Under the pieces are notes generated by a model. The model did no database searches, was not told where the DNA came from, and saw only the letters and a list, made by a program, of their open reading frames with translations. A DNA stretch of 64,000 nt from Leptospira sp. (GTDB taxonomy: Bacteria; Spirochaetota; Leptospiria; Leptospirales; Leptospiraceae), in contig JAWXAQ010000005.1 of NCBI GenBank assembly GCA_034439575.1, positions 32,001-96,000 of the forward strand, read 5' to 3'. Positions 1 to 64,000 of the stretch are shown in pieces (the stretch's first letter is position 1; the number at the start of each line of letters is the position of its first letter). The translations under genes and the position numbers were made by a program.

Positions 1-150
1 CTTGGTTTTGCAAATTGGAACACACAAAAAACAAAAAATGATATCTCTGAAGCCGTATTGCACTTCAGAGACCTAGTCTGTATTTTGTATGATGAAAAGG
101 AAGAAACCTCCATCAAACAAGCATTAGAAAAAAAAGGCTCTGGCCCGTAA
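1..150 (+). CDS. 3' end of a CDS entering from the left edge, product unknown
   Basis: Frame 1 is open from base 1 (LGFANWNTQK...EKKGSGP) to TAA at 148-150; too short to assign. Confidence 0.55.
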   Translation, partial: LGFANWNTQKTKNDISEAVLHFRDLVCILYDEKEETSIKQALEKKGSGP

Positions 151-492
151 GCCGGATTCTGTTTTATGCGATCATCTATCTTATGCTCTCTACCCACAAC
201 CTGGCGGGACAGCTCATAACGGTTGCTTACTTGAGATTGCACATCGGAGGGTTTACCTTGCCTTATTTTTTACAAAATAAGCGGTGGGCTCTTACCCCAC
301 CATTTCACCCTTACCAAATTCCAAGTTTTAAAATTGGAATTTGGCAGTATTTTTTCTGTTGCACTTTCCGTATACGATCGGTCACCCTTTCGCATCCCGA
401 GTGTTACTCGGTCCGATTGTCCCCTAGTGTCCGGACTTTCCTCCCCTTTATTTATAATATTATATTTAAAGAGGCGATCGCTCAGCCAGAGC
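137..492 (-). ncRNA. rnpB: RNase P RNA, bacterial type A
   Basis: Minus strand has GAGGAAAGTCCGG, AGTGCAACAGAA, GGTGAAA, GGTAAAC and ACAGAATCCGGCTTA; ends GCTCTGGC/GCCAGAGC pair as P1. Confidence 0.97.
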
Positions 493-590
493 TAAGACTA
501 TTTTTTTTAAATAATTTTGTGAGTCGAGACGATTAAACACTTGGAAATGGCATGATCTATGCAATGATATGTATATTAGCGAGCTTATAA

Positions 591-1046
591 ATGAAAATTA
601 GAAGATTCAACATGCAGATTGCACTTTTACTCGGAGTTTCGCTTAATTTGTACGCAGTCCCTGTGGAAGACAAAGCCATAGACGAGATTCTGAATGAAGT
701 TCGTTTGTCCCGCATTCCCAAAATTATTGAAGTTTTGGAAGAAAAAGGGAACAAAGCTCTACAAATTGATGATTTGAAAAATGCCAAAGAGTATTTGCGA
801 AAGGCATTGGTTTTAAAACAATCCATCGGAATGAAAGATACCGAAGGTAGTGCCAGCATCATCACAAAAATTTCGAAAATCGAAACCAAACTTGGAAATA
901 ACTGCGAAGCAACAAAACTATCCAAATTGGCCAAAAGAATCTATCGTCAAATCGGCGTTAACTTCGGAGCCGTTTCCTTTGAAGAAACACCGGTAAAACC
1001 CGAAGCAACCAATTGCCCTGAAAATCTTACTTGGCTTAAAGACTAA
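591..1046 (+). CDS. Secreted helical (TPR-like) hypothetical protein
   Basis: Hydrophobic N-terminus ending LYA; AKEYLRKAL TPR-like helix. Confidence 0.65.
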   Translation: MKIRRFNMQIALLLGVSLNLYAVPVEDKAIDEILNEVRLSRIPKIIEVLEEKGNKALQIDDLKNAKEYLRKALVLKQSIGMKDTEGSASIITKISKIETKLGNNCEATKLSKLAKRIYRQIGVNFGAVSFEETPVKPEATNCPENLTWLKD

Positions 1047-1444
1047 GATTCTTTTTTCTTAAAGCCAAGAGAGAGAGAATTCACACAATACCGAAGCCCA
1101 GTCGGTTTTGGGCCATCTGGAAACACATGACCTAAATGAGAACCACACTTACTACAATGAATTTCCGTTCGACGCATACCAATGGTCTCATCAACTTCTT
1201 CCTCGATAGCATCTTTGGATACGGCTTGGAAGTAACTCGGCCAGCCACTCCCCGATTCATATTTTGCCTGGGAACTAAATAGTTCCTGCCCACAACAAAT
1301 ACAGAGATAAGTACCTTCCTCCAAATGTTGGTAGTATTCACCAGAAAAAGGTCTTTCTGTCCCTTTATTTTGGGTCACATGGAACGCCAAAGGAGAAAGG
1401 CGTTTTTTCAGTTCTTCTTCTTCGAGTTTGATCTTGTCTTTCAT
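1043..1444 (-). CDS. msrB: Peptide-methionine (R)-S-oxide reductase
   Basis: GTERPF, SGSGWPSY, HLGHVFPDGP, RYCVNS and two CxxC Zn motifs. Confidence 0.97.
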   Translation of the reverse strand: MKDKIKLEEEELKKRLSPLAFHVTQNKGTERPFSGEYYQHLEEGTYLCICCGQELFSSQAKYESGSGWPSYFQAVSKDAIEEEVDETIGMRRTEIHCSKCGSHLGHVFPDGPKPTGLRYCVNSLSLGFKKKES

Positions 1445-1548
1445 TTTGTTTTAGACACTATTTAAGAATTTTGTTTCAGAAGAATCCACCCCTTTTTCGT
1501 GACTGACAGGAAGGCCCCTCGTCTTGAATTTGAAATAAGTATCAGATT

Positions 1549-2403
1549 ATGATTCCCGAATTTCATTTATTCCACGACATTCGCAAGGAAAGACCCAAAG
1601 ACGAGCTTCCCAATTTGTTTACGTGGAATACTTGCCAGAGAACCCTTCGCTTTAGTTTTAAAGATCTTTCGGAGAATCACTCAGAGGATATCGGAGAGCA
1701 CATTACTGGGATTCATGCCTTCGCACTACTTCTTGAAATCGTATGTGGTCTGCACTCTCGCCTTTTTTGCGAAACAGAAATTCTGAGCCAATTTTTAGAT
1801 CGATTCAAAGATTCTAAATTTGAAGAAAATTCCGACAAAGAAAAGATACTTTATTTAAGAGATCTGACTAGTAAGTTTGTGAGTGTAATACGTGAAAAAC
1901 ATATCAATCCCATCTTACTTACATCATATGGCCAATTATTAAAAAAATATATTTCGATAAATAACAAAATAACCATTTTTGGAACAGGAAATTTAACTGA
2001 GTCACTTATCTTTGATTTACAAAAACTAACTAATAACATACGCATCATTGGTAGAAATCCAACTGCCTTAAAAAATTTAAACAAAAAATATGAAGTTACA
2101 ACTCATCGCCTAGAAGAAGAATTAGAAGAGTCTGATGTTTATATCATCGCAACACCTACTTTTTCGGAAGATAAATTGAAATCTTTAATCCATCAAACTC
2201 TAGTTATAGATTTCCGCGAAGAATCTGAACCACATTTTTTTAAAACAGAGAATTATCTTACGATTCACGATCTATTAAAAAATCAAGAACTTACTGCCAA
2301 AGAAATGGAAGATCTTCGTTATAAACTTTCTCTAAAGATTACGGAAGAAGTTAAAAGTTTTGCATTGGCATCATCAATGTTTGATGTTTCATCAAAGGTC
2401 TGA
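1549..2403 (+). CDS. hemA: Glutamyl-tRNA reductase-like protein, copy 1 (divergent)
   Basis: TCQR catalytic Cys motif, VCGLHS..CETEILSQ, GTGNL NADPH motif; clear paralog of 3984..4868. Confidence 0.75.
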   Translation: MIPEFHLFHDIRKERPKDELPNLFTWNTCQRTLRFSFKDLSENHSEDIGEHITGIHAFALLLEIVCGLHSRLFCETEILSQFLDRFKDSKFEENSDKEKILYLRDLTSKFVSVIREKHINPILLTSYGQLLKKYISINNKITIFGTGNLTESLIFDLQKLTNNIRIIGRNPTALKNLNKKYEVTTHRLEEELEESDVYIIATPTFSEDKLKSLIHQTLVIDFREESEPHFFKTENYLTIHDLLKNQELTAKEMEDLRYKLSLKITEEVKSFALASSMFDVSSKV

Positions 2404-2404
2404 T

Positions 2405-3928
2405 GTGGATACAATACGGATAGGTGCCAGATCTTCTACCCTGTCGAAACTCCAAGCAATTTCTGTCGGTCAAAAGTTGATCGAGAAAAATCAAAATTTG
2501 AAAATCGAATATTTCTTTCGTGAAACCTTGGGAGATAAAAATTTAGAAGCCCCCTTACAAAGTTTAAGTGGCCAAGGTGTTTTTACTCGCGAATTAGAAG
2601 ATGATTTACACACAAATAAAATAGATCTCATCGTTCATTCATGGAAAGATTTGGATTTAGAAGAAAGGCCAGGAAGTAGTATATTCTCTGTTTTGCCAAG
2701 AGCTGACCAAAGGGATCTAATACTTTTCAAACCAGAAATAAAAACATGTTCAGAAATCCAGATTCTAAGTTCATCACCCAGAAGAACGTACCAATTACAT
2801 TCTTTTTTGAAAGATCACCTTCCGCTATCGTTGCGATCAAAAGATATAAATTTTGTTTCGGTACGAGGGAATATACAAACGCGTCTTAAAAAATTCTTTA
2901 ATTCAGAATCTACGGGAATCGTCATCGCAAAAGCTGCTATCGATCGTTTGCTGACTCCTATTCTTTTAAAAGAATATAAGGAAGAGTTTCTCCGCACATC
3001 AGAATTTGTAAGGGAGTCATTAAATCAATGTTTGTTTATCATTCCTCCACTTTCCATTTGTCCCAATGCACCAGCGCAAGGTACTTTGGCCGCACAAATT
3101 AGAGAAAATGATGAGAAATTAGCTAATTATCTCAAAGAAATTCAGGATATGGAAACAGAAACTTGTTCTGTCAAAGAAAGAGAAGCGCTTAGAAAATATG
3201 GAGGCGGTTGTCATCAAAAAATCGGAGTGAGTTATCTGATTCGTCCATACGGGACCATTGAATACACCAATGGTGAAACGGAGGACAATATACAAATTTC
3301 AGAGCGCAGAATTTTAAATACAAAGATTCAAAAATTTCACAGATCAGAAGTTTGGCCACCTAATGCAAAGATGGCGGGAAGGCAAAGAGAAAGATTAGAT
3401 TTTAAAATTCCTCCAAATTCCAATTTTTTTGTAGGAAGGGGTTATGCTTTTCCATCCGATTTAATCATACATTCCCCAAAACAAATTATATGGACAGCGG
3501 GCCTTACCACTTGGAAAGATTTAGCAAATAGGGATGTCTGGGTAAATGGAACAGTCGATGGTCTCGGTGAAGCGGAACCAATTGGCATAGATACTATGTT
3601 AGGCTATAAAGCAAATTTTGTAAAACTCTCACATGCAGACTCTGATTCTAATTTTAGTCAATACCCTCTTATTTCTACATACCGAGTTTCTTCCCCTGAA
3701 ATTCCTTCCGATTTTGATCCTTCGAAAATCAAAGCCGCTTTTTGGCGAAGTAGCACGGAATACGAAATCATTACAAAAAAATATCCCGAACTTAAAAGTG
3801 TGATTCATTTTGTCGGTCCCGGTTCCACATATACTAAACTAAAGCGAGAATTAGGTAAACAAGCAGAATCCAGGATATTCGTATCTCTTTCCTATGAAGA
3901 CTGGCATGCAGAAAATACTTATGAATAA
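2405..3928 (+). CDS. hemC: Hydroxymethylbilane synthase with long C-terminal (HemD-like) extension, copy 1
   Basis: IRIGARSSTLSKLQ, GVFTRELE, VHSWKD, SSPRR, RGNIQTR, GGGCHQ cofactor Cys; GTG 2405 preferred over TTG 2360. Confidence 0.9.
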   Translation: MDTIRIGARSSTLSKLQAISVGQKLIEKNQNLKIEYFFRETLGDKNLEAPLQSLSGQGVFTRELEDDLHTNKIDLIVHSWKDLDLEERPGSSIFSVLPRADQRDLILFKPEIKTCSEIQILSSSPRRTYQLHSFLKDHLPLSLRSKDINFVSVRGNIQTRLKKFFNSESTGIVIAKAAIDRLLTPILLKEYKEEFLRTSEFVRESLNQCLFIIPPLSICPNAPAQGTLAAQIRENDEKLANYLKEIQDMETETCSVKEREALRKYGGGCHQKIGVSYLIRPYGTIEYTNGETEDNIQISERRILNTKIQKFHRSEVWPPNAKMAGRQRERLDFKIPPNSNFFVGRGYAFPSDLIIHSPKQIIWTAGLTTWKDLANRDVWVNGTVDGLGEAEPIGIDTMLGYKANFVKLSHADSDSNFSQYPLISTYRVSSPEIPSDFDPSKIKAAFWRSSTEYEIITKKYPELKSVIHFVGPGSTYTKLKRELGKQAESRIFVSLSYEDWHAENTYE

Positions 3929-3936
3929 ATTCGAAA

Positions 3937-3952
3937 TGACAGTCCTGTGACA
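3937..3952 (+). promoter_or_regulatory. HemR-type box TGACA-N6-TGACA
   Basis: TGACAgtcctgTGACA, the direct repeat described for Leptospira HemR, 31 nt before a hemA start. Confidence 0.85.
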
Positions 3953-3971
3953 CAGGGGAAAAAAAATTTAG

Positions 3972-3977
3972 TATAAT
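3972..3977 (+). promoter_or_regulatory. Sigma70 -10 box of hemA copy 2, probably leaderless transcript
   Basis: TATAAT ending 6 nt before ATG 3984; no SD between them. Confidence 0.65.
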
Positions 3978-3983
3978 TAGATT

Positions 3984-4868
3984 ATGTGGTCTAGTTTGGT
4001 ATTAGTACATAATGATCATGAAAATAGAATAAAAACAGAATTTCCTAATTTTGTATCATGGCATACTTGTATGCGATCTATATATCTAAGCGATGAACGT
4101 TTGCTAAGCGTTGATATCAAAAATAGATTCTCAGATGAATACCAAATTTTTTATGGTTACGATGCCTATTCTTTTTTGATTCAAATTGTATGTGGACTTC
4201 ATTCTAAACTTTTCGGTGAATCCGAAATCCAAGCACAATTCTGTGATTCATTTTCTAAAGAAAAATTGCCCGATAATTCTTTATCCGCATTTTTACTAAA
4301 ACTTCGTGATCAAATATTAGAACATACGAAAATTGTAAGAACTAAATTTTTGATTGGAATCGGAAAACAAAGTTATGGTAGTTTAACAGAAAAATACATT
4401 TCAAAATACAATCGTATAGATTTGATTGGCACTGGAAATTTGGCTGAATCCTTATTGCCCTATCTCAAAACTAAAAATAGGCAGGTTAATGTTTTCGGAA
4501 GAAACAAAACACGTTTAAACTCATTAAAAGAAATATTCAATATCCAGACTTTTGATCTCGAAGACTACATTCCAAATCCAAATCCTGTTATCATTGCGGT
4601 AACTGACATGGATGAAAATAAAACTAAACTTTTTCATCTATCAAATTGTATCATTGATTTTAGAGAAAATTCAAAAACAAACTCTTTAGTCAAATTGAAA
4701 AAATATATTCCATTCACTACTCTCTTAGGTTCGATTCGGGAAACAAACATTCTGATCCGAGAATTAAAACCAAAAATCGAATTATTAATCGCTGATTTGA
4801 CTGAATTAAGGCAAGATGAACAGACTCATTTCATGAATGGTTGGGAAGATCTAACACACGCATGCTGA
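3984..4868 (+). CDS. hemA: Glutamyl-tRNA reductase, copy 2
   Basis: TCMR, VCGLHSKLFGESEIQAQ, GTGNLA motifs. Confidence 0.88.
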   Translation: MWSSLVLVHNDHENRIKTEFPNFVSWHTCMRSIYLSDERLLSVDIKNRFSDEYQIFYGYDAYSFLIQIVCGLHSKLFGESEIQAQFCDSFSKEKLPDNSLSAFLLKLRDQILEHTKIVRTKFLIGIGKQSYGSLTEKYISKYNRIDLIGTGNLAESLLPYLKTKNRQVNVFGRNKTRLNSLKEIFNIQTFDLEDYIPNPNPVIIAVTDMDENKTKLFHLSNCIIDFRENSKTNSLVKLKKYIPFTTLLGSIRETNILIRELKPKIELLIADLTELRQDEQTHFMNGWEDLTHAC

Positions 4869-6016
4869 TACGAATTGGTTCCAGGGCTTCTACACTGGCA
4901 AAAATACAAAGTTATTTGGTCGGGAAGGCACTCATCGAAAGTAATTCAGATATAAAAATTCAATATACTTTTTTAGAATCTCAAGGTGATAAGGATTTAG
5001 AAAGCCCCTTATGGAAAATATCTGGTCAAGGAATTTTCACTAAGGAACTCCAGGATAAATTATTTTCGAATGAAGTTGATATGATCGTACATTCATGGAA
5101 GGATTTGGATTTATTAGAAAGAGAACATACTGAAGTTATCTCTGTATTAAAAAGAGAAGATGCACGCGATATTTTGTTAGTTAAAAGAAATTACTTGAAT
5201 AGCAACATGGAAAAGATTTCCATTATGACATCTTCACCAAGGCGCGGATATAATTTAACACCATTTATACGTAAATATTTTCCTAATCCTTATTCAAATT
5301 TGGTAACAAATTTTGTTTCCGTAAGAGGAAATATTCAAACACGACTTCGAAAATTTATAGAATCAGATAATATTTGTATCATATTAGCGAAAGCGGCGCT
5401 TGATCGTTTGTTGTCCTCTAAAGATTTAGATACAGAGATTTGCGAATTAAAAGAAATACGTTCCTACATTCATTCAGTATTGCAAAAATGTTTATTTATG
5501 GTTTTACCTTTGTCCGAAAATCCAAGTGCACCCGCCCAAGGTGCCATATGTGTGGAGATTAGAAAAAAAGATGAAAAAATTCGAGAAACCTTACAGACAT
5601 TAATTGATATTGAAACGCAAAGGAATGTATCAGAAGAAAGACAAATATTAAAAAAGTATGGTGGTGGTTGTCACCAAAAAATCGGTGTTAGTGTGCTTAC
5701 TTCAAATCAAAACAAAATTCTTTCCATTAAAGGTGAGACCGATCAAGGAGAAATACTAAAATATATAGAAATAAATAGATCGAGACAAAATAAAAAAGAA
5801 TTCATTTTATCTCAAGAGTTCCAAAACCAAAAAACATTGGATAAAATTCATTACGATCCTTCTTGTCAAATCCTCTGGACGAATGATTTACCAATATGGG
5901 AAACACTTGCCAAAGAAGGGATTTGGGTTCATGGTAGTAATGAAGGATTTGGTTTTGATACAACTCACATAGATAAAATCATGCCCAATCCTCGTTCATT
6001 AATAAGTATTTCCTAA
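4862..6016 (+). CDS. hemC: Hydroxymethylbilane synthase, copy 2, short C-terminal extension
   Basis: IRIGSRASTLAKIQ, VHSWKD, SSPRR, RGNIQTR, GGGCHQ; ATG 4862 overlaps the hemA2 stop. Confidence 0.9.
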   Translation: MLIRIGSRASTLAKIQSYLVGKALIESNSDIKIQYTFLESQGDKDLESPLWKISGQGIFTKELQDKLFSNEVDMIVHSWKDLDLLEREHTEVISVLKREDARDILLVKRNYLNSNMEKISIMTSSPRRGYNLTPFIRKYFPNPYSNLVTNFVSVRGNIQTRLRKFIESDNICIILAKAALDRLLSSKDLDTEICELKEIRSYIHSVLQKCLFMVLPLSENPSAPAQGAICVEIRKKDEKIRETLQTLIDIETQRNVSEERQILKKYGGGCHQKIGVSVLTSNQNKILSIKGETDQGEILKYIEINRSRQNKKEFILSQEFQNQKTLDKIHYDPSCQILWTNDLPIWETLAKEGIWVHGSNEGFGFDTTHIDKIMPNPRSLISIS

Positions 6017-6024
6017 CAAAATAT

Positions 6025-6981
6025 ATGACAGCACAAAACCTACGAAGAACTAAATCACATTCTACATTATTATCATTATCAGATTCGGGATCATTAAATT
6101 ACAAAAAAATGATACAACCTCTCTTTTTGGTCGAAGGAATAGATAAAAAAGAACCTTTAGCGGGACTAACAAATGTTTTCCGAGATACAGAATTTTCTAT
6201 TTTAAAACAAATTGAAGAGGATTTAAAAAATGATATTCATCAATTTATCTTATTTACGATACCCAAAGAAAAATCAGATCAAAAATTCTCATCGGAATTT
6301 TATAGTCGTACTATTGGAAAGATCAAAAAAGAATTTCCGGAAATATTTCTTTGGCTGGATACTTGCGTCTGTTCTGTGACGACACATGGTCATTGTGGAC
6401 ACTTAGATGAAAATGGAAAAATAGACAACGAAGCCTCCGTCAGTAGATTATCTAAACTTGCTCTCCTATTTGCTGAATCAGGTGCGGATGGAATCGCTCC
6501 GAGTGATATGATGGATGGAAGAGTATTAGCACATAGGAATATTCTAAATCAAAATGGTTTTTCTCATATTCCGATTATGAGTTATTCCACAAAATTTAAA
6601 AGTAATTTTTATGGACCCTTTCGAGCTGCTGCAGATTCCTCTCCCAAAATGGGTGATCGATCGTCCTACCAATTGAATATAAATGATAAAAATCAAGCGA
6701 TTCTCGCATCCATTCGTGATGCAGAAGAAGGTGCTGATTTTCTGATGCTAAAACCTGGATTGACTTCATTAGATTTGGTGGCACCGATCAAAGAAGCCAC
6801 CTTATTACCTTTAGGAGCTTTTCAAGTTAGCGGTGAATATGCGGCGATTAACTTACTAGCTGAAAATGGTTTTTTAGAAAGAAAAGATGGAATCGTAGAA
6901 ACTTGGAATGTTTTCCGAAGAGCAGGCATATCCTTTCTGATAACTTACGCGGCAAGGGAAGCTAAAAAAATATATTTATGA
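6025..6981 (+). CDS. hemB: Porphobilinogen synthase
   Basis: [11 protein letters not shown] Zn site, [18 protein letters not shown]. Confidence 0.97.
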
Positions 6982-8258
6982 AATCAGACGAACTTTTCGA
7001 AAGAGCCAAATTAGTTTCCCCAGGTGGAGTTCATTCACCAGTTCGATCCTTCGCATCTGTCGGCGGAAACCCTGTCTTTTTTAAATCCGCTATGGGTGCA
7101 CACCTAACTGATGTTGATGGAAAAGAATATATAGATTATTGCCAAAGTTTTGGTCCATTGTTATTTGGTCATCGTCATCCAGAGATTGCAGAAGTAGTTC
7201 GCGAAACAATTGAAACAGCGTGGTCGTTCGGTGCTTGTGAACCCTATTCACTCGCATTGGCAGAATTCATAGTTTCAAAAATTCCATTTATTGAAAAAAT
7301 CAGATTTGTTAATTCAGGAACCGAAGCTGTCATGAGCGCATTAAGAGTCGCCCGTGCAGCAACAGGTAGATCCAAAATATTAAAGTTTGATGGATGTTAT
7401 CATGGTCATTTAGATGCCTTACTTGTCAAAGCAGGATCTGGTTTAGCAGGACTTAGCTCTAGTGATAGTGCAGGAATCGGGGAAGAATTAATCCAAAATA
7501 CTCTTGTTCTCCCCTTAGATGATGATGAATCATTGATTCAACTTTTTGAAAGAGAAGGAAAAAATATTAGTGTGGTAGCTATTGAGCCTTTACCAGCTAA
7601 CTATGGATTATTGCCACAAAGGATTGAATTTTTAAAAAATATTGCGACCTTAGCAAAAAAATATGGTACCTTACTTCTGTTTGATGAAGTCATATCTGGT
7701 TTTCGAATGGGATTCCAAGGAATGGCAGGACTTCTTGGTATTGAACCGGATATAGTTTGTTATGGCAAAATCATCGGCGGTGGGTTTCCAGTGGGCGCTT
7801 ATGCAGGTAAGGCGATTTTTATGGACTTGGTCGCCCCGCAAGGTAAAGTTTACCAAGCAGGTACTCTTTCGGCAAACCCACTTGGCATGAGGGCTGGACT
7901 TGCCACTTTATCAAAAGCCTGGAAAGAAGACCCCTATCCACTTATTGCCGAATCTACAAAATTTCTCACATCAAACTTAACTTCCATAATCAATGAAAAA
8001 TCAGACTTCGAATGGGAATCTGTAAATGAAGGTTCATTATTTTGGTTAAAACAAAAAACAAATGAACAGATTCGGAAAGTCTCTTCCATCCCTAAGGGTC
8101 ATAAAGAAAATTTTGCGAAATTATTTCACGCTTTATTAAAAGAAGGAATTTATTTAGCACCTAGCGGATATGAAGTGGGATTTTTATCTACAGCCCATAC
8201 AAAAGAAATTTTATCTGAGACATTGGATAAAACAAGAACAGCTATGAAAAAATTATAA
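6978..8258 (+). CDS. hemL: Glutamate-1-semialdehyde 2,1-aminomutase
   Basis: [33 protein letters not shown]. Confidence 0.97.
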
Positions 8259-8259
8259 A

Positions 8260-9315
8260 ATGCAAACAAAAACTCAATTAGAAATAATCAATCCCCGATT
8301 TTCAAACGCCATTCAACAAATACCCCAATCAATCCCACCTATATGGTTTATGCGTCAAGCTGGAAGATACCATTCCCATTATAGAAAACTTAAAGAAAAA
8401 TATTCATTTTTAGAACTTTGCAAAAAACCAGAACTCGCCGCAGAAGTAGCATTAGGTCCTGTAAAAGAATTCGGTTTTGATGTTTCTATTTTATTTTCAG
8501 ATCTTCTCTTTCCTCTGGAAGCTTTGGGAATGAATCTCGAGTATGCACCCGGACCCAAACTTTCTTTCAATATACAGAATATTAATCAAATTAATAATCT
8601 TCTCCCTATTGAAGAGGCAATTTCCAAATTAGAATTTCAAAAATCAGCCTTACAACTAACGAGAGAAATCCTTCCAAAAGATGTATCCTTAATTGGGTTT
8701 ATTGGTGGACCTTGGACTTTATTTACTTATGCCGCAGAAGGAAAACACGATGGGAATCTAAAATTTGCTAAATCACATCCAATTTTAGTTGAAGCATTTT
8801 ATGAAAAAATAATTCCTTTATTGAAAAAGAATATCACATTACAAATGGAAGGTGGAGCTGAAATAGTCATGATCTTTGATACTGCCGCAGGAGAACTTGA
8901 CTTTCATTCTTTCCACAAATATGTCATAGGGCCATTAAAATTATTATGTGAAAATTATCCTGGAAGAATTGGATATTATGCAAAGGGAACTACAGAAATA
9001 CAAATGAGTTTACTCAAATCAGTGAATGGTCTTTCGGGTTTTGGAATCGATCATAGATTTGATTTATCAAGTATGCTATTAGATCAAAATCGATATGGAT
9101 TTCTTCAAGGAAATTTTGATCAATCTTTACTATTTATGGAACGAGAGGACTTAACTAAAGCCTTAGATATATATTTAAAACCTATTCTTAGCTTATCAAA
9201 ATTAGAAAGAAAAGGATGGGTCGCAGGACTCGGACATGGTATATTGCAATTCACTCCAGAAGACAGCGTTAAATTGATAATTGATACAATCAGAGAACGA
9301 TGCGATGTTAACTAA
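8260..9315 (+). CDS. hemE: Uroporphyrinogen decarboxylase
   Basis: PIWFMRQAGRY, FSD, GFIGGPWT, LGHG. Confidence 0.97.
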   Translation: MQTKTQLEIINPRFSNAIQQIPQSIPPIWFMRQAGRYHSHYRKLKEKYSFLELCKKPELAAEVALGPVKEFGFDVSILFSDLLFPLEALGMNLEYAPGPKLSFNIQNINQINNLLPIEEAISKLEFQKSALQLTREILPKDVSLIGFIGGPWTLFTYAAEGKHDGNLKFAKSHPILVEAFYEKIIPLLKKNITLQMEGGAEIVMIFDTAAGELDFHSFHKYVIGPLKLLCENYPGRIGYYAKGTTEIQMSLLKSVNGLSGFGIDHRFDLSSMLLDQNRYGFLQGNFDQSLLFMEREDLTKALDIYLKPILSLSKLERKGWVAGLGHGILQFTPEDSVKLIIDTIRERCDVN

Positions 9316-10654
9316 ATCAGATCTTCTCAAGAAATATGATATCCCTGCACCAAGGTACACTAGTTATCCGACAGTACCTTATTGGAAAAATAATCCAACA
9401 ACTGAGGAATGGTTAAAATCTTTAGAATCAAATTTAGAAAATCCAAAAAGTGAAATATCATTGTATGTTCATATTCCCTTTTGTGAAACTCTATGTACTT
9501 TTTGCGGATGTAATACTTCTATTACAAAAAATCATAACGTGGAAGAAAGGTATGTAGACGCCCTTCTTTCTGAAGTGGATCTTTATCAAAAAAATATACC
9601 TATTCTGAAATCTAAACAATTGCGTGATTTGCATTTAGGTGGTGGTACACCCACTTTTCTTTCGGAAAAAAATTTAGAAAGACTAATCAGTGGGATCTTA
9701 TCAAATTTCAAACAATCACCTAACTCTGAATTTTCTTTAGAAATTGACCCGAGAAGAACAAGACTTTCGCAATTGGAATTGTTGTACAAATATGGTTTTA
9801 GACGAATTAGTCTTGGCATCCAAGACTTTGATCCACACGTTCAGAGATTGATCAATAGAATTCAACCTTTTGAAATCACACAATCTATTACAAATGGAGC
9901 ACGTAATCTAGGTTATACATCTGTAAATTTTGATTTAATCTACGGATTACCAAATCAAACCTCTAAATCAATTCAAAATACCATGATTCAAACACTATCT
10001 CTAATGCCAGATAGGATCGCATTTTATTCCTATGCACATGTCCCTTGGATCAAACCTTCACAAAGATTATTTACAGAAGCTGATCTGCCAGGAGCTGAAC
10101 AAAAACGGGAACTATATGAATTAGGCCGATCTATTTTAGAAGATAATGGATATATCGAAATAGGGATGGATCACTTTGCACTTAAACACGATAAATTAAC
10201 AATTGCTCATAAAAACAAAACTCTTCACAGAAACTTTATGGGATACAGTAGCCATAAAACAGATATTATGTTGGGTATTGGTACTTCTGCTATCTCGGAA
10301 ACTGAAGATTTTTTCTTTCAAAATATTAAATTGGAAGTAAAATATAGACAAAGTTTAGAAAAAAAAGAATTACCAAATTTGAGGGGTCACAAACTAACAG
10401 ACTCAGATAAATTAAGAAAAAAATTAATCATAGAACTTATGACAAATTGGGAAGTAGAAGTTCCCATTACCCTTGTAGAAGATTTAAAAAATTATCTATC
10501 GACTCTTGAAGATGACAAATTACTTATTTGGGATAAAAATAAACTCAAAGTCACAGAACAAGGGAAACCTTTTTTAAGAATCATTGGAACAGCGTTCGAT
10601 GAAAATTTTCGTGAAAGTAAAAAGGAGTCATCCTTATTTTCTAAGGCCATCTAG
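9305..10654 (+). CDS. hemN: Oxygen-independent coproporphyrinogen III oxidase
   Basis: PRYTSYPT, HIPFCxxxCxxC, GGGTP, IGMDHFA, RNFMGY; ATG 9305 preferred. Confidence 0.96.
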   Translation: MLTKSDLLKKYDIPAPRYTSYPTVPYWKNNPTTEEWLKSLESNLENPKSEISLYVHIPFCETLCTFCGCNTSITKNHNVEERYVDALLSEVDLYQKNIPILKSKQLRDLHLGGGTPTFLSEKNLERLISGILSNFKQSPNSEFSLEIDPRRTRLSQLELLYKYGFRRISLGIQDFDPHVQRLINRIQPFEITQSITNGARNLGYTSVNFDLIYGLPNQTSKSIQNTMIQTLSLMPDRIAFYSYAHVPWIKPSQRLFTEADLPGAEQKRELYELGRSILEDNGYIEIGMDHFALKHDKLTIAHKNKTLHRNFMGYSSHKTDIMLGIGTSAISETEDFFFQNIKLEVKYRQSLEKKELPNLRGHKLTDSDKLRKKLIIELMTNWEVEVPITLVEDLKNYLSTLEDDKLLIWDKNKLKVTEQGKPFLRIIGTAFDENFRESKKESSLFSKAI

Positions 10655-11899
10655 TTGAAACCACCAATAATCGTGATTGGCGGTGGAATCAGTGGCCTTG
10701 TAACAGCATACCATGCGCAAAAAAAAGGACAGAAAGTTATACTTTTTGAAAAAACAGATCATTTAGGAGGATTCATTTCCACAAAACATACTGCATACGG
10801 TCTTGTAGAAACAGCCGCTAATGGTTTATTGTTAAATGAAAATATTGAATCCCTATTCAAAGAATTAAATTTAAAGTTCATTTTTCCGCAAGCACAAGCA
10901 AAACGAAGGTATTTTTATAAATTAGGGAAAATATTTCAATTCCCTTTCAATTTTTTTTCATTTATTCGTGCTATATTTGGATTTTTTTTTATCGATGCTT
11001 ACCCAAAAGATGAGGAAAATCTATGCAACTATTTTAACCGTATCTTAGGTTCTGATCTCACTTCCTCTGTCATTGAACCGGCAATTGGTGGAATTTATGC
11101 AGCTAAATTAGATCAACTTGATCCTCGCATGGTATTCTCTCAAATTAATTGGAAAAAAAATAGAAGTCTTTTCAAACACATTCTATCTCGAAAAAAAGGA
11201 AACAAAACACTCGGTCTAATTTCATTTCAGCATGGAATGGGAGAACTCGTTTCTGCATTAAAAAATAATTTAGGACCTAATGTAAGTATTCATCTAAATA
11301 CGGATGCTCCTTCCCTCGCTACTCTTCAAACTAAGTATAAAAATCCAATCATTCAAATTTGTCTTTCCTTGAAATCTTGTGAATCTTATATACGGGAAAA
11401 TTTTCCATCAGCATTAGATTTTAATAAAAATATAAATCTTTCGTATCTGACAATTAGTAGTATCACAAATTTCTATCAAAATCGCCTAACCAATAAATCA
11501 GGCTTCGGAATTTTATTTCCACAAGATCAAGGTATATTAGCATATGGAGTGATCTTCAATTCGGATATTTTTAAAGATCGCACAGTCAATGAAACTCACC
11601 ATTCTGAAACTTGGATTTATGCAGGAAATTTTTTGGATGAGCTGAGTGAGACAGAAATATTAGAGTTTCAAATGAAAGATAGAAAATTGATTAATCAAAA
11701 TCAAGAAACACCTATCGGAAGCTATATCACTAATTGGAAAAATTCGTTTCCGATCTATGACAAAAATTTATGGGAATGGAATTTATTTTTAGATCGATTG
11801 GAAAATTCAAGCGAACTTAATGGGTATCAACTAAAATTTAAAGGAAACTATCGTAGGGGGATCGGTCTTCGTAATTTAATCGAGATGGCATCCAGCTAA
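10655..11899 (+). CDS. hemG: FAD-dependent protoporphyrinogen oxidase (HemY-type)
   Basis: GGGISG FAD motif, GIYA, GFGIL, GIG near the C-terminus; last gene of the hem operon. Confidence 0.85.
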   Translation: MKPPIIVIGGGISGLVTAYHAQKKGQKVILFEKTDHLGGFISTKHTAYGLVETAANGLLLNENIESLFKELNLKFIFPQAQAKRRYFYKLGKIFQFPFNFFSFIRAIFGFFFIDAYPKDEENLCNYFNRILGSDLTSSVIEPAIGGIYAAKLDQLDPRMVFSQINWKKNRSLFKHILSRKKGNKTLGLISFQHGMGELVSALKNNLGPNVSIHLNTDAPSLATLQTKYKNPIIQICLSLKSCESYIRENFPSALDFNKNINLSYLTISSITNFYQNRLTNKSGFGILFPQDQGILAYGVIFNSDIFKDRTVNETHHSETWIYAGNFLDELSETEILEFQMKDRKLINQNQETPIGSYITNWKNSFPIYDKNLWEWNLFLDRLENSSELNGYQLKFKGNYRRGIGLRNLIEMASS

Positions 11900-12973
11900 T
11901 TTTTCACCGCCATACTTTTTGCACAAACATACGTTATATACTTTTCCTTCATGGCTTTCAAGAATTAATTTCGCTAGAAATTCTATAAAAGGAGGATAAA
12001 TACCTAATGCTGGAATGCGATGATAAGAACCTGCACCTGCCTTTAATGCGATCTCTTTAAGTTCCACACCGATTTCTTCTAGTGTCTCTAGATGATCACC
12101 GACAAAACTTATTGGATAAACAACAATGTTTTTCCTTTTTCCACCTAATTCGCGCAAAACGTCTTTTGTGTTCGGTTCTGTCCATTTAGCTCGACCTACT
12201 CGACTTTGAAATGATAAATGATGGCTCCCATAAAAACCTAAAGATCTCAATTTTGTTAAGATGTTTTCAATCATCTCATTCAATTGAATTACATACATGT
12301 CTCCTTTATCTATCAATCGCATCGGAATACCATGTGCAGAAAAGACTAAGTCTACATTTTGCCAATTCAGAATTGAATTTGGAGAATCAAAATGAGGATA
12401 ATCCATCTCATTTAAGTTATTTGTAAAATAATCATATATAAACTGACTAGTAATGTTAATAAACCTGGAATCTAGTCCAAAGGGTTCAATCCAACCTTCA
12501 TTGGACATTGGGCATACGCCTGTTAAAGATTGGTAGATAGAAGCAGTTGAAAGTACCGTGGATCTAGAAAATTGAGGGTACAATGCTAAGTGAATATTAT
12601 CTTTATTTGGTTTATTACTTTTGTTTACAAAGTCTTTGATATTGGGTGCGCCACATGCCATGAGAATATTTCCAGACCAATTATCACCCGTCATTTGATC
12701 TAAAACTTCTTTAATCCCAATTAGTTGTTTATTTGTTTCATCAAACAAGGGAGATCCGCCGCCATAACCCATAGAAGCATATGTTTTTTTTACTTTTTTA
12801 GTTCTAGTCTTTGCAATGAAAATGGCTAATAATTTTCGTATCGGTTCCCATAATGGTAAATCAAAAACATATGGATCAAGAAACAGATCCAATAGAAATT
12901 TTTCAATTTCATTTTCATTCCTTGGGCCACCTAGATTCAAAAGAGTAAACGTTTTAATTTTTGTTTGGTTCAT
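11876..12973 (-). CDS. hemH: Ferrochelatase
   Basis: LLNLGGP, GGGSP, LYPQFS, FSAHGIP, FQSRVG..WTEP, FVGDHLETLEEI; ATG 12973 preferred. Confidence 0.96.
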   Translation of the reverse strand: MNQTKIKTFTLLNLGGPRNENEIEKFLLDLFLDPYVFDLPLWEPIRKLLAIFIAKTRTKKVKKTYASMGYGGGSPLFDETNKQLIGIKEVLDQMTGDNWSGNILMACGAPNIKDFVNKSNKPNKDNIHLALYPQFSRSTVLSTASIYQSLTGVCPMSNEGWIEPFGLDSRFINITSQFIYDYFTNNLNEMDYPHFDSPNSILNWQNVDLVFSAHGIPMRLIDKGDMYVIQLNEMIENILTKLRSLGFYGSHHLSFQSRVGRAKWTEPNTKDVLRELGGKRKNIVVYPISFVGDHLETLEEIGVELKEIALKAGAGSYHRIPALGIYPPFIEFLAKLILESHEGKVYNVCLCKKYGGEKLAGCHLD

Positions 12974-14855
12974 AAGATACAAAGTCACACTGCGGATATC
13001 TAGAACAAAAATAAATAGTTTTTCCGTTTTTAGAAAATTTACTTCTTACTTCCCCGCTCCCACATATTGGACAAATTGATTTCTGAATACTTTCCTTTTT
13101 TTCTGTAACAAATGTTTGGGCTTTAGCATCCTTGCTTTTTATTGATTCTGCTTTAGTAGGCTCAGTGGAATATTTACCTTTTTTTAATTTTAAAACTGTT
13201 TTATAAAAAGAATCTATGAGTTGAATTTTATCGCCAATTCCGTTGGCTAGATCATCCAATGAACTTTCCATATTCTTTGTGAATGTTTCACCAATTAACT
13301 CTGAAAAGTTATTAATTAAAAATCCATTCACATTTTCACCTAATCTAGATACACCTAACCTAGATTTAACTTCCAATATATACTTACGTTTTTTTAAAGT
13401 TTCTAAAGTTTGAGAATATGTAGATGGTCGTCCAATCCCAGTTTTTTCCATCTTAGCGATAATTTGACCTGGAGTATATCTTTCCTTAGGTGATGTTACT
13501 TTATTCTCAACTAAGAATTTTTGGCAAGGGAATACATCTCCGATTTTGATTTTAACTTGTTTCTTTTCTAATAACTTATCAGAGTTATAAAAATCTTTAT
13601 AACCATTTGAAACTACTTCCCTTTGGATACGTTTCCACTTTTCTCCCTTAGATTCAAAGATAAAACTATGATCAATACCTTTTTCAGGAGCCAGTAAACT
13701 CGTCATTAGTCTTTGCCATATTAAATTATAAATTGCAGATTCATCTTTTGTTAAAAATTGTTTGATTCTCTCCGGAATTAATCTAGGATCAGTCGGGACA
13801 ATGGCTTCATGAGCATCTTGTGCATGTAACTTTGATTTGTTAGCCGTCTGATTTATTATCTCAAGTTTCGGAAAGTTTTCCCTAAGATACTGCGTAGCTA
13901 ATTTCTTTTTTGCATCTGAAACCCGAGTAGAATCAGTTCGCATATAGGTAATCAAACCAAATATCTCACCATTCACTTTTTTTCCCTCATATAAGGCTTG
14001 GGCAATTCGCATCGTTTGCGTGGGATTTAAATTTAAAACTTTAGCGGCTGTTTCTTGCAAACTTGCAGTCGTAAATGCTCGAGGTGCATTGTTAGTGAAT
14101 TTTTTTGTTCCCATTTCAATCGATTGAAATGGAACTTCCTTTTTAAGAGAACCATCTGGATTCACTTTAAAAAGTTCTAATAGTTGATTAGATTTCTCTT
14201 TATTTAATCTGCCTTCTTCCTCTTCTAAAAGATAATTAAGTTCCCACTCACCATCTTTTGTATTTATGATAGCTTTTAAAGAAACGTATTCTTCGGGATT
14301 AAAATTTCTAATTTCAATTTCGCGTTCACATAACCATTTCAATACGGCGGATTGAACTCGACCAGCAGACAAACCTGATATTTTTAAAACTTTCCATAAA
14401 ACAGGTGAAATTTCAAATCCAAATATACGATCGATCAGTCTTCGACAAACTTGAGAATTAACTAAGGAAATATCGATATTTCCAGGCTGTTTTAGGGATT
14501 CTAATAATTCTTTTTTTGAAATTTCTTTCAGACGAAGTCGAAATTTTTTGGCTTTAACAGATCCCAGTTCTTCTGAGATATGCTCTGCGATCATCTCTCC
14601 TTCCCGATCTGGGTCAGAGGCGATATAAATGACATCAGCATTTTTTGCTTTAGTTTTTATAGAAACAAATAATGTTTTTTTACCTTTTAACCATTGATAA
14701 ACGGGAGTAAAATTGTTTTTAAAATCAATACCATATTCTTTTGGGGGAAGGTCCTTGAGATGACCTTTGGTGGCAAAGACTTCCCAATCTTTATCTAAAT
14801 AAGATTGAAGAGCCTTTGCCTTTGTGGGAGATTCGACAATTAGAAGTTTGGTGAT
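12954..14855 (-). CDS. topA: DNA topoisomerase I, probable ATC start
   Basis: 87 in-frame codons upstream of ATG 14594 encode LIVESPTKAK..GH..DPDREGE (TOPRIM); also SAGRVQ, LITYMRTDS, AHEAI, GIGRPSTY and a C-terminal Zn ribbon. Confidence 0.93.
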   Translation of the reverse strand: MTKLLIVESPTKAKALQSYLDKDWEVFATKGHLKDLPPKEYGIDFKNNFTPVYQWLKGKKTLFVSIKTKAKNADVIYIASDPDREGEMIAEHISEELGSVKAKKFRLRLKEISKKELLESLKQPGNIDISLVNSQVCRRLIDRIFGFEISPVLWKVLKISGLSAGRVQSAVLKWLCEREIEIRNFNPEEYVSLKAIINTKDGEWELNYLLEEEEGRLNKEKSNQLLELFKVNPDGSLKKEVPFQSIEMGTKKFTNNAPRAFTTASLQETAAKVLNLNPTQTMRIAQALYEGKKVNGEIFGLITYMRTDSTRVSDAKKKLATQYLRENFPKLEIINQTANKSKLHAQDAHEAIVPTDPRLIPERIKQFLTKDESAIYNLIWQRLMTSLLAPEKGIDHSFIFESKGEKWKRIQREVVSNGYKDFYNSDKLLEKKQVKIKIGDVFPCQKFLVENKVTSPKERYTPGQIIAKMEKTGIGRPSTYSQTLETLKKRKYILEVKSRLGVSRLGENVNGFLINNFSELIGETFTKNMESSLDDLANGIGDKIQLIDSFYKTVLKLKKGKYSTEPTKAESIKSKDAKAQTFVTEKKESIQKSICPICGSGEVRSKFSKNGKTIYFCSRYPQCDFVSYEPNKN

Positions 14856-14868
14856 ACCTTACTCCGAA

Positions 14869-15783
14869 TTAAACAAACAATCCATCTACAGACAAATATC
14901 TTTCTCCCGTATCATAGCAGAAAGTAAGGACCTTCGATCCCGCAGGAATTTCTTTTAGTTTTTTTGCAACAGCTGCTAAACTTGCTCCAGAAGAGGCGCC
15001 GATAAAAATTCCTTCTTTTTTTGCTATCGTAACGGCCATGTTAAACGATTCGTCTTTTCCAACAGTAATGATCCCATCCAATAATTCTGTTTTACAATTT
15101 TTTGGGATAAAGCCTGCCCCAATTCCTTGCAATGGATGCGGGCCTGGTTTTCCACCGCTTAACACTGGTGAGCCTTCTGGTTCTACAGCAAATACTTGTA
15201 ATTTTGGAAATTTCTTTTTTAGAATTTCTGCACAACCAGAAATGTGTCCACCTGTACCTACACCAGTAATCAAGTAGTCCAATCCATCTGGGAAATCTTT
15301 CGCAATTTCTTCAGCAGTAGTCTTTCTATGAACATCAATGTTCGCATCGTTTTCGAATTGTTGTGGCATCCAAGCATTTGGATTTGAAGCAACCATTTCA
15401 GTCGCTTTTGCTATCGCACCAGGCATTCCCTTTTCGCGAGGAGTGAGTTCAAAATTGGCACCATAAGCGGCCATGATACGTCTGCGTTCTATCGACATAT
15501 GTTCCGGCATAACGAGTGTAATAGGGTATCCTTTAACACTTGCAACCATGGCAAGACCAATGCCCGTGTTTCCCGATGTCGGTTCGATGATAATAGAATT
15601 TTTTGTCAATTTGCCTGACTTTTCTGCATCTTCAATCATAGCGAGTGCGATACGATCTTTGATGGATCCACCTGGATTTTGTCTTTCTAACTTCAACCAT
15701 ACTTCATGACCTTCGCCAAAAAGTCGGGACAAACGAATGTGTGGGGTATTGCCTATAGCATCCAATATGCTGTTAAATTTCAT
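14869..15783 (-). CDS. cysK: Cysteine synthase A
   Basis: [35 protein letters not shown] 15783 has a GGAG SD. Confidence 0.96.
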
Positions 15784-16058
15784 AATAACTCCGATAGAGA
15801 TAATACTAGAAGGAAATGAGTTTTTGTCCACGAAGAAAATTTGGAAGATTCCCTAGTTCTTCAAAAAAAGAATGAATGAAAATTACTATATGATATATAG
15901 GAAGTTTCAGAAAATCAATTCAACGTTAGTCGACAAATATTGTAACTAAAAAAATCAATTCCAGGAAGTGATAACACGAAATCCTTGAACCAAATTTAAG
16001 TTATGTGCAAATTTGAAACTACGGTAAGTGAAAAATTAAATTTTTATAATGCTAAATA

Positions 16059-16607
16059 CTAATTTTCTTTTAATTTCTCAGCGACTTCTTTGAGTTTTTC
16101 TGAAAGGTCTCCGAGAGTTGTGGATTCTTTTTCTTGCAATGAGAGAGAAAATTTTTCCAAATCTTTTTGGATCTGTTCCTTTTTTTCACTGGCTCTCGAT
16201 GCCATTTTGCGAAGCAAATCTTCACGATAATTGCTAAAATCTGCTTCTTTCAATTCACCGAGATCCACCATGGATGTCACAATTTTTTCCAATCGTTCCG
16301 AAGTCAGATAATTAGCGCCAATGCCACCAAGGACTAAACGCTCAAACAAACCGGAAATATCACGACCCGTTTCGCGAATTAGAGAGGTAAGCATAAAATT
16401 TGAAAAGTCTTCGTTTCTTTGTCCGAGACTGACTTTTAAAAAGGTTTGGCCAAGAATTTTAGGGGTGATGTCTTCCCCAGTCATATTATCTAGCACTTTC
16501 ACTTCTTCACCGCCAATGATCATCTTAGCCACATCTTCAAGAGTGATGGTGGAACTGGTTTCCGGATCATATAGCCGTCTATTGGCGTATCGTTTTAGAA
16601 GCTTCAT
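16059..16607 (-). CDS. PHA-synthesis regulator (PhaR-like DNA-binding domain) protein
   Basis: N-terminal [16 protein letters not shown] signature; coiled, phasin-like C-terminus. Confidence 0.8.
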
Positions 16608-16666
16608 TTGGGGGACGTAATTAAAATGTCTTTTCGTAAGCAGGGGTCAACTAAAATACAATCTGA

Positions 16667-17554
16667 ATGGTTCCCCTCTTTGGTGCAATACTCACTTCTT
16701 CTGAAAATGAAGCAAGTATGGAACTTCTTCTCTCCTTTCTCCGCTACCAAGGACTTAAGGCCGATAGTGTCAATGCCAAGAATTGGAAAGACAAAGACGA
16801 GGGAATCCGCGTATTTTCAAAACCAACACCAATGCTCGCCGCCGAATTATTGGAATGGAGTATTGAACCATTGTTATATGGCAATTTTACTGATGCGGAA
16901 TTAGAGGCATATTTTGATATAGGTGTAGTCCAAAACTGGAAAGAACCCATCACATCCCTCTTTCATATGCCAATTTTTATGTTAAAACCTGGTTCTGTTT
17001 TTTGGTCAATTTGTACGGGACATCCAAAATTTGATCGTATTTTATCATTTATACTTAGAAGTTTTGGACAAAACGTATCTGTCGAAGGAGAATTCAGTCA
17101 CCTAATTTCGAGAATACGAACAAACCCTGTGAATATAGTTATTTTTGATTGGGATCAAAAATATGATGGTATTAAAAATCAAATTTCCAAATTAAAAACC
17201 TTAAAGGAACAAAAAGAATTTTTGGTCATAGGTTTAAAAGATTTTGGCCGAGACAATCTGTACCGTGACTTAGCTTATGGGATCACAGAAATTTCACCCT
17301 CTTTATTTTCTTATGGAGAAATAATCGAAGTTATCGTAAGATCATTTCCGATTTTTCCTATTCGGACTCAGAATAAAAATGAATCAGAGGATTTCAAAAA
17401 AATACTTTTTGAGTTTCAAGAAAAATCAAAACCGGTTCGTTATTCTGTGGTTGAAGACCGTATCCGAATTGGACAACAAGAGGAAATGGAAACTCAAATT
17501 CATTCATTGACTCAAATTTATAGATGGTTGTTTAAAAGATCATTCCATAAGTAA
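16667..17554 (+). CDS. Hypothetical protein, possible degenerate receiver-like domain
   Basis: 295-aa ORF; VNIVIFDW segment resembles a receiver strand. Confidence 0.65.
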   Translation: MVPLFGAILTSSENEASMELLLSFLRYQGLKADSVNAKNWKDKDEGIRVFSKPTPMLAAELLEWSIEPLLYGNFTDAELEAYFDIGVVQNWKEPITSLFHMPIFMLKPGSVFWSICTGHPKFDRILSFILRSFGQNVSVEGEFSHLISRIRTNPVNIVIFDWDQKYDGIKNQISKLKTLKEQKEFLVIGLKDFGRDNLYRDLAYGITEISPSLFSYGEIIEVIVRSFPIFPIRTQNKNESEDFKKILFEFQEKSKPVRYSVVEDRIRIGQQEEMETQIHSLTQIYRWLFKRSFHK

Positions 17555-18316
17555 AAGATCATCGCTTGAGAGTTGGGTGGCTCCTCGATTGGGAAAAGCT
17601 TGTTCAAAAAACAATGCCGCCAATAAATCAAAATCTTCATCCTCAACAAAATTTTCTTTTTCCCACAATTCATTACGACGTTTGATAAGTAAGGATACAG
17701 TCGCATCCTCTAATGAAAAATCTATTTTAGCGCGATTCAATTCTCTAATAAAATAATTTAAATTATAAATTACGTAATCTCTAAACAATCGCAAACTTGC
17801 GAGAGTGGGTTCATACTTTAACAAGGCTTCCGTGAGATAACACGCCGTTTTGATTTCTTCTGTATTTTTATTTTCCTTAAAATTCCAAAATATCAAACTA
17901 ATAGTTTCTAACATTGATTTGGAACTATGATAACAACTGAGGATAAATTCTTTTTCGGTCTCGTTTTCGAAACTATACTTCCAAATATCAACAATGCGTT
18001 TTTCTGCTATTGCATTTTTGAGTTCGAGATCATAACTTTCGTTTGTTGGGATCGGATCAGATAATTTGATAAACAAATACTTTGTTTCGTAGGCAAACCG
18101 TGATTCTTTGGGGATATAATACTCTATCCAAATCGGTTCTTTATAATAATGAATCGCTTCACTGGGACTTAGGTCTGGAGTCACCTTTAAAGATTTTAAT
18201 TTGCGAACATCATCTGTTAAAACCTTTTTACCTTCAATGCGAGTGCGGCTACGTTTGATTTGCCTTAACTCAGATTTGTTGAGTAGAGGTTTCGGTTTAA
18301 AAGGTTGGCTCTCCAT
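17540..18316 (-). CDS. Hypothetical protein
   Basis: 258-aa ORF co-oriented with upstream genes. Confidence 0.7.
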   Translation of the reverse strand: MESQPFKPKPLLNKSELRQIKRSRTRIEGKKVLTDDVRKLKSLKVTPDLSPSEAIHYYKEPIWIEYYIPKESRFAYETKYLFIKLSDPIPTNESYDLELKNAIAEKRIVDIWKYSFENETEKEFILSCYHSSKSMLETISLIFWNFKENKNTEEIKTACYLTEALLKYEPTLASLRLFRDYVIYNLNYFIRELNRAKIDFSLEDATVSLLIKRRNELWEKENFVEDEDFDLLAALFFEQAFPNRGATQLSSDDLLLME

Positions 18317-18334
18317 ACATATATAATCGTCAGT

Positions 18335-18838
18335 TCACAAAACTTGCGTAAGAAAAGATCGTATCCAAAAGCTAAACGGATTGATGATACCCGTATCAAA
18401 AAACAAAACTTCACCTTTTCCATTTAAAAAAATAGTAGTGGGAAAGGCAGAGACCCCAAAGTCCCTTAAAATTTCATAATTCCCGTGTAAAACTGGATAC
18501 TTGATATTGTGGGTCGTTACATATTCTGATAACTCTTTACTTTCTTCATCTTCAACAACAGAAAGGAAAACCGTATCCTCACCTATCAATTTCAAATTTT
18601 GTTCTAAAATAAAGGAATAAGCCTTACATACACTGCACCAAGTGGCCCAAAAATAGACGATCTTTGGTTTGTTTTCCCACTGTCCTTGTTCGACAGGAGT
18701 GCTTGCGAGGGAATCTATGGGAATCCTAGGATGGGTGCTTTTTCCCCGAAAAAGAGCAAAGCCCAATGTCGCAGAAAAAAACATAAAAAAGGCCAAAGCC
18801 ATTTTTGCAGGATACGGCCAATTTTTCCAAAAGATCAT
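18335..18838 (-). CDS. Membrane-anchored TlpA/redoxin-family thioredoxin
   Basis: N-terminal TM, FWATWCSVC, FPTT cis-Pro loop. Confidence 0.85.
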   Translation of the reverse strand: MIFWKNWPYPAKMALAFFMFFSATLGFALFRGKSTHPRIPIDSLASTPVEQGQWENKPKIVYFWATWCSVCKAYSFILEQNLKLIGEDTVFLSVVEDEESKELSEYVTTHNIKYPVLHGNYEILRDFGVSAFPTTIFLNGKGEVLFFDTGIINPFSFWIRSFLTQVL

Positions 18839-18848
18839 TTTATGCCTC

Positions 18849-19748
18849 TTAATGTAAGACAGGTGTAGAGGTGGAAAAGTTACCAAACATCAAAAAGAGT
18901 ATCAAAAGAAACCAAAGAAAGCCAGATACCAAGACGGCTCGGTCTGTTAAAATGGCCTTCGTCGGGTCGTGACCCATGTTCTTTATATATATAATATAGA
19001 GGCTACGAAATATCGCATACACAACGATGGGAACTGTATAAACCATATGTTCCGTTCCAAGACTCTTGGCTGTGATCGGACTGACCGTATACATTACATA
19101 ACTAACCAATGTTAATGTAGCGACAACCCCCATCATCAAATCCAAAAATTCGACGGAGTATTCTTGTAAAATTTTCCGGTGTTTGCCTGCATCCGATTTG
19201 AGAATAGTGATTTCGCCTCTTCGTTTAGAAAATCCCCAAAATAAGGCTAACATAAATGTGCAGAGAAGTAACCAGTCAGAAAATTGAACATCTATGACCA
19301 TGGCGCCAGCTATCGCTCGCAAAACAAATCCTATGGAGATACTCATTACATCCAAAATAACTATATGTTTTAGAATTTTACTATAAACAATGTTAAATGC
19401 TAAATAAAACAAGGTCAAAAAGAAAAATGGTTTTGAAAGAAGGTAAGCTCCAATCAAGGCAAAAGGCAGTATAACACCTGTTATCGCAAGCGCTAAGCCT
19501 GAATCAAGAGCACCACTGGCAAGAGGTCTATGTTTTTTTTCTGGGTGTTTTGAGTCTTCTTCTCTGTCTAAAAAATCATTGAAGACATATTGAGAACTAG
19601 CAACTAAGGAAAATAAAAAAAATCCCAAACTGACTTTGGTGAGCGAAGGTACATCAAAAATTTTTTTGGAAAAAATCAAACCCGCAAATAGGATCACATT
19701 TTTGATCCATTGCGGGAGCCTCATTAATTTGATGTAAAGTAATATCAC
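18849..19748 (-). CDS. UbiA-family polyprenyl-phosphate phosphoribosyltransferase
   Basis: RLPQWIKN, NDFLDREEDSKHPEKKHRPLASG, GFVLRAIAG, KRRGE, DPT. Confidence 0.88.
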   Translation of the reverse strand: MILLYIKLMRLPQWIKNVILFAGLIFSKKIFDVPSLTKVSLGFFLFSLVASSQYVFNDFLDREEDSKHPEKKHRPLASGALDSGLALAITGVILPFALIGAYLLSKPFFFLTLFYLAFNIVYSKILKHIVILDVMSISIGFVLRAIAGAMVIDVQFSDWLLLCTFMLALFWGFSKRRGEITILKSDAGKHRKILQEYSVEFLDLMMGVVATLTLVSYVMYTVSPITAKSLGTEHMVYTVPIVVYAIFRSLYIIYIKNMGHDPTKAILTDRAVLVSGFLWFLLILFLMFGNFSTSTPVLH

Positions 19749-20773
19749 TATTTGAATTTCTTGGCTATTTCAATATGTCTTATTCTTAATTGTGCTTTTG
19801 TAACGCCTTTGATTTCAGGCAATCTAACATGAAAAAATGGATCTCCACCGATTGTTTCCATCTCAATGGACTGGCCAACTATAGATTTTCCAGCCATCTT
19901 GAGTTCACTGATCACACCATAACTCATTTTATCTTTTGGCAATAAATCTTCAGCCCAAACAAATTCATGGGTATAAACATTTTTTCCTTTTGCATCAAAA
20001 AATTTTAAATGTTGTAAAGCAAGTCGGATGCGAGCTTGTTCTGTCGGGTCAATGCGAACTTCCGTTACATCAACTGCCTTTGGCAAGGTCAAATCGTAAT
20101 CTACCCATTCCCCTTTTTTATCAATTTGGATTTTGGAAGCAGATGCATTTTGATCCAAAGGTCCAGGTTCAACTTTGGACATAAAATATACTTTTACTTC
20201 TGTACTTAATAAATCAGGGTATTTTATCTTTCTATAAAGTATGGTGGATGAAATAGAAATGATTAGAAATAATACAAAACCACCTTGCAATCGCAGATAC
20301 AATTTTTGATTTGATAATGGAGTCTGTAACTCCGTCCTTTTCATTTTATTGAAAAAAGATTCAATAGATGCGAGTAAGGAATTTAACTTAGATTCTAAAT
20401 CTTCCAAATGGTTTAAGTCAGTACTAACTTCCGATTGTGCCAATGCTAAAACTTCGGGAAATTTTTCGTAGATTTTAATAAGAGTTTCATTGCCCAAAGT
20501 TTGAATGTCAGAAGACCAATCTTTTCCTAGGTTAGTTGATGGTTTGTTGCAATAAGCTAAACCAAGATTGACTAAATCCAAAGCTAACAGGCGAGAGATG
20601 ATGGTAGACTCTTCGATTTTTCCGTTCGCATTTAGTAATTCTACAGATTCCAAACGAGAAAATGCTTTTTCAAAAAGAGAAGATATTTGTGTTTTTTTCT
20701 CTTCTTTTCCAGCTTCTTCAGCGCTAAGTGTGGGTTTTTTAAAATTCAGTTTAAATAAATCAGAAATTGCCAT
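19748..20773 (-). CDS. Single-pass membrane hypothetical protein
   Basis: 341 aa, central TM helix, beta-rich C-terminal domain (VRIDP); stop overlaps the next GTG. Confidence 0.7.
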   Translation of the reverse strand: MAISDLFKLNFKKPTLSAEEAGKEEKKTQISSLFEKAFSRLESVELLNANGKIEESTIISRLLALDLVNLGLAYCNKPSTNLGKDWSSDIQTLGNETLIKIYEKFPEVLALAQSEVSTDLNHLEDLESKLNSLLASIESFFNKMKRTELQTPLSNQKLYLRLQGGFVLFLIISISSTILYRKIKYPDLLSTEVKVYFMSKVEPGPLDQNASASKIQIDKKGEWVDYDLTLPKAVDVTEVRIDPTEQARIRLALQHLKFFDAKGKNVYTHEFVWAEDLLPKDKMSYGVISELKMAGKSIVGQSIEMETIGGDPFFHVRLPEIKGVTKAQLRIRHIEIAKKFK

Positions 20774-20830
20774 AATTGTTCCAGTCTTTGCAGACTCTTA
20801 GAGAAACTACAGACAGTAAAGTAATTTTCT

Positions 20831-22366
20831 CTAACCTACTTGGATCTTAACGCCATCATCTGTTGTGCCCATCTTTGGAACACCCGAATGCCCAGTGGCC
20901 GCAATCAATATGGTAAATATGCCAACCCGACCAACATACATTACAAATGCATAAATTAATTTTTCAAAGTCTCCCAATTGGGAAGTTAAGTTTAGTGAAT
21001 AACCTACTGTCGAAAAGGAAGATACGAGTTCAAAAAAAATCACATGTAGAGCATGTTGATTTCCATCCATGATTCCAAGCAAAATAAAAGTTCCAGCTAA
21101 CGCGAGTGTGGCTAAAAAATACACACGTATGGCAATGGCTACAGAATTTTTCGAAATCACATCGCCAAATAACATAACTGGTTTTGAAGGTTGAATTACG
21201 TTTTTTAAATAGGCAAGTAGTAAGGCAAAAGTTGTAATTTTGATACCACCAGCTGTTCCTTGAGGACCACCACCGATAAACATCAGTACGGTGATAATTA
21301 TGATAGAGGCGTCTGACAAATTTCCAAAATCCATAGTGGCAAATCCAGCAGTCCTTGCACAAACGGAGACAAACAATGCATTGGCAAATTTTTCCCAAAA
21401 AGTCAAGGGATATAATGAATGTGGGTTTCCGCGTTCCAAAAAGTATACGCCTAAAGTACCAGCACTGACTAAAATAAGTGAGCCATATACTAAAAGTTTA
21501 GATTGAATGCGAGTGGATTCACCTTTCAAATGGCTATTGTAATTTTCAATTCTACCTTCAAGGTAAACAGATAAAACCGTGGGAACGAGTAATAATTTCG
21601 GAATCTCGCCTGTTTTGAGTGTTTTTTTCATCATCAGAGTTTCTGTAACAATTTCAATGCGATCAACGACTTGAAAGATAATGGTTAATAAAACTTTTTC
21701 GAGTAAAATGATGACTGGAAATCCAATCCCACCAAGAATCACAAGCCCACTAACAATGTAGAGACAAAGTGGTTCATGCCGAAAGACACTCAAGTCATCT
21801 AATATAGAAAATCCAGCATTGTTAAAAGCAGAGACTGCCGTAAACATAGAAAAAAACCATCTCGAATTGGAACCTTCTGCTCCATCTGGCATATGAATGT
21901 ATAGCCCAATGGCACCTAATAGTTCTAATACGATCGAAATATTGACAATGGATATAAGGATGCGATTGACTTCCCCTGTTTGCATAGAGCGAGAACTTGC
22001 CTCGTCTTTGTCGATCGCGGCAACGACAAAAGCATTGAACTTAGTATTTCTAGAAATCCCTTTTACGATTAGGAACCCTATGATTACCGTAAAACTGATA
22101 ATCCCGAGACCACCAACTTGGATGAGTAACATGATGATCCAATGTGTGGAATGATTCAATGCACTGAGAGCTACTGGCGAAAGACCAGTCACACAAATGG
22201 CGGAAGCCGATAGGTAAAAGGAATCGATATAGGAAATTTCGCCCGATTCATTGGCATAAATACAGACGGATCCGATAAAGATTGCCGTTAAAAAACCAAG
22301 GCAAACTACTCGGGCAAAGGACATGGTGCGAAAAAATCGCCTAAGACGTGATAAAGTCATATCCAA
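20831..22366 (-). CDS. TrkH/KtrB-family potassium uptake membrane protein
   Basis: Pore loops SAICVTG, SAFNNAGF, ARTAGF, FSTVG; GGIK, GRVG. Confidence 0.92.
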   Translation of the reverse strand: MDMTLSRLRRFFRTMSFARVVCLGFLTAIFIGSVCIYANESGEISYIDSFYLSASAICVTGLSPVALSALNHSTHWIIMLLIQVGGLGIISFTVIIGFLIVKGISRNTKFNAFVVAAIDKDEASSRSMQTGEVNRILISIVNISIVLELLGAIGLYIHMPDGAEGSNSRWFFSMFTAVSAFNNAGFSILDDLSVFRHEPLCLYIVSGLVILGGIGFPVIILLEKVLLTIIFQVVDRIEIVTETLMMKKTLKTGEIPKLLLVPTVLSVYLEGRIENYNSHLKGESTRIQSKLLVYGSLILVSAGTLGVYFLERGNPHSLYPLTFWEKFANALFVSVCARTAGFATMDFGNLSDASIIIITVLMFIGGGPQGTAGGIKITTFALLLAYLKNVIQPSKPVMLFGDVISKNSVAIAIRVYFLATLALAGTFILLGIMDGNQHALHVIFFELVSSFSTVGYSLNLTSQLGDFEKLIYAFVMYVGRVGIFTILIAATGHSGVPKMGTTDDGVKIQVG

Positions 22367-22445
22367 TGGTTCTCTTAATAAATCCTAGGATTTAGCCTGC
22401 CATAAAAAGCCCAAGTACTTTACAAAACAGCTCAATTTGGGAATT

Positions 22446-22454
22446 TGGTAGAAT
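22446..22454 (+). promoter_or_regulatory. Possible extended -10 promoter of fusA
   Basis: TG-G-TAGAAT upstream of fusA. Confidence 0.4.
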
Positions 22455-22490
22455 CACAACGAATATTTATATAATATTTTCGGGGAAACT

Positions 22491-24608
22491 ATGACCTCAA
22501 CCACCGCCACAAAACGCGATCCAAAACTAGAGAAAATCCGTAATATCGGAATTTCAGCCCATATTGACTCGGGTAAAACTACCCTTACAGAACGTATTTT
22601 ATTCTATACGAACAAAATCCATGCCATCCACGAAGTTCGTGGTAAAGACGGTGTGGGTGCGACGATGGATAGTATGGATCTGGAAAGAGAAAGGGGTATC
22701 ACGATCCAGTCTGCAGCTACGTATTGCACTTGGAAAGATATCTCCATCAACATCATTGATACCCCAGGCCACGTAGATTTTACGATCGAAGTAGAAAGAT
22801 CTCTCAGAGTTCTGGATTCTGCGATTATGGTTCTTTGTGGTGTGGCAGGTGTGCAATCCCAGTCGATCACAGTTGACCGTCAGATGAAACGATACGGTGT
22901 GCCTCGCGTTGCCTTTATCAACAAACTCGATAGAACTGGTGCCAACCCATGGCGAGTGATTGAACAACTCAGAGAGAAACTTTTTCTAAATGCTCACGCA
23001 GTACAGCTTCCCATTGGTCTAGAAAACGATCTACTTGGGATCGTAGACTTAGTAGAAATGAAGGCGTATTATTTTGAAGGTCCGAATGGACAAGACATCA
23101 AAATTACTGACATCCCTGCTGAAATGTTAGAACTCGCGAATGAAAAACGAGAAGCACTTCTTGATGCCGTTTCCTTATTTAGTGATGAACTCACGGAAGA
23201 AATGTTAGAAGGAACAGTTACGGAAGCACGCGTTAAAGAAGCGATCAGACGTGGTGTGATAGCACTTAAATTTGTTCCCGTATTTATGGGTTCCGCTTTT
23301 AAAAACAAAGGCGTACAAAAATTGTTAGACGGTGTTTCTGATTACCTAGCTTGTCCTTACGATATCGTAAACAAGGGTAAGGAACTCGGAAACGAAGAAA
23401 ACGAAGTGATAATGGATTCAGATCCAGAAAAACCACTCGTTTGTCTAGCTTTCAAATTGGAAGATGGAAGGTATGGTCAGTTAACTTATGTTCGAGTTTA
23501 CCAAGGTAGACTTGAAAAAGGTATGACGATCTATAATTCATCAAATAACAAACGTCATAATATTGGTCGTCTTGTGCGCATGCACTCAAACGATATGGAA
23601 GACATCACCAAAGCAGAAGCAGGCGATATCGTAGCTCTATTTGGAATTGATTGTGCTTCTGGAGATACTTTCACAGACGGTAAAGCGAAAGTGACTATGG
23701 AATCAATGTTTGTTCCTACTCCAGTAATTTCACTTACAATCGAATGTAAAGAATCAAAACAACTTCCAAACTTAGCCAAAGCTCTTAACCGTTTCACAAA
23801 AGAAGATCCTACCTTCCAAACAGAAATGGACAAAGAATCAGGCCAAACCATCATCAAAGGTATGGGTGAACTTCACTTGGAAGTTTATATCGAACGTATG
23901 AAACGTGAGTATGGTGTGGATCTGGTAACTGGTGCTCCTCAGGTGGCGTATCGTGAAACCATCACTAAAGAAGCAGAGTTTGATTACACTCATAAAAAAC
24001 AAACGGGTGGACAGGGACAATTCTCGCGCGTTGCAGGATTTATGGAACCGATTCCTTCTGAAGAAGGAAAGGATTACGAATTCGTTGATAAAGTCGTCGG
24101 TGGATCTATCCCTCGCGAATACATCGGATCTTGTGATAAAGGATTTCGTTCTTGTTTGGAAAGAGGATCACTGATTGGCTTCCCAATTATCGGAGTTCGT
24201 TGCGTCATCAATGACGGAGCTTATCATGATGTGGATTCATCTGATATGGCCTTCCAAATTGGTGCTCGTTATGCCTTCCGACAAGGATTTCAAAAAGCGG
24301 CTCCCCTCATTCTTGAACCTATCATGAAAGTGGATGTAGAAGGACCGACTGAATTCCAAGGGGCGATCCTTGCTTCTATCAACCAAAGACGAGGTATGAT
24401 CTTAAACACAACAGAAGAGAATGGCTATGCAAAAATTGAAGCAGAAGTCCCTCTTGCTGATATGTTCGGGTATTCTACAGTTCTTAGATCTTCTACACAA
24501 GGTAAGGCGGAATTTGCTATGGAATTTTCTAAGTATTCCCCAGTTCCAAGAAACGTAGCAGAAGAATTGATGAAAAAATACAAAGTCAATAGCAGAGACG
24601 AAGAATAG
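22491..24608 (+). CDS. fusA: Elongation factor G, spirochete EF-G1 type
   Basis: [41 protein letters not shown]. Confidence 0.98.
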
Positions 24609-24635
24609 TCTTCTTCAGCGTGATATGATTTTTGG

Positions 24636-24660
24636 AAAGGCGGGTTCTCCCGCCTTTTTT
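24636..24660 (+). terminator. Intrinsic terminator of fusA
   Basis: AAAGGCGGG-TTCT-CCCGCCTTTTTT. Confidence 0.88.
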
Positions 24661-24727
24661 ATTGCCTTAACGATTTTACAAACAGAAAGGATGGATTACT
24701 TTCCGAAAAATCATAGGTCTTGGTCGA

Positions 24728-25438
24728 ATGTATGTCGATATTATAAGGGCGATTGGCGTATTATCTATGAATCCTTTTCAGATTATTTTTTATGTAATTT
24801 TTACGATTTTCATTTTTCCTTTAAGTCCGATGTTCGCAAAACAAATTGGAAAAGAAAAAACAGAAAGTAATAAAAATAGCAAAACCTATCGCGTGCAAGC
24901 AGGTGATAGTTGGTGGGGAATTGCCAAAAAATTCCACCTGAGTGTTTCTGAATTAACATCCCTTAATGGTCGGACTGAAAAAGAAGCCCTCTTCCAAAAT
25001 GAATTGCTTAGAATTTCAGGACAAAGTGTATCCAAAGAAGAATTCAAAAATTTTAAACCAAAAGAAAGACCAAATTACCCTCTCCCCTTAAAAGAAAAAA
25101 TTGAACATGCCTATTCTGAAATCACACACCAACCCAGGAAGGGAATTGAATTTGCCAAAGTGAATTCAGCTTGGGTACGAGCCACTCTCCCTGGAAAAGT
25201 GATAGGTATCGATTATATGGATGGATATGAAAACTACGTCATTTTGGAACATGAAAATGGATGGTTTTCTGTTTACGGGAATCTAGAAAGAGTCCAAGTA
25301 GTGGAAGGACAAACGCTTTCCGCAAAAGAAAGAATCGGTACTCTCACAAAAAATCGTGGCCTCTATTTTCAAGTGAACCAAAATAAAAATGTCGTGAACC
25401 CTTCCTTATTTCTCCAAGACGGATTTAATCTAGAATGA
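24728..25438 (+). CDS. LysM + degenerate M23 domain protein (NlpD-like)
   Basis: YRVQAGDSWWGIA LysM; M23 fold with Zn ligands replaced (RKGIE, GLYFQ); true start may be ATG 24767. Confidence 0.85.
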   Translation: MYVDIIRAIGVLSMNPFQIIFYVIFTIFIFPLSPMFAKQIGKEKTESNKNSKTYRVQAGDSWWGIAKKFHLSVSELTSLNGRTEKEALFQNELLRISGQSVSKEEFKNFKPKERPNYPLPLKEKIEHAYSEITHQPRKGIEFAKVNSAWVRATLPGKVIGIDYMDGYENYVILEHENGWFSVYGNLERVQVVEGQTLSAKERIGTLTKNRGLYFQVNQNKNVVNPSLFLQDGFNLE

Positions 25439-26676
25439 CTAGTTTACGAATCATTAATGCACTGATTTCAGAAAATGGAATCCTTCAAAATGTCAATTTA
25501 GATATCAATGATACATTGATAGAATCTATTTCGCCTAACACCGCAAACAAAAATCTAGATTTAAATGAAAAAATTCCGCAAATTGATTTAGAAGGAAAAA
25601 TCCTCTATCCAGGTTTTATCAATTCACATGATCATTTACTCGCAAGTTTTTTACCCAAAGTTGGGGGCACAAACAAACTTGTTTCTTGGCTAGCGTATGA
25701 CAATTTATATAAATCATCTGCTGTTTTTGCTGAAAGACAACAGATCGACATAGAGTTATTATACTATTTAGGTGCGTATAAAAATTTATTTGCAGGTGTC
25801 TCAAGTGTTCACGATCATATCCCACATCATATCCAATCGCCTTTCCTTTCTTCTCTGCCTATAAAATTGCTGAGTGAGTATTATCTCTCCCACTCCATTG
25901 GAAATTATAGTTTAGGATGGGGTGAGGGTGCGGCTCTTGAATACAAACTCGCAGAACAAAATAACAAACCTTATGTGACTCATCTAGGTGAAGGTATAGA
26001 CGAAGATTCTATAAGTTCACTAAGGAAATTGGAAAAAGCGGAAGCTCTTGGTCCCAATTGTGTACTGGTTCATTGTTTACCATTTGGACCGAGAGAAGTT
26101 GAAATAATTGCAAAGGCAGAAGCCTCTGTCGTATGGTGCCCTACTTCTAATTTACATATTTATGGAAAGACCACGAATATAAAATTATTTATGGATGCGG
26201 GGATTAATATTTGCTTAGGAACTGATTTTTCTCCTTCAGGTTCTACCAATTTACTAGAAGAATTGAAGTTTGCTAAATCAATTTTTCATGAATTGTATGA
26301 TGAAGACATTGATGATCGTATTCTTTTGGATTGGATTACGAAAAATCCATCGAAAGCATTCAAATCACCTAATATAGGTTCTATCGCTACAAATTCATCA
26401 GCCGACTTTGTGATTTTCGAAAGTCACCCTAAAGGATCAGAAATTTCAATATCTAATCAAAGTTCGAAACAAATTGATTTGATGATCGTAGACGGAAGTC
26501 CGAGACTGGCATCTTCGAAGTATAAGAAACTTTTTTCTGACCTATCCATTGAATATGAAGTCATACAAATTGATGGTGTAGAAAAAATAATCGCAGGATC
26601 TCCCTTGTCATTATTAAACCAAGTTTCTGCCAGTATAGGGTATAAAAAGGAATTGGCTTTTTTACCTATTTTTTAA
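25435..26676 (+). CDS. Metal-dependent amidohydrolase, deaminase-like
   Basis: PGFINSHDH, HLGE (HxxE), VHC, WCPTSN, LGTD. Confidence 0.88.
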   Translation: MTSLRIINALISENGILQNVNLDINDTLIESISPNTANKNLDLNEKIPQIDLEGKILYPGFINSHDHLLASFLPKVGGTNKLVSWLAYDNLYKSSAVFAERQQIDIELLYYLGAYKNLFAGVSSVHDHIPHHIQSPFLSSLPIKLLSEYYLSHSIGNYSLGWGEGAALEYKLAEQNNKPYVTHLGEGIDEDSISSLRKLEKAEALGPNCVLVHCLPFGPREVEIIAKAEASVVWCPTSNLHIYGKTTNIKLFMDAGINICLGTDFSPSGSTNLLEELKFAKSIFHELYDEDIDDRILLDWITKNPSKAFKSPNIGSIATNSSADFVIFESHPKGSEISISNQSSKQIDLMIVDGSPRLASSKYKKLFSDLSIEYEVIQIDGVEKIIAGSPLSLLNQVSASIGYKKELAFLPIF

Positions 26677-26701
26677 AAATGAAACGCTAAAGAGGAATAC
26701 C

Positions 26702-27757
26702 TTGTCTGGCCCTATCGTTCGAAATTACAAAGGCGGTTCGATTGTCTACTTTGAGAAAGACAAGGCGGAAGATATTTTTGTCCTTCAAAAAGGCAGAGTA
26801 GTTCTTACATTCACAAACATCAATGGCGTAGAGTTAAAAGAAGATGTCAAACTCGGTGAGTTCTTTGGCGTCAAAAGTGCCATAGGAAGATACCCCAGAG
26901 AAGAAACAGCCCAAGTGATTGGAGCTGCGACCGTTCTCGTTTTTAAGGTACCTGAATTTGAAAAATTCGTCGGGGATAAAACTCACCTCATTATCAAAAT
27001 GCTCAAGGTCTTCTCTAGCCAATTGCGACAAGTTCATAGACAAGTCAGAGAAATTTTAGGCCAAGGGGAAGCGAAAAACCCTGCCTTTGAATTAATGAAT
27101 GTTGCGGAAGTTTTTTATAAAAATGGAAATTACGAACACGCTGCCTATGCATTCAATCAGTATCTTAACCATTATCCTGACGGTATGTATTTGGATAGGG
27201 CAAAACAATTACAAGACCTTGCCACCAAACGCACACCATTCCCTCTCACTATACCTGAGTTAGTCTACAAGCCTGAGCCTGGTGCGAATTCTGGCAAACT
27301 CCAAGAGATGTTAAAAACTGTACCATCCTCAAAAGATAGACCGACTTCAACAGTTGATCCAAACTCCATACAGTCGTTATTTGATCGTGCTTCGACTTTG
27401 TTCAATGCATTAAAATATGAAGAAGCGGCTGAGATTTATAAAACTCTTTCTAGCAGAACAGATTCTGTGACGCAAGAAGAAGAACAAATGGTTGAAAATT
27501 CATTATTTATGTTAGGGAAAGTTCTATACAAATCAAAAGATCACCCTGGAGCCATTGGTTTATTTTCAAATTTTATCAAAAAATATCCTAAAGGCCAATT
27601 ATTGAAGGAAAATCTTTACCACCTAGCACTCGCTACTGAGGCGAATGGGGAAAAAGACAAAGCCATACAGTTTTTCCAAAAAGTAGTGAGCATTCCCCCA
27701 CTCGATGATAGCATTTCCGAAGATGCGAAGAAAAAACTCAAAGGAGGCAAATCATGA
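26702..27757 (+). CDS. Cyclic-nucleotide-binding domain + TPR protein
   Basis: N-terminal cNMP fold (GEFFG..PREETA); C-terminal TPR helices with YP turns. Confidence 0.87.
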
Positions 27758-28398
27758 ATGACCAAATGTTAGAAGCAATGTTTGGAAAGTTTGGGAAAGT
27801 TTATGAACCAAATGATGTGCTCTTTTGTGAATATGAACCTGGTAATGATTTCTATTTGATCAAAGAAGGTAAGGTTAAAATCACAAAGACGATAGGAAAC
27901 TCGATCAAAACCTTAGACATATTAGAATCAGGTGATATTCTAGGAGAAATGGCAATTTTAGAGGAACAACCTCGCTCTGCTACCGCCATTGCCGTAACAG
28001 AAGTTAAAGCACTCAATTTCAACCGTGCCAACTTTGAAATGCTTATGACAAAAAATCCAGCCTTGGCTATGAAACTTTTGCACATATTTTCATCGAGAAT
28101 CTATGATCAAAAACGTAGATTGATGATACTACTTATGGATGATATGATTGGAAAAGTCTGTGATGTGTTTGTTATGTTATACGAAAAACAATACACAAAC
28201 GACACATATAATGAAATTATACTCAATGCATCTGTTGATGATATTGCCAATTGGTGCGGACAGCCAGTCGGTGAAGTACAGAAAGTGATCATGCAATTTG
28301 TGAAAACTGGCAAATTAGATTTATATCCAGATAAAATAGTTATTCACAATATCAACGATTTCCAAAGGATTGTGAATCAGAAACGTAAACCTACGTAA
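27754..28398 (+). CDS. Crp/Fnr-family cNMP-binding protein
   Basis: [19 protein letters not shown] phosphate-binding cassette; C-terminal HTH-like region. Confidence 0.9.
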
Positions 28399-28404
28399 AT
28401 CTTC

Positions 28405-28477
28405 GCTCCCGTAGCTCAGGTGGATAGAGCACTAGTTTCCTAAACTGGGGACACAGGTTCGAATCCTGTCGGGGGCA
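28405..28477 (+). tRNA. tRNA-Arg(CCT), CCA not encoded
   Basis: Cloverleaf: GCTCCCG/CGGGGGC acceptor, D-loop with A20, CTAGT-TTCCTAA-ACTGG anticodon arm, GGTTCGAATCC T-arm. Confidence 0.96.
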
Positions 28478-28478
28478 A

Positions 28479-29396
28479 ATGCTCATGACAGAACCAACAA
28501 ACATCTTACACTTCTTAAAAAAATCCACAGAATTTCTCAGTAAGAAAGGCATACCTTCGGCACGCATTGATGCGGAGTGGATACTTTCTGATTTGTTATC
28601 ACTTCCCCGAATCAAACTATACTCTCAGTTCGAAATGCCTCTTAGCGAAACAGAGATAAAAATTTATCGAGAGCGGATCATGGAAAGGGGCAAAAAGAAA
28701 CCAGTTGCCTATATCATTGGCAAAAAAGGATTTTACCATTATGAATTTTTCGTCAACGAACATGTATTAATACCAAGACCCGAAACTGAAGAGTTAGTTG
28801 ATTTCATTTACAAAAATAGAACTACAATTCTAAAAGATTTCATAATTGAAAAAAATTCTGAACCACAAACCCAAAGCACCAAACCAATTTTAGTTTGGGA
28901 TCTTTGTTCGGGTAGTGGTTGTATCGGAATCAGTATCGCTAAACTTCTTCCAAATTCAATCATTACTCTAACTGATATTTCCGAAGAAGCACAAACTATT
29001 TCAAAACAGAATGCTACGAGCTTAGAAGTCATAGAACGATGTCATTTTTTTACTTCAGATTTAGATAAATCATTACCCACTGAACATAAGTTTGATTTGA
29101 TTCTATGCAATCCACCCTACATACCTATGCATGAAAAAACGGAAATTATGAGTGATGTATTGGATTTTGAACCTCACTTAGCTCTTTTCGTAGAAGATTT
29201 TGTAGCTTTCCATAAGGAATTATTAAAAATAATTTGGCAAAGATTAAATCCGTCAGGCTTTATCATGATGGAAACCCATCCGGAATATATTCACGAATTA
29301 GAAAAAATAGGAAACGAACTTGGATTTCATAATATTTCTAAAATTAAGGATAGTTCCAATAAAGAAAGATTTTTGATAGGAACAAAACCAAATTAA
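28479..29396 (+). CDS. prmC: Release factor glutamine methyltransferase
   Basis: PVAYIIG, VLIPRPETE, DLCSGSG, NPPY, EPHLAL; start ATG 28479 or 28485. Confidence 0.96.
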   Translation: MLMTEPTNILHFLKKSTEFLSKKGIPSARIDAEWILSDLLSLPRIKLYSQFEMPLSETEIKIYRERIMERGKKKPVAYIIGKKGFYHYEFFVNEHVLIPRPETEELVDFIYKNRTTILKDFIIEKNSEPQTQSTKPILVWDLCSGSGCIGISIAKLLPNSIITLTDISEEAQTISKQNATSLEVIERCHFFTSDLDKSLPTEHKFDLILCNPPYIPMHEKTEIMSDVLDFEPHLALFVEDFVAFHKELLKIIWQRLNPSGFIMMETHPEYIHELEKIGNELGFHNISKIKDSSNKERFLIGTKPN

Positions 29397-29842
29397 GAAC
29401 TGATATAATTTTCAATTGCCGTTCTAATTTTGAAACTCAAAAAATATAAAGTCTTTTCATCTTCGTTTGTTAGTTGCTTTTTAAAAATTTGATCCGCTTC
29501 AATGACAATAGGAACTCCTTTTTCCCAATTCTCCGTTCCTTTTTTCGTCATAAAAATACCATAAGATCTCTTATCTTCAGAAGAAATCTTTCTTTTTACC
29601 CAACCTTTTTCTTCCCAATTATCGACTAACCTTGATATGGTAGTTTTATCTCTGACCAATTGTTCGCTCAGAACTTTTTGAGTGATCCCTGCACTTAATA
29701 CGACGGGCATTAATTGCATCCAATCTTCAAATCGTAAGGTTGGTAATTTTTTTTCAAATTGTTGCGTTAAATATTTTCGCATCAAAAGCAAGGTTTCGCT
29801 TAAATGTATGCCCAAATAGGAGGAAAAAGGATTCACGAACAT
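29393..29842 (-). CDS. MarR-family transcriptional regulator
   Basis: ITQKVLSE..DKTTISRLVD..GWV.R....DKR winged helix. Confidence 0.92.
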   Translation of the reverse strand: MFVNPFSSYLGIHLSETLLLMRKYLTQQFEKKLPTLRFEDWMQLMPVVLSAGITQKVLSEQLVRDKTTISRLVDNWEEKGWVKRKISSEDKRSYGIFMTKKGTENWEKGVPIVIEADQIFKKQLTNEDEKTLYFLSFKIRTAIENYISS

Positions 29843-29895
29843 AAATTTTCATATAATAATTAAATTTTCAATAACTTTTTTAGTTGCATAATACA

Positions 29896-29926
29896 TCCAT
29901 ATAGTTGTATAATGCAACTATATGGA
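29896..29926. promoter_or_regulatory. Perfect 12-7-12 inverted repeat, probable MarR operator, enclosing a TATAAT
   Basis: TCCATATAGTTG-TATAATG-CAACTATATGGA between divergent marR and hydrolase genes. Confidence 0.8.
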
Positions 29927-30788
29927 ATGGACTTATAACACTATTGAACATGAAGGATTTGAATTTCAAATTGCCAAAAATAATAAACAAGGCCCAGATA
30001 TTCTAATTATTGGAAGCGCTATCTACTACCCGAGGGTGATCTCAAAAGAATTGGCCGAAAATTTTTCGATCCATTGCATCGATCATAGAGGTTTTGCCAA
30101 AAGAATCACCGATTCTAAGGAGAATGTCCAAGAATATAACTTAACAAAAATTATAGAGGACATTGAAATAATTAGAAAGTTAATTGGACTTCAAAATTTT
30201 ATTTTATTGGGTCACTCAGGTCATGGTTATATGGCTTTGGCCTATGCAGCTATATATCCTATTTACATATCACATTTGATTCTCGTATCGACAGGTCCAA
30301 GTCATGGAATTCATTTATCTGAAAATCAAAGATATTTTGAAACTTTTGCCTCCAAGGAAAGAAAAGAGAAACATAAATCTCTCCAAGAATTGTTTAAACG
30401 TAATATTGAGGAAAATCCAATTGATTTTTTTAGGCATTATTGTGTAAGCCAAGATGCATTAGGATTTTATGATTTACGAATGGATTCAAATGATTTTTGG
30501 GATGGAATCGTCACTAACAAATTAGCATTTGATCATTTGTTTGGGGAAACTTTTGCAGAGATAAAAGTTGAAGATTACTTAAAACAAATCAATATTCAGA
30601 TAACGATCGTTATGGGTAAATTTGATTTTCAGGTAGCGCCTTATTATACTTGGGATCCAATATTGAATAATTTTCCAAATGTAAAATTTAAAGTTTTTCA
30701 GAAAAGTGCTCATTTGCCTTTTTACGAAGAACCTAGTGAATTTAAAAACCAAATAATAAATCCTATAATTAAAAAGGTAATCCTTTAA
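29922..30788 (+). CDS. Alpha/beta hydrolase
   Basis: DHRG, GHSGHG nucleophile elbow, GKFD, SAHLP. Confidence 0.88.
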   Translation: MEWTYNTIEHEGFEFQIAKNNKQGPDILIIGSAIYYPRVISKELAENFSIHCIDHRGFAKRITDSKENVQEYNLTKIIEDIEIIRKLIGLQNFILLGHSGHGYMALAYAAIYPIYISHLILVSTGPSHGIHLSENQRYFETFASKERKEKHKSLQELFKRNIEENPIDFFRHYCVSQDALGFYDLRMDSNDFWDGIVTNKLAFDHLFGETFAEIKVEDYLKQINIQITIVMGKFDFQVAPYYTWDPILNNFPNVKFKVFQKSAHLPFYEEPSEFKNQIINPIIKKVIL

Positions 30789-30887
30789 AAGGTAAAAGTT
30801 CTAAAACAAAAATACGAACTTTTTGGGAAAGAATTTTTAATGTGGTGGATTTAGACGGAATATTATGTTAAGAGGGGGATGATGAAT

Positions 30888-30945
30888 TGCCCACGAGCCA
30901 CACCCCTCCACCCTGACTCGGGTGGGGGACTTCACTGCCGCCTAG
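30888..30945. repeat. GC-rich REP-like palindromic element between convergent genes
   Basis: CCTCCACCC-TGACTC-GGGTGGGGG hairpin in a GC-rich patch; single copy in this window. Confidence 0.5.
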
Positions 30946-30951
30946 CGCGCG

Positions 30952-31935
30952 TTACGCCAGCATTCCTTTAACTTCTTCTCTCTCTTCTTGTAGTTCCTTA
31001 TGTGTAATGTCGAATTTTTCTTTTCCGAATGCATTGATCTCAAGTCCTGATACGATTTCAACTTTCTTTCCATCTGAACGAAGCGGATATCCAAAGATAA
31101 GACCCTTATCTACTCCGTATTCACCGTTCGAATGGCATGCGGCACTAAACCAATCCCCAGCCTTCGTTGGCGTAACGATATTATGAACCGTATCCACTAC
31201 GGCATTGGCGGCCGATGCAGCTGAAGAGGCACCACGGGCTGCGATGATAGCCGCACCGCGTTTTTGAACTGTAGAAATAAATTCACCTCTCAACCACTCT
31301 TGGTCAGAAATCGCATCCGTAGCAGGTTTTCCTTTTACTTTTGCATTATAAAAATCAGGGTATTGTGTTGCAGAATGATTTCCCCAAATGGCAACATTGG
31401 AAACATCTTTAACTAAAACTCCCGCTTTCTGAGCTAATTGGGTTTTAGCACGATTTTCATCAAGACCTGTCATCGCAAACCATCTGTCAGACGGGATACC
31501 TTTTGCATTGTTCATTGCAATCAGAGCATTCGTATTACAAGGGTTACCTACAACTAAAACTCTGACATCACTATTAGCATTTTTTTCAATGGCTTTTCCT
31601 TGGGTTGTAAAAATACCACCATTGATTTTTAATAAGTCCCCGCGTTCCATACCTGCTTTTCTTGGTACGGAACCAACTAGAAGTGCCCAATTGATGTCCT
31701 TGAATGCTTCGTCGATATTGGAAGAAACAGATACTTTTTGCAATAATGGAAATGCACAATCGTCCAATTCCATGATCACTCCTTTTGCGGCTGGAACAGC
31801 TTGCTCTAATTCGAGTAACTGAAGTTCAACGGCCGTATCAGGTCCAAACATTTGGCCCGAAGCAATTCTAAAAAGAAGTGCATATCCAATTTGACCTGCT
31901 GCACCTGTAACTGCTACTTTAACAGTATTTCCCAT
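30952..31935 (-). CDS. mdh: Malate dehydrogenase
   Basis: [34 protein letters not shown]. Confidence 0.97.
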
Positions 31936-31954
31936 ATATAATATTTCTCCTAAA

Positions 31955-33007
31955 TTATTTGTTTAATTCTTTTTGAATGATCTCATCAAAATTTTCGAAC
32001 GGTAAAGCACCCGAAACAAAAATCCCATTGATAAAAAATGCTGGAGTTCCATTGACTCCCACTTTTTGTCCGTCATCAATATCTGTTTGAATCTCTGCTT
32101 GAATTTTATCTTTGTTTTTCATACATTCTTGGAACTTCGCTTTATCAACACCCGCTTTAGTTACCAAAAAATCTACGTTAGCTGGTGAAAGGTCACCAGA
32201 GTTTGCAAATAAAATATCAAATGCTTGCCAATACTTTCCTTGTGGAATTGTACAATTAGCTGCGATATGAGCATACATTGCATTTTCATGAAAAGGTAAT
32301 GGATAATCGCGAAACACCCACTCTACGTCATCTTTATACTTTTCTCTCAAACGGCGGTTTACGTCTTGGCTTCGTTTGCAATATGGACATTCAAAATCCG
32401 AAAATTCTATAATTGTCACTTTCGCACTTGGTTTACCGATAGAAGGATTGTTTTTCTTTTCTACTGATACTCGAACTGCTTCCGCTTCTTTAATTTTAAA
32501 CTCAACAGGATATTTTGAAATAATCTCTTTATAAACTTTCTGATTGTGTTCTTGTTCTTGTTGGTTTTTCATAAGTCCAGCAATTTGATTTTTTACTTCA
32601 GGAAGTGATTTTCCACCAAATTGCGACTTATACGTGTTATATATATTTGTTATCTCGGCATCTGTCGGTTCTTTAGCAATAAAGCCTTCTTTCAAAACAT
32701 CAGAAGGTTTAATTTTCTTTTCTTCCGCAACGATTTCAAATAACTTATCTTGTGCGAATTCACTCAAAGTGTTTTTGAGTAAACTTGCATATTCAGTTTG
32801 AAACTTTGAATACGCAATCGGTGAAGTTTTTTTTACATCACTCAAATCGTATTTTTTACCAGCGATTAAAACACCGTCTTGGTTAAAGTTGGCTTTGATA
32901 AAAGAAGGGAGAGATACTCCCGCGACTACGGCAAAGAGAACAACTGCGCCTAAAACAAGTTTAGAGAGGGGTTGTTCGATCCATTTTTGGTTACTATTTT
33001 CCATCAA
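31955..33007 (-). CDS. DsbA-family thiol-disulfide oxidoreductase
   Basis: N-terminal [18 protein letters not shown]. Confidence 0.9.
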
Positions 33008-33175
33008 AACCAGCTTTTATGTGCTAAATAGCCAGATCAAACGGAAAAATTTCTCAAATTTTCATGGATTTCATTTCTTTTTTATGAATTTTCCTAATAA
33101 TTATTTAAGATCGACCGATGATCAAAATGGAGAGAAAGGGACTTCTCTCAGAGATTAAAACGGAGGTTAGGGTCT

Positions 33176-33526
33176 ATGAATATTTCATCCCTCACTGGAA
33201 TTGCCCAAGGGGCCGTTCCTCAAATACTGCCCTCACAACCATCTAAGCAAAATGGAGACCAGGGCCATCAGGCACCATTGGAAGACAAAGAATTATCCCT
33301 TCCTTCCCTAAAGGCTGAGAAAGAAAAGGAATTGGAGAAAAAGAAGGAAAAGGAATATTCTTCCGCAATCAAACCGGAAGACCTGGTCCTTAAACCTTCA
33401 CCAACAACTTTGGAAGAAAGACTCAACCAAATTATTTCTGCGGAAGAAGTTAAAGATATTTTGTCTATGGTAACAAGAGTTCCACTTCGAAAAGAAGAAG
33501 AACACAAAGTCGACGTAAAACGGTAA
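33176..33526 (+). CDS. Hypothetical protein
   Basis: GGAGG SD upstream; 116-aa charged ORF. Confidence 0.7.
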   Translation: MNISSLTGIAQGAVPQILPSQPSKQNGDQGHQAPLEDKELSLPSLKAEKEKELEKKKEKEYSSAIKPEDLVLKPSPTTLEERLNQIISAEEVKDILSMVTRVPLRKEEEHKVDVKR

Positions 33527-33576
33527 TTATACTGGTTCCGCTTCTTATCGCCATCCAGGACGGATTTGTATTCCTC

Positions 33577-34170
33577 ATGGGTGGTGTTCTTGTTATTTCA
33601 ATCTTTGGCCTACTCGGCATCATATACCAACAATTTATCTTTCCTATCGTTTCTAGAAAAGATTCGGATCGTTATATTCCTGTGCAAACTGGTGATTCTT
33701 ATGATCTCACAGTTGATGAAATCAGTAGATTCTCTAGTTTCTCTGTTGGATGTCGTACAGGAAACTTAGCAACAAGGTGCAATGCGATCTCCGAAGATCA
33801 TCTTATTTTCCAATTCAAAAAAAGCAAAGACACCGAAGATTATGCCATCACCGTTCTAAGGAATGGACCAACATTTTATAAACCTCCACGAATGGACACT
33901 TATACAAAAATGGAATCGAAAGAAACTTTTGATTCCTATGAAATAATTGGTCATCCCGCTGAGTTAAGAATCTCAGATAAAATCATCAAAGAACGAATGG
34001 TGAATTTCATAGAAATATCTTTATCTTCTTCTTTTTATTTTACAAAACTTGGCAAAGAAAGAATGAAATTTACATTTACAATTGGAAAAATCCAACCCGG
34101 TATCAATCGTAAAATAAGATTTAGAGATGATACGTATGGATTTGGAAAAGAAGAAGATGCAGAAGAATAA
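33577..34170 (+). CDS. Membrane-anchored hypothetical protein, FHA-like segment
   Basis: N-terminal TM; VG..ISEDH..NGPT pattern; start uncertain. Confidence 0.7.
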   Translation: MGGVLVISIFGLLGIIYQQFIFPIVSRKDSDRYIPVQTGDSYDLTVDEISRFSSFSVGCRTGNLATRCNAISEDHLIFQFKKSKDTEDYAITVLRNGPTFYKPPRMDTYTKMESKETFDSYEIIGHPAELRISDKIIKERMVNFIEISLSSSFYFTKLGKERMKFTFTIGKIQPGINRKIRFRDDTYGFGKEEDAEE

Positions 34171-34189
34171 TTATAAACTATAGTTCTTA

Positions 34190-35143
34190 TCAATGAAATT
34201 GAATTTTGGTTCCTAAATTATCAGTTTGAACACGTTTGAAATGATATGGAATTTTCAAATTCTCCATCAAAGTTTTTATTTCTCCCTCTAACTTAGGTAA
34301 TACTCTAGGGACATTTTTTCGTTCCATAAAAATCAATAAACTTGGACCAGAACCAGATAAACAATGGCCTAAGTGATGTTTATCCAAAAATTCAGATATT
34401 TTAAACAAAGGACTATCTTTTGTTACACGATATGGTGTATGCATCTTGTCTTCGAGTGCTACAAGCAAATCATTAAATTTTGATTTATCTAAAAAATGCA
34501 TCCAAGCACCAATGCGAGATAGATTAAAAATTACATCATTTGTTATATAATTGGCGGGTAATGTTTTACGAGATTCTTCGGTCGATATAGAGTATTCTGG
34601 CGTTAATACAAAAAGAGAAACAGAAGCGGGGAATTTTTTCCTAAAAAATCGAATTGGTTCGCCTTGGATAGAGTATGCGAAGATAAGTCCACCTAAATAT
34701 GCTGGTAATGTATTATCCGGATGTCCTTCCCATTCACTTAAGAATTGTAAAAATTCTTTTTCTGTTGGAACAGATTTTTCAAAATCAGATTTTTTATGAA
34801 CCGCACGACCCAGACAAAGACCTGCCACAATGGCAGAAGCACTCGATCCAAGTCCTCCACGTAAAGGGAGGGATAATTCCATCTTACAGTTGTATTTCGG
34901 AACCATAGTTCCAGGTAAAAATTGATTAAAATAAGAAAGGTAAGCTTTTTTTACTAAGTCATCTTTTTCCGAAAAAGGGAGTGCCTCTCCATTTTTGTAA
35001 GTGCTATGGAAATTTGCATCTTTTGGAAAAATAAAATCAAATTCATTATAAGTTTTTAAAGCCATTCCCATAAGGTCAAAACCTGGGCCTAGGTTGGCGC
35101 TAGTCCCTGGAACTCGAATATGGATTTTTGGTAACTTGCCCAT
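34190..35143 (-). CDS. thrB: Homoserine kinase
   Basis: TSANLGPGFD, GLGSSA, EGHPDN, SGSGPS. Confidence 0.96.
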   Translation of the reverse strand: MGKLPKIHIRVPGTSANLGPGFDLMGMALKTYNEFDFIFPKDANFHSTYKNGEALPFSEKDDLVKKAYLSYFNQFLPGTMVPKYNCKMELSLPLRGGLGSSASAIVAGLCLGRAVHKKSDFEKSVPTEKEFLQFLSEWEGHPDNTLPAYLGGLIFAYSIQGEPIRFFRKKFPASVSLFVLTPEYSISTEESRKTLPANYITNDVIFNLSRIGAWMHFLDKSKFNDLLVALEDKMHTPYRVTKDSPLFKISEFLDKHHLGHCLSGSGPSLLIFMERKNVPRVLPKLEGEIKTLMENLKIPYHFKRVQTDNLGTKIQFH

Positions 35144-35192
35144 GGCTTCCGCCCAGGGTTTTCTTTCCGTATCCAAAAATCAATCTCTCTTT

Positions 35193-36680
35193 CTAAGAAC
35201 GTAAGCGAATTGCCAAATTCATTCCCCCAAGTACCACTGCTGGAATTCCTTGCCCGGGATATACGGTATCTCCAGTGAGATAGAGATGCGAAACCTTGGA
35301 AAAAGAGCCAAAATAATTAAATGGATTTCGAAAAAAGGAACTAGGTATCCCGCCTACCCTACCATTTTTTCGCCCCGTCCAAGTTTCCCAGGTTGCAGGA
35401 CTTGCCGTATGTACAAAACGTATTTTATCCTTTTGAAACCACGAAATTTTTGAATCTAATTCGTTGATGATTAGCTTAGCAATTTCTTCTTTGTTCTTAT
35501 GGTATTCTATGTTTCTTCTTTGCCAATTTTCTGGAGATTGGATATGAGTCGAGATAGATAGTATACGTATTCCGTTAGGTGATCTCTTTGTATCTTGAGT
35601 GTGGGATAGGGAAACAAAAATAGAATCCCCACCACCATATGGCAATTTTATTTCCAAATGGATTTGATGGTGAAGGCATTCTGTTTCTGGGATATTAGCT
35701 TTTAGGGCAATACCCATAGTAAACGCACCATAACTATTTTTTTCAAAGATTTCAGTTTTCAACTGATTCTCGTTATACTTCCCTTCACTTAGCTGAATCA
35801 GATTCCAAATTGGAACATTGGATATAATATTTTTAGCAAAGTATTTTTTATTCTTCGTTTCTAATGTCCAATTCGCGTAATTGAATTTTTCATTTATAGC
35901 TTCAAATCTTAGGACTTCTGATTTTGGTTCATAGGAACCATTATTTTGTTGTAAATATTCTATCAATTTATTTGAAATACTAACAATGCCAGATGGGATA
36001 TAATAATTTTGAAGATTCGAATAGGTTAATCCTGCACTCGCATAAAAAAAAGGAGCGTTCTCAGAGGAACTTTGATTTGTAATCATCAATTGTTCATCTA
36101 TAAATTTGAGGAATTTGATATCCTTACTTAGACCGAACAAAAATAACACTTGTTTTGTTGTAAAAAAACATAAGATTAAACCAAAAAAATCCAAGGGTCT
36201 CACATTTCGCAAAGTAAGTAATAAATCATATAACCGAGTGAAGGGAAAATACGTGAATCGTTTAGAAAGGGACCAAACTAAATCTGATAAAAAGAAAGTA
36301 AATTTCCAAAAGTATTTTTGCCGAATTGGTTTACCAAAAACTCGAATGCATTCGGCGATCCACTCGTTTTTATTTTGGTAACGAAAGATAATTTCATTCC
36401 CTAAATGAATTTTCATAGGGATAGACAAAGGAACCTTTTCAAAGGAAATTCCTAATTCTTTCTCCAAACGATCGAGTGGTAAATCTTTTTCAAATCCGAC
36501 AACTGTTGTGGCACCAGATTCAAAAATAAATCCTGCTTTTTGAAAACTAGAAGCACAACCACCAGCACTTGTTCCCTTTTCCAAAACAAGAACAGAATTT
36601 CCATCTTTTGCGAGAAGGCTTGCTGCACTCAGTCCCCCCAAACCCGCACCAATTACGATGTAATCCCATATCTTTTCCAT
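35193..36680 (-). CDS. Phytoene desaturase/CrtD-like FAD-dependent oxidoreductase
   Basis: GAGLGG, GGCASSF...FESGAT, HHQ, GDTVYPGQG. Confidence 0.82.
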   Translation of the reverse strand: MEKIWDYIVIGAGLGGLSAASLLAKDGNSVLVLEKGTSAGGCASSFQKAGFIFESGATTVVGFEKDLPLDRLEKELGISFEKVPLSIPMKIHLGNEIIFRYQNKNEWIAECIRVFGKPIRQKYFWKFTFFLSDLVWSLSKRFTYFPFTRLYDLLLTLRNVRPLDFFGLILCFFTTKQVLFLFGLSKDIKFLKFIDEQLMITNQSSSENAPFFYASAGLTYSNLQNYYIPSGIVSISNKLIEYLQQNNGSYEPKSEVLRFEAINEKFNYANWTLETKNKKYFAKNIISNVPIWNLIQLSEGKYNENQLKTEIFEKNSYGAFTMGIALKANIPETECLHHQIHLEIKLPYGGGDSIFVSLSHTQDTKRSPNGIRILSISTHIQSPENWQRRNIEYHKNKEEIAKLIINELDSKISWFQKDKIRFVHTASPATWETWTGRKNGRVGGIPSSFFRNPFNYFGSFSKVSHLYLTGDTVYPGQGIPAVVLGGMNLAIRLRS

Positions 36681-36808
36681 ATTGCCTAATAGACTGGCAC
36701 GACTTATGCAATAGAAAGGTATTATCAGACTTAAAATTGGTAATCATGCAAAATAAGAATCCGAGCGTGCTGAAAATAGATACAAAGTGCTAGTTAGGAA
36801 AACAATTT

Positions 36809-37681
36809 ATGGTTTCAGAATCTCTAAAGAAAGTTGATCAAGCAGAATTATTATGGAAGTCCATTGCAAGGCAGCCCGAATTTCAAGCAGGTGCATTTCG
36901 GTTGAATGCAGACATTACGATCCGTACTTTTAAAAACCAATCCAACAAATTTCTTACTTCAGAAAGATTTGATTTTATTATTGCGATGAAAGAATTATTG
37001 AAACCAATCGCAGATCTGGAAAATGAAAAAATAGAATATTTGATTTTTAGAACTTACGAATGTTATAAGAAGGAACTTGCCTATAACGATGGCACGGACT
37101 CCAGATTTTCAATCGATATTGTTTTTCAATTTATTGAATTTTTGTGTTCAGATTCTCCCAAAGAAGATATTGCCCAATTATTACAAAGGGAAACAAGTTT
37201 AGATAAAAAAGAAGTAGAATCGATCATTCAACATATCAAAGCCTTTAATAAATTAGGAACCTATTTCAATAAAGCGAGTAACTTAAAAAAGACGATTGAG
37301 AATGGAGAACAAATCCTTGCGGCAACAGCTAGTGCATTTCCAGAAATCACTTGGCTTGCATTAGAATCAATGTTTTATTTACTGATTGCACAATATGCAC
37401 TAGCGACAAAATACTCCTGCGAATCTTTGTTACGCGGTTGGATGAAAGAATATGGCTTTGATGAAAACCAATATGTCGTCGTAGCAAATTTTTTCCCGCC
37501 AGGTACTTCCCTACTCGAATTTAGGGGAAAGTATACAAATGCGATACGAAGTTTACATAGAATCAAATCAGAACAAAGGCCAGAATATGATCTTTTACTC
37601 TTACGATCTATAGGAAACTATTTCAGTTCTTGGATCGTAAGAGTCGCACACCAAATGGAAACAGACTATCAGATGGCGTAA
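36809..37681 (+). CDS. Hypothetical protein
   Basis: 290-aa ORF with AGGA SD. Confidence 0.72.
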   Translation: MVSESLKKVDQAELLWKSIARQPEFQAGAFRLNADITIRTFKNQSNKFLTSERFDFIIAMKELLKPIADLENEKIEYLIFRTYECYKKELAYNDGTDSRFSIDIVFQFIEFLCSDSPKEDIAQLLQRETSLDKKEVESIIQHIKAFNKLGTYFNKASNLKKTIENGEQILAATASAFPEITWLALESMFYLLIAQYALATKYSCESLLRGWMKEYGFDENQYVVVANFFPPGTSLLEFRGKYTNAIRSLHRIKSEQRPEYDLLLLRSIGNYFSSWIVRVAHQMETDYQMA

Positions 37682-37684
37682 AAA

Positions 37685-38866
37685 TTAAGCTCCCCAGATT
37701 TTTTTTAAATCAGAGGCTATGTTTTTTTGCATAGCCTCGTTGGTTCCACCACCTATGGAAAGTAAGATGGAATCTCTATGAAGTCTTTCGATAGGATATT
37801 CTCTACAATACCCATAGCCACCTAATACTTGTATGGCATTTCTAGAGACTCTTTCAGCCATTTGTGTTGCTACTAATTTTGCTGATGCAGCTCCAAGTGA
37901 ATTTCTGGATTCTGGGGAAAGACCAGATGCCACTTGATAAACAAGAGCCCTTGCCGCCGAATAATCTGCATAAGACTCAGCCAACATTCTTTGGATCTGG
38001 CCAAACTCTACTAGTTTTTTTCCAAAGGCCTCTCTATGTCGAACGGTATAATCACACATAACATCAATACAGCGACGAGCTATCCCTAATGATTGGGCGG
38101 CCAAAGTAACCCTTTCTATTTCTAAATTCCGCATCATATGCGTTATCGCACCGTTTTCATCACCAAGTAAGTTTTCTTCTGGCACTTCCATATCTTCAAA
38201 GACCAATTGCGTAGTAGGAGAAGAACGCATTCCCATCTTTTCTTCTTTTTTACCAACCGAAAAACCTTTGTAAGATGATTCGATTACGAAGGAGGTCATC
38301 TTTTTTGCTTGTTTGTCCAATTTTGTATAAAGTACAAAAACTTGACCAACAGAACCATTGGTAATGTATTGTTTTGTGCCATTAATGATATAACGATCTC
38401 CTTTTTTGACAGCGACCGTTGTCATACCGAGAACATCGGTTCCAGCTCCAGGTTCCGTCATACCCATCCCGCCAATCCATTCACCAGAAATAACTTTATC
38501 CAAATACTTTGCTCTTTGGATGGCATTTGAACTATGATAGAAGTTGTTCACAAAAAGCACTTCATGTGCTAAATAAGACAAGGTAAAACCTGGATCAAAA
38601 CGAGACATCTCCTCGTGAATGATCACACTTGCCACAGGATCTAGGCCATGACCCCCATCTTCTTCGGCCACAGTGATTCCAAAAATCCCAAGTTCTGAAC
38701 CCAAACGTTTGAATAGAATTTCATTAAAAGATTCATTTTCATCATGTTCTTTGGCCTGTGCGTCCATTTCTCTTTCGGCGAAGGATGCGACTGACTCACG
38801 TAAGGAAAGATGGGATTCTGTTGGATTAAATAAATCAAATGCAGGTTTAATTGAAGATAAGCTCAT
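37685..38866 (-). CDS. Acyl-CoA dehydrogenase (isovaleryl-CoA dehydrogenase-like)
   Basis: MTEPGAGTD, KMGMRSSPT, LEIER, GGYGY, IGGGTNE. Confidence 0.92.
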   Translation of the reverse strand: MSLSSIKPAFDLFNPTESHLSLRESVASFAEREMDAQAKEHDENESFNEILFKRLGSELGIFGITVAEEDGGHGLDPVASVIIHEEMSRFDPGFTLSYLAHEVLFVNNFYHSSNAIQRAKYLDKVISGEWIGGMGMTEPGAGTDVLGMTTVAVKKGDRYIINGTKQYITNGSVGQVFVLYTKLDKQAKKMTSFVIESSYKGFSVGKKEEKMGMRSSPTTQLVFEDMEVPEENLLGDENGAITHMMRNLEIERVTLAAQSLGIARRCIDVMCDYTVRHREAFGKKLVEFGQIQRMLAESYADYSAARALVYQVASGLSPESRNSLGAASAKLVATQMAERVSRNAIQVLGGYGYCREYPIERLHRDSILLSIGGGTNEAMQKNIASDLKKIWGA

Positions 38867-39308
38867 TCGAAAACGATTGAACCCGTTCCTTGTTTTGTAA
38901 ACGAAAAATCCATGTCAAAATTTGGACAATCTTCAAGATTTTGTGGCAAGAGAGAGAGATTTCAAACCTTGAATTTTTGATTCATGAAGAGTTGAAAGAT
39001 TGATAAATATTTTTCCTAATGAAAGAAAATGATAATGATTCAAAAATTCAAATAATAGATGTACTCATTTAATAACCATCAATTCAAATTGTAATAATCT
39101 CCATATTGACACCTAACACCTTCATACTTATATCATAGTATAACAGCCGTGAACCACTAGGTAATCTCCTAATTTGTTATTACAAGACGTCCTATTCTTT
39201 GCGTATATCCACTAATGAAACATTTATTAAAAATAACATATTGATTACTCAAAATTATAAATTTATTTACGAATTTGGGTACTCGCAATTTAATCGTGAC
39301 ATAAGATC

Positions 39309-40778
39309 ATGAGTGACCTCCAACAAGTATCGAGAGACAAGCTCGCAAAATTCGAGTTAAATGAAGAAACTTTAAGTAGTTTCAGAAAAACCAATAGCAT
39401 CCCTATTGATCTTTATAATCGCAATGGTCAGATCATAATCCCTAAAAAAAAGAACCCAACAGCGGAGGATTTTGGTAAATTATTAAAATTTGAATTGCAA
39501 GGTGTTTACTTTCTTATTTCTGAACTCAATAAAAACAAAATCAATGCAAAAGCAAACCAGATCGGCAGCGAAACATCCGTTAAACTATTTGATGAGAAAA
39601 AAATTGCCAACTTTGCGAAACAATCTGCGACTCTCATAGAAGATCTTCGTAAACAATCATTTTCTTCCGAACAAGCCGTTGCTGTCCAAAATTCCATTAA
39701 CGAAATTTTAACAGATTTCACTAGCAATCCAGATTTTGAGTCTGGTATATTCAATATTCTTGAAATATTAGGTGTGGCAGGTGTATCATTACAATCAGAA
39801 CTTATGACCAAACGCACGATAGTTGCCATGGGTATGAAAGTTCGAACTAAAAAGATAGTCTCAGACGGAGACAAAAAACCTTATCAAAAAGAACATTTGG
39901 CGATCATGATGGCAAGTTACTTAGCTGACGTAGGTTATGCGAAACTGGATATAACCGAAAATCCAAAGATCTCCAAAGAAGAGTATGCCATCATCCAACA
40001 ACATCCGATCATTAGTTACTTGATGACACTTCCCGCACAAGAAATTTCAACTGATGTACGCACTCTTATATTAAACCACCACAGGCCATTTAGAGGAGCC
40101 GGTGTGAATAATAATTTTCCAGATGCGAGAATCGTTTTTCAAAAGTTAATGTCTGTTCGTGACATTTATACCAAAGAAACGAACAAAGAACGTATCGTTG
40201 AAGATATTGAAGCTCAACTCCATATGCAGGAAAATCAAATCACGACGGCGAACAGAGAAGATGATATTGCGATTCTTTCACTTGCCAGTGAGTATGCATC
40301 TTTGACTTCCGCACAAAGTTGGCGACCTGCTTTCAATTCCGCGACCGCATTAAAAATGATCGTAAATGACTCTTTTTTTTCTTATAGCAATAAAAATATC
40401 CGCCACCTTCTGGATTACGTCGGAGCGAGTCTTACAAACAATGAAAACATCATCAACACCGATGATTTTATCATTACAGCGGCTGTAGATTCAGAAAAAC
40501 AAGTCCACTTTGATATCTGTAAGGTGATCGAAGTGGATCGTTACCAAACTCGTCCGAAACTGCAACGCCTTTGCACTATAAAACCGATTTTTAAAAAATC
40601 GACAAAATATAGAATCGCAGACTTTGACTTAACGCAAGTGAGAATGGATAGGCGTAAGGCCATCATTGATCTCGGGTCACATGCTGCAGGAAGTATGCGT
40701 GTTATATATATCATTGACCCTGAACTAAATGCTCCTTTATTTGATGCAGTCACCAAACTCAGTAAAGTCGCTGTTTAA
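39309..40778 (+). CDS. Degenerate HD-GYP-like domain protein
   Basis: LADVG, EEYAIIQQHP, ILNHHRP and WRPA align to the HD-GYP scaffold with catalytic residues altered. Confidence 0.7.
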   Translation: MSDLQQVSRDKLAKFELNEETLSSFRKTNSIPIDLYNRNGQIIIPKKKNPTAEDFGKLLKFELQGVYFLISELNKNKINAKANQIGSETSVKLFDEKKIANFAKQSATLIEDLRKQSFSSEQAVAVQNSINEILTDFTSNPDFESGIFNILEILGVAGVSLQSELMTKRTIVAMGMKVRTKKIVSDGDKKPYQKEHLAIMMASYLADVGYAKLDITENPKISKEEYAIIQQHPIISYLMTLPAQEISTDVRTLILNHHRPFRGAGVNNNFPDARIVFQKLMSVRDIYTKETNKERIVEDIEAQLHMQENQITTANREDDIAILSLASEYASLTSAQSWRPAFNSATALKMIVNDSFFSYSNKNIRHLLDYVGASLTNNENIINTDDFIITAAVDSEKQVHFDICKVIEVDRYQTRPKLQRLCTIKPIFKKSTKYRIADFDLTQVRMDRRKAIIDLGSHAAGSMRVIYIIDPELNAPLFDAVTKLSKVAV

Positions 40779-42112
40779 ACTATCCACTTAAAAAGTTCTA
40801 CTAAATTTTCTTTCCCGGCCAATTGAATTTTTTGCGTCCTTACAAAATCATTTGGTTTTCCTATTTCATTCCATACATCTTCTGAAATCAGCAAAACTGC
40901 GTTCAATGGTTTACATGCCGATTCTATACGAGAAGCAGTATTCACAGTGTCGCCTATCACAGTATATTCCATTCGTTCTTCCGATCCGATGTTTCCTGCA
41001 AAAACTTCACCTGTATGAATTCCAATTCCAATTTTTATCGGGGTCTCACCAACTTTTTCTCTATCAGCATTAAAAGAACTTAACTCAACTAGCATTTGTT
41101 TTGCTGACTTAACTGCATTGATTGAATCCAGCCCAGAAATATCCGAAGGGATAGGAGTTCCAAAAGTCGCCATCACTGCGTCTCCAATAAATTTATCTAG
41201 AGTACCCGAATTTGCAAATACGGCCCTTGTCATTCGTTTGCGGTACTCTGTGAGAAATTTCGAGAGGGATGTTGTGTCCATTCCCTCAGAAAAATGTGTG
41301 AAATCACGAATATCAGAAAAAAGCACTGTCACTTTTTGTCTTTTCCCAAACTCTATCACGTTAGGTTGTGATGTGATCACATCAATGAGATCTGGGGAAA
41401 AATATCTAGATAAGGAAGTTTTTTGGGCTTCGACATTCGCCAGTCGAATGAGCATCACATAAGAACGATAGATACCATAACATACAGCAATCGCCAAACA
41501 GACATATGCAATCGGTCTTGCAACAAGTGAATCTGAGATAATAACTCCAGAACCTAAAATATATTCATACCATGATACTGTAGCCTCAACTCCACATGCA
41601 AATGCATAAATAGAAAAAATATAAAAATACAATAGAAAGAATAATAGCGAACAAATAACAAGCTGTATACGAAATTGAATCAATGCAAAAGATATTGGAA
41701 TCATAAAATAATAATACATAGGATTTTTAACAAGAAAATTGGGATTGCCGTTTCCTTCCAATAGATACCAATTCCAAATAGTCATAGCAATGAGAGTGTT
41801 ATCGACAAACAAACTCACATATTCATACTTTGATTTTAATTTTAAATTTTCTGATTTTAAAATCTGTCTATGTATTATTGTATTTGCAAAGTAGATAAGA
41901 ATTGCCCCAAAGTTTACCAAAATTCCTTTGATACCGCTCTCCATCGAAATATTCACAATTGCAGAAATAAGTAGACCGATCCCTGCAACATAACGAAACT
42001 TATTCGCCATAGCTGCGCCGTGGATTTCCTCCTCTTTTAAGAGGAACATGGCACTAGCTGGAATCGCATGATAAAAAGAAAAAAATGATTTTAGTTTTTG
42101 GTATAACAACAT
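40775..42112 (-). CDS. Membrane-bound class III adenylate cyclase
   Basis: About 6 TM helices; FSDIRDFT, DKFIGDA, YTVIGDTVNTASR (Lys+Thr, ATP-type); ATG 42112 has an AGGAG SD. Confidence 0.92.
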   Translation of the reverse strand: MLLYQKLKSFFSFYHAIPASAMFLLKEEEIHGAAMANKFRYVAGIGLLISAIVNISMESGIKGILVNFGAILIYFANTIIHRQILKSENLKLKSKYEYVSLFVDNTLIAMTIWNWYLLEGNGNPNFLVKNPMYYYFMIPISFALIQFRIQLVICSLLFFLLYFYIFSIYAFACGVEATVSWYEYILGSGVIISDSLVARPIAYVCLAIAVCYGIYRSYVMLIRLANVEAQKTSLSRYFSPDLIDVITSQPNVIEFGKRQKVTVLFSDIRDFTHFSEGMDTTSLSKFLTEYRKRMTRAVFANSGTLDKFIGDAVMATFGTPIPSDISGLDSINAVKSAKQMLVELSSFNADREKVGETPIKIGIGIHTGEVFAGNIGSEERMEYTVIGDTVNTASRIESACKPLNAVLLISEDVWNEIGKPNDFVRTQKIQLAGKENLVELFKWIV

Positions 42113-42177
42113 GGCTTTGTCTCCTTTATCATAAATTCTCATTGATTCGAAAAGAAAAAAATCAAGATCATGCTTCG

Positions 42178-42984
42178 ATGGGCTTTTTTTATTTAGGCGG
42201 AGATATAATATTATCCTTACTTGCCAATTTAGGAATATTATCAAGTGCCTATTCAAAAAACCTAAATGTATGGGAATTAATTTCTTTGGTCTTAGTTACA
42301 CTCGGTATTTATTTATTAGACCGTTCCTATGACTCTTTCAAGGAAACAACATCGACTCAAACCAAAAGAGGTCTCTTTTATCGAACTAAAATAAAAATCA
42401 TCATACCCGTAGGATTAATATTTCTAATATTTTCATTAACAATTGCTATTTGGCAATTTTCTTTATCTTTTTTACTAGGGGGATTTTGGATCGGATTGGG
42501 AATTTTAATTTATTTTTGTTTTTATTATTTTTTGAAACCAAAATTATTTCCAAAAGAAATTTTCATCGCCGTTTTTTATTGTTTGGGTGTGGCATATCCG
42601 ATTTATTATAATTCATTTCCTTCAAAACTCATTGAACTTTTCCCATATATTTTATTTTTTCTTTCTATTTTAGCAGAAGTAATGGCACTTTCCTTAAACG
42701 ATTTTGAATGGGATGCGAAACTACAATTCCATTCCTTAAGTCAGTCACTTGGGAAAAAGAAAACAAAGATAATCTTTCTAACACTCACTTTTATTGGTTT
42801 AGGTATAAGTATCTTTCTTAGTATCCAATATTTAACAACGATTAAACTAGTTGCAATGGGTTATATTTTTTATTTTATTTTTCTATTTTTAATCGAAGAA
42901 GAGAAAATACATTTTAGATTTATAGAAAAAAAAATTTTACTAGAACTGAGTTACTGTCCATTTTTCTTATATTATCTGCTTTAA
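42178..42984 (+). CDS. UbiA-like polytopic membrane protein
   Basis: Multiple TM helices; YLLDRSYD, PKE, NDFEWD Asp-rich motifs; start uncertain. Confidence 0.6.
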   Translation: MGFFYLGGDIILSLLANLGILSSAYSKNLNVWELISLVLVTLGIYLLDRSYDSFKETTSTQTKRGLFYRTKIKIIIPVGLIFLIFSLTIAIWQFSLSFLLGGFWIGLGILIYFCFYYFLKPKLFPKEIFIAVFYCLGVAYPIYYNSFPSKLIELFPYILFFLSILAEVMALSLNDFEWDAKLQFHSLSQSLGKKKTKIIFLTLTFIGLGISIFLSIQYLTTIKLVAMGYIFYFIFLFLIEEEKIHFRFIEKKILLELSYCPFFLYYLL

Positions 42985-43026
42985 ATTCTACTGTCCTTAG
43001 CGAAGGTCAAAAAAGAGAGTTGCACT

Positions 43027-43326
43027 ATGATCATCTTAATCTTTCATATTTTAGTTTTTATTGGCCTTTTATTTTCTCTACTCTTCTATTTCAAAAAAAA
43101 GGAACCCATCCTTTCTCTGGGCTTTTTACCGAGTTTGCGAACTACCCCGCAAAACCTAAAATCAAAGCCTCATTTATTTATATTTGTTACCTACATTCTT
43201 TTTTTATTATTTCCACTCACAATTGGCCTCTCCTATTATTTGCACTCTGATGCCAATGTTCTAGTTGTGATCATTTGGATCTTATGGACTTACAACTGGG
43301 TCAAATATACATTCTGGAGAGAATAA
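43027..43326 (+). CDS. Small membrane protein
   Basis: 99 aa with three hydrophobic segments. Confidence 0.6.
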   Translation: MIILIFHILVFIGLLFSLLFYFKKKEPILSLGFLPSLRTTPQNLKSKPHLFIFVTYILFLLFPLTIGLSYYLHSDANVLVVIIWILWTYNWVKYTFWRE

Positions 43327-43393
43327 AAGACTTTCCAGGGAGCATTCCTCACTTTTTCTGGTTTATAGGCAATCCACGAAATCGGGGTAAGGA

Positions 43394-44155
43394 ATGAAAA
43401 TTTTTGTACTTGTAAAACAGGTTCCAGACACGGAAACCAGCATCAAACCCGGCGACAAAGCAATCAATGAGTCCGGCGTAAAATGGATCATCTCTCCATA
43501 TGATGAATTCGCAATAGAAGAAGGCATCCGCATTCGTGAAAAAAGCGGTGGCGAAGTCGTAGCAGTTTCCCTTGGACCAGACCGAGTGGTAGAAGCACTT
43601 CGCACTGCATATGCCATGGGTGTTGATCGTGCGATTCATGTGAAAGTAGATGACTACATTACTTTCGATTCCACATATACATCTGAATTACTTGCAAATC
43701 TTATCAAAGCTGAAAATGCAGATTTAGTCATAGGTGGACGCCAATCCATTGACACTGACAGTTCACAGGTTGTGATTCAAATTGCAGAGCGACTCAATAT
43801 TCCTCACGTTGCAATGGCTCTCAAACTAGAATTTGACGGTACAAAAGTGACAGCTACTCGTGAAATCGAAGGCGGAACTGAAGTTGTAGAAACGACGGCT
43901 CCTCTAGCTATCACAGCACAAAAAGGTTTAAATGAACCTAGATACCCTAGTTTGAAAGGTATCATGTCAGCTAAGAAAAAACCAGTTGATGTTAAAAAAC
44001 CAGAAGAACTCGGTGCGACTCCATCAAAATTAGAAGTTGTATCATTAGAACCACCTCCTCCAAGAATTGCAGGTCGCAAATTAGAAGCAGGCGATGCGGC
44101 AGGTTTTGCATCTCAACTCGTAAAAGCTCTTCGCGAAGAAGCGAAGGTCATCTAA
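43394..44155 (+). CDS. etfB: Electron transfer flavoprotein subunit beta
   Basis: VKQVPD, AIEE, GRQSID, NEPRY. Confidence 0.97.
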   Translation: MKIFVLVKQVPDTETSIKPGDKAINESGVKWIISPYDEFAIEEGIRIREKSGGEVVAVSLGPDRVVEALRTAYAMGVDRAIHVKVDDYITFDSTYTSELLANLIKAENADLVIGGRQSIDTDSSQVVIQIAERLNIPHVAMALKLEFDGTKVTATREIEGGTEVVETTAPLAITAQKGLNEPRYPSLKGIMSAKKKPVDVKKPEELGATPSKLEVVSLEPPPPRIAGRKLEAGDAAGFASQLVKALREEAKVI

Positions 44156-44165
44156 GGAGAACCAA

Positions 44166-45125
44166 ATGGCAGACGTATTAGTAGTTAGCGAATTAAAAGA
44201 CGGCGAACTTAAAAAAATATCAAAAGAACTCACTTCGGCAGCACGCAAGATTGCGGATGCAAGTGGTGGAAAAGTACATACGGTTGTTATTTCTGATAAT
44301 GCAGATAAATATGCAGCAGATCTAAAAGCTGTTGGCGCTGATACAATCATTGGTGTTAACTTAGGTGATTTTAACCCAGAAGGTTATGCGAATGGAATCG
44401 CAAGTATCATCCAAGAAAAAAAACCAGGTGTGGTTTTGATTCCTCACTCTTCGCAAGGAAAAGATTATTCTGCTAGAGTTGCGATCAAAGTAAATGCGGG
44501 TATCGTAGCCGATGCAGTGGGTCTTTCTATCGATGGTGGAAAAGTAGTAGCTAAAAAACCAATTTACTCTGGTAAAGCTTACGCAAATTTCAAAATCAAT
44601 TCTGAAATTCAAATTTTTACAGTGCGAGCGAACTCACAAGAAGTAACTTTGAAAGATGGCGCGGGCGTAGTTGAAAAATCAGGTGCTGGTGCTGGTGAAG
44701 TCAGACTTAAGTCTATTTCTAAAGACCTTTCTGGTGGCAACAAAGTGCAATTAGCGGATGCATCTATCATCGTATCCGGTGGTCGCGGGATCAAAGGACC
44801 AGAAAATTGGCCAATGTTGCAAGACTTAGCAGATACACTAGGGGCAGCCCTAGGAGCGTCGCGTGCGACAGTGGATGCAGGTTGGATTTCTCACTCTCAC
44901 CAAGTCGGTCAAACTGGTAAAACAGTTTCTCCAAATTGTTATATAGCTTGCGGTATTTCTGGAGCCATTCAGCATTTAGCTGGTATGGGTTCTTCCAAAT
45001 ACATCGTAGCGATCAATAAAGATGGAGATGCTCCAATTTTTAAAGTGGCAACCTACGGTGTGGTCGCAGACCTCTTCGAAGTGGTGCCGGCTCTTACTTC
45101 CGAATTCAAAAAAGTGCTGGGGTAA
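44166..45125 (+). CDS. etfA: Electron transfer flavoprotein subunit alpha
   Basis: VSGGRG, GASR, QVGQTGK, GISGAIQH, AINKD. Confidence 0.97.
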   Translation: MADVLVVSELKDGELKKISKELTSAARKIADASGGKVHTVVISDNADKYAADLKAVGADTIIGVNLGDFNPEGYANGIASIIQEKKPGVVLIPHSSQGKDYSARVAIKVNAGIVADAVGLSIDGGKVVAKKPIYSGKAYANFKINSEIQIFTVRANSQEVTLKDGAGVVEKSGAGAGEVRLKSISKDLSGGNKVQLADASIIVSGGRGIKGPENWPMLQDLADTLGAALGASRATVDAGWISHSHQVGQTGKTVSPNCYIACGISGAIQHLAGMGSSKYIVAINKDGDAPIFKVATYGVVADLFEVVPALTSEFKKVLG

Positions 45126-45152
45126 TCCTAGCACTACTTTTGCATTGGAGTT

Positions 45153-45737
45153 GTGTTCCCCATTTTTCGAACCCTTCCTCTATTTTTCATGCTGTGTTTC
45201 ATTCTCACAAATAGAATCGAAGCACAGGATGGAAAAGAAAAACTAAACGCCGTTATAGCAAAACTTAATTCCCTCGATACATTCCGGGCTACCGTCACTA
45301 TCAATGGTGGTCTAACAGGCGTTCTTTCCTATAAAAATCCTTATCAAATGCATGTTCGTTTGAATGATGGTCGTATCATTTCCGCTAATGGAAAGGTATT
45401 ATGGTTTTATAGCCCAGATACTTCCCTCTCGGGTCGCCAAGATTTAAAAGGTGGTACTGGGGGCCTTGCAGGTATGTTGTCTGGTTATGAAACAGTCACT
45501 GTTTCAGGTAAAACTTTCCGACTTACCTCTCCTACAAAAAGATATACTGAGATCATACTTGTCGTTTCCGATAATGATTTGCCACGAGTGATTAAAATGA
45601 AACGAGAAGATGAAGAAATTACTGAAATTGCTTTTTCTGGAATTGCGACAAACATCGGACTCGGAACCAGTTTATTTAATTTTCAACCTCCAACAAATTC
45701 TCAAATCGTTGAAAATCCTCTCAATCAGAAGGAATGA
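45153..45737 (+). CDS. LolA-family lipoprotein carrier-like protein
   Basis: Signal peptide; IISANGKVLWFY, FNFQPP. Confidence 0.78.
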   Translation: MFPIFRTLPLFFMLCFILTNRIEAQDGKEKLNAVIAKLNSLDTFRATVTINGGLTGVLSYKNPYQMHVRLNDGRIISANGKVLWFYSPDTSLSGRQDLKGGTGGLAGMLSGYETVTVSGKTFRLTSPTKRYTEIILVVSDNDLPRVIKMKREDEEITEIAFSGIATNIGLGTSLFNFQPPTNSQIVENPLNQKE

Positions 45738-45740
45738 CGT

Positions 45741-47666
45741 ATGACGCCCGTTTCACGAACCGAAGCTCATAGAGTTTTTGCTGATCTGTATAGAAAATCA
45801 AGGACTCCTGAACACCAACAGCTTATCGATGAAGCAATTTTAAAATCAAACGATGTTTTTATACGTATTGATCTTATCAAAAAAGTTGATGAAGATTATC
45901 AAAATCGCAATAAACCAAAAGACAAACCCAAAGTAGCGATAGAGGAAAGACCTCAAAGAGACCAAGGCAATAGGCAAGATTCACAATCTAAACAAGAACA
46001 GAAACCTCGTAAACCAGCGGACTTAGTTTCAACAGATTCCGCCAAACAAAAACAAGCTGGTCAAAAGAAAAAACCAGAACCGGCAAAACAAGGTGGTGGA
46101 TTGTTTGCAGGTCTTTTTGGCGGTGGTGCTGCACAAAATCCGATCGCAAAATTTGCCAAAGAAACTGGAACCATTGATATAGGATTGTTTGGAAGAAATC
46201 CTACCATTTCTAATGCTGCAGAAAAACTATTTCGAACTTTAAAAGAAGATACCATCATTCCCACAATTCAGGCATTGAGAACATCAGAACAACAAGGTTG
46301 GCGTTTATGGACACCACTTGTATATAATGTGATTAGCAATTATAGTAAATTTTTTAATGCATTCGTATCACTTGATTCTTTATTTTTAGATAAGATTTCT
46401 CCTGAAATTTTTTTGGACAGGTCCATAAAAATGCAAATGTTTTATGTTAGGTTTTTACAAAGAGATGATGCTAAACAAATCATAGTAGACAACCTACCGA
46501 AAATAGTGGGCATGGATGACAAACTAACAAACAAAATGTCAGCTGTCATGGAAGGAATCAATTATGGCGTCAATCTCGAAGTTTCTAAACCAAAGCTGAC
46601 AGATGTTATAACAGCCTTTTATATCGTCTCCAAAAAGAAAATGTTTACCTGGGATGATATTGTCGCAGATCTACGTGTACCATTAGTTCAAGAGCATAAA
46701 TTCCAAGAGTCACGAGAGATTCAAAAAGAAGTCGAACTTACAGTTTCCAAAACTACGGAAGATATCAATATACGTGTTTTCAAAAAGGAAGAGCTCCAAA
46801 ATTTAAGAACACGATATTTTACTATCGATGATAAAGGAAAAATAAGTTTTGAATTTTTAAATCAGGTAGTTGATGACTTTGTAAAACTACATATCCCTGA
46901 GGCAGTAAAGAGCCAATCCATTAAAAATACATATAAGTCGATGCCGCATAAATTACTTTATCTCTTGTTACGCGACATTCAAATCGTTTATATAAATATG
47001 ATCGAAGGATACATTCGCCTAGGGGATATCAATCAAAACCAAGATTTGTTAATTGTTCAGCCAGGCCTTTTTCGAAGTGAAATTGAAACTATGAACAATC
47101 TTGTTCGATTGATAGAAAATTTTAATAAAAAATTCCCGAGTTTTCAATACACTTTCCAACAATTCAATAGCGATTTTAGCAAAGGCACTATTGATCAAAT
47201 TGTTAATAATATTTTAAAAGTATTAACGGATTCAGCAGAATTTTTCGGAGCCTTCGCAAATAAATTAAATCTAATGATAGAAAGCCATTTGATGGCAAAA
47301 TCAAACGAATCCAAAGGGAAAGGATCAGATAAAATTGCTATTACAAAAGAAAAAGTAATCGAAGAAATAAAATTACAACAAAGGTTTATTCCCCATTACG
47401 ATAAAACATTGGTGACCAAAGAACGGATCAATGGAATGACAGTTGAAGAAATATTCATTCAACTAACAAAGTATTTATATAATTATGCAGTCATTTTTAA
47501 GGACCCACAAACTTCACAAAAGTTAACTGCTCATAGAAAAATAGAACAAGAGTTAATTGTCCTACAAAATGAATACGAAAGGCTTACGAATTCTTCCTTC
47601 TCTTCCGATGGATCAGGTCTAGTCTCTGAAGTTCCCGAAAATGAACCTGGCGACTTAGGAGAATAA
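45741..47666 (+). CDS. Large hypothetical protein
   Basis: 641-aa ORF with a low-complexity K/Q/P linker. Confidence 0.78.
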   Translation: MTPVSRTEAHRVFADLYRKSRTPEHQQLIDEAILKSNDVFIRIDLIKKVDEDYQNRNKPKDKPKVAIEERPQRDQGNRQDSQSKQEQKPRKPADLVSTDSAKQKQAGQKKKPEPAKQGGGLFAGLFGGGAAQNPIAKFAKETGTIDIGLFGRNPTISNAAEKLFRTLKEDTIIPTIQALRTSEQQGWRLWTPLVYNVISNYSKFFNAFVSLDSLFLDKISPEIFLDRSIKMQMFYVRFLQRDDAKQIIVDNLPKIVGMDDKLTNKMSAVMEGINYGVNLEVSKPKLTDVITAFYIVSKKKMFTWDDIVADLRVPLVQEHKFQESREIQKEVELTVSKTTEDINIRVFKKEELQNLRTRYFTIDDKGKISFEFLNQVVDDFVKLHIPEAVKSQSIKNTYKSMPHKLLYLLLRDIQIVYINMIEGYIRLGDINQNQDLLIVQPGLFRSEIETMNNLVRLIENFNKKFPSFQYTFQQFNSDFSKGTIDQIVNNILKVLTDSAEFFGAFANKLNLMIESHLMAKSNESKGKGSDKIAITKEKVIEEIKLQQRFIPHYDKTLVTKERINGMTVEEIFIQLTKYLYNYAVIFKDPQTSQKLTAHRKIEQELIVLQNEYERLTNSSFSSDGSGLVSEVPENEPGDLGE

Positions 47667-47672
47667 ACTCAG

Positions 47673-48641
47673 ATGAGGATATTAACAGGAGTTCAACCTT
47701 CCGGAAAACTACATTTGGGTAATTATTTTTCTGCTATTAGAAAAATTTTAGAATATCAATCAAACAACGAACTTTTTCTCTTTGTTGCAAACCTTCATGC
47801 CTTAACAACTTTTTCTTCCAAAAATGATCTGGAAGATTACACTATGTCCGCTGTTCTCGACTTACTAGCGCTTGGTGTCGATCCAGAAAAAACAACTTTG
47901 TGGGTACAAAGTGATATCACCGAAGTCACAGAATTGGCATGGTATCTTTCACAATCCATCACCGTATCCCAATTGCAATTAGCACATTCATTTAAAGATA
48001 AAGTTTCTAAGGGATATAGCCCTGGTGCCGGACTATTTACCTATCCCATCTTGATGGCAGCAGATATTTTACTTTTCTCAGCCGATAAAGTTCCTGTCGG
48101 CAAAGACCAAAAACAACATTTAGAATTTGCTCGTGATATAGCCGAAAGGTTCAATGCACAATTTGGAAATTTACTTCGCATCCCCGAACCAGACATAGAC
48201 GAAAAGACTGCCACTATACCAGGTGTAGATGGTGCCAAAATGTCAAAATCTTACAAGAACACGATTGATCTATTTGCGACTGAAAAAGAGATCAGAAAGT
48301 CTGTCATGTCAATTCTGAGTGATTCCAAAGGAATCGAAGAACCAAAAGATCCAGATACTTCTATTATATTTCAAATTCATAGCCTATTCTTAGATGAAAC
48401 AGAAAAATCCTCGCTTAAGGCACGTTATTTGAAAGGTGGCGTAGGTTATGGGGATTTAAAAAAGTCACTTCTAGAAATAATTATGGAAAAATTTGCCCCC
48501 TTTAGAAAGAGAAGGGAAGAATTGGTTTTGGACCAATCATATGTAAAAAGGATCCTTAAAGAAGGCAAACAAAAAGCCAAATCTATTGCGGAACAAAAAC
48601 TAACGGAAATACGAACTTCGCTTGGAATTTACAGATCTTAA
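47673..48641 (+). CDS. trpS: Tryptophan--tRNA ligase
   Basis: [31 protein letters not shown]. Confidence 0.98.
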
Positions 48642-48695
48642 TTTTTTTCTTTCGATTTTAACTCACAAAATAATTTAAAATTTACCTTATTCTTT

Positions 48696-50569
48696 ATGGC
48701 TAAGATTTCTTTGCCTCTGCCCTACCCATGTTCGCAAGGTGGAATCATTGCGATGGGTATTTCGTGTTCGGCTACTTTGTTGAAATATTCTGAACATCTA
48801 AGTGGTGCTCATTTAACATTACTCATACTATTTATTATTTTTTGGCTCACAAACGACGCTTTGTTCTATTTTTTTAAGAAAAGAATTTTTAAATTTCTTA
48901 GAATCTTCTTCTTGGGAAGTATATTATTTTCAAGCATTGTTATATGGAAAGTATCTACGCCTAACCAAAAACCAATGAAAGGTAAATCTGAAATCGCTAT
49001 AAATTTTTCTAAAAAAATTGAATCCTTACTATCTCAAAGCATTTTACCAAAAGAATCACAATTAGTAGCGAAAGGTCTCGTTCTCGGATCAAGTGCGGGA
49101 TTACCTTTAGAAATGAAAACTAGAGCTAGAGAGGGGGGGATTTTACACTTGTTTGCTGCATCTGGATTGCACCTGGGTATCTTTATAGGTTTCAATCTTT
49201 TCATTTTAAAAAAATATTTTCCAAGGTTCGTTTTCTCCCCTATATAATCGCCTTACTCTTTGGATTTTTTTATTTATTGTTATTAGATTTCCCCGTTTCA
49301 TTTTTACGCGCTTATTGCTTCGCCGTGTATAGTTTACTCGGATCTTTATTTTATAGAAAGGTTATGCCTGGGGATGTTCTTGCCTACTCTTCTGCGAGCA
49401 TTGCTATGTTTTTATACGCAGATTTTTTGAGTGTAGGTTTCTTACTCTCGTTTGGTGCTGTGTTTGGCATTTTTTATTTTAAACCTGTGATCGATTTTTA
49501 CTTTTTACCGGGAGTCCGACATTTTCTAAAAGACAATGTAAGTATTTCACTTGCTTGTTCCTTTGCGACCTTTCCCACTTTGGCCTATTATTTTCATTCA
49601 TTTTCATTTGGCAGTTTTTGGATCAATCTTTTTGTAGTACCACTCGCATCCTTGGTATTACCAGTTCTCTATTTGAATTTGATTTGTGAATGGTTAATAA
49701 AAAGTAATTTCACATTTTTGTTTTGGCACATAACGGATTTTATTTTGCGAGTATTCTTAAAAGTTGTCACGATGACAACAAATTCATTTTCCTTTTACTA
49801 TCAGTGGGATTATTTACCTTTGAGTATCTTAATCTATTTATTTTTTATATTTTCACTTTTGATACTTCCTTATTTTATTTTCCAAAACCGATTTCATAAA
49901 TTGTATGAGAACGAAAATATAATGAAAAGTGTCATCATTGGAAGTTTAATCACATTATTTTTTTTCTTTTACTTTCCCTTTGGAATCATCAATTTTGAAT
50001 CAAAAGATGATTCAAAATTAACGACGGAATACTTTATAAATAAAGGAAATTCTATCATTCATAGCAATCATTCCGTTTATTTACTTGGAAAATGTTTTAA
50101 ACAAAAATATTCCCTTCATCAAATAGGAAAATTGAAACTTTCCCTAACGAACGAAATTAATTTGGAAGATAGATCTTGTTACCCCATTGCCCTACACCTT
50201 GCAAAAACCATCCAAAGACGAAATGGATATTTACCCAAGGTCTTACTTTCTAAAGAACCAATCGTAGTCCCAGTGTTTCTTGCAAATCTACAATCCCAGA
50301 TTGTAAGGTTTGACGGTGATAAAAAAAAACTTTTTTCTCTTCTGAAAGTCCTAAAAGAAAATGAAACAGACTTACAAAAAACAAATGAAAATAAAGGAGG
50401 AATCATCGTTTTGGATCTTCCTCCCTGGTCGAAAGAAAAATTGGAAGATTGGAAAAAATACCAAAAACTTCTTGGGATTTCTTCTTACTGGAAAATTATG
50501 AGTAAAGAGGAACTTCTTGCAAAACAAATACCGCACACCAACGGAGATCCAAGAGTTCCTATCCTCTAA
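48696..50569 (+). pseudogene. comEC: ComEC/Rec2 competence protein split by a -1 frameshift
   Basis: ORF1 has GILHLFAASGLH; ORF2 has SFLRA, GFLLSF, INLFVVP; ORF2 frame is open back through 49202. Confidence 0.8.
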
Positions 50570-51386
50570 CGGATTAAATGCGCAAAAAAAATTCGGACAA
50601 AATTTTCTCATAGATCAAAATATCACTCGTTTCATCATCGAGACTTCAAAACCTTTTTTGGAAAATCAAAAAACCGAGGTCGCCGAAATAGGAATTGGCC
50701 TTGGAACTTTAACTCATCCTATCTTAGAACTAAATTTACAAACTCATTTATTTGAAATTGATTTAGCTTATATTGAACTCGCCAAAAATACGTATTTAAA
50801 GGATTACCCCAAAGCAAAATTATATCCTGGTGATGCTCTAAAAAACCTACATTTCATCTGCGAAAAAGAAATTTTTGTTTTTGGAAATTTACCATACCAC
50901 CTAACTAGTGATTTTATAACTACTATTGTAACAGATTTTACTAATCTCGTTGGAGCCATATTTATGGTTCAAAAAGAATTCGCAGAACGTTTGACAGGTG
51001 AGACATCTTCCTTATCAATATTTTTAGAAGCCATAGGAAAAACTACACTGCTTCGGCATGTGAATAAAAAATGTTTTTACCCAGCACCCAAAATTGATTC
51101 CAGCCTGATCCTTTTTAAACCACATCCTCGCTCTGAACAAATTTTCAAAAATAAAGAAGAGTTACAAATTTGGTCTCAAATGTTACGTACTTTCTTTTGG
51201 GGAAAACGCAAACAAATCCAAGTTAGTCTACGGGAATCCCCTTTTTCCCAGGACCCACTTTTTCAAAAAGCCGTCAGTTCCGCTTGGGAAAAATTGGGCA
51301 TCGCACCCTCTAAGCGACCGGAAGAATTGAACAGAAAACAATTTCTGAATCTTGGTCAGGAATTACTTGACTCTTTGTCAAAATGA
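50517..51386 (+). CDS. rsmA: 16S rRNA m6,2A dimethyltransferase
   Basis: KKFGQNFLID, EIGIG, GNLPY, MVQKE, FYPAPKIDS. Confidence 0.96.
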   Translation: MQNKYRTPTEIQEFLSSNGLNAQKKFGQNFLIDQNITRFIIETSKPFLENQKTEVAEIGIGLGTLTHPILELNLQTHLFEIDLAYIELAKNTYLKDYPKAKLYPGDALKNLHFICEKEIFVFGNLPYHLTSDFITTIVTDFTNLVGAIFMVQKEFAERLTGETSSLSIFLEAIGKTTLLRHVNKKCFYPAPKIDSSLILFKPHPRSEQIFKNKEELQIWSQMLRTFFWGKRKQIQVSLRESPFSQDPLFQKAVSSAWEKLGIAPSKRPEELNRKQFLNLGQELLDSLSK

Positions 51387-51403
51387 TGGCAATAGTGATA
51401 CTT

Positions 51404-52651
51404 ATGTTTGAGAACTTCACGCCTCCCCCTTTTGTTACCTTTGCGATTCCAGGATTTTTTGTCCTGATCGGAATTGAAGTTGCTATTGGTGCTTGGAAAA
51501 ATAGACAACTCTACCGCTTGAACGATTCCATAGCGGATCTAAGTACTGGGATTTTGTCTCAACTTTGGGGTCTTTTCCAAAAGGGCATTGGTCTTTTTGC
51601 CTACTTTTATATCTATGAACACTTTCGTATTTTTGAATTTGCACTTAACAACCCTTGGGCTTGGGTTCTTTGTATCGTTGGCCAAGATTTTTGTTATTAT
51701 TGGTCGCATAGACTCGCACACGAAGTGAATATCCTTTGGGCAGGGCATGTGATCCATCACCATAGCGAGGAATACAATCTTGTCGTGGCCCTTCGCCAAA
51801 CAGGACTTGGCGGGCTTATCTCTTGGATTTTTTATGTTCCTCTGGCACTAGTCGGATTTCACCCTTGGATGTATCTTGGATCAGGACAAATCAACTTAAT
51901 TTACCAATTTTGGGTGCATACAAAAGCAGTGGGAAAAATTGGCAAGGTGGGCGAATATTTACTTTCCACTCCTTCCCACCACCGCGTTCACCATGCGATC
52001 AATCCGATCTATATAGATAGAAATCATGGTGGTATTTTTATCATATGGGATCGTCTATTTGGTACTTTCCAAGAAGAACTCGAACCATGTGTGTATGGAA
52101 CGGTCAAACCACTCAAGAGTTTCAATCCAGTCTATGCAAATGTTCATTACTATGTAGAACTCATCCAACAATCCTTCAAAGCAAAGGGTCTTTGGAATAA
52201 GGTATTGGTTTTTCTAAAAAGACCAGGTTGGATGCCACCAGAAGGAAATCGTCCGGCTGGCTATTTGCCGATTCCAGAAGTTAGTCCGGAACGCTTTGTC
52301 AAATACGATCCAAATCCTAGCGCAGAGGTTCGTTCTTACACTACGGCTTGGTTTGTGGGCATATTATTATTGTCTTTTTCCTTTCTATTGTTTGTGACCA
52401 AGTTTTCTCTTCTTTCACAGATCCTATTTGCCTTATGGGTGACAATTTCCCTTGTCGCGGTCAATGCGATGATTGAAAGCAAATCTTGGGCTGTCTCTGT
52501 GGAAATCACTCGTTTGATTTTCGGATTTTTGCTCTTGGGATACTTTGGCCTTGGTTGGGTTTCGTATGGAATCGGCATCGCGTTTCTTATGATGGCTGGT
52601 TTTCATTTTTATAGAAGCCAATCCAAGTCCTTTCAAAGTGTGAGTGCTTAA
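51404..52651 (+). CDS. Alkylglycerol monooxygenase-like / sterol desaturase family di-iron membrane enzyme
   Basis: HRLAHE, HVIHH, FWVH, HHRVHH His boxes plus C-terminal TM extension; start could be 51383. Confidence 0.88.
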   Translation: MFENFTPPPFVTFAIPGFFVLIGIEVAIGAWKNRQLYRLNDSIADLSTGILSQLWGLFQKGIGLFAYFYIYEHFRIFEFALNNPWAWVLCIVGQDFCYYWSHRLAHEVNILWAGHVIHHHSEEYNLVVALRQTGLGGLISWIFYVPLALVGFHPWMYLGSGQINLIYQFWVHTKAVGKIGKVGEYLLSTPSHHRVHHAINPIYIDRNHGGIFIIWDRLFGTFQEELEPCVYGTVKPLKSFNPVYANVHYYVELIQQSFKAKGLWNKVLVFLKRPGWMPPEGNRPAGYLPIPEVSPERFVKYDPNPSAEVRSYTTAWFVGILLLSFSFLLFVTKFSLLSQILFALWVTISLVAVNAMIESKSWAVSVEITRLIFGFLLLGYFGLGWVSYGIGIAFLMMAGFHFYRSQSKSFQSVSA

Positions 52652-52673
52652 AATTCTCTTAACTTACGATATT

Positions 52674-52704
52674 CACCTGAGAGGATCCCCCTCTCAGGTG
52701 TTTT
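52674..52704 (+). terminator. Intrinsic terminator
   Basis: CACCTGAGAGG-ATCCC-CCTCTCAGGTG followed by TTTT. Confidence 0.85.
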
Positions 52705-52852
52705 AAAATTCCTTTGATTTCCAAATCCACTCTTGTCAGAATTTCCCCATATTTAAATTATGTCACTTTAGTGCCTTTTTGACTTAAATTTTTGTCCTCC
52801 TTTTCCTTGACCCAAGAGCTTGCCGTGAGATTTTGGCAGTGCACAATAAAAT

Positions 52853-53653
52853 GTGAGGGCGAAAAAGATGAAACGAAAAAGATCACTGTTTAGTATTCTA
52901 GGAGCCATCCTACTGGTCGTATCCTTCTCAGCATTTGCATCCTACCAAAAGAAAAAAAATGAGCCAGTTTATCTCGATAACCAAGTTTTCCAAAGATATG
53001 GCGATGCTTGGGGACTTTGGGTCAATTTCCGAACGGAGAAAAAATCAATCGAAGAGAAAGTGGCAGAATTTGGAGCCAATCTAGACGAAGTTTACGAACT
53101 GAATGCCGTCCTAGAAAAAGAAAAAAAGAACTTAAAACGTTTTATCTTCATTCCCTATAGCAAATCCTATTCCCAAAAATTGCAAGAATCAGGAATGTTT
53201 CGTGAAGCAGTCGACTCTCAAATTGACCAATTCATTTGGCCAGTACTCCCCAATAACCGTTCACGGATTTCCTCTCGCATCGGCAGAAGGTGGAACACTT
53301 TACATACAGGTGTGGACATTGCCATTCCTAAAGAGTCAATCGTCCTTGCAGCGGCTGATGGCGTAGTGGAAATCGCAGGACGAAGTGGAGATTATGGAAA
53401 TACCGTAAAAATATACCACCATGACTTAAATCATTTTCATACAGTTTATGGGCACAACAACCAAGTCTTTGTTAAAGCAGGTGACATTGTCAAAAAAGGA
53501 CAAATCATCGCACTCTCAGGTAATACTGGCAAATCCACTGGTCCCCATGTTCATTTTGAAGTTAGATACCACAATGTGTATCTCAACCCAGAAAACTTTC
53601 TCACACCTTTTGAAGAAGGAGTTGCGACAAGTATGGTAGGTTTCGCTAATTAA
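52853..53653 (+). CDS. M23-family metallopeptidase
   Basis: Signal/TM; intact HTGVD and HVH Zn ligands; STGPH. Confidence 0.92.
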   Translation: MRAKKMKRKRSLFSILGAILLVVSFSAFASYQKKKNEPVYLDNQVFQRYGDAWGLWVNFRTEKKSIEEKVAEFGANLDEVYELNAVLEKEKKNLKRFIFIPYSKSYSQKLQESGMFREAVDSQIDQFIWPVLPNNRSRISSRIGRRWNTLHTGVDIAIPKESIVLAAADGVVEIAGRSGDYGNTVKIYHHDLNHFHTVYGHNNQVFVKAGDIVKKGQIIALSGNTGKSTGPHVHFEVRYHNVYLNPENFLTPFEEGVATSMVGFAN

Positions 53654-53656
53654 TCT

Positions 53657-54475
53657 GTGACATCCACTTTTCCGCTTAGAAGTTGGGTTCCTGAAATTCA
53701 CAGGAACCTAAACGAAACTATTCTTTTGAAGCCAGGCCTCGCTTGTTTTGATTTTGATAATACACTCATCCGAAATGATTTTGGCGAAAAATTAATGGAA
53801 GCCATTATCCAAGATGGTATGGTCCATTTGCCAAAAGACCTTAGCCCTTATTTCAGAGATAAGGACTTTTGGAAAGATCATGAAATCCATCCACTCTCTC
53901 AAAAAGAATCACTTATTTGGGAAGAGTACAGTTACCATTTAAAAGAATTCGGCATTGAAAATGGCTATCGTTGGACTTGTTTTTTATTTCAAGGCTTAAG
54001 CAAACAAACGTTTTATGAATTGAGCAGGAGAAATTGGGAAAAAGTAGGAAAACTAAAGGGCGATATAGCTGTGTTTCCTCAAAAGGAAATGATAGACCTC
54101 ATCCAATTTTTAAATCAAAATTCCTGGGAAGTATATATTGTCACTGCCTCCCCTGAAGAAGGCATAGCCGCTATCGCATCTCACTTCTATGTGAAAGAGG
54201 AGAATGTAATCGGCATGAGACAAGTTAAATCTTCCACAGGAATAAGCGTTCCTGAAATCATTGAACCTTATACATATGGAGAAGGAAAAGTAAGTGCAAT
54301 TCGTACACGAATTGGAAAACTTCCTGATTTAGCCTTCGGCGATTCCTTCAACGACTTTCCTATGTTATGTGCATCCAAATTGGGAGTTGCGATTGATAAA
54401 GGAAATCCCGAATTTGTAGAAGCATGCCAAAAAAAACAAATCTTGATCCAACCCTACTTTTCACTTAGTTCTTAA
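53657..54475 (+). CDS. HAD-family hydrolase
   Basis: FDFDNT, VTAS, GK, GDSFND. Confidence 0.9.
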   Translation: MTSTFPLRSWVPEIHRNLNETILLKPGLACFDFDNTLIRNDFGEKLMEAIIQDGMVHLPKDLSPYFRDKDFWKDHEIHPLSQKESLIWEEYSYHLKEFGIENGYRWTCFLFQGLSKQTFYELSRRNWEKVGKLKGDIAVFPQKEMIDLIQFLNQNSWEVYIVTASPEEGIAAIASHFYVKEENVIGMRQVKSSTGISVPEIIEPYTYGEGKVSAIRTRIGKLPDLAFGDSFNDFPMLCASKLGVAIDKGNPEFVEACQKKQILIQPYFSLSS

Positions 54476-54481
54476 TCTATT

Positions 54482-55171
54482 ATGAAACCTACACTAATCT
54501 TAGTATCAAATTCTATTGGCGATGACAAAGATTTACCTCCGCGAACAAAAGAATTATTGGAAAAAGCAGACCTGATTCTTGGCGAAGAACAACGTACGAC
54601 CTCGACTCTTTTAAAAAGATTAGGGCTATCAAAAAATTTTGAGATATTCAATGAACATTCAACAAAAGAAGAATTGGAAGATCTTGTATTACGTTTAACA
54701 CAGGTTCCACTCACTGTCATCATTTCTGATTCGGGTAGCCCAGGTCTTGAAGATCCAGCTCGTAAATTAGTTCCGAAAGCTTGGGATTATGGCATTACCG
54801 TTCAATCTGCACCTGGACCCACTGCGGCTATGGCTGCTTTGACGGCTTCTGGTTTCCAATCTTCCCCCTTTACCTTTGTCGGTTTTTTTCCAAAAGAGCA
54901 AAAAGACAGAGAACGGGAACTAAAACACTACCTAAGTTTGGGTCATACTCTCGTATTTTATGAGACCCCATACCGAACCAAACATATGTTAGAATCTCTT
55001 TCTAAAGTTTTGCCAAATCAAAGACGTTTGTTTTTGAATTTGGACATTTCAACCCAATACGAAAAATCCTATCGTGGCTTAGCAAAAGATATTTTCAAAC
55101 AAGCCGCAAACCATCCAAAAGCTATGCCTGTTTTTGTGATCGAAGAGAAAAATTCCAGACACAACGGATAG
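54482..55171 (+). CDS. rsmI: RsmI-like SAM-dependent methyltransferase
   Basis: ISDSGSPGLEDP, PGPTA, FVGF, FYETPYR. Confidence 0.75.
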   Translation: MKPTLILVSNSIGDDKDLPPRTKELLEKADLILGEEQRTTSTLLKRLGLSKNFEIFNEHSTKEELEDLVLRLTQVPLTVIISDSGSPGLEDPARKLVPKAWDYGITVQSAPGPTAAMAALTASGFQSSPFTFVGFFPKEQKDRERELKHYLSLGHTLVFYETPYRTKHMLESLSKVLPNQRRLFLNLDISTQYEKSYRGLAKDIFKQAANHPKAMPVFVIEEKNSRHNG

Positions 55172-55208
55172 TTTCTTGACTCACCTCTGTTATATTGGAT
55201 ATTGAGTC

Positions 55209-55832
55209 ATGGTCACTAAACTCGAACCATCGGAAGATGAGAAAGAATCAGCCTTTGCTGAGGCTGGCGATTATATAACAGACGTCGTTAAGGAAAACTT
55301 AAAACTGATTCGTCATACGAAAGGTTTTTCTTTGGATAAATTAGCGAATCGTTGCGGAGTCAGTCGTGCCATGCTCTCCCAAATCGAACAAGGAAAATCC
55401 GTTCCTACGATCTCCGTCCTTTGGAAAATCGCGAATGGCCTGAGTGTTCCCTTTTCAGAACTCCTCAAAGAAAAAAACCAAGACGGTGTCCATGTTCTCA
55501 AAGCAGAAAACTCAAAAGTACTTTATTCAAATTCGAGAGTCTTTGCGAGTCGTGCCCTATTTCCTTTTTTAGGAAACCGTAAAACAGAATTTTACGAATT
55601 AGTTTTAAAGCCTGGTGGACATGAAGTAGCGGAAGCACATAAAACTGGCACAACAGAAAATATAGTCGTTGTTTCCGGCAAACTAAGGTTACGTGTAGGT
55701 GAAAAAGTTGTGGAATTGGAAGCAAAAGATTCCGTATTTTTTAAGGCAGATGTCTCTCATGAATATTCAAATCCAACTGACCAAGAAACTTTGATGTATT
55801 TGGTTATGGATTATACGGATGAGGTAGGCTAA
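55209..55832 (+). CDS. XRE HTH + cupin transcriptional regulator
   Basis: [25 protein letters not shown]....E..SG cupin. Confidence 0.92.
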
Positions 55833-55842
55833 GGCCATTTCA

Positions 55843-56769
55843 TTGGAATACCGTGAAATAAAAATCAATTTACCGAAAGTCGGTTCTGACGACCTTTATT
55901 CATTATTAGAACTACTACAAGTAGCTGGGTATTATGAAATTCTATTTGATGGTGATGCACCGAAAGAACCAGACCAAGGAATTTTAAAAGAAAATACAAA
56001 TATTCGAATTTATTTAAATACTGATGAAATTCAAAAAGAAATTCAAATTATCGTATTTCTAAAAGTAAACTTTCCACATAACTCAAATTATGAAACTAGA
56101 ATCATTGAAACTAGAGATTATGAAGAAGCTTACAAAGAATTTTACAAACCCTTTTCCATAGGTAAAAAGCTATGGGTGATCCCGACTTGGGAAAAAGGTT
56201 CAGAAGTCACAGAAAAACTTTGGAAAGATGAAAATGGGATTCCTTTATTTATAAACCCTGGTGTGGCATTTGGTACAGGGCATCATGAAACCACCAAACT
56301 GATATTAGAACGTTTAGATACACTTTCAGAAGCGGAAAAACCTTTTTTTCAGTCGGCTTGTGACTTAGGTTGCGGATCTGGGATTCTCTCTATTGGTCTT
56401 GCAAAACTTGGTACGAAAAAAATATTCGCGTTGGACATTGATCCAAATGCCGTTAAGGCTGCATGGTCCAATTGGCAAGAAAATGATTTTTCACGTGATT
56501 ATAAATTCACCGTGGAAGAGTCAGGCCTAGACAATGAACACTGTCTCAGTGAAACCTATGATTTAGCGATTGCTAATATTACTTTTGCAGTATTGTCGCA
56601 AAACATTCGTAATCTTGCCAAAATAAAATGCAAAAGGTTTATCTTTTCTGGAATCATCACTGAAAAAAAAGATGCCTTTATGGAATTGCTACATCAACAT
56701 TTGCCAGGTGACCTACTCTATTCTTTCGAATGGAATGAATGGTGGGTGCTTGACTGGCAGAAAACTTAA
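55843..56769 (+). CDS. prmA: Ribosomal protein L11 methyltransferase
   Basis: PGVAFGTGHHETT, DLGCGSGIL, DID, ANI, SGI. Confidence 0.95.
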   Translation: MEYREIKINLPKVGSDDLYSLLELLQVAGYYEILFDGDAPKEPDQGILKENTNIRIYLNTDEIQKEIQIIVFLKVNFPHNSNYETRIIETRDYEEAYKEFYKPFSIGKKLWVIPTWEKGSEVTEKLWKDENGIPLFINPGVAFGTGHHETTKLILERLDTLSEAEKPFFQSACDLGCGSGILSIGLAKLGTKKIFALDIDPNAVKAAWSNWQENDFSRDYKFTVEESGLDNEHCLSETYDLAIANITFAVLSQNIRNLAKIKCKRFIFSGIITEKKDAFMELLHQHLPGDLLYSFEWNEWWVLDWQKT

Positions 56770-58877
56770 GTTTTTGTAAAATATTTAATCAGTCGCACTT
56801 GGTTACCTGAATCATTGTATTCTATGCGATCAAAAACTGATTTTGTCATATAGATACCTCTTCCATGTTGTTCATGCGCTTCATTGATAGATTCTATAGA
56901 CTGGCTCATAATTTTTTTATGATCAAATCCTTTTCCCTCATCTGTGATTCGATAGGCGACATACTCATCTGCCAATACATATTCGACCTTAATGGACTTG
57001 CGATTATAACGCGGGTCTTCTTGTCTCTTCTGGAGAAATTCTAGATAATTTCCTTCGAGTAATGCTTGCGATTTTTCATCAAAGCCTATATTCAAATTTC
57101 CATGTTCTATCGCATTGATAATAATTTCTCTGAGTGAAGTTCTCACTTCGGTCTGCATAATGGATGTCATATGTTTTCCTAAATTAGCAGTCACTTTTTG
57201 AGAAACCAACTCTGCATTTCTTAAATAATTATTGATTGTAAAATCAATCCTTTCTGAATCCAAAAATCGAATCAAGGTATCTTCTACTTGAGGAATTAAT
57301 GTAACAAGTATTTCGCGTAAATCACCAAATTCTATGTATTGTAGTCTTACAAACATATCCTTTGGCTCTTTGACATATTTTTGAGAAAATTCGACTACGA
57401 ACTGATCGACTTTGCCAAGCATATTCAATTCTTGCAATTTTTCATTTAAATATAACAAATTGAAGCCGGCTTTTTTTCCCTTGATAGGATATAATAACTC
57501 TTCCAGCTTTTTACCTTTGATATCATCTGTGCGAAAACCAAGGTGCCTCGCAATGGACCTGTTTACATTGATGATACGAGTTTCTTCATTCAGAAGTAAA
57601 ATGACTTCATTTGCTCCTTGAAAAATCTCCCGGAAACGTTTTTCTGATTCCTCGATTTTTACTTTCACATGCGACAACTCACGCAAATTTTCTCTAAGGC
57701 TTTTTGATAGCGAATTGATTCTATCAGCCAGTCCAAGGGAAAGTAAAACCACTTCTAAAGCGGTACCAATTTGGATGGTCCATCTAGTGACATTATTATC
57801 AGGTAAAATTCCTAAACTTTTCAATGCATATAATAGAACACCTAACAAAAAGAATGTCCAAGCGATCAAATAAAACTTAGCACTGCGACCTTTTTTTAAA
57901 AATGCAATCACTCCACCTGCGATCATGATAAATGCCGAGATAATAGCGAATCCAATGGCTATCAGTGTTGCAAACCTATACGGTAGAATCAGAGTGAGAA
58001 TACTCACACTCACCAATGTATAAAACCAATATTGCATTAATTTGGCAAAAAATGGAGCCAGTGACCTTAAACTCAAAAATTGGATCGCAAATAAAATACC
58101 GAGAAAACTAGAGGAAACCATAAAAAATGGCAAACAAGAATTTGCCCACCATACAAAACTTGGCCAGATATATTGAAAGGCAATACCGTTGTTTGTTAAA
58201 TGAAAAAAGGAAATATTTGTTATAAATAACACATAAAGTATGTAACTTATCTCTCGAGTAAAAACATAAATAGAAATATTGTATAAAACCATTACGAGCA
58301 TAATACCGTAGAACAAACCAAAGATGATTTGTTCCTTATTCATTTTACTAACGAAGGCTTGCGTTGACCATGCAATCAAAGTTAGTGGAATGGTGGATTC
58401 TGATTTTAACCTCAGATAATAAACTGATGCGGAATTTGGTTTTTCAATTAAGGGAAATACGACATTTCGATAATTTAGATTTCTATCGGAAAAATCTCGT
58501 GAATCGCCTGAAATAGTAATCAGATTTTCTGGTATGTTTTTACCATAAATTTCTATTTCATCAAGTAGGGGAAAATCAAATTCGATTAACCAAGGCAAGG
58601 CGATATTTGTCTTATTTTCGACTGGGATTCGAACCCAAAACTGAGAGCTACTAAATCCTAAATTCTCGGAATCGGGTCGTTTGAATTTTTGATCCAACTT
58701 ACCTGCAATGATTTCTGTAGAGGTAAATTTACTTTCTGGGTCTTCTAATAAAGTAATATATCGAATCAAACCTTTTCTTTCCATCTCGGGTTTTAGAGGG
58801 AAAGGAACATCTGCCTTTACGGCAAAAGAAAGGAACAAAACCGAAAAAAGAAAAAAGAACTTCAAATATGTTTTCAA
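56766..58877 (-). CDS. 7TM-DISM sensor + PAS + RsbW-like HATPase domain protein
   Basis: Extracellular DISM domain, 7 TM ending LGLADR, PAS, then NAIEHGN, DEGKGFD, GRG. Confidence 0.85.
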   Translation of the reverse strand: MKTYLKFFFLFSVLFLSFAVKADVPFPLKPEMERKGLIRYITLLEDPESKFTSTEIIAGKLDQKFKRPDSENLGFSSSQFWVRIPVENKTNIALPWLIEFDFPLLDEIEIYGKNIPENLITISGDSRDFSDRNLNYRNVVFPLIEKPNSASVYYLRLKSESTIPLTLIAWSTQAFVSKMNKEQIIFGLFYGIMLVMVLYNISIYVFTREISYILYVLFITNISFFHLTNNGIAFQYIWPSFVWWANSCLPFFMVSSSFLGILFAIQFLSLRSLAPFFAKLMQYWFYTLVSVSILTLILPYRFATLIAIGFAIISAFIMIAGGVIAFLKKGRSAKFYLIAWTFFLLGVLLYALKSLGILPDNNVTRWTIQIGTALEVVLLSLGLADRINSLSKSLRENLRELSHVKVKIEESEKRFREIFQGANEVILLLNEETRIINVNRSIARHLGFRTDDIKGKKLEELLYPIKGKKAGFNLLYLNEKLQELNMLGKVDQFVVEFSQKYVKEPKDMFVRLQYIEFGDLREILVTLIPQVEDTLIRFLDSERIDFTINNYLRNAELVSQKVTANLGKHMTSIMQTEVRTSLREIIINAIEHGNLNIGFDEKSQALLEGNYLEFLQKRQEDPRYNRKSIKVEYVLADEYVAYRITDEGKGFDHKKIMSQSIESINEAHEQHGRGIYMTKSVFDRIEYNDSGNQVRLIKYFTKT

Positions 58878-58988
58878 ATGTAGTATCCGATACCTGTACT
58901 TAAGCTAAAAAAGCATACACAACTAGAACGGAATTTGGTAATTTTTCTAGCCTTTTTTCGGTTTCCGTAGAATTTAGGGGAAAGATTT

Positions 58989-60374
58989 ATGAATCGCAAA
59001 GATTTTATTAAAAAAATTGGTATTACCGGATCCTTACTCACTTTAGCAAAGACCTCCCCTATTTTTGGCCAAACCGAAAATCATTCTGAATCAAAAACTA
59101 CAACAAAGTCATCTTCAGATAAAACTGCGATTGTACTCGGAGGTGGACTTTCGGGTTTATATTCTGCCTATCTCCTCAAACAATCAGGTTATAAAGTGAC
59201 CATTGTAGAACGGGGAGAAAGATTAGGTGGAAGAATCTTTACCTATGTAGATAAAAATCTTGGCATACAACAAGATTTAGGTGGTGAGTGGATTGGCGAA
59301 GGCCAGTCTGATATCAAAACTCTGGTCAAACAATTGGGATTAACCCTGAATGAATCACCTATTGCTTCAAAATTTCAGCTCAAAAGTTCAAATGAAAATT
59401 CTTTAATAAAAATATCTCCTGCTTCTTTAGAAACCTTAGAGAAAGTAATCGAATTACACAAGTCGCTCGGTGAATCTAAAAAACAAGGTTTGGATAAGAT
59501 CAATTTTTCATCTTATGTTAGATACCAAGGTATCACTGAAGATGAAATGCGATCCATAAACGAAATCTATCGTACGTTAGTTGGCGGAGATTTAAATCAA
59601 ATTTCAAGTGAAGCTTTACTGAATGATTTGGCATCCCAAGAATCTTCACTTCGACCGAAGTATTATATTAATGGTGGTGCCGAAAAAATCATTAAAGGAC
59701 TTACGGATCTTCTCGGAAAAGAAACAGAAATTTCTTTGAATGATCCTGTTATAAAAGTGAGTCAAATTAAAAATTCAGTACAAGTCGAACTCACTTCTGG
59801 TAAAATGATTAAAGCTAGTCTTTTGATTTGTACTATCCCACCACAAAACATTTTAGATATAAAATGGACTCCTTCTCTCCCAAAAGATATGACATATTCT
59901 AGTCTTCGAATGCAGTCAGGTCGCATTTCAAAAAATATGGCAATATGCAGAAAGAAAGACAGCGTAACACCTAACTTATTACTTTCTGATACACCAATGC
60001 AAGCTTTATATGTTGCGAGTGATGAAGCTATTGGTGAAAATTTCTATGCTTTGACATCAATCACAAATGGTGACCGAGCCACTTTGATTGAAAGATCGAG
60101 TGAAACCCAAAAGAAAGCATTATTCAAATTATCAATACAAGAACTTAAACTCTCAGACGATATCCCAGATCAAAATTTTATTTTTCATTCGTTTCAAAAA
60201 CTAACAGGACAAAGAGGGTTTGTTTCCCTCTATCCACCTGGCTCTTTTGGAATCAAGGAAACGTGGATCGAACCTTATGAGAGAGTTTTCTTTGCTGGTG
60301 AACACTTAGCAAAACATTCAGGAACGATGGATGCAGCAATAGAATCTGCCATCCAAGCGGTTAACAGAACTTAA
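58989..60374 (+). CDS. Flavin monoamine oxidase-family protein, probable Tat substrate
   Basis: NRKDFIK signal; GGGLSG, GGR, FAGEH, GTMDAA. Confidence 0.87.
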   Translation: MNRKDFIKKIGITGSLLTLAKTSPIFGQTENHSESKTTTKSSSDKTAIVLGGGLSGLYSAYLLKQSGYKVTIVERGERLGGRIFTYVDKNLGIQQDLGGEWIGEGQSDIKTLVKQLGLTLNESPIASKFQLKSSNENSLIKISPASLETLEKVIELHKSLGESKKQGLDKINFSSYVRYQGITEDEMRSINEIYRTLVGGDLNQISSEALLNDLASQESSLRPKYYINGGAEKIIKGLTDLLGKETEISLNDPVIKVSQIKNSVQVELTSGKMIKASLLICTIPPQNILDIKWTPSLPKDMTYSSLRMQSGRISKNMAICRKKDSVTPNLLLSDTPMQALYVASDEAIGENFYALTSITNGDRATLIERSSETQKKALFKLSIQELKLSDDIPDQNFIFHSFQKLTGQRGFVSLYPPGSFGIKETWIEPYERVFFAGEHLAKHSGTMDAAIESAIQAVNRT

Positions 60375-60401
60375 ATCAGATTACATTTATCAAAATTTAG
60401 A

Positions 60402-61511
60402 TTATTTAAGCCCGAATAGGGTTCTTAGGATGATGGTATTTTTTATAAAGGTATCATAAATTAAAAAACTAAGGACCAATACCAAACTTACATGTATACC
60501 GAACTTATAATATGGAGAGATATCTATGTTTCTTATAAAATAAGCAATTCCTAAAGAAATTGGATGGTGCAATAAATAAATAGGAAGACTTGAATCTACG
60601 AGATAAACTGTGAATGGATTAGTAACATTTGCTATTTTTTGAAACAAAAAAACAAAAAAATAAGTCCAGACCAAAGGAGACATACTCCATAAAAATACAT
60701 GCGTTAGTCGGATAATTTGATTTCCGTAATAATAGGGCATCCATAGGGGATCACTTATCTCTAATTGATAAAACAATATAAAAATCAGGATTCCGAGTAT
60801 TAACAAAATAGAACCTTCTAACTTTGATTTAATGATCTCAGAAATTAAAATTGATCTTTTAAAATAAGCCAATATCCCCACAAAGAAAAATCCACATTGA
60901 TACATAAAGGTCAATTTATCTACCCCGATATAATCATCACCTCTAGGGAAAAAAGAATGAGCTAAGGTTGTAAAAATAAATGGAATCAGTATAAAAATGA
61001 ATGATTGTAAAAAAGTGTTATCCGGTAAGTTCTTTGCTATAAATTTAAAAATAGATTTTGGAATCACAATAAAAATCAAACTGAAAAGAAATAGATCCAC
61101 TAAAAACCAAATATGAGAATGAGAAAAATTTTTGATCGTAAAAAAATCTGAAACAAAAGGAACCACTAGGACATTTGTGTATTTTAACTTCGCCACTAAA
61201 TAATATTGGATAGGTGCAAAAAATATTAACCCGATGATCATAGGTATCAGGATTCTTTTGATTCTCCCTTCTATATAACTCTCTTTGCCTTTCTTTTCCC
61301 AGACTAATACCGAAAAATAACCAGAAATAATGAAAAATAATGGCATTCGAAAGCTATGAACCCAAAAAGAAAAGTATCCAAAGGGCTCTGCGCGATTTAA
61401 ATTTTGGATCGCATAGCTAATTTTAGGTGCATAGACGATAGCGGCATGGAATACAATGCCGAGTAATAATGCAAAAGACCTCAAATTATCTAAATATAAA
61501 AGTCTTCCCAT
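60402..61511 (-). CDS. Acyltransferase-3 family protein (MdoC-like)
   Basis: LDNLR, H, FRMPLFF.ISG, HIWF, YLLH; about 10 TM helices. Confidence 0.88.
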   Translation of the reverse strand: MGRLLYLDNLRSFALLLGIVFHAAIVYAPKISYAIQNLNRAEPFGYFSFWVHSFRMPLFFIISGYFSVLVWEKKGKESYIEGRIKRILIPMIIGLIFFAPIQYYLVAKLKYTNVLVVPFVSDFFTIKNFSHSHIWFLVDLFLFSLIFIVIPKSIFKFIAKNLPDNTFLQSFIFILIPFIFTTLAHSFFPRGDDYIGVDKLTFMYQCGFFFVGILAYFKRSILISEIIKSKLEGSILLILGILIFILFYQLEISDPLWMPYYYGNQIIRLTHVFLWSMSPLVWTYFFVFLFQKIANVTNPFTVYLVDSSLPIYLLHHPISLGIAYFIRNIDISPYYKFGIHVSLVLVLSFLIYDTFIKNTIILRTLFGLK

Positions 61512-61598
61512 TCCTTCTTATGAAAAATGTGATAAGCAATAATCGTCGATCCTTTTTCTTTCCTTGACAAACCAAATCATACTAGCTTGTCTTTTGTT

Positions 61599-61895
61599 AT
61601 GGAAACCTCGCCCAAGGAAGAACCATTTTTCTCTACTGTATCCGATGAGGAAATAGCGCGAGAAAGAAAAAAAGCCAAGGAATTGAAAAATACGGCTTGG
61701 TGGAAAAATAAACGATCTTCTGGAACGTGCCATTATTGTGGGAAAAAATTTAAGGTAGATGAGTTGACTATGGATCACCTAATCCCACTCATTCGAGGTG
61801 GCTTATCAGTGAAATCAAACTTAGTCCCAGCGTGCAAAGAATGTAATTTCAAAAAAAAACATAGCCTCCCTTTCGAAAAGGATTTCTTTACATAA
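61599..61895 (+). CDS. Small stand-alone HNH endonuclease
   Basis: CHYC, DHLIP..RGG, N, CKECN. Confidence 0.88.
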   Translation: METSPKEEPFFSTVSDEEIARERKKAKELKNTAWWKNKRSSGTCHYCGKKFKVDELTMDHLIPLIRGGLSVKSNLVPACKECNFKKKHSLPFEKDFFT

Positions 61896-62260
61896 TGGAT
61901 TTAAAAGATCTCGGATTACAAAATGATGATTATTTACCGAGTCGTTCCTCAGAAGAAATTGATCTTGTAGATGAAAAAGGAAATAGTTTTTTATGGGAAG
62001 TTTTTTATTCCTTTTCACTGAACGGAAATGAATATCTCGTTTTTATACCGACTTCTGAGGCAGAATATTATCTCGTGAATGTGGAGTTAGATGATCCTGA
62101 CTCGGATGTACCTGGTTATATTGTATTAAGACTTGGCAATGACGAGAACGGCGAAGAAATACTAGAAGAAATTATTGATCCAGATGAATTAGAAGAAGTC
62201 ACAGAATTTGTAGAAGATGAAATAGGATTCATTGGCCAATTTCTTAATCAGGGGGAATGA
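61895..62260 (+). CDS. Acidic DUF1292-like protein
   Basis: IDLVDEKG..EY..DPDE pattern; TAATG overlap with the HNH gene. Confidence 0.72.
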   Translation: MDLKDLGLQNDDYLPSRSSEEIDLVDEKGNSFLWEVFYSFSLNGNEYLVFIPTSEAEYYLVNVELDDPDSDVPGYIVLRLGNDENGEEILEEIIDPDELEEVTEFVEDEIGFIGQFLNQGE

Positions 62261-62669
62261 CAAGAGTTTCGCCCTTACAAACGATTTCATTCTTTTGATT
62301 CGTCCAAACGATTTTCATTCTTATCGCTTTTAGTTTTAAAATTTTTTCAATCACTTCCACCTTACATGTAATCGTATCACCAAAGAATACAGGTTTTCTA
62401 AATTTAGTATTCGTTTCTAAAGCCACAGTACCAAGACCTGGTAACTTCATCCCTAAAACAGGTGCTAGGAGTGAGGCCGCCAAACCACCATGTGCAATAC
62501 GTGTTCCAAATACAGTCGTCTTTGCATACTCTTCATCGGTATGAAGTGGATTAAAATCTCCACTGATTCCCGCAAAAAGATACACATCTGTTTCTGTTAT
62601 TGTTTTAGAAAAGGAAGCTGTTTCCTTTAGCACAATTTGTTCGTACGTTTTCCCTTTTTGATACATCAT
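62244..62669 (-). CDS. MaoC-family (R)-enoyl-CoA hydratase, PhaJ-like
   Basis: FAGISGDFNPLH, IAHG, LPG.G, F.KPV. Confidence 0.9.
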   Translation of the reverse strand: MMYQKGKTYEQIVLKETASFSKTITETDVYLFAGISGDFNPLHTDEEYAKTTVFGTRIAHGGLAASLLAPVLGMKLPGLGTVALETNTKFRKPVFFGDTITCKVEVIEKILKLKAIRMKIVWTNQKNEIVCKGETLVIPPD

Positions 62670-63907
62670 AACACTTGTTTCTTGGACTTTGGTTGGAATT
62701 CAAAATGGTATAGAATCCCTTGATTTTCCTCAGATTTAATTTCTATAATTCGACCTACCATTTGGCTACATAGAGAAAATATGACTGATAAACCGATACT
62801 TTCAGCACTCTGAATATCAAAACCTTTGGGAAATCCAATTCCATTATCAGAATATTGAAAATCCATTTTTTCATCATCAGCGATAGAAAGTTTTATTACT
62901 ATTTCTGCATTATGTTTATCTATAAACGCATGCCTTAGTGAATTGGTTAACATTTCTGTAAGCATTAAACCGAGGGGAATTGCCAAAGTTAAATTGAGAT
63001 CTTTAGAATCTACGATTTGAACAATTCGTATATCCATACGCATGTACATCAATTTAATATTTTCAACGAGGCTTTCTATATAATCATTTGCATTTAACCT
63101 AGAAAGATTTTTAGAACTATAAAGTTTTTCATGAACTAGGGCAATCGCCTTAATGCGAGCGATACTTTGTTCCAAAATAATAGCCGATTCCTTAGGTGCT
63201 GAATATGTTTGTAATTGTAAAAAGGATACAATTACAGCTAAATTGTTTTTAATTCTATGATGAACTTCTGTTAATAGAGTCTCATTTTCTTTTAATGAGA
63301 TTTCCAATAACTTTTGTTTCTCTATGTAGTCTGTAATATCAGTCGTGACGGCAATAGCTCTCCCTTCATTTTCTTCATAGTCAAAAAAATAAAGTCTGTT
63401 TTCAAGTCCCCACTTGATACGACCATCCGGAAACTTCAATCTGTATAAAATACCAGCTATATTTTCTGTTAAACGATTTGTCCATATATTTAACATTCGT
63501 TCATGGTCTTCTGGATGTAGCCTCTCCACTAATCGATTTGGTTCACGAATGATGGATTCCCTTGAATGTTCAAAAAATTTTGCCGTTTGATGAGAGATCA
63601 TCTCCACCTTCCAAGTGGAAGTATTAAAAACAATCACTGAGTCTTGGATCTCTTGTAGAATACTCTGATAAAGAAAATCCGCTTTCTTTTTTTCTTTTAA
63701 GGTTCTGTATTGACTGTCAAGTTCACGTTTAAGAAGTAAAAAAATGAGAATGGAAGAAATGGCGACATAGAACCAACCTTTATATGATTGAGCCATACGT
63801 ATTCTTTCCGAATCATGATTAAAAATCGAAAGTGCATAATCAGAAAAATATATCCATAACACTCCAAGTAACAAATAAAGTAAGGAAACTCGGAGGGCGG
63901 CTTTCAT
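62666..63907 (-). CDS. PAS sensor histidine kinase (HisKA_2 type)
   Basis: Two TM helices, PAS (HPED), EVHHRIKNNL, NSLRHAF, DNGIG, GL. Confidence 0.92.
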   Translation of the reverse strand: MKAALRVSLLYLLLGVLWIYFSDYALSIFNHDSERIRMAQSYKGWFYVAISSILIFLLLKRELDSQYRTLKEKKKADFLYQSILQEIQDSVIVFNTSTWKVEMISHQTAKFFEHSRESIIREPNRLVERLHPEDHERMLNIWTNRLTENIAGILYRLKFPDGRIKWGLENRLYFFDYEENEGRAIAVTTDITDYIEKQKLLEISLKENETLLTEVHHRIKNNLAVIVSFLQLQTYSAPKESAIILEQSIARIKAIALVHEKLYSSKNLSRLNANDYIESLVENIKLMYMRMDIRIVQIVDSKDLNLTLAIPLGLMLTEMLTNSLRHAFIDKHNAEIVIKLSIADDEKMDFQYSDNGIGFPKGFDIQSAESIGLSVIFSLCSQMVGRIIEIKSEENQGILYHFEFQPKSKKQVL

Positions 63908-64000
63908 TTAACTAAACTCTTGTAATGTGCTAAACCTAACATTTACAGTATTTTCTATCTCCTGACTCAATCTCTGATATCCTTTCCATAGGTCATCCAA
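63908..64000 (-). CDS. 3' end of a CDS entering from the right edge
   Basis: Open frame LDDLWKGY...LQEFS* whose TAA abuts the kinase ATG. Confidence 0.55.
   Translation of the reverse strand: MDDLWKGYQRLSQEIENTVNVRFSTLQEFS

Follow-up and report, generated by a model that had tools for sequence, protein, structure and literature searches.

A conserved ATC codon as the probable translation start of topA in saprophytic Leptospira

Introduction

Confirmed non-canonical starts are few in bacteria, and Hecht et al. (10.1101/063800) give infC and pcnB, both opening at AUU, as the only confirmed cases of E. coli. In the E. coli reporters described there, initiation at AUC yields an N-terminal methionine and reaches 1-2% of AUG, or 0.02-3% with another reporter (10.1101/063800). 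A second relevant class consists of termination-reinitiation pairs, in which stop-to-start distances of -8 to +10 nt are used to predict coupling. Among native pairs from E. coli and Haloferax, reinitiation fell by 40-80% at a gap of +14 nt and was nearly abolished at ~20 nt (PMC10666635). Closest of all are the public topA records of saprophytic Leptospira (L. ognonensis, L. kobayashii, L. idonii, L. vanthielii and others), which open at ATA, ATT or ATC, and in which the absence of a canonical topA start is already implicitly recognised. Our literature search, whose coverage stopped short of the supplementary tables of Hecht et al., found no paper in which topA, of Leptospira or of any other bacterium, is described as starting at a non-canonical codon.

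Here we describe a topA gene that probably opens at ATC. Like infC and pcnB of E. coli, it is a housekeeping gene whose near-cognate start is of the AUH type and follows an ordinary Shine-Dalgarno (SD) element, and its expected output would be a few percent of that from an AUG start; unlike them, its codon is AUC rather than AUU, no feedback loop is evident, and infC of the same genome itself begins with ATG. Like the termination-reinitiation pairs, topA lies tightly behind a co-directional gene, with an ATAA overlap in one congener, and rnhB sits behind rplS in the same manner. Unlike those pairs, topA has a near-cognate start with a retained SD-like element, and the gap of +13 nt here and of +23 nt in 11 congeners lies beyond the -8 to +10 nt range (PMC10666635). 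The start proposed is non-canonical, as in the public Leptospira records, but unlike them it uses the conserved codon 1. Near-cognate starts are thus already known as a kind, and we regard the topA ATC as a new, well-conserved case.

Results

The window, a 64,000-nt stretch of Leptospira sp. DNA, carries on its minus strand a cysK-like gene for a PLP-dependent enzyme (PALP; 14869-15831, TAA at 14871-14869) and, downstream of it, topA (12954-14855), for which we propose 633 codons from ATC (14855-14853) to a stop codon at 12956-12954. The 5′ region reads TAA GGT ATC ACC AAA CTT CTA ATT GTC GAA TCT CCC, or *GITKLLIVESP. The SD-like GGAG (14862-14865) is 6 nt 5′ of the ATC, as the initial annotation of this DNA had stated, and the frame is closed by an in-frame TAA (14859-14861), which that annotation had placed two codons before the ATC although only GGT intervenes. 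Its observation that the 87 codons upstream of ATG 14594 lack a canonical start was borne out, the topA frame being free of ATG, GTG and TTG from the upstream stop up to codon 88 (ATG, 14592-14594). This ATG indeed falls past the catalytic Glu (codon 8) and the DPDREGE cluster, but it lies inside the Pfam Toprim match rather than, as claimed, beyond the whole domain.

The predicted product contains Toprim (residues 4-112, E 6.2e-17) and Topoisom_bac (PF01131, residues 127-546, E 2.8e-96) matches, followed by a weak zinc-ribbon match (PF01396, residues 594-630) of 27.8 bits, under the 32-bit cut-off; the last 80 residues hold one CxxC. The ES, DPDREGE and LITYMRTD motifs are all present, and the tyrosine of the last is presumably the catalytic one, as in E. 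coli TopA. Residues 2-152 align with residues 6-154 of Thermotoga TopA (2gai). Because a Toprim domain with its catalytic Glu and DxDxE cluster is joined to a Topoisom_bac core, we assign the product to the bacterial type IA enzymes, of which the genome has this one match only. We consider it probable that topA, present in one copy, is a working type IA topoisomerase gene and is translated from the AUC at 14855-14853.

Forty of 41 species searched in the genus yielded a topA match, and VES, DPDREGE and the tyrosine motif are intact in all 40. The aligned start codon is ATC in 33 of the 40, ATT in three and ATA in one; one further species has ACG one codon downstream as its sole near-cognate candidate, and the remaining two have an upstream TTG as the topA start. 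No ATG stands at the aligned codon in any of the 38 near-cognate genomes, whose first canonical codon falls anywhere from codon 16 to codon 153 and always past the catalytic Glu. G029 has neither ATN nor NTG at the start position, so at least one species starts topA differently. G033, the closest relative by other genes (95% complete), gave no topA or PF01131 match, and a related-locus search of a genome-contig collection returned no relative, so that the species names given here derive solely from a protein search. Across the genus alignment, codons 2-5 keep a Thr-Lys/Asn-hydrophobic-hydrophobic pattern with varying third bases, and the 1-13 codons separating the stop from the ATC show no conservation at the protein level.

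Sister genera supply the canonical counterpart of this codon. In every one of the 70 loci fetched from 13 such genera, the [ILV][ILV]ES motif has a canonical start no more than 12 codons away, and in 44 of the 70 that start is exactly aligned with the window ATC; the exactly aligned codon is GTG in 22/22 loci of genus g12 and ATG in 22/22 fetched loci of genus g13. The correspondence extends to neighboring codons, with ATG ACC AAA CTT CTA ATA GTC GAA in G088 versus ATC ACC AAA CTT CTA ATT GTC GAA in the window. In a TopA tree, the near-cognate state spans the base of the genus, with the TTG pair nested inside. These alignments agree with the original proposal of ATC as the topA start, and they support well an ancient origin of that start, which probably predates the radiation of the saprophytic Leptospira genus.

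Read by eye, the 38 near-cognate genomes carry a G-containing purine element (AGGA, GGGA, GAGA or GGAG) ~6-9 nt 5′ of the start. In two congeners the 16S 3′ end reads GGATCACCTCCTTT and contains the anti-SD; this end was not found in the window's own assembly. An SD-hiding hairpin was considered and rejected, as the window's fold, in which GGAGU pairs with ACUUC, has a z-score of -0.81 and 37/200 shuffles were equally good, and a conserved start-region hairpin was likewise dismissed when RNAalifold returned 0 pairs on 38 sequences. The initial annotation had drawn an analogy with the AUU start of infC and suggested that supercoiling is possibly tied to initiation fidelity through IF3. In this genome infC itself has an ATG start preceded by a good SD, so that the classical AUU-based IF3 circuit is absent in that form, and the proposed tie is not supported. 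The initiator tRNA is canonical (C1 opposite A72, three G-C pairs in the anticodon stem), ruling out an odd initiator tRNA that relaxes start selection.

We favor a mechanism in which translation of topA most likely uses a message shared with cysK; co-transcription is inferred because the 13-nt gap between the cysK-like TAA and the topA ATC is too small for a promoter or terminator. An internal promoter within cysK is possible. An RNA contig (X18) spans 14834-15038, but it reaches just 21 nt into topA and has nine differences, three of them unlisted, and we do not count it as evidence for a joint transcript. Within an unstructured A/U-rich stretch, the GGAG would position AUC, presumably to be read as fMet by the initiator tRNA. 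The weak codon would have taken the place of the ATG or GTG of sister genera before the genus radiated, and it would serve as a fixed step-down giving few TopA molecules per message. The throttling of TopA by AUC, also suggested by the initial annotation, is plausible: because AUC is weak in reporters of E. coli (not Leptospira), we infer that it lowers TopA output, and such low output may be a selected property.

The proximity of cysK raises the alternative that ATC is reached mainly by ribosomes finishing cysK, so that TopA would be made in a small, fixed proportion to CysK, with little part for the SD. This rivals the mode of initiation and leaves the start site the same. In 40/40 genomes the end of this cysK-like gene is -4 to 23 nt from the aligned codon that follows it, and in G032 the cysK stop and an ATA start share bases in the sequence ATAA. 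Similar junctions occur at rnhB, whose ATA start overlaps the rplS stop (ATAA or ATAG across the genus), and at uppP, whose CTG start is 2 nt behind the upstream stop; a review also describes some downstream genes as silent when uncoupled, owing to weak 30S affinity (PMC12548453). The distances themselves argue the other way. They are -4 nt in one genome and 10 nt in two, but 12-18 nt in 26 and 23 nt in 11 that retain ATC or ATT, and the window's own +13 nt falls outside the range taken to predict coupling (PMC10666635). Moreover, the purine element, which by eye is kept at normal spacing in the near-cognate genomes, points to independent initiation. We therefore regard termination-reinitiation as a possible but less favored mode. 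A CysK-TopA fusion by frameshifting or read-through was rejected, as the frame relation is 0, 1 or 2 depending on the species and many genomes carry two consecutive stops, TAA TAG.

A separate question is whether a weak start has any regulatory role, as opposed to being a neutral or slightly deleterious change that was fixed in the ancestor and is tolerated because cells need little TopA. The third base of the ATC changes three times on the tree, compared with 2-14 times at 14 other conserved Ile columns, of which three also change no more than three times. Such ordinary conservation does not demonstrate selection for ATC itself, leaving special selection for ATC over ATT unsupported. The codon has also drifted among ATC, ATT, ATA and ACG, and one lineage regained a canonical TTG. 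Furthermore, TopA is only 47-58% identical within the genus, against 86-93% for the adjoining CysK, and a protein under weak expression or weak constraint would be expected to evolve this fast. Set against a start without a role is the fact that a single C-to-G change would restore ATG and leave the protein unchanged, yet it is seen in 0/38 genomes although half of the protein has changed; the argument is qualitative, as related species are not independent. Retention of the SD-like element and its spacing, judged by eye, also speaks against a start without a role. On balance, a weak start with no role seems somewhat unlikely, and we continue to favor a step-down that may be selected.

Much less probable is translation from the ATT five codons downstream (codon 6, 14840-14838), giving MVESP. 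This codon is near-cognate as well, and its equivalent, ATA or ATT, opens 10 public congener proteins that begin MVESP or MVVESP. In the window, though, no purine-rich element precedes it, and the aligned codon is GTT in G018 and G009 and CTT in G029, none of them a start codon. Codons 2-5 behave as coding, sister genera begin at the ATC-aligned codon, and the Toprim profile and solved TopA structures align from residue 2-4. Public starts also disagree among themselves: of 37 related public proteins that we examined, not one opens at the conserved codon 1. Their starts fall instead at codon 6, near codon 16 or at canonical codons farther on, thereby removing part of the first Toprim-fold strand or the catalytic Glu. 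The public product for the window is a 546-aa protein starting at ATG 14594, without the catalytic Glu and the acidic cluster.

That 546-aa fragment would be the only product if the ATC were a sequencing or assembly error or topA a pseudogene, a reading suggested by the metagenomic origin of the assembly and by the presence elsewhere in the genome of a conserved gene with at least one private stop codon in frame, but refuted by the ATC of 32 other species and of contigs from other samples, by the catalytic motifs in the 87 codons before ATG 14594, intact in 40/40 genomes, and by topA being the genome's sole match to a type IA topoisomerase. A run X4 DNA contig agrees with the window throughout 14500-14880 (0 differences), and one of X11, from a different study and habitat, covers 14838-15084 with two differences, neither at the ATC. 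An ATG in the reads, or in all relatives, had been named by the initial annotation as grounds for abandoning the start; the contigs have ATC, and congeners have no ATG at the aligned codon. The absence of a canonical start is genuine.

Discussion

How exceptional topA is within its own genome can be gauged from a scan of 3254 coding-like ORFs, seven of which have at least 80 codons ahead of the first canonical start. When leader length is multiplied by dicodon coding score, topA comes second. Among leaders of at least 30 codons, only topA, rnhB and uppP were credible near-cognate cases, four candidates having been run on Pfam (one without a family) and the other top-12 rows called shadow frames by eye. 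A genome-wide loosening of start choice, as judged from leaders of this length, was rejected.

These three genes invite a broader and frankly speculative proposal, to which we assign a low probability: near-cognate starts in saprophytic Leptospira may be built-in valves that step down scarce enzymes acting on DNA and the envelope and encoded directly behind presumed strongly translated genes, namely cysK before topA (AUC), rplS before rnhB (AUA) and an unnamed gene before uppP (CUG). Were this true, the topA valve would have persisted while the entire genus radiated, and low expression would account for the unusually fast evolution of TopA. TopA dosage, and hence the supercoiling balance, would then be set by start-codon stringency (IF3, ribosome status) and not by the gene's own promoter.

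Public topA models of these species begin at no fewer than three different wrong-looking places. The positions of rnhB behind rplS and of uppP suggest a testable rule for where in operons near-cognate starts arise. With an essential topoisomerase apparently carrying an AUC-type start in ~38 species, topA would offer a clean natural case in which to ask if weak start codons are under selection as a means of controlling dosage.

Architecture of the topA 5′ end

The topA frame runs along the minus strand (12954-14855, 633 codons) from an ATC at 14855-14853, counted here as codon 1, to a stop at 12956-12954. The ATC is followed by ACC AAA CTT CTA ATT GTC GAA TCT CCC and preceded by an in-frame TAA at 14861-14859 that closes the frame, and minus-strand translation across the junction gives a stop and then GITKLLIVESP. 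An SD-like GGAG lies 6 nt 5′ of the ATC (14865-14862, minus), and a cysK-like ORF encoding a PLP-dependent enzyme (14869-15831) adjoins topA upstream, with its TAA 13 nt 5′ of the ATC. The first ATG, GTG or TTG in frame is the ATG at 14594 (codon 88, minus), the start used in the ORF list and in the 546-aa database product. The initial annotation described this 5′ end correctly overall, except that one codon (GGT), not two, separates the TAA from the ATC. It had also placed ATG 14594 after the whole TOPRIM domain; that codon does lie behind the catalytic Glu and DPDREGE, but still within the Pfam Toprim match (residues 4-112). Further Pfam matches comprise the topoisomerase core (127-546) and a weak zinc ribbon (594-630, 27.8 bits against a cut-off of 32 bits). 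An ATG at 14885-14883, in the last cysK codons and in the topA frame, opens a mini-frame (MDCLFNSE; 14859-14885, minus) closed by the TAA 3 nt 5′ of the ATC, and is absent from most congeners.

Conservation of a probable near-cognate start in the genus

Relatives named by protein search were saprophytic Leptospira, including L. ognonensis, L. kobayashii, L. idonii and L. vanthielii. The same GTDB genus is represented by 41 species genomes; we located topA in 40 of them and inspected its 5′ end in each. The remaining genome, G033 (95% complete, 130 contigs), matched neither TopA nor the PF01131 type IA core, and its topA is probably unassembled; this species is the one nearest the window by uppP, rnhB and sdhA. 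Five codons before the [ILV][ILV]ES motif, 33 genomes carry ATC, three ATT and one ATA, the last overlapping the cysK stop as ATAA. The initial proposal of a non-canonical ATC start is supported by ATC, ATT or ATA at this codon in 37 of 40 genomes. One exception, G029, has AAT ACG there, with ACG the only single-mismatch candidate; in the other two, G034 and G031, a TTG lies six codons farther upstream within the cysK end. In the 38 genomes without this upstream TTG, the first canonical in-frame codon falls anywhere from codon 16 to codon 153, always past the catalytic Glu at codon 8.

Several features favor codon 1 as the start. Codons 2-5 retain Thr, Lys/Asn and two hydrophobic residues with varying third bases, as in coding sequence, and the stretch from the upstream stop to the ATC, 1-13 codons long (in the window, GGT only), shows no protein-level conservation. 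Alignments to the Toprim profile and to solved TopA structures already begin at residue 2-4. By eye, a purine-rich element (AGGA, GGGA, GAGA or GGAG) precedes the start by ~6-9 nt in the 38 near-cognate genomes, and since the 3′ tail of 16S rRNA in two congeners reads GGATCACCTCCTTT, ordinary SD pairing applies; the corresponding 3′ end was not found in the window's own assembly. Codons 1-2, ATCACC (14850-14855, minus), are nearly invariant in the genus and have the same sequence as part of this 16S tail, rather than its complement (L225 and L226, about 2990-3000), an identity with no apparent function that may be chance.

The rival start is the ATT at codon 6 (MVESP...), which public annotations of relatives adopt, but it has no SD, and three species have GTT or CTT at the aligned position. 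Of those public TopA models, ten proteins start at codon 6, nine at about codon 16 (MASYL/MSSYL) and others at later canonical codons, and none of the 37 related public proteins examined starts at codon 1. Although the window genome is a metagenome assembly, the ATC is not a sequencing or assembly error, because DNA contigs from two other samples both keep it (X4, no differences over 14500-14880; X11, from a lake-water study, two over 14838-15084, neither at the ATC) and, much more strongly, because the state is common to the genus.

Canonical starts in sister genera and ancestry of the weak codon

A family-wide search gave topA matches in 113 of 114 genomes, and 5′ ends were fetched for 110 of these (G054, G104 and G105 were left out). 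All 70 loci from 13 other genera offer ATG, GTG or TTG no more than 12 codons from the motif, with no intervening stop. In two large genera the start sits exactly at the aligned codon, as GTG in 22 of 22 and as ATG in all 22 fetched. One sister genome, G088, reads ATG ACC AAA CTT CTA ATA GTC GAA, against ATC ACC AAA CTT CTA ATT GTC GAA in the window. The gene cysK also directly precedes topA in four of five genomes of the sister genus g4 (L044, L045, L047 and L048), where the junctions offer a TTG 1 nt past the cysK stop or an ATG within the cysK end.

In a quick maximum-likelihood phylogeny of TopA (LG+G4, 50 rows), which has long branches and an unsure deep order, the genus forms a single clade with support 99. 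Near-cognate starts occupy the base of this clade, with the two TTG genomes nested among them, so the weak start is the ancestral state and a canonical codon was regained once. The ES, DPDREGE and LITYMRTD-type motifs are intact in 40 of 40 genomes, and the enzyme, judged by these catalytic residues, is alive; it is the one type IA topoisomerase match in the window genome. TopA is the fastest-changing of the proteins compared, at 47-58% identity to the window across 29 congeners (L002-L030), against 86-93% for the adjacent CysK and 94-98% for the SdhA N-terminus. Such change is unusually fast for a housekeeping topoisomerase with its catalytic motifs all kept.

Other near-cognate candidates in the genome

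We scanned the genome for coding-like sequence 5′ of the first canonical start. In rnhB (RNase HII; C22:83135-83839, plus; L134 636-1340), the DEAGRG motif lies 5′ of any canonical codon. The aligned codon is ATA in 28 of 30 genus loci, with one ATC and one CTA ATT; in 29 of 30 no canonical codon occurs within the 42 codons displayed. In the sequences inspected, the ATA overlaps the rplS (L19) stop as ATAG (window genome) or ATAA. In uppP (undecaprenyl-diphosphatase, BacA/UppP family; C27:347194-348066, plus; L133 495-1367), a CTG 2 nt past the stop of an upstream ORF without a Pfam match is found in the seven species nearest the window, versus ATG in 22 and TTG in one. A fourth candidate, an sdhA-like gene for an SdhA/FrdA flavoprotein (C22:112177-114102, plus), was rejected: it has a normal ATG and an in-frame TGA at codon 16 (112222-112224), 5′ of the FAD-binding motif. 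In the other 40 genus genomes, which are 94-98% identical here, the frame stays open, and the TGA is either a nonsense mutation private to the window genome or an error in the consensus of this metagenome assembly. This private defect is quite unlike the topA pattern.

Possible consequences for TopA expression

According to one preprint, AUC, AUU, AUA and CUG yield 1-2% of AUG in E. coli reporters, or 0.02-3% with a second reporter, and proteins initiated at AUC or ACG have Met at the N-terminus (10.1101/063800). The 13-nt cysK-topA gap leaves no room for a terminator or promoter, from which we infer one message; the start codon would then fix a low TopA:CysK ratio. The window genome's initiator tRNA is canonical, and its infC (IF3) starts with ATG directly past a TGA, with GGAG 5 nt upstream (C33:154228 onward, plus; L111), in contrast to AUU in E. 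coli. No stable or conserved RNA structure was found around the topA start.

Translational coupling to cysK is possible but not required. Measured from the cysK stop to the aligned codon, the gap spans 12-18 nt in 26 genomes and 23 nt in 11; it is shorter in the other three (10 nt in two, -4 nt in one). For native gene pairs, one report gives a 40-80% loss of reinitiation at a +14 nt gap and near abolition at ~20 nt (PMC10666635). The 11 species with the 23-nt gap still keep ATC or ATT and the SD-like element. By eye, their spacer (L020, L021, L023, L025, L028-L031, L034, L036 and L037) resembles an 11-nt tandem copy of the cysK end, TTTTCGTTTAAT then TTTTGTTTGATGGG, with the SD-proximal copy kept.

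The third base of the ATC changed three times on the tree, within the range of the other 14 conserved Ile columns (2-14 changes), and selection for ATC as such is therefore not supported. None of 38 genomes has taken the single step to ATG, which would leave the protein unaltered, and this missing reversion is the one point that may speak for a selected weakness.

Near-cognate starts are already a known kind, and full-text literature searches found no paper on a near-cognate topA start. Annotation pipelines have implicitly met this problem and solved it inconsistently. We rate the topA ATC as an unusually well-conserved new example of a near-cognate start.
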